Shown one piece after another: positions 1 through 64,000 of a stretch of DNA of 64,000 bases. Location: positions 2,790,001 to 2,854,000 of the forward strand of contig OZ218954.1 in the NCBI GenBank assembly GCA_965112735.1, given 5' to 3'. The notes under the pieces are model-generated. The model searched no databases and was not told where the DNA came from. It saw only the letters and a program-made list of their open reading frames with translations. The stretch comes from Phaeosaccion multiseriatum (taxonomy: Eukaryota > Protista > Ochrophyta, other classes). The translations under genes and the position numbers were made by a program. Within the stretch, counting starts at the first letter, position 1; the number at the start of each line of letters is the position of its first letter.

Positions 1-626
1 GCCCAAGGAGAGCTGGACGGGATGACGCTGGTGTGGTCGGAAGGGATGAGCGACTGGAAGCCTTTGGCGGAGGTGAGGAGCAGGAGCAGGGGATTGAATT
101 TCATCTCTCTTTCTCCTCTCCTTTGCTGTCATTTCTCTCTCCATTCTTCACGTAGAGTAAAGCCGCCCCTCCCCACCCTGCCTCGTCTCCTTTGCCCTCT
201 GCCCCTCACCTCAGTTGCCGGGGCTGAAGCAGCTCATGCAGATGGAGGCCGAAGGGGAGGAGGAGGCAGATATGGTGGAGAAGGACACAGCCCCTGCTGG
301 GAACGCGCAGCCCGGGGGAGGAGGGGATATCTTGGAACAGACTCAAGCGGCTATGATGGTGTTCGAGCCAGAGGAGGAGAAGCAGCCAGCTCTCCCCCAA
401 GAGATGCTGAACAAGATGAAAGAAAAGGTGCGTTGCCGTCTGTCGCTCCCCTGGGTTGCTTGGATGGGGCTCTCTGTCTCATAGAGCAGGTGTTTGATGA
501 CGAGCAAGTCGTAAGCTGCTATGAGCTGTGCAACAAAACTGATTTTTGTCTCGCTCCCTTTCCCCAAGCGATTCTCTCTCTTCACTGATCGACTCGTTCG
601 GCTTCTGCGTCGGTTGCTACTGCTGC

Positions 627-663
<37 letters not shown>

Positions 664-1366
664 GTCTCGCCCTCTATGCGTGTGTACCAAGCAGGATACA
701 ACAAGAGGTTACACCAGCGACGGAGGCACCCGGTATATTTGGGACGCAGACACCGACGCTTGGCGAGAAGCTCTCGAGGGAGAGAGCATCAGCGAAGACG
801 AAGACGAGGGAGGGGCGGGAGCAGAAACCAAAGGTGGGAAGGGCGAGGAGCCGGCATGGAGAGTGAACAAGAAGAAGAGAGAGGCGGCAAAGCAAGCGAT
901 ATGGCAAGAGAAGCTGAGGCTAAAGAAGCTCAAGGCAGAAGAGGAGGGCATTGTGTGGGTGGAATCGGGCAAAGGGAAAGACGCACAAACGGGTGCGGCG
1001 ACTAACGGTGGAGATGATTCAGGAGCAGCAGCAGCAGGAGGAGGAGGAGGGGAAGGGGAAGGGGGGGAGGCGAAGAAGAAGAAGAGGGGCGGCGGCAAGA
1101 AGAAGAGGAGGCTGGCGTTTAGTGAAAAGGCGACCAAGAAGTGGGTCTATGTCAAAGGCCTTCCAACGGACGTTACCGAGGACGAGCTGGCCACGCACTT
1201 CAAACTGGTGAGGAATGATTGACTTGCTCCGGGGGGGTAGGGAGACGGGGGCAGTGGTGGGTACACAAGTTTCATCTTTCAACTTTCCCACTTACTTGCT
1301 CGCTTACTACTACTCACTCTTCGGAGGCGCTTTCCGGTGCCTGGTCATGGACTGAATTCCCCTCTC

Positions 1367-1414
<48 letters not shown>

Positions 1415-2301
1415 GGTTGTTGTTGTCGTCGTCCTTGTTGTTGCTGTTGTGTCGGTACGCACCTTTCTCTTAGGCCGGCATCCTCGCGCTGGACCCTCAG
1501 ACACAACAGCCCAGGATCAAGCTCTACAGAGATGCCCACGGAATGCCCAAGGGGGACGCCTCCCTCTGTTACCACTCGGAGGAATCCGTCGCTATGGCTC
1601 TGAGCATCTTGGACGGTGGCCAGATCCGACCGGGGGTGGTCATAAGCGTGAGCAAGGCAGTGTTCGAGCAAAGGGGCGACACATTTGACCCCTCCAAGGG
1701 GCTTCGAAAAGATGATGCGAGGGTGAAAGTGGCTCGAGCGGCCCAGTCACAAGCGCTTTCTTGGAGCGAAGCGGACGACTCCGGGGCCTTGGGGAAGGGA
1801 TTGAAGATTGTGGTGATCATGAATGTGTTTGACCCTGCGGACTTTAAAGCCGCGGCGGCTGCGGCCGAGGCAGAGCAGAGGAGGAGGAGGGCAGAGAGAA
1901 AGAGAAAGCGAAACAGTGGCACAGCAGGAGGAGGGGGTGGTGACGAGGAGGACAGCGAAGACGAGGTAGACGGGGCGGGAGCGTTTGGTAGCGAGCTCGA
2001 AGAGGATTTGCGGGAGGAATGCTCCAAGCTGGGCCCACTGGAGAAGATTACCATCTTTAGTCGGAATCCTCTGGGGCCAGTGGCAGTCAAGTTTGGCACA
2101 TCATACGCGGCGGAGGCGTGCATAAAGCTTATGGATGGAAGGTTCTTTGGAGGGCGGAAGCTGCGATGTACCTACTGGGATGGAGTCACCAACTACACGG
2201 TGGAAGAGGATGAGGCGGATGTACAGAAGCGCATTGAGGGCTTTGGGGATTGGATTGACGAGCAGGAACTGCCGGAGGAGTTGCGGTTACGAGTGGAGTG
2301 A
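1..2301 (+). CDS. HTATSF1: TAT-SF1/CUS2-like U2 snRNP-associated splicing factor (GYF_2-like N-terminus, RRM + UHM); 5' partial
   Basis: Exons ~<1-72, 215-427, 692/695-1207, 1474-2301 join at GT-AG in frame. Motifs: TLVWSEGMSDWKPL (GYF_2/DUF4339-like), WVYVKGLPTDVT, RIKLYRD..GMPKGDA, EDLREECSKLGPLEKI, CIKLMDGRFFGGRKL..WDG.TNY, RIEGFGDWI. Confidence 0.9.
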
Positions 2302-2740
2302 GGAGGGAGAGGGAGGGGACGGTGTTTACGAGTGGAGAGGGGATGGGGGGGTGTTGTGTGGCGTCACTGCTGGCAAGGACGAGCTCGGGTGTACAGTGCC
2401 GTATTTTAGCAGAGGAGTTGCGGCGAAGAGGGAGGTCGAGGCCTCAGGGGCTCTGTGGTGGACAGGCCAATCAGTGGTCTTGTGGTAAACACAAGTTACT
2501 TGCTAATGGAGCTTCTTATTACAGTTAGTCAATCTTTGTGTCGCAGTGGCCTTCCATAAGCTCACGTCAAAGTATGTATGGATAGGAAATTACGAAAATT
2601 ACGCGACCGATGTATGGATGATGTATGTATGTACGTGTGCGCAGGGGGGACTGATGCGTTGCCCCTTCACACTCTCTCACCCACTATTCTTTCTACCCAC
2701 CCACATGTGTGCACTCGCCCACGCCCCAGCACACACCCAC

Positions 2741-2743
<3 letters not shown>

Positions 2744-2773
<30 letters not shown>

Positions 2774-2805
2774 TGTATGTATGTATGTATGTATGTATGT
2801 ATGTA
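2744..2805. repeat. (ATGT)n microsatellite
   Basis: Directly visible tetranucleotide run. Confidence 0.95.
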
Positions 2806-3017
2806 TCTCTCCCCCCCCAAGCCATGAGAAATCCGGACCCCCAACCCCCTCTCCCACCCTACTTACATGATTTTCTTCTTCCCCCTCTTTTGTGTCTACT
2901 GTCTACAATACGCGTTTACAAGATGGCCAAACGCAGCAGAGCCTCAAGCCTCAACAGCTCAACAGGCTCACTGCGACGCGATGAGTAAGCACCCTTCCTC
3001 TGACGGCACTTGCGCTC

Positions 3018-3656
3018 TCACTCTCCGCCGCTGCAAGGGCAGAGTGGACTCTGCCGTTCCCTTTTATGGATGTGCATTTGTTGCAGCAGCGCAAGCAGGT
3101 TCTCCCCCGTCGCCGCGTCGAAGCATCTGGTGGTGGCGCTTGTGTCAGTCCCAGTCGAGTCGTCAGGCCCAAGACGGCCACGGTTGATGGGTGAGGTGCC
3201 GTCTAAGGGCAGGCCAACGTCCGCCTCCGAAGCCGCGCTGCTGCTGTCATACCCTTCTGTGGTGTAAGCGTCGTCCCACAGCAGCCGACCACCGCGCCGC
3301 CGCAGGGGTACCGCGGAGGAGTGAAAGCCTCCATTCCCCTCCTCCTTCTCTCCCTCCTCTTTGGGCCGTTGGATCTTCCCTCTCGCAGAAGTGCTACTGC
3401 AGCCGGATAACTCGCCGGCGCTGAGTTGATCCCCCTCTTCACTCATCGCATCCTCCTCCTGGTGCTCTTCATCGCCCCCTTCGTCGTCACCGTCTTCAGC
3501 ACAAGTCAAGTCCACGTTTAACGCGCATTTGGAGAGTAGTGCTCTTCTGGGTCCTGGCCCTCGCCGCCCGAGGTAGGCCAGGAAGTCGGGTGTCGACCTG
3601 CATTTTTTGGTTAGGCTCAGCTCAGGTATGTTCATGACTGTTCGGCTTCGCTTCAT
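3018..3656 (-). CDS. Hypothetical protein (212 aa) with a probable 5'-UTR intron (~3696-3884)
   Basis: ATG-initiated ORF with acidic and low-complexity segments. Upstream on the minus strand are a pyrimidine-tract CAG acceptor (~3696) and a GTAAGG donor (~3884). Divergent from DHFR-TS. No recognisable domain. Confidence 0.5.
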   Translation of the reverse strand: MKRSRTVMNIPELSLTKKCRSTPDFLAYLGRRGPGPRRALLSKCALNVDLTCAEDGDDEGGDEEHQEEDAMSEEGDQLSAGELSGCSSTSARGKIQRPKEEGEKEEGNGGFHSSAVPLRRRGGRLLWDDAYTTEGYDSSSAASEADVGLPLDGTSPINRGRLGPDDSTGTDTSATTRCFDAATGENLLALLQQMHIHKRERQSPLCPCSGGE

Positions 3657-4256
3657 GCTTGCGCGCTACGCCCTCCACTTTCCAACGTGCACACTGTGGG
3701 GACAGGGAGAGAGAGAGAGTCAAGTTTATATATGAGGTGGGCGGTTCAAGATGGTCTCCAGCAGAGTGGGGGTGGGAGTTGAGGTAATGGAAAAGAGAAA
3801 AGGGAACGGGATAAAAAAAAGGAAAGAGGAGTACAGCAATCACTTCCGAAACCTCTATTATTTCGCTCCTTGCTTGCACCTTACCTAGTCAAAGATGATC
3901 TACATTGATGAGCGACTTGCCGCCTCTCTTATAAAAAAGTGTGGGGGTCTCTTGAGTTTCACCACAGCAGCTGGCACCTTCTGCCCATAGATTCAGCCCA
4001 CACCCTCTCTTGAATAACGGGAGAGATATGGAGTAACGGGAGTTGCCCTCTTACTATATGTCTGACTTCAACTGACGTGCTGATGATGGCTGACTTCTCG
4101 GTGGGAGAGCAGCCGTTCCAAAAGTTCCCGTTCAGGCGTTCGATGTTCACAAAGCTCAACTCCCGGATCTGTGATCCCGGCTGACCAACCCGTTTTTTTC
4201 AAATTCTCTCTGTAATTCTCTCTGTATATCCATCTCTGTTGTACATCTCTGCCCCC

Positions 4257-7641
<3,385 letters not shown>

Positions 7642-8462
7642 AGTGTAAAGTGTAAATTGGTTGATCTATGGCTTTCTTCATGACCTACTGTGGCAATGAC
7701 CTTAAGCTGTCAAAAGGAGGGGAGAGCGCACCCACATGACTTATCTCTCAATACAGCGATTGGTCGTTCAGCACCGTGTTTGATAGTTCAGTAAGAGTGG
7801 TACGTAGCCGAGGGCCCCGCTGCCGTCCTGCTGCCGTCCTGCTGCCTCCTGTCCTGCTGTTGTCCTGCTGCTGTCCTGCTGCTCTCTCTCTGTGGCTGGG
7901 GAGGGAGGAGGAGGGGGGTCGAGGAGTGCGGAGGCAGACGCACGGCCTCCGACCTAATCAACGCCCGCGCTAAACGCGTGTGTCGTGTGGAGCTGCCCGG
8001 TGCTATGACAGCCTTGTAGTCTTCGCTTTACTGACTTAAAGGTTCTCTTGTTCACGGTAGATTTGGTCTTATCGGGTTCAGGAGTGCGGAGGGGCCAACC
8101 AGGCCCTCAAAAAGGCCGCGTCCCGCGTCATTTAATATAATAATACGTAATTGAGCCTGTCCCACCTCCACCACAAAGCACCGTTCACCAGCGCAGTGCC
8201 GTGGGAGCGCTGCAAGTACGTGAACACGGAGGCTCAGGTGTTGCAGATGTGGGACGTATTGCGGCGGGCCACCGGAGTTGGGTTGCAGGGTGCCTCGCTG
8301 CAAAATTTTGGCCCAGTGCCACTCAGAATCTACGTAGTATAGGACACACCGACCATTAAATTGAACTTGAACTTTTTTTTCCCTTCCCCCCACTCATCAC
8401 ACACTCTTCCAAACAGTCTCCTCCTCCCGGTTTTGCTCCACCGACCTGCAGAGCCTCCGATC

Positions 8463-10615
8463 ATGGAAGAGGGACGTACCATGGAGGTTCGTCAACTCCT
8501 GCCTCAATTGGAATGGGGAGCACGTCTCCCTTGCTGTCGGCTCCTGTTGGCGTTGGCTACAAGCTCTCTTCTGATGCCTTTCTCGCTGTGCCTGACCTAT
8601 TCCCTCTAAACCCGCCCCGTACCTCTCTCTAACCACTCTTTTCTCTCTCCCTCACTCGCTGTCTCGATCATTCTCTCCATCTCAAGCAGGAAGAGGAGTC
8701 AGACGAAGAATGGCTTCCTAAGACGACGAGCAACAAAAAGCGGAGTAAGAAGAAGAGGAAAAAGAGCAGCGGAGCCCTACGCAAGATGGTCTGCAGCTCC
8801 GCAAGTCTCCGCCAAAATGCCCTTGAAGTGGTGATCCAGGCCCATCCCCCCCGCTTGGACGACCTCCTCTCCCTGGCCCAATCCTGTCGCGCCCTCAACG
8901 CGTATGTGGGGAAGGAGTACAAGCGAGTCCGCAAGGAAGTCCTCGTGACGAACAAGATAGACCCCATGCTCGCTTGGCTGGCGAGGGTCGGGCTCGGAAG
9001 GAAGGAGGTGTCACTGATGAGCCGTACCTACCTCTTTAGCTCTGCCCGGCTCGTCAAGCACGTGCGGCTCAATGCTGTTGTTGCCTATCTCTTCACGTTC
9101 AAGTGCCAAGTGTGCGACGCTCGGGTTCCCCAGGGCACCAAGAGTGACAGGCTTTACGAATACGGTGTGTACGCCCATCAGACTTGCCTCTTCCAGCAAG
9201 GCGTGGCTGACGACATGTTGTGCAAGACGTATATTGTGGCGCGAGATGAGCAGAGGAAGGACAAGGGTAATAAGGAGGGTGGCAGCATTCATATATCGGA
9301 GTGCCACCTCAATCATGCGCTGCCTGTCGAGGTAAGTAGTGCCAGTCAAAAGCCGCCCAACACTAGTCAGAGGGTAGAATGGCCACACCAAACCCCCACC
9401 CTTACAAACCCCACCCTTCCTACCCCCCTTGTTGTGCCGTTCTCGTACCTCTCAACACACAAGAAACGCCAAGGCAACTCGCGCCGTATGCACACTACCT
9501 ATGACTACTACGTCGCCTGGAACATACCCTACCCTTCCCTTATCGACGAGGAGCTGACCGTCTCTTACTACATTAAGCAGCTTCACCGAGAGAGGGCCGA
9601 GCGCTGCGAGATGATCCGACACGACAAGGAGGTGGGTGGGTGAAAAGTGCCTCTACAGCGGCAAGAAGAGCAAGACGACGGGGGGGGCACTGCTCACTAA
9701 CCATTCAACGCGCCAGTATGGGCTGTAATCCCTTCTTGACTGCGTGCCCCCCCCCCCCCCTGTCGGCGTCGCCCTGCTTCGCCCTTCTTCTCGTCCACCC
9801 TTGCTTGGCCTCTAACGGTTGTTGCTGATTGCTTCGCCCTACTCGGCGACGGAATACCCTCTCACCAGGCTCTCGCTACGAAGTGGGATCGCAAGCAGCG
9901 CCTGCGAGAGACGCTGCGGGAGAGGCAGATAGAGGCAAGGGACAAACGCATGACGCGGCTGCGAGACACGCACCTCACCGAAGCAGAGTACACCTTCCTC
10001 TTTGCTGCGGACATGAAGAGCCGACTCCGAAGCGTACTGGGGGACTGGGACTCGCTCAAGCTTAAGCCTACCACGAAGGTTGGGGACATAAAGGCAGCGC
10101 TACGAGCTCTCAACTCCCCTGTTCGTGCTCTTTCTCCTGCCCGTGCTGCTGCTGCTGCTGGCCCGCCTACTTCGGCTGGTGGTTCGGCTGGTGCGCAGCA
10201 GACTGGTGCTGCTGCTGCTGTGCTTTTTTCTTCGGGCATGCCTTCTTCTCTCCCTGCCGGTGCTGCTGCTGTCCGTGCTGTTGCCCGTGCTGCTGCTGCT
10301 GCTGCTGTGGCTGCTGGTATTGCTGCTGCTGGCCCTTCTTCTCCGGCTGATGGTTCGGCTGGTGCGCAGCAGACTGGTGGTGGTGGTGGTACTGCTGCTG
10401 CGGGCATGCCTTCTTCTCCGGCTGGTGGTTCGGTCGGTGCTGCGGCTGCTGCTGCTGCTGCTGCGGCTGCTGGTATTGCTGCTGCTGGCGGCCCTTCTTC
10501 TCCTGCTGGTGGTTCGGCTGGTGCGCAGCAGACTGGTGGTGGTGGTGCTGCTGCTGCGGGCATGCCTTCTTCTCCGGCTGGTGGTTCGGTTGGTGCAGAT
10601 CCGCTCACTACGTAG
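8463..10615 (+). CDS. Hypothetical protein with F-box-like segment, Cys/His cluster and Ala/Gly repeat tail
   Basis: Exons ~8463-8486, 8690-9331, ~9464-9630, 9870-10615 splice in frame. LDDLLSLAQSCRAL resembles an F-box helix; CQVC...HQTC is a possible Zn site; basic KKRSKKKRKK may be an NLS. Confidence 0.6.
10160..10600 (+). repeat. Three ~165-170 bp tandem units at the 3' end of the ORF
   Basis: Unit core GGTTCGGCTGGTGCGCAGCAGACTGGT...CGGGCATGCCTTCTTCTC recurs at ~10181, ~10352 and ~10511. Confidence 0.85.
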
Positions 10616-11569
10616 GGATCTCCCCCCTTACCCTTTCCGGAGGAGGGGCCGGGGAGGTGTTGCTCTGCGGCGGGTGAGCAAAGCTTTTATTGAGGGAGAG
10701 TCTTCGATCTGTGTCGGCCGGCGGGCGAGTAGTGAAGCTGACTCAATCAGACAAGGGGTCGAGCAGGATCGACCATTATGCCCGGGGGATGGACGAGGGT
10801 GCCAGAGAGGAGAGGTTGACGGAGAGTGACAAGTCATTGTCAAAGTATGTCTCGGCCAATCTCAAAGTGGACGTGTCCATCGACATTTTTCAACGCTGCG
10901 GCAAGAGAGCGGCTGCTCCAGAGGTGGACGAAGCCATGAAAGAAACGAGAAGCCGAGGAGGTGGGGTAAAGTTGGTTGTTCCCGTGTCTGCTTGCTTCCT
11001 TCCCTCACCAACCCACCCACCACTCCCTCGGCTCATCTCTCGGTCTCTCTCTCTCTCACACTCCCTCTACTCCCTCTCCCTCCCTCTCTCTCCCTCCCCG
11101 TCGCGCACCAGGCGCAGTTGGTGGTGAGTGAGGGCAAGGGAGGCGATATTTTCAATGAAGGCGAGCGAGCGGAGCGGGCTGGCTGGCTGGGAGGGCAAAG
11201 CCTCGTTGTTCCCTTTCTTCTTGTCGTGTCTGCTTGCCTCCCTCACCAACCCACCCACCACTCCCTCGGCTCATCCCCCTTGCTTGGTGGGCGGCTTGCT
11301 CCCGCCCCCGTCACTCGCGCTATAACCACACTCCGTTTCCGTCTCTTCATGTCGTGTGCATTTGGCGGGATGTTTTCGTTCGCCCTCTCATCAGCGAAAG
11401 ACAGCGCGACCACCACCGGCCAGAACGCGCACGTCACCTGCAAGGAAGGCGTGCATGCATGCATGCATGGCGAAGGGACAAGAGCAGAGCACACCGCGTG
11501 TGGCGTAATACACCTTCGCGCTACCGTTAGTCTTGCCGTTCCGCGCGTTGGGGCACGTGTATCCATTAT

Positions 11570-11836
11570 TGGTGGCCTTGCTGGCGAATTTGTATGCCGA
11601 AGTGCAGCTCTTGTAGCACCGGCACTGGGTCTTGCCGCTGTCCAGCGCGTTGGACGTCCGGCTGCACATGCCGAGCCGTTTGACGTATGAACTCGCGCGT
11701 GTGGCGTATTTACGTTCATACGTCAAATGGCTTGGCATGTGCAGCCGGACGTCCAATGCGCTGGACAGCGGCAAGACCCAGTGCCGGTGCTACAAGAGCT
11801 GCACTTCGGCATACAAATTCGCCAGCAAGGCCACCA
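11570..11836. repeat. Long inverted repeat (123-bp arms, 21-nt loop)
   Basis: 11570-11692 is the reverse complement of 11714-11836 with three substitutions and no indels. Confidence 0.97.
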
Positions 11837-12533
11837 GCGGGGTCTCCACCCCCCCCTCCGCCTCCTCGGAGGCACAGCAACTGACAAAGCCCCCCCCGGG
11901 CAGAGCCACCGAGGCGAGGCGGGCAGCCAGCGGCAATGCTGGGGGGCGCAGCAGTGCCCAGGGGGGCAGGCAAGGACAGGAAGGATGAAGGGGGGGTGGG
12001 CGACGTGGACGAGCCCACCCCCCCTTCACCCTCTTGTTCTAATTCAGTGGCAGTGGCAGCAGCAGCGGTAGCAACAGTGGCAGTGGCAGTCGTTTCCAGT
12101 AGCAGTGGTAGTAGTTTCGTAGTTTCCAGTAGCATGGGGGGGAGGAAGGAAGGAAGGGGGAAACAAAAAAATATTCCAAAAAAACAAAACGGAGAGGAGA
12201 AAGGGACATCAACCGGGCAAGCGGGGGGGGGCTCTCAGTCTTTGTCATAGGCCTTGGGCCTCTTTCGCAGGGACAAGAGCATCTGTTGCGTTGTCGTTTC
12301 CAGAAAAGAGTACTAAAAGGGTTTACCGTTGTGCTACGAAGTATTATGTATTGGTGCAGTAGTACGTAACTTGTGGGGATGAGAAACGAGGACAAAAATT
12401 GAGACAAAAATCGCTTTGCAGACGGGGATACTTTTGCCCTGCTGCCAGTTCCACACACAGCGGCAGCAGTTTGCTCCTTCTGAAACGCCAACCTGCTGGA
12501 GGAGCGACCCCCCCCCGGGCCCCTGTCTAAATA

Positions 12534-13258
12534 CTATAACGACATTTCGTCTGCTCTGCCTTGATCACCACCTCCCGCAGTGCCTCTTCCTCCGTCTCCC
12601 TGTTGCTCAGCTCCGGCCTGCGATCTACTGCTGCCCTTTCCCCTGCTACTGCCCTCGCCGCTTCCCTCCCCGCCCTCCCCTTCGCCTTCTTCTGAGCGCA
12701 CTTCCGCTGTGACGACGTAATCAAAGCCCAGTTGGAGCCTTCCGTTGTCGGCAGCACGCGTGCTCTCCCTTACCCGTTCTGTAACGTCTGCAATGTGCTG
12801 CTTCATGGCCGCCGCCAGAGCAGGGTCCTTGAACAGAGGCAGTTTCTTCGCGGCCACATCCAATTGCCTGAATACGTAACAGAAGGGAAGGGAGGGAGAG
12901 ACAGAGCGAGAGAGAAGAGAAAGGGCCACAGAGAAAGAGAGGGACGGAGAGAGAGAGAGAGAGAGAGAGAGGGACAGAGAGAGAGAGAGACAGAGAGGAA
13001 GAGAGAGGGAGAGAGGGAGAGAGAGCGAGAGAGAGAGAGCGAGAGAGAGAGAGCGAGAGAGAAAGAGAGGGATGGAGAGCGAGAGGGACAGATAGAGACA
13101 GAGCGAGAGGGAGTGCGTGAGTGGAAGTAGTGGTGAAAAGGGGAGAAGGAGGGGTGAGGTGAAGGTAAAGGCACTTCCAGTTTATTACGGCAAATATAGC
13201 CTAGACTGGGAGTCGTATCCACGGCGAGGGAGAGAGAAGAGAGAGAGAGAGAGGGAGA

Positions 13259-13289
<31 letters not shown>

Positions 13290-15217
13290 GGAGGGAAGGG
13301 AGGGAGGGAGAGAGGGAGGGGAGGGAGGGAGGGAGGGAGGGAGAGAGGGAGTGAGTAGGGTTGTTGGCGATGATGTGCCACACTCACCGAATGATGGTCT
13401 TCTCGCTATATAGGATGGGCAAGGTGGTGGAGCTCTTGACGACGTAACCCGACTTGCCTAGCTGCCGCCTGCCAGCGACGGGTACGGAAGCACAAGTAGT
13501 GTAGTGCCGTTTAGTGTCAGTCGGCGGCAGTTGGATAGATAGAAGGACAGAAGCCACACCGGGAAGGGGGTGGGGGGGGCGCGGCGGCTGAGTAACGACG
13601 CAGCAAGGGTGTACCGCGCCAAGCCGCTACGGAACATAACATAAAAGGCCCCATCTGACTGGTGTGGTGGCAGGTCAGACACGCATTCACGCACACACGC
13701 ACGCACACACGCACGCACACACGCACGCACACACGCACGCACACACGCACGCACACACGCACGCACACCGCAGCAGCCAACTCACTCTATCCAAGACTGA
13801 GGGTACTCCCTGTAGGGCCGGTGCCCTGCCAGCAGGATGCAGCAGTCGCGGATGCGCGTCACCTGCGGGCAGCAGCAGCAGTAACAACGGTAGAGAAGGA
13901 GAAGGAGAAGAAGAAGAAGAAGAAGAAGAAGAAGAAGAAGAAGAAGAAGAAGAAGAAGAAGAAGAAGAAGAAGAAGAAGAAGAAGAAGAAGAAGAAGAAG
14001 AAGAAGAAGAAGGAGGAGGAGGAGGAGGAGGAGGAGGAGGAGGAGGAGGAGGAGGATATTGGCTCAAGTAGGCGACGAGGGGGGGGGACGAGGAGGAGCA
14101 GGTGTTGGGCCCCTGCCGAACCGCGCGCACGCACACACACGCACCTCTGAAATGATCTCATGGATGCCTCCCGGGTGGTCTGGGATAGGTTGTAGGCCGA
14201 TGATGTACAGCCGCCCCCCTGGGGCCAGGTGCCGGCGAATCCTCGTGAATACCTGATCCTGGAAGAAGGGGCTGAAGCCGTCCACCGCCCCGATGAGGTA
14301 GTCGGCGAGAATGGTGTCGAACACCTAAGACGGGAGCCAGCATGGTAGGGTGACTTGAATGGCGAGAGATTCAAGGAGGGGGCTGGAGGGGGCTTCGGGC
14401 ATCACCGAAGAGAGCATGTGGGGTCCCCGTTAGGGCGGGGGGGGGGGCTGCCTCGATGCCTCACGCCTCACCTGTCCCTCTAGAAAGGCCTCGTCGTTCC
14501 AGTTGCCCACCACGATGCTATCCTCCTTACCAGGGGAGAAGCCCAACTAGAGGCGGTATAGAGGCGGTAATAGAGGAAGTAACGCAATGCAAACAGGGTG
14601 AGCAAGCGTCAGAGGGAAGCGAGTGTGCTGCAACTCAGCTCAACTCCTCACCTGCTTCTTCATATTATTCCCAAATGCCTCATCTGCCGTGACGGCGGTC
14701 CACCCCTTGGTGTCCAGCGAATGCACCCATTTGAGGCTGTGTGTGCCCGTGCCTGCGTCCAAAAATCTGCCCCACTCCCTTCCTTCATTCGACTTCTCCA
14801 GGATGCCGAAGAGCTTGTCTGGCACTGGTGCCGAACCTCCTCCCAGCGCTGCAGCCGCGGCGGCCTGGATCCCATTCGCTGCCGACGTCAGAAGCCCCCC
14901 TGTGCCATCACGCGGACAGTTAGTTCGAGAGAGTTGTTTCTTGTCTCTCAACCCCTCCACCTCCTCCGCTTCTCCTCCTACCCCCCTCTTTTGTGTGCCA
15001 CCTCTTTAATACCTGTGTTCGCTCGAAGCGCCGAAGCGTTATCGAGGAGGAGAGACATGCAAAAGAGGAAGAAGAGCATCCAAGTGTGCGGGAACGCTAA
15101 GTGGGTGTCTTCGACATTCAGCGCCGGGTCACAGAAGGCGGGGTCAACGCCGATCTTCCCCCCCATCCCCCCTTCCTCCCATACCCTAAGAGCTCTCACT
15201 CTATGAGCAATTGACAT
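12534..15217 (-). CDS. Class I SAM-dependent methyltransferase-like protein
   Basis: Spliced MSIAHRVRALR|VLKRW...FLDAGTGTHSLKW (motif I)...FDTILADYLIGAVDGFSPFFQ...LAPGGRLYIIGLQP...RDCCILLAGHRPYREYP...RQLDVA...LGFDYVV; stop at 12534. Confidence 0.85.
13905..14055. repeat. (GAA)n(GGA)n intronic microsatellite
   Basis: Directly visible; lies within an intron of the methyltransferase gene. Confidence 0.95.
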
Positions 15218-15306
15218 GATATCCGCCTGAAGAAAACTCACAGTCTGCTTGCCGTCGAGGAGAAGTTTAGCTGTCCTCTTCTTAGGAAGGAAAGTGGCAG
15301 TGCAAA

Positions 15307-16019
15307 ATGGAGCAGGGAATGGTCTCCTCCATCGACGAGATTGCCTCGCAACTTCGCACGAAGGTTGAAGTGGGGGCCGTGATGGAGACCATGCTCGACG
15401 ACCTCGAGGTGTGGGAGTGGGCGTGCCGGCAGAAGGGCCTGGAGGCTGAGCTCGCGGCCCGCACGGCCGAGGTGGCCGCCCTTCGAGAAGCCGAGGCGCG
15501 CCTACTCGCCAAAGAAGACGCTCTGATACAAGAGACAGCCCAGCAGCGGGACCTGGCCGCGCAGGCAAGGAATGAGCTGGTGAAGGGACTGTGGGGGCTG
15601 TCCAAGGAATTTGAAGTGCGGCTGGCGGAACAGAGGAAGATGGACCAGCTGAGCGTCAAGGTGGGAAGGATGCCCGCTTTGGAGAAGGAGCTGGAGGAGG
15701 TGCAGGCGAAGAACGCCGTGCTGAAGGCCAGGTTGAGTCACGCGGTCGCTGTTAATGCAGGGAGGGCCTCTGCTGGAGGGGGCGGAGCGCAAGCGGGGTC
15801 GTCTTTTTCCAGTGGAGGAGGAACCAAAGCGGGGTCTACCGGCGGAGCGGTGCATGGCATAAGGTCAGTGGGGGCTGCTGAAGACACTGGTAAAGCGTGG
15901 CATCGGTGGTACATTGTACAGTGCTGGGGGCGTTGACGGAGACAGTCTAGTGAAATCGAAGCCCCCCCAACTGCAGACGCCCTCTCTCTCGTGCTAAACG
16001 CGACGTGTGCGCTTTCTCT

Positions 16020-16066
<47 letters not shown>

Positions 16067-19000
16067 TTCTTCTTCTTCTTCTTCTTCTTCTTCTTCTTCT
16101 TCTTCTTCTTCTTCTTCTTCTTCTTCCTCCTCCTCCTCCTCCTCCTCCTCTCTCCTCCTGGTCCTCCTTCTTGCCCACCAATGCCGTCTTCGGGGTACGT
16201 TGCCAATGGCTGATTCCAGCTCCAATGCATCCGACGTGACGTTGCCAATGGCTGAGTACAGCTTCACTGCCTCCGACTTGAACAACAGCCCTGGTGCGCG
16301 AGCTCCATCCCTCGTGCCCTCTTCCGCGGCCATCACCACTGCCATACCACCGGCCTCTCCCCAACCAGTTGGTGGTACAGCAGCAGCAGCCGCCGCCAGA
16401 CCGCGGCTGAGGAGGAGGAGACCCGGCCAATCGACGTGCCTGCTACTCCGACCATCGGATGCCACTCTCTTGCGTATCTACAGCTACCTCGACGGTGAGG
16501 CAGTGCTGAACACAGCCTACCTCTGCACAGCCCTCTACAGAAAGGTCAACGCGCTCTTCGGCGTGGGGGGGCAGTCGGCACTACTCGAGGAGAGCGAAGA
16601 GGAGGGTGGTGAGGGTGAGGGTGAGGGTGAGGAGGGGCGAGAGTACTTTGGCGGCGAAGGAGGAAGAGGAGGAGGAGGAGGAGGAGGGGAGGCAGGGGTG
16701 GGATCGGTAACGACGTTGGGGTCTGGCCCTACGGAGGCGGCAGCAGCAGTTGGTGATACAGCAGCACAAGTAGACGGGGTAGGAGTGCTAGGCCCTTCGG
16801 ATGTGCAACTCGCAGCCCCAGCAACGATAGGAGCGGTGGGAGAGCAGGTGGGGGCGGTTATGGGGCCCCTTCCTACTGCTGCTGTACCACCAACTGCTGC
16901 TGCTACTACGGCTGTTACTGATGCTGCTGCTCCCTTGGGACTTGGACAGGGGCGTGGAGCTCAGCGGGTGAAGAACGCACAGCAGCTGATGGGGGCGCTC
17001 TTTACCACTGTAAGCTCTGCCGTGGTGAGGAAAGGAGAAGAGCTCGGTGCACAGGGCTACGGTGCGGGGCCAGGAGGTGGAGGTGCAACAGCAGCAGTAG
17101 CAGCAGCAGTAGCAGCAGGGGGAGGAGGAGGAGGAGGAGGAGGAGGAGGAGCGGGAGGAGCAGGCGGGGACGGGGCAGCAGCAGCAGCAGGAGGAGGAGG
17201 AGGAGGAGCAAGTGGCGGCAGCAGCGGCAGCAGCAGCGGCGGCATGTCTGCGGAGGCCCAGCTGATTGACTCCATCTCGAAGAAGCTTGCCCTTGGGGAG
17301 ATGAAGGGTATCGTTAACCTCATGGACAAGTCAAAGCGTATGGAGGCGGTGGCCAATCAGGTATGGGCAAAGGGGGGGAGAGAGAGGGAGGGAAGGAAGG
17401 AGGGAGCAATAGAGGGAGGGAGGGAAGGAGGGAGAGAGGGAGGGAGATAGAGAAATGGAGAGGGAGAGAGAGAAAGGGGCCTTCTGGAAGTCACGTTGAA
17501 AGTTCCTCTCACCACTCCATAACCGTGGATGATATGCCAAAATGCCCGTGTTGTGTCAAAATGCTGTTTCCTCCCTCTCGTGGGGATGGTGGTACTCCAC
17601 ACGGCGGATCACAGATGAGATCCGAGAAGGAGGACTTGGCTGCCCGGCTGCATGGAATTGAGAGCGTGAAGGAGGTACTGCTGCAGAAGCTGAAGGAGAC
17701 CGAGGAGGCGTTGAAGAGGAGCATGGAAGAGAAGGGAGCCAGGTTAGACACAACGGGGGGTGGGGGGGGAGGGAGGGAGGGAGGGAAGGAAGGAGAGGGG
17801 AGGGAGGGGAATGGAGGGGGGAAGGGAGGGAGGGGGCTCCAGGGCTTTTGATGAGCGCATGCGATCCATGAAGGGGAGAGAGGTCTGGTGCCTCTCTTAT
17901 TCCCTTCCATTCCCCTGCTCCCGGTGCTCCTCTGACTGGATCAATCCGCCTTGCCCTGCCCCGCTCCTCCCAACCCTCCCCCCCCCCCCTCCTGTATTCA
18001 GTGACCGTCAGAACATGAACGACCTTGAAGTGATCACCTTCCTTGATGGGCGGGCGCAAGGGATGGAGCGTGCTGCCAAAGAGGCCATGGATAAGAGCGT
18101 CTCTACGCAGAAGGTCTTGGAGGAGGAGCGGGGGGCGAGGTGAGGCACAGCGATGATGATGACGACGACGACGACGACGACGACGAGGAGGAGGAGGAGG
18201 AGGAGGAGGAGGAGGAGGAGGAGGAGGAAGAGAGGGGGAGGAGGAGGAGGAGCAGGAGGGTGAGGAGCGCTTTCTGTGTGATGGGTGCTCCCGCTCTCTC
18301 TCCCATCTTTCTCTCTCTCCCTCTCCCTCTCACTCTCACCCCCCCTCTCTCTTCTCTCCCTCTCTCCCTCCCGCTTCTGTCTCTCTCCCTCTCCCTCTCC
18401 CCCTGTTTTTCTCTCCTGGCTGCGGCTCTCTCTCCCCCTCCCTCCCTTTCTCTCTCTCCCTCTCTCCGTCCCTCTCCCTCTCCTTGTCTCTTTCTCAGCT
18501 CCACTCGCATAACAATGGTGGAGGACATGCTTCGCTTGGAGCAGCAGCGGCTCAGAGACGCAGAGACGCAATTCAAGAAGGAAAAGAAGGTGCGAGGGAG
18601 ATGATGATGATGATGATGATGGTGGTGATGGTATAACAATGATGACGACGATGATGATGATGATGGTGATGAGAATGATGAGGAGAAGGAGAATGGTGAT
18701 GAGCTGCATGGAAAGAGCGTGATGCAATGCGAATGTGATAATGCTCTGTGGACTGGCTTCCTTCCCCCCCTCCCTCCCTTCCTCCCTCCCTCTCTCCCTC
18801 CCTCTCTCCCTCCCAACCTTCCTCTCCCTCCCTCTCTCCCTCCGTCTCTCACTCCGTCTCTCCCTCCCCCCCTCTCCTCCCTCCCCCCCCTCCCCCGCTT
18901 CCCCCCCTCCCTCCCTCCCCCCCCTTCCACGTCCTCGGTCCTACCCCGCCCCTTCAACCTTGAACAGGTGCTAATACAAGAGGTGAGGAAGCTTCGCATC

Positions 19001-19087
19001 GTGGAGACCACGCTGGAGAGCGAAGTGGCAGACTACCGCAAGCAACTCAGTGACCTCAGAGATAAGCTCAAGACCCTGCGGAGGTAG
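15307..19087 (+). CDS. Coiled-coil protein with a central F-box-like motif
   Basis: N-terminal heptad-rich exon (15307-15889), SDATLLRIYSYLDGEAVLNTAYLC (F-box-like), then coiled-coil exons EKEDLAARLHGIESVKEVLLQKL, DLEVITFLD, KKEKK|VLIQEVRKLR; stop TAG at 19087. Confidence 0.8.
16016..16150. repeat. (CTT)n(CCT)n intronic microsatellite
   Basis: Directly visible. Confidence 0.95.
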
Positions 19088-19515
19088 GCAGGCAGGCAGG
19101 CAGGCAGACAGGCAGGCAGGCATATGGGCGGGCAGGCAAAGTAGGCAGGTGGGCAGGCATATGGGCAGGCATATGGGTAGGCATATGGGCACGCAGGCCC
19201 AGCTTGAAACGGCTTGACATGGCCGTCCATGAGCCTCATGTACGGACGGGAAGGTGCTGACCACCCGCAGCAGCATAGGAGCTCTGGAAAGAGGGGCGAA
19301 GAGGTGAGGTGAGGAGGTGGCGACGTGTATCGGATGGGTGTGTTTGCAGTTCAACGAAGGGAAGGATGGACCTGCCCAATTGTCCCTTGTACTCGGAAGT
19401 GGAAAGTTGAACTAAATACGATACATCGACTTGTTTCTCTCTTTTTCAGTGAGTTATCATTATTGTAACTTTAACGATACACTACAGCAGTACCGTGAAT
19501 GTGAACATATACACA

Positions 19516-21753
19516 TCAAAATTGGAGGCCGAATGACTGTAAGGCGGCGTGTTGCTTCTGCTCCCCTTCCTGCAGCTTCTGGGCCACCGCAGGGTGCCCT
19601 TGGAACTTCTCCACGACTGCGGCAAACATGCGAACGTCCTCAATGCCATGCTTCTGCAGCTTGGCGGTGGCCGTTTGCTCGTGGCGCTGCCCCACCATTT
19701 GGGCAAGGGCGCGCTGGGAGTTGGGGTGGTTCATGGGCATGCCCTGTATGGAAACAGCACAGCAGCAGCAGCAACAGCAGCAGTTGGTGGTACAACATCA
19801 CAGTACAGTAGGACGGCACCCAACACGCCCAGAGTGGGGGAGAGAGAGTTTCAGGGGGAAAACGAGGCGAATAAGCCAATAAGGACGGGTGGTAAGTGCA
19901 GCACATCACTATTGAATTTGTTCCGCGGTTTGTTTCTTGACGGGAGGAGGAGAGGGAGGGCAAGCCAAGCACGAGCAACGCACACAAGCATACATTTATC
20001 TCCACATCTCCAGAGCGGCTGCATCGAAGAAGATCACCTCACTCACTGCCTACATAAGAGCAGCCGAAAGTCCCTGACAGACCGGGACTCGCTCTCCCTC
20101 AAATGAGAGAGAGAGAGAGAGGGAGGGAGAGAGTGACAGAGACAGAGAGGGAGCGCCATTCTCAAATGCCTTAGACTGAGGGTGGGCACCCTCTGCACAC
20201 CCCACGCACCTGATCCGCCAGTACTTGCAGGGCCTCCCGAATCACGATATCCATGTCCTCGAAATAGAGCTCGATAAGGAAGCAAGCCTGAGTGGGTGGG
20301 TGGGTGTGCGAGACGAGGGATAGGCAGGGGAAAGTGTGGAGTCAAGAATTTTCTCGATCATTCGATCCTCCCTTGGCGCAGCCCCTACTATCAGCTGCCA
20401 CCCCTTCCTCCGTCCATCCCTCCCTCTCTTCCTCCCTCCCTCCCTCCCTCCCTCCTCCCTCTCTCCTTCCCTCCCTCCCTCTCTCCTCTTCCTCCCTCCC
20501 TCCCTCCCTCCTCCCTCTCTCCTTCCCTCCCTCCTCTTCCTCCCTCCCTCTCTGCTGTGCACGTGCCCCTCTCCCTCCCCTCCACGCATGCAACTCACGC
20601 ACGCACGCACACACGCACGCATACACGCACACACCTTCTGCACAGTGACATCGGATGGGATCTCCACAGGCTCCACTTCCATCGGCCCCGCCACGCTCTC
20701 AAACAGCATCTTGAGCATCTTAACACACCCCTTGACATCCTCGTCTCCTTCACTGACATACGTATTGGTCACGTACTCCAGGTCCTCCTCGTCCACGTCC
20801 CACTTTTCAAGCTTTCGGTTCTGGTACTCCTGCAGCGAATCCTCAAACCTGTCCACCATCACTTTTCTGAGCTGGTCTTCGGGAACCTTCCCCATGAGTG
20901 GCTGAATTTGCTGAGTCAGGTTCATCTGGAGGGATTGGGGAGAGGGTACGAGAGAGAGGGTGAGGTTGGGGTACAGAGAGACGAGAGAGAGAAAGAGAGA
21001 GTGAGAGAGAGAGACGGAAGAGGATACAAAGGGAGAGAGAGACGGGAGATGGAGCGATAGAGCACAAGGTTCAATAGTGGTTCCGAAAGGCAACGACCGG
21101 TTCCATCCTTTTCCTTCCCTTCTCCCTTCCGGTGGTGTAAGACACTTGACCAGCAACCCCGTATATTTGCTTGACTCACCACAACTTCCTGCATTCTTTG
21201 CGCGGCCTCGGAGAAGAACTCTATGACCTGCTCTCTGGTCAGCGGCGGCAATTCCTCCACGCCGTCCTCGTCCTCCTCCTGAACCACGGCAGCGTCGGCA
21301 ATCATGAATGGTGTGGGGTTGAGTTGAGGGACATTAAAAAGGGTCTTTCTTTCCCCTTCTTTCTCGTGGGAGGAACCCCGCCCCCCAAGTGAGTATTTGT
21401 CGTTGGTGGCCGCAAAAGCCGCCCACGTCTTTACAGGTAACAACGTGATTTCTAATCAAAGTCTCTCCTGCCCAGCAGCCTCAAGCCTTCGGTGAGGGAA
21501 GGAAGCAAGCGAGGAAAGAGAGACAAGCGGCGCAAGGTTCTCCATTTCTCGCGCCCCACACTCTGTCAACAGTCCGCAAACGCAAAGGACTACCCCATTA
21601 TTCTTCTTCTCCACCTCTCTTGACGCGCTTGTGGTCGGCACCCACCTCCTCTTCCGTCTGTTTCCGTCTCCGGTCCATCACCGCCCATATCGTAGCCGCT
21701 GCGCAGATAGACAACGTCCCTGCCACCAATAGGCCACTATTTCCCGGCGCCAT
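19516..21753 (-). CDS. Hypothetical helical protein with N-terminal signal-anchor
   Basis: MAPGNSGLLVAGTLSICAAATIWAVMDRRRK (hydrophobic segment then basic residues) splices in frame to EEDEDG..PPLTREQVIEFF, MNLTQQIQ..., ACFLIELYFED and GMPMNHP...SFGLQF*. Confidence 0.75.
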
Positions 21754-21857
21754 GGCTCTCTCGAAGGATATCTTCCCGTGTGTTAAAGAGCACGGTGGTG
21801 CGGGGCGAGAGAGGATGGCACTGGATGGCGCAATAATATCCCCTCACCAAAAAAAAA

Positions 21858-24325
21858 ATGGCGGCTCGTTCAGGGTGCTTTCTGCTATCTTCTTCGCGAA
21901 GAGCCTCCCTGTTGCAGCAGCCGTATAGGCCTCAGCAGCTCCGGCTGCAGCGACAGGCGTCTCATGCCGGGTTTCGAGCCGTGGGCGGAGGTGTAGGGGG
22001 GGCACTCTCATCTGGAGCGGTGTTGCGATCTCCAGCGCAGGCCGCCGCCTATTCCTCGTCCTTGCCCCGACCCTCTGCCCTACTCATGCACGTCGGCCGA
22101 CGCCGTCCACGCCAGGAGCAAGTGCTGTGTTGTGCGAGGGGAAGGCAGCCGCAGCAACAGGGGAGGAGTTTGCACAGCTCGGCGCCTGCCTGGTCTACAG
22201 GAGTGCCACCAGTAGGGCATACTGGCAGCACGGCGGTGAAGGTGTTTCAGATGCCGGGGGGGGAGCGTCTGAAGATCGCGCTACTATCGTCTATGGTAAG
22301 CAAGGCAGCGAGGGGACGGAATGACCTTTGGAGGGGAGGACAACTGAGTGCTCACTCAAGACCCCCCCCTCCCTATGACTCTGTGCTGCATCGATTGAAT
22401 AGATTGCCTTCACTGCGGGGCTGGGCGCGTGGCAAACCTCTCGCTACTACTGGAAGGTCGACCTCATGGAGGAGAAGAAGGACTTGCTGCACGCCGACCC
22501 GATTGTCCTGCCGGATGGCGCCACATACTCCGGCCTGACCAGCCTAGGAGAGGATGTGACGGGCCGGAAGGTGCTGGTGAAGGGTGTTTTCGACCATGAG
22601 AAGGAGGTGTTGATAGGTGAGGAGAGATATAGTCCAAACCAGATCGAGGGAGGAGCGATAGAGAGAGAGAGAGGTGACTTACGTCCAAGTATAATTGTAA
22701 GAGCATATTCTTTTCGCTCTCATCTTTGCCGGTATCGTAGTGCTTTCTCACCAATTGAATCGAATCCGCACTTCCTCGCCTACCCTCTGCTCCTGCCTCG
22801 TGTCGTGTGCGTGCGTGTCCAGGGCTGCGAGGCCCTCCAGTGGACACTCTTGCCGGCGACCGCAAGCCCATCTACCAAGGCACCACAGGCTACTTGGTCT
22901 ACACACCGCTCAAGCTCTCTGACGGCCGAGGCTCAGTCATTGTAAATCGAGGATGTGAGTGGATATGCAAGGAAGAAATGTAGCATGCCGGTCAGCCGTG
23001 TGTACGACGAATCAACCCCCAGCAATCACCCAAGTCGCCCGATTCGATCTGACCCCAGCCGACCCATACCTGCGCTTCTCTCGCTCGACCTCCACCTCCA
23101 CCTTCACCTCCCTCTTGTCTCTGTCGTGCAGGGATTGAACGGACCGCCGAGGCGTGGAGCCGCCCCACGGAACAAGTCGCCCTCACCGGCGTCATCGCTC
23201 GAGAGGTGCGGGGGGTGCGGTGCGGCCAGTCAGAGCCAAGTGCCAGTCAGTCAGTCAGTCAGTCAGTCAGTCAGTCAGTCAGTCAGTCAGTCAGTCAGTC
23301 AGTCAGTCAGTCAGTCAGTCAGTCAGTCAGTCAGTCAGTCAGTCAGTCAGTGAGTGACCGTACTTGCTTCAGCACCATTCCAGTGCTACCACTCGTATTT
23401 ATTTCGCCACCTTGTCACTGCTCCTCGTCTCCGTCTGTTTTTCCGTTTCTCCTCACCCTCACACCTCACCACCGTCGGCAGGAGAAGACCGGCAGCTTCG
23501 CCCCCGTGAACGTCCCTGCGAGCAAAAAGCTGGCGTGGCTGCAGATGTCCGCCCTTGCCGAGGCCATGGGCATCCCTTCCGAAGAGGCCCTTCCCGTAGT
23601 GCTGGACGCTGTCGTGAGGTGAGGCACGTTGCCTGACAGCGCCCCTAGCTGGTTGGTTTGGTCTTGACTTAGCTGGCTGGTTAGGTCTTGACTTAGCTGG
23701 CTGGTTAGGTCTTGACTGGTCCTGGGTGGGCGTCAGTGACTTTGTCACTCGCGATACAATCGCCTCGCTTTGTGTCATTCCCCACCCCCCCGGTTTGGTC
23801 TTTACCCCAAGTGTTGGGGAATGGAATGGAATGGTATATATTTGTTCGTTCCCTTCCCTCCCATCCTGCGCTGCCCTGCCCTACCCTACCCTACCCTGCA
23901 TGCACTGCGCTGTGTGATGTATCGCCGTGCTGGCCCCCCCTCCTCCGCCCTCACCCCCGTCTGCCCCGTGTGTGTGTGCCTCTCCCTCCCTGCCTGTCCA
24001 AAGCGACAACACCCCCCTGGAAGCTAAGGGCGTGCCTATCGCCAAGCGGGAGCGTCACATTTGCAATTTTTGGGCCACTCCCACCACCCACATGACCTAC
24101 GCCGCCACCTGGTTCGCGCTTTCGGTGTGCGGGTTGGCCATCCTTTACTCGCGCTACGGGGGGCGGAGGAGCCAAGCCGTGGCTGCCCAGGCTAGCAGCG
24201 CACTGAAACGCCAGGGAGGGGGGGAGGCGAAGAAGTCTGCTGTTCGAGAGCAGCGCGGGGCTGCTAGCGCTGCCACTAGCGCTGCCAGCGAAACGAGTAA
24301 GAACATCCCCTTCAAAACAAAGTAA
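21858..24325 (+). CDS. SURF1: SURF1/Shy1 cytochrome c oxidase assembly factor
   Basis: Arg/Ser-rich mitochondrial-type presequence, TAGLGAWQTSRYYWK, RKVLVKGVFDHEKEVLIG, GYLVYTPLKL..VIVNRG, and C-terminal HMTYAATWFALS. Confidence 0.93.
23246..23352. repeat. (GTCA)n intronic microsatellite
   Basis: Directly visible in a SURF1 intron. Confidence 0.95.
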
Positions 24326-24575
24326 CGATAAAAGAAAAAGATGGAGGGGCGCATTTGTTTCGTACGTACTCCGTAAGATACCAACGCTCACCCCCCCCCT
24401 CTACGCCTATATATATGAAAGGTTATTCTTTGCTTCTACAATAGCCGGCTGACTTATGTGCACGCACGGCGACAAATTCCTCCCTTCTCGAGCCCCCGCC
24501 CCGCTGCGAGTGGATGGAGGGCCTTTTGTAAGCTGCTTCTCCTCAACTCCCTGCATCTTCTTGTACGTCTTTGCC

Positions 24576-25930
24576 CTACGAGCCGAAGCGCTGGGCGAGC
24601 TCGGCGATCTTGCTGCTCGGCTTGCGTGCCTTTCGCCCCCCGATCGCCACCGTATGCACCTTTTCATCTTCGCCCTTGCTGGTACTGGCCGTGCCGCGAG
24701 CAGCTCCGACGGTAAAGGGTGCAGACACAGCAGCAGGAGTCGTTGGGCTAGGCTTTGGCGAAGGGACTGGCGTGGCGAAGGGGGAGTTCGTGACGACAGT
24801 GCCCCACTTCTTGCTCGGGGAGGGGAAAGGAGCACTGCTGGGAGAGGAAGAAGACGGCGAGGACGTACTCATTGGATGAGGAGAGCCTCCCACAGTGGTT
24901 CCCTGTCCCCACTTCTTTGCCCCAGAAGAAGCCCGGGAGGAGGGGCTGCTGTGCGGTGGAGCTGATCGAGGGGATGCTGCCGCCCCTCCAAACCTGGCAG
25001 CCATCGCAGCGACGGAAGATTTGGGCCTCTCTTCGTTGGACAACACCTCTGACCCCGCTTTTTCGGCGCTGGCGTCGTTCCTGGAGGCTGGAGTGCCGTT
25101 GGCACTCGCACCAATTGCATCTCGGCTTCCCTTCCTTGCCACTGCTGTACCCGCTGTAACCGTACGCTCCGTGGAGGGGCGTGGGCCCGCCACGTCCTTC
25201 TCCTTCCTTCCTTCTCCCGCTTCCTCACTGGTTGGAGCTTCTACCGCATCTGCCACTGCTACTGCTGCTTCTACCGGCGCTTCTGCCGCTGCTTCTGCCG
25301 CTGCTTTTGCTGCCTCTGGCGCTTCTGCCGCCGCCGCTGCTGCTGCTGCTGCTGCTGCTGGCTCTTCTACCGCTGGCGCTGGATCCTTCGGGCCGGAGGG
25401 ATACGGGATCACGTCCTCTTCTGCCGCTTCTGTATCCTTCCCTCCCTTTCGCGCTTCCTCGCCGGCTGGAGCTTCTGTCGCTGCTGCAGCTGCTGCTACT
25501 GGCTCTTCTGCTGGCGCTGCTGCAGCTGCGGCTGGTGATTCTAATACTGCTGCCGAGGATTTGGGGACAGAGGGAATGGAGGTAGCTTCCCCTTTTGCGC
25601 CCTGCTCTGCCTCTACTCCTTTTTCTGGTGCTGGTGGAGGGAAGGCAGCGCGGGGGCTGCTGCTACTGGTGGAGGTAGTGCCTTTGTTTGGAGTAGATGG
25701 AGAAGCAACTAAACCCACCTTGGCCAGATCTGCAGCCAGGTACTCGTTGACTGTGTTCTCGCGCTGGGCTTTGAGGAGGCCGGCGGGATCCTGCAGTGCA
25801 ACAACACAACCATGGGAGGATAAGAGAGGTATGGGCTAAAACTAGGAGACGTCCCAAACTCCTTTCTCACCTCCTTCCTCTTGCGAGTGAGGATCTTGCT
25901 CAGAGCGGCCTGCTGCTGCGCTTTATTCAT
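24576..25930 (-). CDS. Low-complexity Ala/Glu/Pro-rich hypothetical protein (2 exons)
   Basis: MNKAQQQAALSKILTRKRKE|DPAGLLKAQRENTVNEYL... joins the 380-aa ORF. Twin motifs SSVAAMAARFGG and SKIAELAQRFGS. Confidence 0.7.
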
Positions 25931-26156
25931 AGCGACGGGCGTGAAGTGAGGTGAAAAACTGGGAAGATCGAGCGGTCCGAGAGGAAATATATGAGGAGGT
26001 CGTCCGTAACGTCACTGACTTACTACAACTGCTCGTGTTTGGGTCCTCCGATTGTCCTCCCCAACCTCCCCCCACATTTCTTCGCTTCTGTCCTTCTGTC
26101 CCTGATATAAAAAGTACAGTCCAGAGATAAGATCGGGAAAATAAGGAGGAAAAAGA

Positions 26157-29106
26157 ATGGAGGAGTGGACCAAGCCCCTGCCCGCCCTGCTTGCTGTCTT
26201 GTCCGCGGGTTTGGGCGCTCTCATTCTCATGATCCAGGTTGGGTGTGTGTTGGGTGTGGTTGTCTTCTCTTCCTCAGCTTCATTCTCCTCCCCCCCTGTT
26301 GATTCATCAGTCACGCTTGCGGCAAACTGCTGTAGCCGATGGCAGGAGCGAAGCGGTGCTTACCAAGGACTTCAAGACGTTTCAAGGGGCCTTCTGCAGG
26401 GTGTACCTGCTTGCATTGGCCGTGGAATGGCTCCATCTCGCCTACCTCTTCTCGATACTGGTGCATTACGGGTGCGTCTATTCGGTGCTATCATGGGTTT
26501 GGGGGGGATGAGGTGGGAGATCCTTTCGTTCCCTTTATCCCTATCCCTTCTTCATTCTCTGACTGCTGACTACTGTTCCCCCCTTTTCCAATCTGGATGG
26601 ACCCATCTACAGACACCATCCGGGCCATATCGCGCGCATATTTCTGGCCGGAGTTGTCGTGCAGGGCGCCGTGGAAGTGCTGTTGGAGCTCATCGGTGGC
26701 TTCGTGCCACAAAAGATTCGCTGTATGGCCTGCCTCTGTCTGCAGGTCTGTACCACGCTTCTTCTCTCTTTCCCTCCCATGAGAGTTGCCGTTCTGGAGC
26801 CCCTTCCCTTCCTTCTCTTCCTTCTCCCTTCCCCCTTCCCCCTTCTTGCGCTTTGTGCACCTGCACTTACACCCGCTGCTCACGTTTTCCCCGCACCCTC
26901 CCTCCGCCTTTCCCCACAGACGGCCTCGTCCATCTTACTGATGCACGGGGCTTTCGGAGGGCTGGTCTTTAGCAGGCTGCTGGGGGGGGCTTCAACGGCG
27001 TTGCTGCAGAGCGCGTTTCAGGCTTGGATGGTGGATCAGCACTTGAGTCAAGTAAGCGGTCGATGTCCTGCTTTTTCGACCTCTCCCTCTCTCTTTCGCT
27101 CTCTCTCACACACACAATCTCTCTCTCCTACACACCCTACCTCACTCCAACACACTCTCTCTCTCGCAGGGCTACCCAAGGGAGTGGCTCGTGGACACCT
27201 TCAGCCTTGTTACTACGGGTAAGGAATCCTCTGAGTTGTCGAGTCTTGTTCCTTCCATCCATGTAGAGTGGGCCGAGTGCTGAGAGGAGCACACGAGTGT
27301 TGGGAGAAAATGTCTCCCACCTGAGTGGCCCGGGAGTCGAAGGCCATGCTTCCTTCCCTCGGCCCTCGACTGACTCACCCCCCCTCTACGCCCCCTTCCC
27401 GCCTCTCTCCCCTCCCCAGGCATGGCTGGACTGGCCGTGAGCCTCTCTCTGGTGGGCGGCACCTTTTGGTAAGTACTTAGTATTTGACAGCCTCTCGATT
27501 GCTGTGCTTCACTACCTCTTACTGCATACCCTGAATTTGAATTACAGCTCTGCATCCAACATGAGCCCCTTACGCCACCCCACCCCACCCCACTCCAACC
27601 CCCCCCCCCCCCCTCCCCAACCAACCCACCCACATCACCCTTACTCCCTACAAGGAATCTTTTGGGGGTGAAAGGGCCCGTCAAGTTCACCATCGTCTTG
27701 GCCTCTTGCAATGCGCTCTTGACGTTCTCCACGTGGTCGAGAGATCCAAACAAGAGCTGCCCGCCCTTTTCGGACACTGCCCGCCTGCTTACTGCGGCTG
27801 CCCAGTCGCTCGTCTCATCCAAACCATTCGCGCTCATCACTGCGGTCCACGCTTTGTTCGAGGCTGCTGCCGCCGTTTTTGTGTTTCTGTGGGTGCCGAC
27901 CATCTGGAGTTGGGAGAAGATACCGGACTACGAGCGGGCGGCGCCATATGGTTTGCTCTACTCAATGCTCATGGGTAAGGGAAGGAAGGAAGGAAGGAAG
28001 GAAGGAAGGAAGGAGGAGTATGGGAGGGAGGCAGGGGTCTGTCGCTTGGTCGGCTCCCGAGGGTGGCGGAACGCGTAGCCTTGTGTAGACGCTCACATCG
28101 CCGCACACTTGCCATACTCCCCCCCTCCCTCCCTCCCCCCCTCCCTCCCTCCCTCCCTCCCTCCCTCCCTCCCTCCCTCCCCCCCTCCTTCTCTACTTCC
28201 CTTCTTCCCTACCTCCCTCCCCTACTCTCTCACCTCTCTACCTCCCTCCCTCCCCTCCCTCTCCTCCCTCCCCTTCCTCCCTTCCTCCCTTCCTCCCTTC
28301 CTCCCTCCCTTCCCCCCTCCCTTCCTCCCTCCCTCTCTCCCTCCCTTCCTTCCTTCCTTCCTCCCTCCCCTCTCCTCCCTCCCCTCTCCTCCCTCCCTCC
28401 CTACCTCCCTCCCTCTCCATCGTGGAGATCAGTTTGCGTGCTGATTGGCTCTCTCGGTTTCCGAGTCTTGGCGGGCTCGCAGGACCCAAGTAGGAATGGG
28501 GGTAGTAGGGCCTTGGATGTGCAGGCCGCGCTCATCTGCCTCGCGTCCTGTGGGGCAGCCACGTTCGGCTTTTTCCTTATGCACGCCTCCGGTTTGACGA
28601 TGGGGGTCCAAGGGGGTGGAGGGCTGGCGCTGGCGGGTTGCCTTGTCTTTCAACTGGCGGCAGGGGCGGAGATGAATGCGGTGGATCAGTTGAAGCGCAG
28701 CTACGCCCCCATGGTGGGTAAGGAACTGGCGACTAAAGGGGTCAGGTTTCTCACTACGGTGACGGCCATCACAGTGGCCACTTTGATTACGCAATACACA
28801 CCGGGCGTGTTGGTGATGTGGTGCGTTGTGCTCTGCGCAGGGGCGACGTGGTTATGCGCAGTGCTGAGGAGAGAGGTGATGGCAGGCTCAACGGGAGAGG
28901 ACGAAGATGGCAATGCCAATGATGGTGGGGGTGGGAGGGGAGGGGCGGACAGAAGCAGCAACAGCAGTAGCAGCGACGCCGGCAAGGGCCACACTGCAAC
29001 TCCTCTCTCGGCGGGGACTCTCGCAGCAGCTTCATCGCCCATGGGGGGCGGCGGCGAGGGCCCCTCCTGGGCTCACAACTCTCCTGCGCGGGGGTCGGCT
29101 CTATAG
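26157..29106 (+). CDS. MFSD5: MFS transporter, MFSD5/MOT2 molybdate-anion transporter-like
   Basis: DFKTFQGAFCRVYLLALAVEWL, RLLGGASTALLQSAFQAWMVDQH, GYPREWLVDTF, ALFEAAAAVFVFLWVP and PYGLLYSMLM|VCVLIGS match my recollection of MOT2/DUF791 signatures; many hydrophobic segments. Confidence 0.8.
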
Positions 29107-30100
29107 TGCCGGACTGGGACACATCTTTGGTACACAGTATGCCTTTTGATGATGTTTGATCCTGCGTGGGACTAGTGAAGCTGTGAGTCCGTCCTACGTG
29201 GGTACCGGGAATCGAGAGATGGAGGGGGATGTTTTTTGGATGAGGGAGAGGAGAGGAGAGGAGATGAGGCGCGCGAAGGGAGGGAGGCGGCGCGTGTTGT
29301 AGGCTTCCTTTGTCCGCGTACTGACGGGCCAAACGCTTGGCGGAGGGAGATGGATGCCCCCACCCCCACCCCTGAAGGGCCGCTTCACTTCGGTCAACCC
29401 TCAGGACCAGGGTCAGGGTGCTGTCTTCTCTCGGCACGTCTCCTCTCTCTTCGAGTGGCTCTCCGGTCCCGACACCCGCCTCGAAAGCGCGGGGGGCCAT
29501 GGGCGCGTTGGCCCTGTGGACAGAGCTATCGACATGGCGATGGGCGATGGGCGATGGGCGATGGGCGATGGGCAAAAGGCGGAGGATGATGCGCCATTGC
29601 TCGTGCCTGATGGGACCACGCTGCCACCCAAACGTCCAACCTACACATCGGGAACAAAGAGGGGAAAGTGTGATACGCCGCGGCTCCAGCAAGTCAGTGG
29701 TTTGCCTCCCCCACACAGGCCCGAAGTTTGAGTTTGAGTGGTGCCTTGCCTGCAGCCCCTTCCCACCCCCCCCCCCCCTTGGCATGAGACGCGCAGTGCC
29801 AGGGCTCGCAGCGAAACAGCGCCTTGCTCAACCTGTTGGGCCGCTTGTCTGACCCGTTGTTGGTGTCTCTGTGATGGAAGGACTTTTATTGTCTTCGGAC
29901 CAAAGTGGCGTTCGTTTGTATTGCGCCCAGCACGGAATACAGTGGTGTGCGATGATGATGAGGTAGGGCTGTGAGGTGTGTGTGTGTGTGTGTGCAGCGG
30001 AGATATACATGGATCTGCACAGAAACGCTGCTTGCTGCCTGCCTGTGCATGCGAGCGAGAGCGCAGACATGCAGGTGCTTGAACCTGGGTTGCACAGCGC

Positions 30101-30194
30101 GTGAGTGAGTGAGTGAGTGAGTGAGTGAGTGAGTGAGTTACTGAGCGAGTGAGTGAGTGAGTGAGTGAGTGAGTGAGTGAGTTACTGAGCGAGT
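30101..30194. repeat. (GAGT)n microsatellite
   Basis: Directly visible, between the MFSD5 and NOP53 3' ends. Confidence 0.9.
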
Positions 30195-30429
30195 GATTGA
30201 ACGAGTGAAGTGGAGAGACCTCGATGGGAGTGCGTTAGGTACCGCGATGGCCAATTGTTGGCCTATCGCGGGGTGTACCACCAACCTCCCATATTCCATA
30301 TTCAACTCTCTCAGCTATTCATTTAAGTTCAGTAGTTGCGAAGAGAGAGAGAGAGAGAGAGAGAGAGCCCAATGAACTCCACCTCCAACTCCCAACTCAC
30401 TACAATACAAATCAATTCCCACTCTACTT

Positions 30430-30943
30430 TTACTTGTAACGGTTCATGACCTTGACCTTCTTCCTGCGTCCCTTGCGCTGCTTGGCGAGAGTACGCTTGG
30501 CCTTGTGGGGATCGGGCAGCAAGCCCTTCTCCTGGAACTTGACAGAGTGTTCCATCAGCAAGTCACCCACGCCCTGTTGGTTGGTTGGTTGGTTGGGTGG
30601 TTGGGTGGTTAGTTGGTTGGAATGTTTGGCCGGGAGCGCAGTAGAGCAGAGAGAGCGGCGGCGAGGGAGGGGAGAGGGAGAGAGAGGGGACGGGGGGGAG
30701 AAGGAGAGGGAGAGAGAGAGAGAAGAGCACAAATGGAAGAGGTTAACTTTCGGTGCGAGTACGGCTACGAGTGGAGACGAATCTCGACTTGCGAAGACAC
30801 AGGGAGCGTCGTTCCGAGAGGTTGAGGGACCTCCCGACGGCCTGGGGGGCAAAGGCCTGCCACTGCCCAAGTGTCAAAATGCCAAAGTTCGTTCTCTCGG
30901 ACCCAGAGCACCTCTCTCTCCCTCTCTCTCCCTCTCTCTCTTT

Positions 30944-30974
<31 letters not shown>

Positions 30975-33030
30975 CCTCTCCTTCTCTCTCTCTCTCTATT
31001 TCTTTTTCTCTCTCTCTCTATTTCTTTTTCCCTCTCCTGCTAACTTCACGCTTCCCTCCCGTTCATCCCATCCCATCCCATCCCATCAACCACATCCAGT
31101 CCTCCTCCCTCCACCCCCCCCTTCCTCCCTCCCCCCTCCCTCCCCCCGTCCGTCCCTCCCTCACTCCCCCCCGGCTCACCTTGACTTGGCGCAGACTGCC
31201 CTTTAGCTCAGCGGTCATGCTGCTGGGAATGGAGGGCTTCACCACAAGGTCATGGTCCTTGGGTATACGAGTCTCCGTCTGCTGCTCCAACAGCTTCTTG
31301 GCCTCCCTGGCCTGGCGCTTGCGCTCCTCCTCCTCCGTCAGCATCTCTGCAATCTCCGGCACACGCTGCATCTCTTTTCGCTTGGCCTTTAACGCTGGGT
31401 TAGGGGGTGGTGGTGGTGGGGGGGGGGGGGAGAAGAGATGACGAGAATGCAGACAGGCGGGTGGGACGGGGGGTCAGGAGAGAGAGGAGGTCTCGCTTCT
31501 TCCATGCCCAGTTTGGGGACCAGTTTGGGGACGCATCTTCCCAGCCTGGCATCCCCGGCATCCTCCCTGAGCGACAGACACGCCCCTTTTGCGCCCCCTT
31601 TGAGCAGGCATCGAAGACGTGGCTCGACCCTACATCACCACCATCATCGCCATCATCATCTAGTCCTTGTGTGCATGTGTGTGTGTGCCTCGCTCACCTT
31701 GCTTCTTGAGGAAGACGGTTTCGTTCTGCCTGGTGCGGCGCATCTTATTCCGTTGCGCCTTGGTGATGCGCTCTCCCGCCTTGGCTTTCCTCCTGCTCCC
31801 CCCCGCTGTTGGGCCGTCACCACCAGCCTCTCCTTCTTCTCCCTCTGCCTCGCTGTCTTCATCGCTATCGTCGTCCGAAGTGTCGTCATCCTGAGTGAGT
31901 AAGCAAGCACCGACGATACACGACAAGAGAAAAGGCTTGATTGAGAATGGCGCAAGCAGGTTTGATGGGGCCAAATTATGGTGCGCGATGCACCATGTAC
32001 ACCACTGCACTCCCCATCCAGCGCTCTTCACTTGGCGACGACGATGAGGACAAAGCAGGAACAACGGAGGGAGGGAGGGGGAGGGGTGCCACCTATCAAC
32101 AATCAATCCACCCCAATCTCACCGATTCATCAGGCATCAGCAGAGCCAGGGTAGTGGCGCTCATCTCCTCCTTGCGGGCCGTTGCTCTGTCCACAGCATC
32201 GTTCCGCTTGAGCTCGAGAGCGAGGGCGGAGGCCACAAGGTCTTGGTGGTCCTCGAAGGTGGGGTTGTACGATTGGCCGGGGTGGCCAGCGTCCAGAGGC
32301 TTCTTGATGCTCGCCACCACCTGAACGAGGGTCATGACCAGGGCAAGGGTTGGGAGAGAAAGAGACTTGGTGTCAAAGATCGACATGTGTGGACGGCAGT
32401 CAGAGGTATCATCAGGCGCATATCATTCTTCGAGGCTCTCAAGCCAAACTCGCCGCCCTGATGTACCCAATATCACCACGACGGTATACAGTATGCACAC
32501 CCCCTCCCCCTTACCCGCTGCTTTGCTGCCACCCTCTTCCTCTTCTTCGAGGACATGCCCTTCGACGCCTGCTCCCCCGCCACCCCCGCTGCTCCTGCCG
32601 CTGCCGCTGCGGCTCCTCCTCCTCCATCCTGCTTTCGCCCCGCTAACGGTGCCTCGCTACCCCAGGCGTCATAGATCCCTCCTGCAGCACTCTCCTTCGA
32701 CTTGTCGGCCTTCTTCGTGGAGGGTGTGGGCGAAGCAGACGCGCCCGCCGCACCAGCGGCCCTCTTCGCCTTGATCTGCTTCGCCTGTCGCTCTACGAGC
32801 ACCCTCTCGCCCTTGGCTTCTCGCTTGCCCTGCTTATCATAGCCCAGCTGCCGACGAACCCTCTTGCGCTTCTGTGTCGACCCCACCTTGTCTAGCACAA
32901 ACAAGTCATCATCTGCTGTGGCGCCAAGACGCTCGGCTTTGCCGTGCTCCTCTGCGGCCAGAGCGGCCTCTTGCGCCACCTCCTCCTCACGCTCCTTGGC
33001 CTTACGCCCTCGCTTCTTGCTTGGTGGCAT
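30430..33030 (-). CDS. NOP53: Ribosome biogenesis protein NOP53/GLTSCR2
   Basis: DDLFVLDKVG (LFxxD motif), YDAW, HPGQSYNPTFEDHQDL, ERITKAQRNK, ELKGSLRQVK|GVGDLL..FQEKGLL, and a basic C-terminus. Confidence 0.9.
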
Positions 33031-33520
33031 CCTGATGGGGCTTTACGCTGCTCTGCTCGGTCAGTGGAGGGGGGCAGACCTCCAAGGCCAAGGTCAAATC
33101 AATGGAATTAATTGAGGCCGTGAAATCGTGATATCGACATCCCTCCTCCTGTCGGATTGGTCATACAGTGGACTCACAGATGCTTATGTTAACTGCTCTT
33201 GCTCATCGCTCGGCTCAAGAGTCCACATCATAAGTTAAATCAAACTCTCCTCCCTTTCCCGGCCTTCCTCCCTGTCCTCTCTTCGCTTGATTCGCCGTGA
33301 ACTCGCAGAAGCCTTGTAGACAGACGGATTCCGCAAGAGAGGACGATTGACGCAGTGCAAGCACGAAAGGGAAGGGGGGGAAAGTCGGGCGGGCGGGCGC
33401 GTCCATCTCAATTCAGCAACTCTCTCCCCTCTCTCCCTCATGAGAGGGGGAATTCTGCTGTGTTCAGGCTGATAGTGGTGGCGGTACATCCACTTGAGGA
33501 GAGCAGGGCAGGAAGGTACC

Positions 33521-34867
33521 ATGGCATCGCAACTGGGATGGTCGTCGGCGGCTGGATCAGGCTCCGGCCCCGCGCCTGCGGCCCTATTTTGCGTCAACCC
33601 CGACGACTACGTGTGGCAAGACAGGCAGATACGCTTTGATGCGTCAGGCGGAGAGCTGGCCTGCCGCAAGTGCGAGTACATCATAGACTCCATCAACTCT
33701 GTTGAAGACACCAAAGGTGAAGAGGAGGGGAAGGACTGCGTATGTCCTTGCCGGGAGGACCGGAATCTCTCGACCCATACACGTCCCCCTCCCTGAACCG
33801 CTCCGGCTTGCGTTGTTTTCGGCTCTCCAGCCCAGCCCCCTTGCCTCTTGTCGTCTCAAACCCGTTGACAACCCCCCCCCCCCCCCCAACCCCCCTCTGG
33901 CCTCCGCCGGGCATCTCTGTGCTCGACGAAACATCAGGAAACAGCGGCGAGAGAGGTGAGTGAGTGCAAGGGCTTGCGATAATGAGCCCCATACCATCTG
34001 TATCATATCTCTCCAGTGGTGTCCTCAGTCCTCCTTGTCCTTTTGAACGAGCCCTCTTTTGCGACTCCCTTCCCCACACCTCAGGCTCACTGATAGTGAC
34101 CAACCTGCGCATTCTCTGGGTCTCGCACAAGAACTCCAGGACGAATCTCAGTAAGTTCACGCACCGCAGATCAATGGGTGGTCCTCTAGGAGGCGAAAGA
34201 GGGGCCAAGAGGGGATGGCGATCAGGCCACAGGCTAAAAGCCACCCACCTATCCGCCCGCCCTCCCACCCACTCACTCACTCATTCACTCACTCACTCCC
34301 TCACTCACTCACTCACTCACTCACTCACTCACTCACTCACTCACTCACTCACTCACTCACTCACTCACTCACTCACTCACTCACTCAATCACTCACTCAC
34401 TCACTCACTCTCTCCACTCACTTACCCACTCCCTCACTCACTCACAACTACCTGTGCAATGCTCAAAGGTATCGGCTTCAAGACCACGCAGAGTATCAAC
34501 ATCAAGAAGGCCAAGTCCCAGATGCGCGGCAGCACGCAAGCTCTCTGCATCATGACCAAGTTCCAGTCCACACGCTTTGAGTTCATCTTCACTTCACTGG
34601 TCAAGAACTCTCCAAGGCTCTTCACCACCGTGCAGGCGGTACTCAGGTATGGCAGGGTATGGCAGGGTATGGCAGGGTATGGCAGAGTATGACAGGGTAT
34701 GGCAGGGTATGGCAGGGTATGGCAGGGTATGATAGGGTAGGTGCATACGGTATACGACGGGTGGGCGGAGGAGGGGAGAGGGAGTGGGGGGGGGGGCTGA
34801 GTGGTCTGGGAGGAGCACGGTGATGAAATATCTGATGTTTATCCCGACATTCTCGCTCATTCTCTGT

Positions 34868-34938
<71 letters not shown>

Positions 34939-35479
34939 CTGTCTCTGTGTGTATCCTGGCCGTGACTCTACCAGGGCCTACGAAACCACCAAGCTGTACC
35001 GAGACCTCAAGCTGCGCGGCTCTATCGTGCGGGACATGGACCTTCTGCGTCTGCCCCACGAGGAGATCCATCGCCACATACAGGGGGTGTGGAACCTCTC
35101 TTCGGAGCAGGGCAACCTTGGCACTGTGTTCGTTACCAATGTGCGCTTCGTGTGGCACGCTAACATGGCACAGAACTTCAATGTGTCCATTCCGTACATG
35201 CAGATGGTGAGTGTGTTGTGTTATGGTAGTAGATGTCGACATTTGTGACCGAGCACTTTATCGAGATACAATGTCGGGGGGAGTGTGAGGAGCGTGTTGT
35301 GAGGGCTTGAAAGGAAGGCTGCAGTCCGTTCAGTACCTTCGGAAGTGTCCGTTCAAGTGACTTGCCAAGAGGGGGCAATGCAATCGCACTATTCTCTCTC
35401 TCCTTCGCTCTTCCTCTTCCTTTCTTTTTTTTCTCCCCTCTCCCTCTCCCCCTCGCGCGCGCTCTCTCTTCTCCTCTCT

Positions 35480-35533
<54 letters not shown>

Positions 35534-36443
35534 GCTCTCTTACCAGCGCACCGCATCACACGGACTTACGAGTTGGAGCTTAAACTTGTAATTGCTAAAG
35601 AAGAGCTCCCTCCCCTTCCCTTCCCCATGTACCGCTCCGTTCGCCGACTGTTCCCCCCCCCGTTTCAGAAACGCATTCGTGTTCGGCCCTCAAAGTTTGG
35701 GCAGGCTTTGGTCATCGAGACCAACACACAGGCGGGGGGCTACATTCTCGGTGAGGGCGGGTTGCATCTTGGTGTGGGGCGGGGGGGAGGCCACTGATGC
35801 CCAACACTGATGCCCAACACTGATGCCCAACACTGATGCCCAACACTAATGCCCAACACTGATGCCCAACACTGATGCCCAACACTGATGCCCAACACTG
35901 ATGCCCAACACTGATGCCCAACACTGATGCCCAACACTGATGCCCAACCTACCCGAGGCGCTCTTCTCGTGCCTTCCCCGCGACAAAAGGGAAGGGAAGG
36001 GAAGGGAAGGGAAACACGTCTCTCCGTCCTCCCTTCCCGACCAACTCTGTAGGCCCGCACTCACCGCCTGACTGACACTACCCCCCCTGGCCCCTCCCTC
36101 CTTAGGTTTCCGCTTGGACTCTCTGGAGCGGCTGGAGGAGGTGTACAAGGAGCTGACGTCACTGTGCACCATTTACTCCGCCAAGCCGGTGCTCGGCATT
36201 GACTACCGGGAGGAAGAAGTGGTACGTACGCAGCTCCCTCCCTCCTCAATATCAGCGTTGCCCGCTACGCACACATAGCGGAAAGCTTCCTACACCCCCA
36301 ACGAGCTCTGTCATCTTGACAAGCAAGTCACCAGTCCGTTAACAAGCCAGTCACCATTCCGTTAACAAGCCAGTCACCATTCCGGCAGTCTCTGACCCTC
36401 GCCCTCACCCTCGCCTGTGCGTGCCCCTAGCTAATCACTCTCT

Positions 36444-36500
<57 letters not shown>

Positions 36501-36823
36501 TCTCTCCCTCTCTCTTCGCTCTCTCTGTCTGTCTCTCTCTTTTTCTCTCTCTATCTCTACATCTCCGTCTGTACGTCTCTCTCTTTTGCTTGTGCCCGTG
36601 TGTCCGTGCGCAGCAACCCTTACTGGAGAGCCGGAGAACGCAACACGTGGAAGATGACGTGGAGGTGATCACAGGGGAGCACGAGTCCGACGCCTTCGCT
36701 GCGTACTTTGCCGACGCAGAGAAGGCCACGGACCGAGAGGTGGTCTTCAACGCCGAGCTGGGCCTCGCCGTGGAGACCTTTCCGGCAGGGACTACGGCCA
36801 GCAGCCTATGGAAGGTGGCGTAG
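33521..36823 (+). CDS. BBS5: Bardet-Biedl syndrome 5 protein (BBSome subunit)
   Basis: VWQDRQIRFD, SVEDTKG|NSGERG|SLIVTNLR, TRFEFIFTSL, AYETTKLYRDLKLRG, GVWNLSSEQGNLG, SKFGQALVIET..GGYILG|FR, DAFAAYFAD, FNAELGLAVE, SLWKV*. Confidence 0.97.
34646..34731. repeat. 10-bp minisatellite (GGTATGGCAG)n starting at a BBS5 5' splice site
   Basis: Directly visible, about 8 copies. Confidence 0.9.
35792..35948. repeat. 13-bp minisatellite (CACTGATGCCCAA)x12, intronic
   Basis: Directly visible in a BBS5 intron. Confidence 0.95.
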
Positions 36824-37062
36824 AGAGCAGAGAGAGAGAGAGAGAGAGAGGGAGAGACGGCGAGATGACGACCTGGCTGACCCTCGGAAGATGTACAACG
36901 AAGCACCAAGTTTGGAAGAGATGACGATGTTAACCCAATATGTGAACGGATCGGTTCCCAAGGATTAATTCACCTGACGAATATCTCGTCATCGCTGTGG
37001 ACCGTTACCAGTATGGCAACATCGGCTTTGCACAGGCCAATGACATTGGTTGTTGAATATTA

Positions 37063-37170
37063 TCGGCCCCTGACATGCTTCTGAGACAGGCCAGCCCAGA
37101 AGCAGGAAGCAGGCCGGCTGGCGCCGCCCAGAAGCAGGGACTCAGAAGCATCATGTCAGGCAGGGGCCGA
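37063..37170. mobile_element. Non-autonomous TIR element (TCGGCCCCTGACA family), copy A
   Basis: Left end TCGGCCCCTGACATGCTTCTGAG; right end CTCAGAAGCAT..GTCAGG..GGCCGA; flanks ATATTA / ATGTTA (5 of 6 match). Confidence 0.75.
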
Positions 37171-37364
37171 ATGTTAGGTTCAAAGGATTGCAATTGGCGA
37201 CGGCTGTATATGTACAACCCGCACACTTCCCATGGGCCCCCTCATTCTTCAACCAAGAAATATTCGCTCTCCCTTCCAGTGAGGAGCCCCCCGAGTGTAG
37301 GAGGAGTGTGAAAAGATACCATCCTCCTTATGACAACCTCGTCCTGCGCTCATCGGACAGCTTA

Positions 37365-39280
37365 ATGGCAGACTTCGCTCAAAACGAGGGCTGGGCCCTC
37401 TGGCACCAGCGTTTTACGACGGCCCACGAGCATCTCGGGAGCTTAGATGCGTCGGTGTGGCTGGGATTTTTCTTACCAGTGAGTAGTATCACACGGAAGG
37501 GGGGGAGGGAGAGAGAATATTGATGTTGACGAAGCCTTCCGCCCCTCCTCCCCTCTCCCCCCTGCCGAAAGGTGATCGTGGTGCTAGTTGGGCTTTTGAT
37601 GAAGGACTCGAAGAGCAGTTGCAGTAGCAGTAGAAGCAGCAGCGGCAGCAGCAGCAGCAGCAGCAGCAATATCAACAGCAGTAGCAGCAATGGAGCTGCC
37701 CAGAACCCGTACGCCTCTTCCAACTTCAAGGGCCTAAGCCTTTGGCTTGTTCCCAAGCCCAAGACCCCCGGCGTGTTCGAGGCCATTATCAAGAAGTATG
37801 CTGCAAAAATGGGCACCGGAGTGACCTTCTCCCCTCACGTGAGTCGTCAATCTCTGTCCTCTTCCCCTCAAGAGCACCCGCCACACTAATGAAAAGTGAC
37901 GGCTCTTCCCAAAGTCTGGTGCGATACCCCATAATTAGATCTAAGCAAAGGCCCGTCTTTTAACGGCAGCACCTCCCTCCCCTCCCCTACCCTCCTTTTC
38001 TACCCCTCCCTCCCTCCCTCCCTCCCTCCCTCCCTCTCCCCTTCACTGCCTCGCCCCTCAGGTGACCCTTCTGACGGGCCTCGAGGGCGATCACGTCGAG
38101 CTCGCTCGAAAGTGCCGTGATGAATGCACCGCTCTCCGCCGCTTCCGCTGCGAGGTGCAGGCGGTGCAGTGCAAGGACCTGTTCTTCCAAAGCGTGTTCG
38201 CGGTGCTTGAAGGGGATAGCTTGCTGGACGCGAGGAAGGCGGCACGAGCAGCATTCGGCATGTCGGGACACGACGCACGCGCTGACGCACAGGTGAGTCC
38301 GACCAGAGAAGAAGAAGAAGAAGCAATGCGAAGGTCTCTCACTTACCCGGCTACCCATAAGGTTGCCTACCAGCTGTGAGAGATCGATGCGATGATATTC
38401 TCTGTTTGAATGGGAGTGGTGGCGGTTCGCGTGGTTCGCTAAGCACCATCGGTTCGTGCAGCTCAGGGTCGTGTCGCTTTTGAGCTGAGCAATGAATCAA
38501 TCGTATGGAGCTTTCTCCTCTTGTTGAGACGCTTTGCCGCCCCGTCGCTTTGAGAGAGAGAGAGATCGCTTGAGCCCAGCGGGGGACAGATGGATGGACC
38601 CTTCTCAACACTCGCACGACCACCACACGCTTAACCCTCCCAGCAACCACCTGCCCTCTCCCCCCTCCACTACCTCCCACTCACTCTCTCAACTCATAGT
38701 ACCGAGCCACTACGCTCTACTGTATGCTCATCTCAACACTTGCATGCACTGCTTTGCTGATGTCCGCCTCGTACTGATCACGGTATTGTTCCACACAACA
38801 GGACTCGAAGAACTACATGCCCCACGTGAGCCTTCTGTACGGAGACGTGACCATGGCTGCTCGGAGGGAGATGAAGGCGGAGGTAGAGCCCGGCTTGAAG
38901 GGCCTTGAAATTGACATTGAGGTGAGGGAGTGTGGACAGAGAGGGTGAGGGGAGAGGACAAGGAGGAGGGAGGGTGTGCTCCCTCGTTGCGTGTTTGTTT
39001 TTGTTTTTGGTTTTACCCCAATCCTGTGCTTTTGTTTGTTGAAGGACGACTCTCAAGTCCAAGCCTTCTAACCCATCCCCCTCGAAGTCCAAGCCTTGTT
39101 GCCCCTGCTCTGCTCACTGCTCACTGCGGTATTTTCCTTCGGTGCCTCTTGCCGTTACAGGAGCTCCAGCTTTGGAGCACAGAGGGTGACGTGAAGGACT
39201 GGTACATGGTGCACAGTCAGAGCCTGGGGGTGCAGCGGAGTGAGCTGAGGGACGCCGCTTTAACCTCCCCTTCCTATTAA
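37365..39280 (+). CDS. 2H-phosphoesterase, cyclic phosphodiesterase (CPDase)-like, with an N-terminal hydrophobic segment
   Basis: SLWLVP, FSPH|VTL (HxT), FFQSVF, YMPHVSLLYGD (HxS), ELQLWSTEG..KDW; five exons join in frame. Confidence 0.88.
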
Positions 39281-39301
39281 TTAAAATTAATTCGTTTTTA
39301 A

Positions 39302-39539
39302 CACTCGATTTGCGTTAAGAATCGCCCAAATCGCCTTTTGGACGAGCCCAGGAAAATGACGCTGGGAGAAGCGCTATGTAGTAGCTCTTCGTGTAGCTCT
39401 TTGAGATGCCTACCGAAACGGGGGGTGGTTCACCGCTTTTTCCCTTCCCTACTTGTCAGCTTTTCTGCAAGAGCACTCCCCCTTGCCGCCCGACCCCCAA
39501 AAAACGGGCGATGTGGGCGATTCTTACGCAAATCGAGTG
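39302..39539. mobile_element. piggyBac-like MITE (TTAA flanks, ~33-bp TIRs)
   Basis: TTAA|CACTCGATTTGCGTTAAGAATCGCCCAAATCGCC ... GGCGATGTGGGCGATTCTTACGCAAATCGAGTG|TTAA; no coding capacity. Confidence 0.8.
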
Positions 39540-39753
39540 TTAATTAAAATTAATAAAAAATAAATAAATATAATTAATAAATACAAAGCCTGAAATATTA
39601 CAGCTGAAAAGGCTATTGGAGGATTGGAGGAAACCGTCGTTTCCCCCCCCCTCCCCGAGAAGTCGAGTAACTACATGTATATACAAATGGCATAGAGCGG
39701 AAGAGGGAGGAGTACAAATGGTGTACAATGGAAGAGGGAGGAGGCTCGCTCGC

Positions 39754-40800
39754 TCAAAGCGGAGAGTATCGAAAGGTGATGGAGATGCGCTGATCATCGA
39801 TGTCCTCACCCAAGATCTCGTGCGTGTAATCGTACCGAATCTTGTCCTTGATGAGCTGCAGGCAGCGGGGGGGGAGCTCTTGCTTGTGAGCCACCGCCTC
39901 GTTGCCCTCCCTCCTGTACGTCATTGCGGCCCTTCCAAGGAGGCTGAGATTGACGATGGGACCTGTGTGGGGAATGACAAACGAGAGAGCGGAGAAGCAG
40001 TCTGAGAGGGAGGGAGAGGGGGGTGGGAAGAAATGGAGAGGAGAGGAGCTGGTCGTACCTTTGTGGAGATGCCTGTCGTCGCAGTGCGCCGAAAGATAGT
40101 CTCCTTTGGCTGCTTGGTACCAAATCGCGTTGGCCTCATTCACGGCCCAGCCTGGGAATGCGAGTTCGGGCCTCTGTAACAGCTTGTGTATTCTCTCAAT
40201 GACGAAGTCCAGGTAGGAGGGCATCGCAACTGCACCGGCCACAATGCGCCTTCGCTTTGCTCCCCCCTCCGTTATAGCTTTGACACCCCAAGTCTTGCCC
40301 AAGTGCTGCCCGTTCCACTGCATGTTTCTCCATACCTGTCGCGGTGTTCAAGTTGTGTGGGGAAAGGGTTGAGAGAAAGGACGAGACGAAGGTGTCCTTC
40401 CGCTTGTACCGACCTGAGGATCGGCGTGAACACGCGTAACGAGCTCCTCTTCTTCTTCCTTGCTGAGAAAGTCTTCAAACACTCGAAGACCGAGCCTCTC
40501 TACGTCGGAGAGCGCATTGAACTTTTTGGCCTTGCTCGTGCTTGCCATTTGTGCGATTCCCTCGCACCTCGCCGCATGCTGCTCCAGGGGCAGAGGCTTG
40601 GAAAACCCACAAACAGGGCACGTGCCATACTCTTTCTTCTTTTTACTCGCCGCGGCCGCGCCTTTTTTCGCTCCGAGTTTGTTTGGCGGTGAAGTCTTGG
40701 CGGCCTTCCCCTTCCCGCGGTTTCTGCTGTTGCTGCTGTTGTTGCCGCCGCCGCTGCTGCTGCTTCCAGTAGTGAACCCGAAACCAGTCAGCCCCTTCAT
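39754..40800 (-). CDS. AlkB-family 2OG-Fe(II) dioxygenase with a UBZ-like C2HC zinc finger (start uncertain)
   Basis: CPVC...EQHAARC; GLRVFEDFLSKEEEEEL; NEANAIWY..GDYLSAHCDD (HxD); GPIVNLSL; LPPRCLQL..RYDYTHEI; RISITFR. Confidence 0.88.
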
Positions 40801-40923
40801 GAAAGAGAGAAGGGGACCGTGTGTTGCTTGTCGTTTGTGGGCGATGTGTTCGTTTGGGCGATGTGGGCGATGAGGGACCAACCTTCGGGTGTTGGTGCTT
40901 TTTTTTTTCTTCCCCCCAACTGG

Positions 40924-41205
40924 CCCTGGGTCTGCCTCGCTATCAGAGGTTGGTCCATCTGCGGTCCCCTGCTGCCCTGCAGCCGCGTCGCACCCTTCCG
41001 CACCCACCCCAGGGTGTATCCCTGCGGCCCCAACATTATCCCCTTCGTGTAAGTCTGCTCCTTCACCCCCATGATTGTGATTGTGATGACCATGATCATG
41101 ATTGTGAAGGAGCAGACTTAGACGAAGGGGATAATGTTGGGGCCGCAGGGATACACCCTGGGGACCGCAGATGGACCAACCTCTGATAGCGAGGCAGACC
41201 CAGGG
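40924..41205. repeat. Long inverted repeat (102 paired bases, 41-nt one-sided bulge, 37-nt loop)
   Basis: 40924-40969 plus 41011-41066 equals the reverse complement of 41104-41205 with one mismatch. Confidence 0.95.
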
Positions 41206-42486
41206 GGAGGGAGTGATGAAGACCCACAGGGTGAAAGTGACGAAGACCCAGATGGTGGAAGTGACGCAGCCCCTGAGGATGAGCATGACGTGGAACCAGG
41301 CGGTGGTGATGACGATGATGAGGACGGCCGGCCACGCTGCCTGGGAGGACCCTCCATTCCACACAGCCGACCATACTTGAGCGCTCCACCTCTGGTGGAG
41401 GCAAGAGCCCCCGCCTTGTGCAGCGACGTGCTATTGCGATTGGTAGTGTCCCATTACTTGCACAAGGTGCCTCTGTTTGGCTGCTGAACGGCGAGCGTGG
41501 CTGGTGAGGCCCATCTTCTTTTTTATAATCCGATAATCTCAGAAGGAGGACGCGGACAAGGAGGAGGGGCTCACGGACAACTGCGAGCTCAATGCCGACG
41601 AGGTGAGAGGAGAGAGAGAAGAGGCACACCGGCTTACGTATCATCGGGTATATCTCTCCTTTTCGGGCTTCTCTTCTCTCCCTTTCTCCCTCCCTCTCTC
41701 TTGGGCCGGCTGTGGCTCTGACTGTGGCGGCGCTAACGACGGGCTTTAATGTGTGGCTGTTTCCTGTACTTGCTGTGCTATCCTCTTCTGTGCAAACAGC
41801 TTGGTTGGCGCACGTTTGCATAATGCCCAGCGATGACTCCGCGTCTCCTGGCTCTGCATCTGTCCTCCACCACCACCTCCTTCCTCATCTGTGTCCATCC
41901 TTTCTGGTCCACATGCTGAGCCAGGCCCAGCGATGAAGAGAGTCAGGAGGTGGTGGAGGAGGAGGGGGAGGGGCAAGGGGAGGAGGAGGGAGGAGAGAGG
42001 GAGGAGGGAGGAGGAGGAGGAGGAGGAGGAGGAGGGGCAAGGGGAGGAGGAGGAGGAGGGGCAAGGGGGGGAGGAGGGAGGAGAGAGGGAGGAGGAGGAG
42101 GAGGGACGGCATGGGTCGAGGTCACCACGCATGTTGGTCTCACTATGCCAGCGTCGCTTCAGCAGTACAGCTCCCCGACGTCCGACCCGGCCGACGCGCC
42201 CTCCTTCGCCGACTTCGGGAGTGAAGGGGGGGAGGGGGGCACCAAGCTCCCTGCGGACGTTGACGGCTCGCTTCCCTCGGAGGGCGTGGACGTGGACGCC
42301 CCCCACCCCACCCCCGACCCCAAGACGCTGACGGATCGCTTCACTCGGAAGAATCACAATCACAGCCTTCGAGTGCAGAGGATGAGGATGCTCCGAGGAG
42401 CAGTGAAGGAGGAGCAGCATTCTACTCCATCACGCCGAGAAGAAGCCGCGGCCAGGCGACAGCGCCAAGAACAGGAAGAAAGCTAG
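41134..42486 (+). pseudogene. Orphan acidic coding-like segments with splice signals; probably a disrupted gene
   Basis: ORF 41134-41487, an exon-like 41543-41602 (KEDADKEE..NADE) between AG and GT, and ORF 41950-42486. I could not join them into one open frame. Confidence 0.35.
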
Positions 42487-42575
42487 GAAGAAATACAGGC
42501 AGCTCTAGTGCCAAGAAGCGCTCTCTGCCTGTATTTTCTTTATGGCTTTCCTCCTGTTCTTGGCGCTCTCGCCTG
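42453..42575. repeat. Imperfect inverted repeat (~50-bp arms, 22-nt loop)
   Basis: CAGGCGACAGCGCCAAGAACAGGAAGAAAGC...TACAGGCAG versus CTGCCTGTA...GCTTTCCTCCTGTTCTTGGCGCTCTCGCCTG. Confidence 0.85.
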
Positions 42576-43317
42576 CTGCTGTTCCGCGTCACGGATAAGT
42601 CCGTGACCCTTTCCTCTCTTTCGACTCTCTCTTTCTGGCATACGACTACGAAGCGCTCGACGGGAAGGGAAAGCAACAACAGGGGAGGGCAAAGAAAACA
42701 GCTCCACACGGACACAAGACCGGAGCGGCAGCAGCCAACAGCGAGACCCGCAAGGAGCGGGACTACGCCAACACTTACGACCAAAAGCATGTTCGCCTCA
42801 CCACCTTCGCCATCGAGACCCACAGACGACTCACCCTCACTCCTACACGCACTCGCCGAGCACGTCTTCTCCCGCGCGAGTCGCACCGGCCCCTCTACCA
42901 CCAAGGGCCAAGTCCTGACCAGGCTTCGTCGTCTCGTCAACTGCAACCACCAGATGTGGCCTATCGGAGCGAGAGCGCGCCTTCCTGGGTCGGCTCAACC
43001 GCGGAGCCGGACCTGCACCCCCCCCCCCCCCCCGATCAGGCGGGAGAGTAACAGGCCCCCAGTGGGCCCCAGAGACACACACACTCACACACAAACGCAC
43101 ATACGCACACTTTCAGTTTCTTAGGTGATTCCTATTAAGTCTATAAATATTCCCCGCTCCAGCCAAAGGCCTATTTCAAAGACCACAGGGCGCATCGTAT
43201 GAAGATGAGGGGGCTGTGAAGCAGCGCCCTTTTGTTCCGCGGCTACAAACATGCCCTTGTTCCGAGGCTTCCTTCCCAACCCATTTTCGAGGGTTGGCCC
43301 CACCCCACCGAAGACTC

Positions 43318-43983
43318 TTATCTGTTACGTGCTATGTCACCAACTGCTGCTGCTATATCACCAACCCCTGGTCCTGCTGCTCCCGCGGCGGCGCGTGAGG
43401 TGGCGAGCGAATTGGTCAGGGACACCTTCCTCTGTCGAGCATCCTCCTTTAACCTCTCCAGCTCCCTTTGCTTGCGCTGCTGAGAGGCCCTCAGTCGACG
43501 CGCCGCTTCTCTCTGCCCCTCCGTCGCCCGCTCGCTGCTCGTCACCGGCAGGGAAGCGCGCAGGTGGGAAGAGGAGTGCACGTGGGGCTGTTCCTGTGCT
43601 GTGTGTGTGGGTGTGGGTGTGTGCGTGTGTGCAGGCCCCGCCCCCGTCGAGCCTGCGATGCCCTCCACAACAAGCTCCACGCTCTCGCGCATCATGCTCG
43701 CACTTCCTCGACGCCGCCTCGATAGGCCATGCTCCCCTCTTCCTCCTCCTCCTCCTCCTCCTCCTCCTCCTCCTCCTCCTCCTCCTGCTGCTGCTACTGC
43801 TGCTGCTGTTGCAGGGGAGTGCGAGTCCTTTCCCCCCCCACGGACAGGATGGCCTGCCATGCCAGCCTCACCACCCCGACCCCCGGGCGTGCGTGGTGGG
43901 GGCGAAGGGGGCATGACGATGGAGTGCCCCTGCTCTCCCCGATAATAAGAAGCCTCCCTGCCGCCCTTGTCCATGTCCGTGAG

Positions 43984-44015
<32 letters not shown>

Positions 44016-45410
44016 CTGCTGCAGAAGGACCGCTGTCTGTCTTCCGCTTCCCCCACCCGCCAGCACCCCCTCGATGCTGCTCCCCTCCACCACCGCGGCC
44101 CGAGCCAGCAGGGCGAGCAGGACGAGGGCTACTCTCTGGACTCGTGGCGAACAACAACAAGCCTTGGCGACGCTCCTCCTGCTCCTGCTCCTGCTCGTGT
44201 TGGTGCTCCGGTCGGTGGTACGAAGAAGCACCAACGTTAACATTGTCAAGCTCATCACCACCACCACCGTCCCTCACTCCACTATTCCACCCGCCCTCAC
44301 CCCCGCCCCTGCCCCCGCCCTCGAACAAGCGTATGAGATTCGCAGATCCCGAGTAGTCTCCCGTCTCTTCTTGGAGTCTGCGTAGCTCGGTTTTGAGGTG
44401 GCGATTGGCAGAGGAAATGGCCCGGAAGGCTTGTTCAATCTCCGACACTCGCAAGGAATACTTGGCCCTTGACTCTCGAAGAGCCGTCTGGTGGGGAGGA
44501 AGCAGAGGGAGCAGAGGGGAAGGGGATGGGGGAGTGGATGGGAGGGAGCAGAGGTAGCAGAGGGGAAGGGGGTGGCGGAGTGGATGGGAGGGGGGTAGAC
44601 AAGGCGGGGAGACGGGGGGCACGTAAGAAAGCACGGGCGAAGACAGACAGACAGAGAGAGAGAGAGAACTTGAGAAAGAAAGAAGAGAGAAAAAGGCCTT
44701 TCTCTTCCGGTCAACAGCGACGCGCGGTTAGGCCGGACTCACAGGCACCAACCCACCCCACCCCACCCCACCCCCCTCCTCTTACTCCTCCTCTCCTTCG
44801 CTGCTCCCCTCTCCCACTCCCTCACCTTGACGGCGGTTTCCACGTCGGCGTCTCTCTGCCCCAACATGGCCCGCAGCTTGTGCTCCCCCTCCGCCTTGGT
44901 CCTGTGCAAGTCGGCCCGGAGCCTGTTGCTGGTGTCGAGCAGCAGGGTTCGCTCCTCCCCCAGTGCCTCCAGCTCCCTCCGGAGGCTTGCGGTGCTTACC
45001 TCCATCTCTTGTAAGGAGAGGTCCTTGGCCTCAAGTTGCGTTTGGAGCTTGCCTGTATATGTATATATATACATACAATAATAATATATATACATATATA
45101 TTCCGAATGGTGTACCATTGTACGAGGAAGAAGAGAGAGACGGTTGAGCCGAGTCGAGGGAAAGGGACGGTTTCGAATCAGCGGAAAGAAAAGAGATAAG
45201 TTGAGTCGAGGAACAGGCAAGGGAAGGGGCTGGGAGGGAGGGAGGCAAGAATGAATTTGTGCAAGGCGCCGAGCGGGCTGCAACACACACGCCCCCCACC
45301 CCCAAAGACAATGGACTTCTTCAAATCGCAGATAAGACCCCCTCCCTCCCTCCCTCCCTCCCTCCCTCCCTCACCGATCTGCTGCATGCCCTCAGCGAGC
45401 TTGTCGAGTA

Positions 45411-45444
<34 letters not shown>

Positions 45445-46338
45445 ATCCCCCCCACTCCCCGATACCGTCCCCTGCGGAGGAGTGTGTGCCCCTGCTCTCA
45501 GGGCCTCCATCTCAAGCCGCATGTCCCTCACGATGCCTCTGAGCTGCTCATTGGCCCCTCTCAGCTGCTCGTTGGCAGCCTCCAGCCCTTGCATTGTGTG
45601 CTTCGTAGCCTCCCGCTCTCCTCCCTCCATTACTCCTCCTCCTCCTCCTCCTCCTCCTCCTCCTGTCCCGCCCCCGATCATGTCTATTTGCGGCGGTGGA
45701 GACGTCGAAAAAGCCTCGCCTTCAGGCCCTCCTCCTGCTGCTGCTGCTGCTGCCCCCATTTGCGTAGAGAGCCCGGGCAGGGGCGAGGGTAAGCCCATAT
45801 CGTCACTGAACAAAGGGCTGCTGCTGCCCCCTCCAGCGGTAGCTTCAAGCCGGCCGCTGCAAAGAAATGATTTGACCACAACAAAACCACAAAGGGAGAG
45901 GGGAAAGAGCAAAGAGCAGTGTGAGGGCAGTGTTGTTGAAGAGCAAGTGTTTTAGAGAGGGAGGGAGAGAGAGAGAGGTGGACAGGAGGGATCACGAACG
46001 GCAAGCCCATCCAAGAGGTGCCACCGGTCCCGTCACCCAAAGATCTCCTCACCCCCACGGCCCTGGAGAGCGAGAGAGAGAGAGGGTGAAGGAGAGAGAG
46101 AGCGAGGGCGAGAGAGAGAGAGAGAGAGAGAGCAAGAGAGAGAGAGAGAGCGAGAGAGCAAGAAGGAGAGCCGGCCTGACCTCGCGTGTTGCTCACTCCT
46201 GAGGCGCCTGAGCTCTACCTCGTACTTGTCCCTGAGGCTGTCAAGAGCGGCTTCGCTGTCCTCCAGGCGCTGGCGGCCCTGGGGTGCGTGTGCGGCCCGA
46301 GCGCGAGCAAGAGAGGGGTAGGAGGGACCACGACAGAA

Positions 46339-46374
<36 letters not shown>

Positions 46375-49300
46375 CAGTGAGGGTGGACAACACATTAGAA
46401 CCGGACACCACACTTCGCTTGTCGCTGTCTCTCTCAAGGGGGGACGGTCGTATGGGCAGGGGCAGTCATATGGGCAGGGACAGCCGTATGGGCAGGGGCA
46501 GTCGTATGTGGGCACGGTGGACAGGACAGTCGGCTCGTTGCTCTCTCTCAAAGGGGGCTGCAGCGGCAGCACCGTACTGTCTACTCATTGCCTTCTCTCA
46601 AGAGGGACGGCACACAAGAACAAGCGGCAGCGCCTGCCTTACCTGAGTGACGCGTATGTCCGCGTCTGCCAACTTGCCCTCTAGGCGGCCCACGGCCCCC
46701 CGGGAGGCGTCGAGCTGCAGCTCCGTGTCTTCACGGCGCCGATTGGACAGCGTGAGCTCTACTTCGCGCTGAGGTCAAGGAGAGGAGGCGAACGGAGGTG
46801 TGTGGGGAGTGGGGCGGGGAACAGGCGGGTTGGTAAAGAAGATGACGATGGTGATGCAAGGCTGCAGCTACCACTCACTCCGCAGCTTCAAGCAGCAGTT
46901 TGTGATACAGCAGCAGTAGCTGCAGCAGTTGGTGATACAGCAGCCCCATTCAGCCTGCCCTTCTTGAGCATTACAACGCCACTGCTCGTTGCGCAGCTCG
47001 CCTACTGTTGCTTTCCCTGGACCCATGCACCTGCTCAGTTCTCTCCGCCCGCCCCCAACGCACGCTCACCTCTTGGAGTGCCGTATTCAGGCGCTCCTCC
47101 TCCGCCTGCGAGGCCGATAACCGTCCCTTCAGCCTGTCTAGCTCGACGCTCGTCGCTCGCAGGCCCTCCTCCGCCGCTTCCTTCTTGCTCCGAAGCGCGA
47201 GCAGCGCAGCGTCCTTGCTCCTTACCTGTGACGCCACACACACGCACACGCACACACACACACGCACGCACAAAAGCACACACACACACGCACGCACAAA
47301 AACACGCACGCACACACACGCGAGTGGAGGAGTGCCCAAGGAGTGTGGTGCGTGATGAGGGAAGTGTGGCTCAGGGTCAGGGTGTCACACACGTCAGCGT
47401 GTCGGTCAGGGTATCGGTCAGGGTATCGGTCAGGGTATCGGTCAGGGTATCGGTCAGGGTATCGGTCAGGGTATCGGTCAGGGTGTCGGTCAGGGTATCG
47501 GTCAGGGTATCGGTCAGGGTATCGGTCAGGGTATCGGTCACGGTGTCGGTCAGGGCGTCGGTCACGGTATCGGCGGCGCTAATGAGAGCGCCGCACGCGC
47601 CGCAGCACGCTGCTCCCCGACAAGGAAGGAATCCGAGGAGGTACGCGGGTGCAGGTGGTGTAGCTGGAACTTCACTAACCTGTGACCCCCCCCGCCCACC
47701 AGCCCCTCTGATGTACCCTCCCCTCCCCTCCCCGCCCCTCCCCGCCCTGCCCATCCTCTCCCCCTCCCGTCCTACCCCCTTCCCCTCCATTCCCCATCCC
47801 CTCCCCTTCCCCTCCAGTCCTCCCTCCTCTCCTCTCCCCCTCCCCTCCTTTCCCCTCCCCTCCCATCCCCACCCCTCCCCTCCCCACTCACCTCCTCCTT
47901 TAGCCTGCCCTGCTTCGTCTCTGCCTTGTCCCGTTCCCTCCCCAACTCTCCCTTGAGCCTCGTGATTTCCCCTTGTGCCAGAGCCTGCACCTGCTGCCCA
48001 TTCTCCAGCCTTGCCCGGAGCTCGCCCCCCTCGCCTTGGAGAGAAGAGACGATCGCTTGCGCGTCACTCAGCCTTCCCTTCCAATGGAGCACCTCCTCCC
48101 CATGCTGCTCGGCCGCCTGTACAAACGCCCTTTCCACCGCGGCAAGAGAGCCCAAGAGCTCTTTCATCCGCCCTTCGTACTCATTGACTTGCTGCTGGTG
48201 CCTCGTCTTGGTCTCTGAGAGCTCCTTCTCGGCTGCCTTTGCGTCAGCATCTCGCACAAGTTGGGCGTCGGTCAGCTCCCAACGCAGGCCCTGCTCCTCC
48301 TGCTTCAGCGCCTCAGCAGATCTCCGGACTCGCTCTCCCTCCTCCACTGCCCTTCGTTTGGCCGCCTCTGCGTCTTCTGCTGCCTTTCTAGCCTCTGTGA
48401 CCTTCCTCTGTTCCTCCCTGAGCTGGGCCAGCAGGCCGTCCTCCCTCTTGCGCAGCTCGCTCTCTCTCTGGCGCATGAGCTCATCAAAGGTTGCCGCTGT
48501 GTCGCGTCGCTCTGTGTCGGCATCGTCCTCCTTCTGCCGCAGCTGTGGGTTGGAGACAGAGACAGGGAGAGAGAGAGCGACAGGCAAGGGGGCGTTACAG
48601 AATACTCATGCAGACAAGCGAGAGCTTGCCTTGTATTCGCCACTGCTGCTACTGCTGCCCCCCATCCCCTTCTGTCACACACACGCACACACTCCCGCAC
48701 TCCCACACGCACACACGCACGCACGCACGCACGCAAGCACGCACCTGCAGCTGGAAGGCACATCTCACTGCCTCTGCCTCCTCGCGCACCCTCCTCAACT
48801 CCTCCTCGTGGCTCCAGCGCAGCGCATCGCTCTCCTCTCTCAGAGAGCGGCACTTGGCTTCCCAGTAAGCCGCCGTTTGCCTCTCTTTGTCTACTAAGGA
48901 GCGCTCTACTGTGCCCCAGTCGTCTACTTGTTTTTTTAGCTCGCTGATCTCCATGTCTCTCTCCTTCACCCCGTCTCGGAGCTCGTTAGCCAGCCCCTCG
49001 ATGCGTGCCAGCTCCTGATCTCTGTGGTGGGGGAGTAAGCAAGTAAGTCGTACATCCGCAGCAGATGATACAGCAGACGGGTAGAGCAGGAGAGCGCCAA
49101 GTCCGAGACCCGGAAGGGGGGGAGGGGAGTGAGCCATACTTGATAAATACAGAGCTAGTACATTAGATCAGAGAGCTGAATAGGGGAAAAGGTGGTTAGA
49201 GTTAGAGATAGGAGCCCAACGGAAGAGACTTGAACTTGCTCACCTTTCCTCTATGAGTCGTAAGTTAAAGACAAAGTCGTGTCTAAGGGCATCGAGCTTG

Positions 49301-49618
49301 GCGGCTTTGTCCCCCAAGGCCGCCTCCCTGTCTGCAAGCAGCCCCTCGAGGCTGCGCAGGCGAAAATCATTGATCTCCTGAAGCTCCTGCTGCTTGGACA
49401 GGGCCAGGCCCCTGCAGGAAGCGCCAAGGCATGGGAAGCGAAAGAAGGACGGCAGTTGTCAGATGATGGACAAGCAAGCCGCCCCTTACATCAATTTAGC
49501 TCTCTACTCTGGCACACCTGAGTCTGTCATCCTGTTCTCTTCCTCCCGGAGAAAGGGCGAGGGCAGCCGCAGCCGCTGCCGCAGCCGAGGGAGCCGCAGG
49601 AGGGGGCTCAGAAGTCAT
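43318..49618 (-). CDS. CCDC57: Coiled-coil domain-containing protein 57-like (centriolar)
   Basis: KQQELQEINDFRLRSLE, LRHDFVFNLRLIEER|DQELAR, NEQLRGIVRDMRLEMEAL and ERTLLLDTSNRLRADL match my recollection of CCDC57 signatures; long coiled-coil exons. Confidence 0.8.
47399..47574. repeat. 12-bp minisatellite (GTATCGGTCAGG)n, intronic
   Basis: Directly visible, about 14 copies in a CCDC57 intron. Confidence 0.95.
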
Positions 49619-49887
49619 CAGGGCGCAGAGGATAGCCCAAGTTTCGCTGATCAGCTATTCCCCACCCTATTCCATCCTGCTACCGCCGGTGGTCTTGCCG
49701 CGACCTTCGCTGCCTTTGCCACTGCTTCTCCTGTCTGGCGCCTCAAAGGGTTCATACTGCTGCGAGGGAAGGCCTCCTCTACCTCTCGTGCCGTTTGGTC
49801 AACTCTGTCCAAAAATTCTGGCCCGTATGCCTGGAATGTGTCTCCCTACGCTCTGAGTAAGCACAAGAAAAGTAGTCAAAAAAGAAG

Positions 49888-53845
<3,958 letters not shown>

Positions 53846-54315
53846 GCACTTTTTTTAAACCATTTGTGAGCCCCTCACTGAGCCTCACTGAGCCTCCAAC
53901 CTGATGAGTTCTCATTCCTTTTGTGGATCCCTCCGGACCTATACTACCACGTGGTACGACAGCGCAGTAGTTCTCAGTTCAAAGGATCCTCCGGAGCCAT
54001 CTATGCTTTCAAGCCCATATGCACACCCATCCCATCCCATCCTTCGTGCTTCGCTGAAGGTGGTGACATGGCTGGTCGGCGGTAGTGGGGGGGGGGGTGC
54101 TCACAGGCTGGCGGCGTTCCATTTATTTAGACTACTACAATACCTCAAGAATAGACTGATTTAGACACGTACGTGGACTGTCACGATGAATGTTAATGTT
54201 ACTCTCCAAGGGGGGCAGTGCAAGGGATTCAACCCTTGCTTGATCCACAACGAGGTCCACAAGCACCAGCCCACCCTCCCCTGCGAGGCTGCTGGAAGAG
54301 GCGGAGGATTTGTAG

Positions 54316-54480
54316 TCGGCCCCTGACAAGGTTCAAGGTTCTGAGGCGACCCAGGAGGTTCCAGGCTCTGGGGGAAAGCCATGTAGTAAGGCAATGATGA
54401 GGGCCAAGGCTGCTCTGCCAAGCCTCGCCAGCGGGCCAGGTTCCAGGTTCTTCTTGCCTCAGAACCTTGTCAGGAGCCGA
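54316..54480. mobile_element. Non-autonomous TIR element (TCGGCCCCTGACA family), copy B
   Basis: TTGTAG|TCGGCCCCTGACAAGGTT..CTGAGGC ... GCCTCAGAACCTTGTCAGGAGCCGA|TTGTAG, a perfect 6-bp direct repeat on both flanks. Confidence 0.85.
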
Positions 54481-54801
54481 TTGTAGTGTTTGATTTTCAT
54501 TGATATATTACACCCTTTAAGTATTCGGCCGATAGTGTTTGAAAAGGAGTGTGATGGTGCTCCAGTGCCAGGAACCACATGGAGATGGTGGTTTTGGATT
54601 GAGGGATCCGTGGCGCTTCAGCGGGCCCGACACGAACGATCGATTCGACACAGGATCCTGGCTGGTATCAACTTTGTCCCGATGGGGAGGATGACGAGTC
54701 GGAGGGATACGACCTCGAGGGCTAAGTTCCCCGGGGCGGTGAGGCGTTACTTTTAGACAACCGTAGATGGCACTTAAAGGGTGTATTATAATGGATCCCG
54801 C

Positions 54802-54859
<58 letters not shown>

Positions 54860-54881
54860 AAAGGAGCCAGTGTACAACCCG

Positions 54882-57800
54882 ATGGACGACGATGAGGGAG
54901 ATTTATCGCAGGAGCGAGAGGATGGGGGCGCGCGGGAAGACTATGATAGCCAGACCGAGGAGGGGAGGCGGGGGGGGGGCGATATGGACGACGATGATGC
55001 TGGAGGGGAGGAGCAAGAAGAGGAGCGCCTGTTCAGCTGCCGGATTGACAACGCCAAGGCTGTCACTACTATTCTTTCGTGCCTTAGTCACGGGTCCAAG
55101 AAGGCCCAACACGCCCGAGTCGACGTGAGCAAAGACAGCATCGTCTTCATTGTGGCGGGAAGGGCAAAGTTCACTCAGGTGAGGGAGGATATATATCGGG
55201 GGCACTCTCTACCAGTCGGCAATCTCTCAACAGCAGCAAGCGCGGTCTGCGGCATGTTTGAAGGTCGGAGATGTAGTGCACAGCGACTCTCATCTGAAGA
55301 AGGACTTGTCGCGTGTAGACTGTCTGAAGGACTTCTCAAATATAGAGTGTACGATAAAGTGTAGGGTGTAAAGCTCGAGGTACCCTTTCCAGGCTGCCTG
55401 TGGCTCACGTTGGTCTACCAGCAAGCGAGCGAGCGTGAATCGATGGCAAGATCCGCCCACCCGTCCTGCCGCAAACCACCCACCAACCCCTCCTCTGCCA
55501 CCCCCACCCCACCGCTACACCCAATCGCCTTAATGCACCCCCCCCCCTCTCTTTCCTTCTCTCTCTCCCCTCTCTCCCCTCTCTCCCTTTCCCTCTTCCC
55601 TCTCTCTCTCTCTCTCCCCCTCCCTTTCCCTCTTCCCTCTCTCTCTTCTCTCCAGGCCCAGGGCAAGCTGCAACGGGAGCTCTTCAACGCCTTTGAGTGC
55701 AGCGGGGATGGTGGCCATTTCGGCGTGAATCTGACCACCGTGTTGGACTGCCTGCAGGTGTGTGGGCACAAAGAAGGAGAGGGAGGAGAGAGAGGAGAGA
55801 GAGGAGAGGAGGGGCGAGGGAAGAGGGGGAGGAGGGGAAGGAGAGTGCGCAAAGGAGGAGAGAGAGGAGAGGAGAGGGAAACGAGGGAAGAGAAGGAGGA
55901 GCGGAAGGAGAGAGAGAGTGCCTTCGAAAAGGAGCAACCAACACAGAGAGAGGCATGGTGAACCAATCTGACCACTGTGCTACCGTGCTGGACTCTGAAC
56001 TGCCCATCTGCAGGTGTACGGGCCCAGCAGCCTAGGACAGACGAGCCTGAGCATGTCCTATGAACCCGGAGAGGCCCTTCTCAAACTCGCTCTGGAGGAG
56101 AACGGAGTCTTCACCAGCTGCGAGATCAGAGCACTCCATGAGGTAGACCTGCCCATATACCTGCCTGCCCATAATATGCCTGGTTGCCCATATGCCTGCC
56201 CATATACCTGCCTGCCTACCTGCCCCTCTTGCTCTCACTCGCCCTCCACCCCCCTCCCCATCACCTCCCCCTTGACAGGAGGACGACGAGTCCCAATTTT
56301 CTACCCTCGCAGAGACCTTCCACAATTCGGAGGAGGTGAGGGCAGAGGGAAGAGGGGATGGGGAGACGGAATACAACAGAGGGCAGAGGGAAGAGGGGGA
56401 GACGGAATACAACAGAGGGCAGAGGGGAACGAGAGGGTAGAAGAAAGAGGGCAGAGGGAAGAGGAGGGGAGAGCAGAGGCAAGGGGGGGGGGGGGGGGGG
56501 GGGCTGCTCTCACGCGGAAGGAGCGTGGCAGGAGGGACAGGGCCACTCATTCCTTGCTGTATCACCAACTGCTGTCCCGCCAACTGTTTGTTGCCCGTCA
56601 GGAGTGTCGCTGTATTCTCAAGAGCTCGTATCTGAAGGAGTCCTTTCAGGAGCTTACCGATCTTCCCGGGGGGGGAAGCATCAAGGTGAGTCAGCAAGCG
56701 CAGCTGCTGCTCTCCCCCCCCCCCCTCCCCCCCTCTCTCTCTCTTCCTTGTCTGTCTCTACCTCTTCCTCTCTCTCCCTCTCTCTCTCTGCTGCAGCTTG
56801 CAGGCGTAGGTCGAGTCTCAATGGGAGGGGGGAGTTGCTGGGGTTAGTTCTCAGGAAAAGTCAACTGCTCCCCTTCACCCCGCCCCGTTCCTTTGCCTGT
56901 CCTCTCTCCTCTCCTTCACTGCAGGTTTTGGTGAGCCAGACAGCGCCGTACTTCCGCCTCTCTGCCACAGGGACTATGGGAAGCATGTGAGTGAGTGAGT
57001 GAGTGAGTGAGGGACGAGACAGGAAGGAACTATAGGAAGCATTGGAGTACCCCCTCCTCTCCGCGGCTGCTACCATTGCAATCAAGCCCCCCCCCCCCCC
57101 CTTCCCCCTCCTCATGTGTTGCTCTCTATGTTTCACTCCCCGCTCACCCCCTCTTTCCCATCCCCCCCCCTCCTCCCCCCCCCTCCTCCCCCTCCTCCTC
57201 CTCCTCCTCCTCCTCCTCCTCCTCCTCCTCCTCCTCCTCCTCCTCCTCCTCCTCCTCCTCAGCGAGATCGACTTTCCCAAGGGCTCGGAGGCCTTCGTGT
57301 TCTTCGAATGCAAGTGCTCGAGCCTCTCTTGGTACGCCTGACGACTCCCTGTGACGAAAGACAGATAGACAGACAGACAGACAAACTGAGATAAAATACA
57401 ACCACGTCCCGCCCTTAACCACCCCCCGTCCTCTCCCTCCCTCCCTCCCTCCCTCCGTCCCTCCCTCCCTCCCTCCCTCCCTCCCTCCCTCCCTCCCTCC
57501 CTCCCTCCCTCCCTCCCTCCCTCCCTCCCTCCCTCCCTCCCTCCCTCCCTCCGTCCCTCCCTCCCTCCCTCCCTCCCTCCCTCCCTCCCTCCCTCCCTCC
57601 CTCCCTCCCTCCCTCCCTCCCTCCTCCTCCCTCCCTTCTTCTCTCCCTCCCTCCCTCCCTTCCCCCTCTCCCTTCCTCCAATCTCCCTCCGTCCTCCCCC
57701 CCATTTCCACCTCCTTCCACTCCCTCTCCTCCCTCCCTCCCCTCCCCTCCCTCCCTCCCCTCCCTCCCCTCACCCCTCCCTCCTCTTGCTTAGGTCGTAT

Positions 57801-57993
57801 CAGCTGCTCGCGATGGAGAGCGGTATGCGAGCCTTGGGGGCTGCGCACGAAACGTACTTCAGAATCAACACCGAGGTAAGGCGGTGACCGTCATCGGATG
57901 AAGGCAGGGAAGAAGGAGGAAGCTTGCCGAAGAGGTTGCTGTTGTTCTTGATGCCCTTCTTCTTACCATTCGAACCCCCCTACCTTTTCCCTC

Positions 57994-58054
<61 letters not shown>

Positions 58055-58190
58055 CCAGGGTATCATCTGCATTCAGCACCAAATCCCAACCCAGGGCGGC
58101 AGCCACAGTTTCGTTGACTTTCTCATCTGTGCTGAAGAGTCTGACGAGGACCTCGACGGAGCCGCGATGGCAGCCGATGGCAATGAATGA
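54882..58190 (+). CDS. RAD1: Checkpoint clamp (9-1-1) subunit RAD1
   Basis: FSCRIDNAKAVTTILSCL, AQGKLQRELF, FGVNLTTVLDCLQ|VYG, LALEENGVFTSCEI, ILKSSYLKESFQEL, APYFRLSATG.MGS, EIDFPKGSE, RINTE|GIICIQHQI, FVDFL. Confidence 0.92.
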
Positions 58191-58215
58191 GAAGGGGCGA
58201 TGGCAGCCCAGGGAG

Positions 58216-58372
58216 AGGAGGGATGGCAACCGAGGGAAAGCAGTCAAGAGGAGGGATGGCAACAGAGGGAAGAGAGTCAAGAGGAGGGATGGCAACCGAG
58301 GGAAAGTAGTCAAGAGGAGGGATGGCAACAGAGGGAAGGGAGTCAAGAGGAGGGATGGCAACCGAGGGAAGG
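58216..58372. repeat. 33-bp tandem repeat, about 5 copies, just 3' of the RAD1 stop
   Basis: Unit approximately GAGGAGGGATGGCAACCGAGGGAAAGCAGTCAA. Confidence 0.9.
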
Positions 58373-58512
58373 GATTGTAAATATACCACAGTGGGGCGGG
58401 GCGGTGGGTGTTGTTGCTGACCATACATTCTATATTCGGCTTCAGTTTGGAGCGCAGTCGAAGAGAACCGGTACGGTAGTTCACAACCGAGTCTGTAAGG
58501 AGTGTAGACCGA

Positions 58513-58799
58513 TCGGCCCTGGAAGAGGTTATCAGATTACTGATTACGGCCGGCGCAGCCGGCCTGATTACTGATTACTGCCGGCGCCAGCCGGCCTGAT
58601 TACTGATTAAGGCGCCAGCCGGGCCTGATTACTGATTATGGCCGGCGTCAGCCGGGTCTGATTACTGATTATGACCGGCGCCAGCCGGCCTGATTACTGA
58701 TTATGACGGGCGCTAGCCGGCCTGATTACTGATTATTGGCGCCAGCCGGCCTGATTACTGATTATGACTGGCGCACACTGTAACCTCTTCCAGGGCCGA
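58513..58799. mobile_element. TIR element with perfect 19-bp TIRs, 6-bp TSD and an internal 8x ~31-bp array
   Basis: GACCGA|TCGGCCCTGGAAGAGGTTA ... TAACCTCTTCCAGGGCCGA|GACCGA; GATTACTGATTA occurs 8 times inside. Confidence 0.88.
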
Positions 58800-58869
58800 G
58801 ACCGAGGAGACCGCCAAGGCGCCCAAGAAAATATAAACTACTCGTAGAATGAGCCGAGACACAGCATAA

Positions 58870-58936
58870 TCGGCCCCTGACATGGTCTTGAGACAGGCCA
58901 GCCCAGAACCAGGAACCAGGGTCCTCAGAACCATGT
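58870..58936. mobile_element. TCGGCCCCTGACA family copy C (right TIR truncated)
   Basis: TCGGCCCCTGACATGGTCTTGAGACAGGCCAGCCCAGAA is near-identical to copy A; similarity ends at CTCAGAACCATGT. Confidence 0.7.
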
Positions 58937-59159
58937 TCAACCCCTGATACACTATCCGCTATCCGCTATCGCCGGCGCCAGAAGCTAGCGTATCACCAAC
59001 ACGTGCACTTTGAGATGTATCAAGTCTCAAATCGTCAAACCCCTGTCTTTGGCGAACCAAGCAGCTGTAGGCCACGTGCAGTCTTTATCGAGATAGAGCA
59101 GACGTGGGAAGTCTCAGCACCGCCCAGGTAGGGGCTGTTCAGGAGAAGGAGGAAGAGGA

Positions 59160-60959
<1,800 letters not shown>

Positions 60960-61077
60960 TTGTAGTAGTAGTAGTAGTAGTAGTAGGAGGAGGAGTAGTA
61001 GTAGTAGTGGTAGGAGGAGGAGTAGTAGAAGTAGCTGCAGCAGAGAGAAAAGAAGTAGTAAGATTTTTTTTTTTTAA

Positions 61078-61237
61078 TTGAGCCCAACCCAAGCCACATC
61101 AACGAGCTTGATCCCAACCCAAGCCAAATCAACAAGCTTGATCCCAACCCAAGCCAAGTCAACAAGCTTGATCCCAACCCAAGCCACATCAACAAGCTTG
61201 ATCCCAACCCAAGCCAAATCAACAAGCTTGATCCCAA
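61078..61237. repeat. 30-bp tandem repeat x5.3 next to a T12 tract
   Basis: Unit TTGATCCCAACCCAAGCCAAATCAACAAGC; T12 at 61064-61075. Confidence 0.93.
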
Positions 61238-61506
61238 GGCGTTCGTTTCCTCTCGTTACGCCGCGCTGCCATGTGCGTGACCGAACAGGACCCTGCCTGC
61301 CATAGACTGCCATCACTCTCCTTGCTCACACTGCAAAACTCGTTCAACAGCCGACCCCCATACCAAGTATTGAAAGAAATCCTCCCCATCAATACCGAGA
61401 GCATTAACTCATACCCCCTCCTCTCCACGCCCGGCCCTCACCCCCCCCCCCACACACACAGTTTCAGTTTCTTAGCTGATTCCTATAAAGTCAATAAAAC
61501 CCCCCC

Positions 61507-62200
61507 TCAGCCCCTCGATCTGGACCGCCGCCGTTCCTTCTTGTGGCTCTTCTTCTTCTTCTCCTTCTTCTCTTTCTTCTTCTCCTTCTTTTCCTTCTTG
61601 TGTCCGCTGCTGCTCCTCCTCTCGTCGTCGCCAAGGCTGCCCTCCTCCTCCTCCTCCTCCTCCTCCTCCCGTCGACTCCTCTTCCTGTGGCTCTTGTCGC
61701 TCTTGCGCTCTCGCCTCTCCCCGCCCCGATCCTTGTCTCTGCTGTTCTCGCCTCCTCTTCTACCGCTGCTCCTGCTCCTGCTCTTGCTCCTGCTTCTGCC
61801 CCTGCTCCTACTCCGCTCTCTGTACCTCTCACGGCCTCTATCTCTCTCTCTACTCCTCCCCTCCTCCTTCTCTCTGCTTGTTCTTCTGTCCTTCCCGTTC
61901 CCGTCCGCTCGGTGGTGTGTGTGAGGTTCTCTGCCCCTGCCCTCAGCCCGGACCGTATCACCAACTGCTTCAGCCCCAGCCGCAGCCCCGTCTCTACCCC
62001 CCCACCTCCCACTCCTCCCTCCGCCCTGCCCTGTGCGGCCGTCCCCGTCCCTCCCCGCTGCGGTGCCCCTCTCTTCTCCTCCCATCGCCCTCTTGCTCCC
62101 TCCGCCCCCCCCGTCGGAGCTGACTGAAGGTCTATTTCCCCATCTACTTGTCCTGGGTTTGCTCGCTCCTGCAGCCTGCTGCTGCTGCCCTTGCCGGTAA

Positions 62201-62231
<31 letters not shown>

Positions 62232-64000
62232 GATGGTGAGGCGGTTTCATCTGTTGGTGCCTCTGCTGCTGGCGCTGCTGCTGCTGACCGCTCTTGAGCT
62301 TGAGGCCTTTTGTATTGCTTCGATACGAGGCCCACTGCTTGGACATGCTTTGACTGAAGTCCACCTTGATTCGTCTGCGATGGTTGGGGTGGGACGAAGG
62401 GACGAAGGCGGGCAAGGCGGGCGGCGTAAGCAAGCAGAGCGCCGGCAGCAGAGAGGGAGCACAACGATCAAGATGAGTGAATATGTCGGACGAGCAACAC
62501 GCAAGCGAGCACGCACACGCACACAGACGGGCCTAGCTATCATGCGTTGCTCATTTCCTTGAAGGCCTCCTCACACGCGCACACGTACGCACGTACACAC
62601 ACACACACGCGCACGCACACGCACGCACGCACACACACACACACGCACCAACTCGTACACACGCACGCACCCACACGTATACAAGAAACGCACGCACACA
62701 CATCCACAAAGAGACACGTACCTGTCGTCGATGAGTACGTTGTTCATCTTCCTGTAAGCCTCTTCGCACGCCTCCACTGTTTCGAACTCAACGAAACCGT
62801 AGTTCAGGCTGGTAAGGGAGGGAGGGAGGGAGGGAGAGAGGGAGGAATTGAGGGAGTGTGTGGGTGCATGAGGGGGTGAGTGAGTGAGTGAGTGAGTGAG
62901 TGGGTTCGTGAGTGAGTGAGTGAAGGAGGCGGGGGGGGGGGTGAGTATGTGGCTGATTATATGTGCGCCCCCCCCCTGGCTGACCTGTCGCCCGTGATGT
63001 GGTCTCTGCAGAGCTCAGCTTTGCATGGCCCGAAGCGAGAGAAAATGATCTGTATCCACCGACCGGAAAGAGCGCAAGGGAGAGGGAGTAAGAGAGTGTG
63101 GCAAGCAGAAGGAGGGGCAGGAGGGAAGGGTTGACCGGATAGCGGGCAGAGGGTAGAGTGGAAAAGAGGAGGGGGTGCGAATGGGATGGATGATTGGTCT
63201 CTCGCACAACCAACCGTACAGACACAGACACACGCGCTCCAATCGTTCAGCTCCCTATCTCCCTCCCTCCCTCTGTCCCCTGTATCACCAACTGCCCACC
63301 CTTACCTCTAGATCGTCATCGGTTGTGACGGGATTGATCTTACAAATGAAAAGAACGTTCTCCGGGGGGGCCATGTCAGCGTCGGGTACATCTCCGATCA
63401 TCTCCAGGACAGCAGCGTGGCTCTTCGCCTCCTTCTCACGGATTGACTTCTCGAGCTCCGCGGAGGACTTGGCGTCTCCCTCTCCGATCTTGTGTGGGGG
63501 GAAGGAGGGGAGGGGAGGGAGGGAGGGAGGAAGGGAGGGGGGAGAGGGAGGAATGGAAGGAGGGAGGGAGGAAGGGAGGGGGGGGATTCATCAGCAGCGC
63601 CCCCACTTCAATAGAGGAGGGGGGGGGGGGGGGGGTCGGAGGAGTGCGTGCGAGCGTGAATGGCAGTAGATGGCAATAGATGGCCGCCGAGAGCAGATTG
63701 CAGAGCAGATAGCACACCGTACCTTCTCGTGCACGCCGATTCGGGGAGGAAGTTTCTCCTCTTCGGGTTTGTCTCGAGTGGGGGAGGCTTTTGAAGCGAC
63801 AAAAGCAAAGGCGATGCAAGGCCGAGTGGAGGGGAGGGGAGAAAGGCAGAGGAAAGGGGGGGAGAGGAGGAAGAGGAGGAGGAGGAGGAGGAGGAGGCGG
63901 AGGAGGAGGAGGAGGAGGAGGAGGAGGAGGAGGAGGGAAGGGGAGGCGGCCCATCAGATGAGAGTGGCGTCGCTACACATCACCCAGCGCCTCGAGGACA
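61507..64000 (-). CDS. PPIL4: Cyclophilin-RRM protein PPIL4/CYP59 (5' partial)
   Basis: [42 protein letters not shown]|[33 protein letters not shown]|RIKVDFSQS, followed by an RS/K-rich tail. Confidence 0.95.

Follow-up and report, generated by a model that had tools for sequence, protein, structure and literature searches.

Several described transposon groups resemble the element reported here in one respect or another. Members of the hAT superfamily make 8-bp target duplications and have YARNG-type ends. Internal or subterminal repeats that are bound by the transposase occur in Ac/Ds (hexamers) and En/Spm (12-bp motifs). In the P superfamily, the duplications measure 7-8 bp and the transposase combines a THAP domain with a DDE core carrying a D(2)H motif; this transposase binds internal sites adjoining the ends, not the ends themselves. 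Polinton/Maverick is a large self-synthesising element with an integrase and a polymerase. Polinton generates 6-bp duplications, as does IS3EU/GingerRoot, the ends of which read TA..TA or, occasionally, TG..CA (PMC10045372). Galileo, belonging to the P superfamily, produces mostly 7-bp duplications and a few of 8 bp (PMC4168063). Dada makes duplications of 6-7 bp, has short sub-terminal inverted repeats instead of TIRs, and inserts in U6, U1 or tRNA genes (PMC3706591). An earlier note on this DNA, based on the sequence alone, had named IS3EU and some hAT elements as the superfamilies with 6-bp duplications; this list was incomplete, as both Dada (6-7 bp) and Polinton (6 bp) were missing from it. 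No described MITE or superfamily combining TCG ends, a 6-7-bp duplication and a repeated module was found in the literature.

The element was located in a window of 64,000 nucleotides of the Phaeosaccion multiseriatum genome (GCA_965112735.1, contig OZ218954.1, positions 2,790,001 to 2,854,000, forward strand; Table 1). It spans 287 bp (58513-58799); its 19-bp inverted ends match perfectly, and the target duplication on either side is the 6-bp GACCGA. The coordinates and sequence given in the earlier note could be read in the window exactly as described. For the end sequence, TCGGCCCTGGAAGAGGTTA, 0.03 chance matches are expected in the window. The interior of the element consists of the array and has no coding capacity. 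Each array unit joins TGATTAC-TGATTA to a GC-rich core that is nearly palindromic and includes GGCGCC; the last unit is incomplete. The 12-mer GATTACTGATTA occurs eight times at a spacing of 29-33 bp and nowhere else in the window (0.03 occurrences expected), in line with the eight units of about 29-33 bp that had been claimed. All eight units have the same orientation, head-to-tail, and are not mirrored at the two ends. The strand folds far better than shuffled sequences (z = -7.3), which is a trivial consequence of the inverted ends and the palindromic cores, and no Rfam match was found near the window copy.

Table 1. Positions of the 287-bp element, its relatives in the window, and multi-copy loci elsewhere in the genome (C, contig).
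Feature	Position	Strand	Basis or remark
Left target-site duplication GACCGA	58507..58512	.	read directly; identical to 58800-58805
Left TIR, 19 bp, TCGGCCCTGGAAGAGGTTA	58513..58531	+	exact match; partner on minus strand
Internal array, eight head-to-tail units, 29-33 bp each	58532..58780	+	unit alignment
Right TIR, 19 bp, exact reverse complement of left TIR	58781..58799	-	exact match
Right target-site duplication GACCGA	58800..58805	.	read directly
Sister MITE, 165 bp, ends TCGGCCCCTGACAAGGTTC...	54316..54480	+	exact 6-bp duplication TTGTAG at 54310-54315 and 54481-54486
Sister MITE, 108 bp, ends TCGGCCCCTGACATGCTTCTGAG	37063..37170	+	internal CAGAAGCAGG repeats; duplication ATATTA/ATGTTA, 5/6 match
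Truncated sister MITE, end TCGGCCCCTGACATGG, CAGAACC-type internal motif	58870..58935	+	70 bp downstream of the 287-bp element, small nest
Third sister-family fragment: CCCCTGATACAC, then CTATCCG repeats, then GCCGGCGCCAG core	58936..58990	+	abuts truncated copy
PHD hits	C3:609152, C3:503395, C4:4900206, C8:349475, C8:3455209, C13:327704, C16:2004275		seven loci; Pfam PHD search
9.8-kb element copies (L041-L048)	C3:5123170-5132995, C12:2183230-2193050, C13:2272399-2282217, C1:6834421-6844238		

Other repeats were present in the window as well. A 123-nt inverted repeat, 98% complementary and with a 21-nt spacer (11570-11836), forms a coding-like fold-back that is not obviously MITE-related. A tandem repeat of 156-159 bp (10150-10596; 2-2.8 copies, 85-93% matches) lies in a CTG-rich, coding-like stretch. 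Furthermore, (AGA)n/(AGG)n at 13874-14054 and (TCT)n/(TCC)n at 16012-16171 make up an inverted pair of about 150 nt, 2 kb apart; these are simple repeats, probably without significance.

The genome searched for further copies comprises 67.1 Mb in 22 contigs, is rich in microsatellites and has a G+C content of about 58%. In a DNA search, 402 candidates came up, of which 46 were scored as matches, with identities of 82-100%. The 19-mer end pattern, with at most two mismatches, matched 164 times (85 forward and 79 reverse), versus none for the reversed control, and GATTACTGATTA matched 1,031 times (562 and 469), versus three for the control. Roughly 300 GATTACTGATTA loci are obtained by extrapolation from the approximately 29 loci in the first 100 matches, which indicates that many degraded copies exist beside about 80 copies with intact ends; among these first 100 matches listed, the clusters hold at most eight GATTACTGATTA motifs. 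When metagenomes were scanned for the 19-mer, three single matches came up, which lacked the array motif and are consistent with chance.

As the earlier note had proposed, the flanks of copies found through their TIRs were tabulated, namely of 32 copies with paired ends from 30 loci. Of these 32 copies, 24 were flanked by exact 6-bp duplications, unrelated to one another in sequence, and three by exact 7-bp duplications (L013, L027 and L030); another two had a 6-bp duplication with one mismatch (L011 and L022); the three copies with no duplication were nested or rearranged pairs. At a single copy, a 6-bp match by chance has a probability of 1/4096. The duplicated target sequences were diverse and showed no consensus. 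Moreover, one copy (L017) is situated inside a MITE of the TAGGCC family, between two copies of TCTCTA, and a related TAGGCC-family host MITE in L031 is uninterrupted at this point, with ACTCTA present only once (positions 1665-1670), representing a paralogous empty site. This comparison provides one related empty site, at which the insertion is precise. Perfect TIRs, which are conserved in most of the copies listed, a duplication of fixed length that is specific to each locus, and a small size coupled to a high copy number and the absence of coding capacity were all found, and these are three marks of a MITE. Precise insertion has taken place at many unrelated sites and did so recently, the whole element travelling with its array included. 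The description of the element as recently active and non-autonomous was borne out by its many scattered copies of nearly identical sequence, their 6-bp duplications, the paralogous site that is empty and the lack of coding capacity.

The mean pairwise distance among 28 full-length copies was 1.7%, and four copies (L003-L006) were identical to the consensus, which points to recent activity. A subfamily of 11-12 copies is set apart by four linked changes close beside the right end. Other variants carry one and the same change in both ends. This is the case for GACAAGG (L029 and L008) and for GACAAGATTA, which is found in older copies in L025 and L031; these older copies have the GATTA motif itself in the inner portion of the end. 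Such subfamilies with the same change in both ends indicate that the ends are functional. An A at position 4 of the end (TCGACCCTGGA) was found in 310 matches genome-wide, versus 16 for the control, many of them beside GATTAC clusters. Dense clusters of TCGACCCTGGA ends, with four to seven ends per 2-8 kb, occurred at C1:6209978-6217980, C4:155766-161615, C3:1259566-1266232 and C2:2158534-2160222, and are either MITE nests or segmental duplications. At C1:2291018 and C1:2295489, 4.5 kb apart, the GATTAC motifs have the same spacing pattern, suggesting a local duplication.

The element has relatives in the window and in the genome. The two complete sister MITEs in the window, of 165 bp and 108 bp, both have TCGGCCCC ends. 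Three smaller window elements had been credited with a TCGGCCC terminus and a 6-bp duplication; this held for the 165-bp element, with an exact TTGTAG, and for the 108-bp element with a 5/6 match, but the duplication of the copy at 58870 is unreadable, as this copy is cut short and passes directly into a fragment from another family. The shared GC core (GGCGCCAGCCGGCC) is present once in the 108-bp element, on the minus strand at 37112-37125, where a reversed core had indeed been noticed before. The architecture of the fragment at 58936-58990 was also seen in L032 and L011. Genome-wide, TCGACCCCTGA gave 791 matches (control, 12) and TCGGCCCCTGA 361 matches (control, 15). Among the matches listed, most of these ends form plus/minus pairs 100-400 bp apart, and within 1.5 kb of GATTAC-array copies they are some 6.5 times more frequent than expected (10 versus 1.55). 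Two array copies lie inside sister MITEs (L016 and L017). The families with TCGRCCC ends pile up in nests.

The array unit is not confined to the flagged family. Tandem Repeats with a period of 31-32 bp and the same GGCGCC core, yet with other 7-mers, were retrieved by TRF from L005 (GATAGCA doublet) and L025 (GAAGCAG doublet), and locus L027 displays the same layout with GAACCTG as the 7-mer. In each family, the 7-mer is also present in the inner part of the inverted end, just inside the conserved end of about 14-15 nt. A module of about 32 bp, composed of a family-specific 7-mer doublet and a shared GGCGCC core, is common to the sister MITE families whose ends read TCGRCCC(C)TG. The architecture of the group comprises the conserved end, followed by the family-specific 7-mer and then by modules of the 7-mer doublet plus constant core. 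The recurrence of the module in sister families makes the flagged element the extreme, eight-copy case of a group-wide architecture. Like MITEs in general, and like those with transposase-bound inner repeats as in Ac/Ds and En/Spm, the element is short, non-coding and high-copy, with perfect inverted ends, a duplication of fixed length, young and nearly identical copies, and internal motifs that are echoed in the ends. It differs from them by its TCG ends and by its 6-bp duplication (7 bp in about one in ten copies). In addition, its whole interior is taken up by composite 32-bp modules repeated in a single direction, instead of mirrored subterminal clusters.

Taken as a whole, the element is very probably a genuine MITE of a group that shares the TCGRCCC(C)TG end and a target duplication of 6 bp, occasionally 7 bp, and that is mobilised in trans, the modules being putative docking sites. 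Its mobilisation would involve a DDE-type transposase that acts in trans and makes target cuts staggered by 6 nt. Cleavage and recognition would take place at the outermost 14-15 nt or so of the end, which are conserved across the families. The inner module of about 32 bp (the family 7-mer twice and the GGCGCC near-palindrome) may serve as a docking site for the DNA-binding part of the transposase or for a host factor. The flagged element itself would have arisen through multiplication of this module to eight copies.

As to the mobilising enzyme, a long copy with the same ends, which the earlier note had advised to look for, was not encountered: ten lone ends (L031-L040, with 10 kb adjoining) all turned out to be truncated MITEs. 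A lone TCGGCCCCTGA at L034:6922 was discarded as a chance match in unique low-complexity sequence. Likewise, two TCGACCCAT ends in the window that seemed to form a pair of 8,350 bp (33770/42119) were attributed to chance, as they lack a duplication and the right one falls within low-complexity GGAGGA sequence. Plus/minus pairs of TCGRCCCCTGA were noted at C1:4724852-4726916 (2.07 kb, enclosing two single GATTACTGATTA motifs and one TCGACCCTGGA end), C3:4158898-4167121 (8.22 kb) and C1:5143846-5149899 (6.06 kb); these are perhaps larger relatives, or else lone ends paired by chance. Hits for Peptidase_C48 were followed as a lead to the driver as well and rejected, the eight 10-kb stretches concerned representing an unrelated 9.8-kb element of a different family. 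This 9.8-kb element, with at least four copies that are 99.6-99.7% identical, has inverted ends of about 70 bp starting with CATTTAGGTA, exact 7-bp duplications (GGGGGGC and TTCTTCT) and a gene for Peptidase_C48, while Pfam gave no match for ten of the larger open frames in it.

A candidate driver came from a Pfam PHD search of the genome, which gave seven hits with an identical score of 50.4 bits, five of them in open frames of 485 amino acids (contigs 3, 4, 8, 13 and 16). Seven hits of equal score look like the pattern of a young multi-copy element, and the PHD-bearing multi-copy gene may encode the transposase of this candidate driver. It is about an even call whether the driver is indeed such a PHD-finger-bearing multi-copy element related to P, the MITE then being a member of an undescribed P-related lineage. 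Apart from the young multi-copy pattern of the PHD hits, a main duplication length with an occasional extra base pair argues for this possibility, as it is known from the P superfamily (Galileo has mostly 7 bp and a few of 8 bp; PMC4168063). The element shares this feature with the P superfamily, to which the P element, Galileo, 1360 and the BuT5 MITE belong, and resembles some Galileo copies, the ends of which can carry internal tandem repeats. Its duplications are, however, mostly 6 bp, with 7 bp in three of 32 copies, instead of 7-8 bp. Furthermore, the P-element-type Pfam families PF21787 and PF21789 had no match in the genome, although the control was equally silent. A search for NHL (PF01436) gave a few weak hits, none of them at the PHD loci. 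Three of the four end patterns (TCGGCCCTGGA-type, TCGACCCTGGA and TCGGCCCCTGA) were searched near the two PHD loci of contig 3 and none was found, so that the end shared with the candidate driver would be at most about 7-8 nt long, unless it is of the TCGACCCCTGA kind. A P-related driver would also imply that one transposase family serves at least four or five different 7-mer families. More tentatively, and with chances somewhat below even, the TCGRCCC-ended MITE families with 6-7-bp duplications may all be non-autonomous members of an undescribed P-related lineage, in which the 32-bp module, with its exchangeable 7-mer doublet and constant GGCGCC core, would act as a two-part docking site whose variable half repeatedly changed specificity.

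A different explanation concerns the array only, which could be a neutral minisatellite that arose by slippage or unequal exchange in a master copy and hitch-hikes without a role in transposition. The uniform head-to-tail direction of the units fits plain tandem amplification. Also, the number of units varies among copies, as expected for unequal exchange: TRF found mostly eight units in the fetched copies and five to seven in variants, end-paired copies ranging from 143 to 294 bp in the end-pattern search. In the shorter copies, with seven, six or five units, both ends and duplications are nonetheless intact. Diagnostic variants are retained across copies by each of the eight units, which indicates that the array is carried along with the element and is not built after insertion. 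Across units, T plus GATTACTGATTA was invariant in all eight, the 12-mer showing no difference over 96 positions, whereas the adjoining GC-rich remainder varied by many substitutions and by indels (unit alignment). Among copies, no excess constraint on the 12-mer was seen, which agrees with neutrality. Singleton mutations were equally frequent in the motif (10 of 96 sites) and the core (17 of 153 sites), this comparison being a test of little power, since equal rates are expected for inert copies; constraint on the 12-mer as judged from copy variation was rejected. The higher per-cell variation of the core was traced to the four linked subfamily changes. A purely neutral array is nevertheless unlikely, if not very much so, as the invariance of the 12-mer across units stands against it, together with the recurrence of the layout of about 32 bp (7-mer doublet and GGCGCC core) in independent families with different 7-mers and the echo of the 7-mer in the inverted end of each family. 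That the array represents iterated binding sites for the transposase or a host factor, as the invariance of the 12-mer and the recurrence of the module suggest, is plausible but unproven.

A derivation from a known superfamily with duplications of about 6 bp, i.e. Dada, IS3EU/GingerRoot or Polinton, is improbable. The duplication length as such fits Dada (6-7 bp; PMC3706591) as well as IS3EU/GingerRoot and Polinton (6 bp; PMC10045372). However, the perfect 19-bp TIRs distinguish the element from Dada, as do its diverse duplicated sequences and its lack of target preference, no tRNA having been found within 1.5 kb of 26 copies. In the case of IS3EU/GingerRoot, the element ends in TC..GA, not in TA..TA or TG..CA, and has occasional 7-bp duplications, for which there is no report in IS3EU/GingerRoot. 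Nothing beyond duplication length links it to Polinton/Maverick. It differs from hAT too, as its duplication measures 6 bp and its ends begin with TCGG. In the comparisons made, the end sequence and the length of the duplication fail IS3EU/GingerRoot, Dada and hAT, and fall just below the range of P. A possibly unclassified superfamily, as suggested in the earlier note, is plausible. Finally, the idea that the locus is no transposon at all, being a local satellite or structural repeat flanked by chance inverted repeats, has nothing to its credit except the tandem array itself and can safely be dismissed, refuted as it is by copies spread over at least 15 contigs in both orientations, by the 6-bp duplication that each copy has of its own and by the empty paralogous site.

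On its own, the element is one more MITE family; its value lies in the evidence for a transposon group that fits none of the superfamilies checked. This group accounts for at least 1,600 matching end sequences in the 67-Mb genome, and the flagged element is the clearest example of the modular inner structure that its families share. Judging from the very young copies, activity of the system may be continuing. The families would supply ready-made variants to test how a transposase recognises its own DNA, provided that the module is a docking site. If the families indeed belong to one P-related lineage with a docking site of changing specificity, they would form a natural series for the evolution of transposase-DNA recognition.
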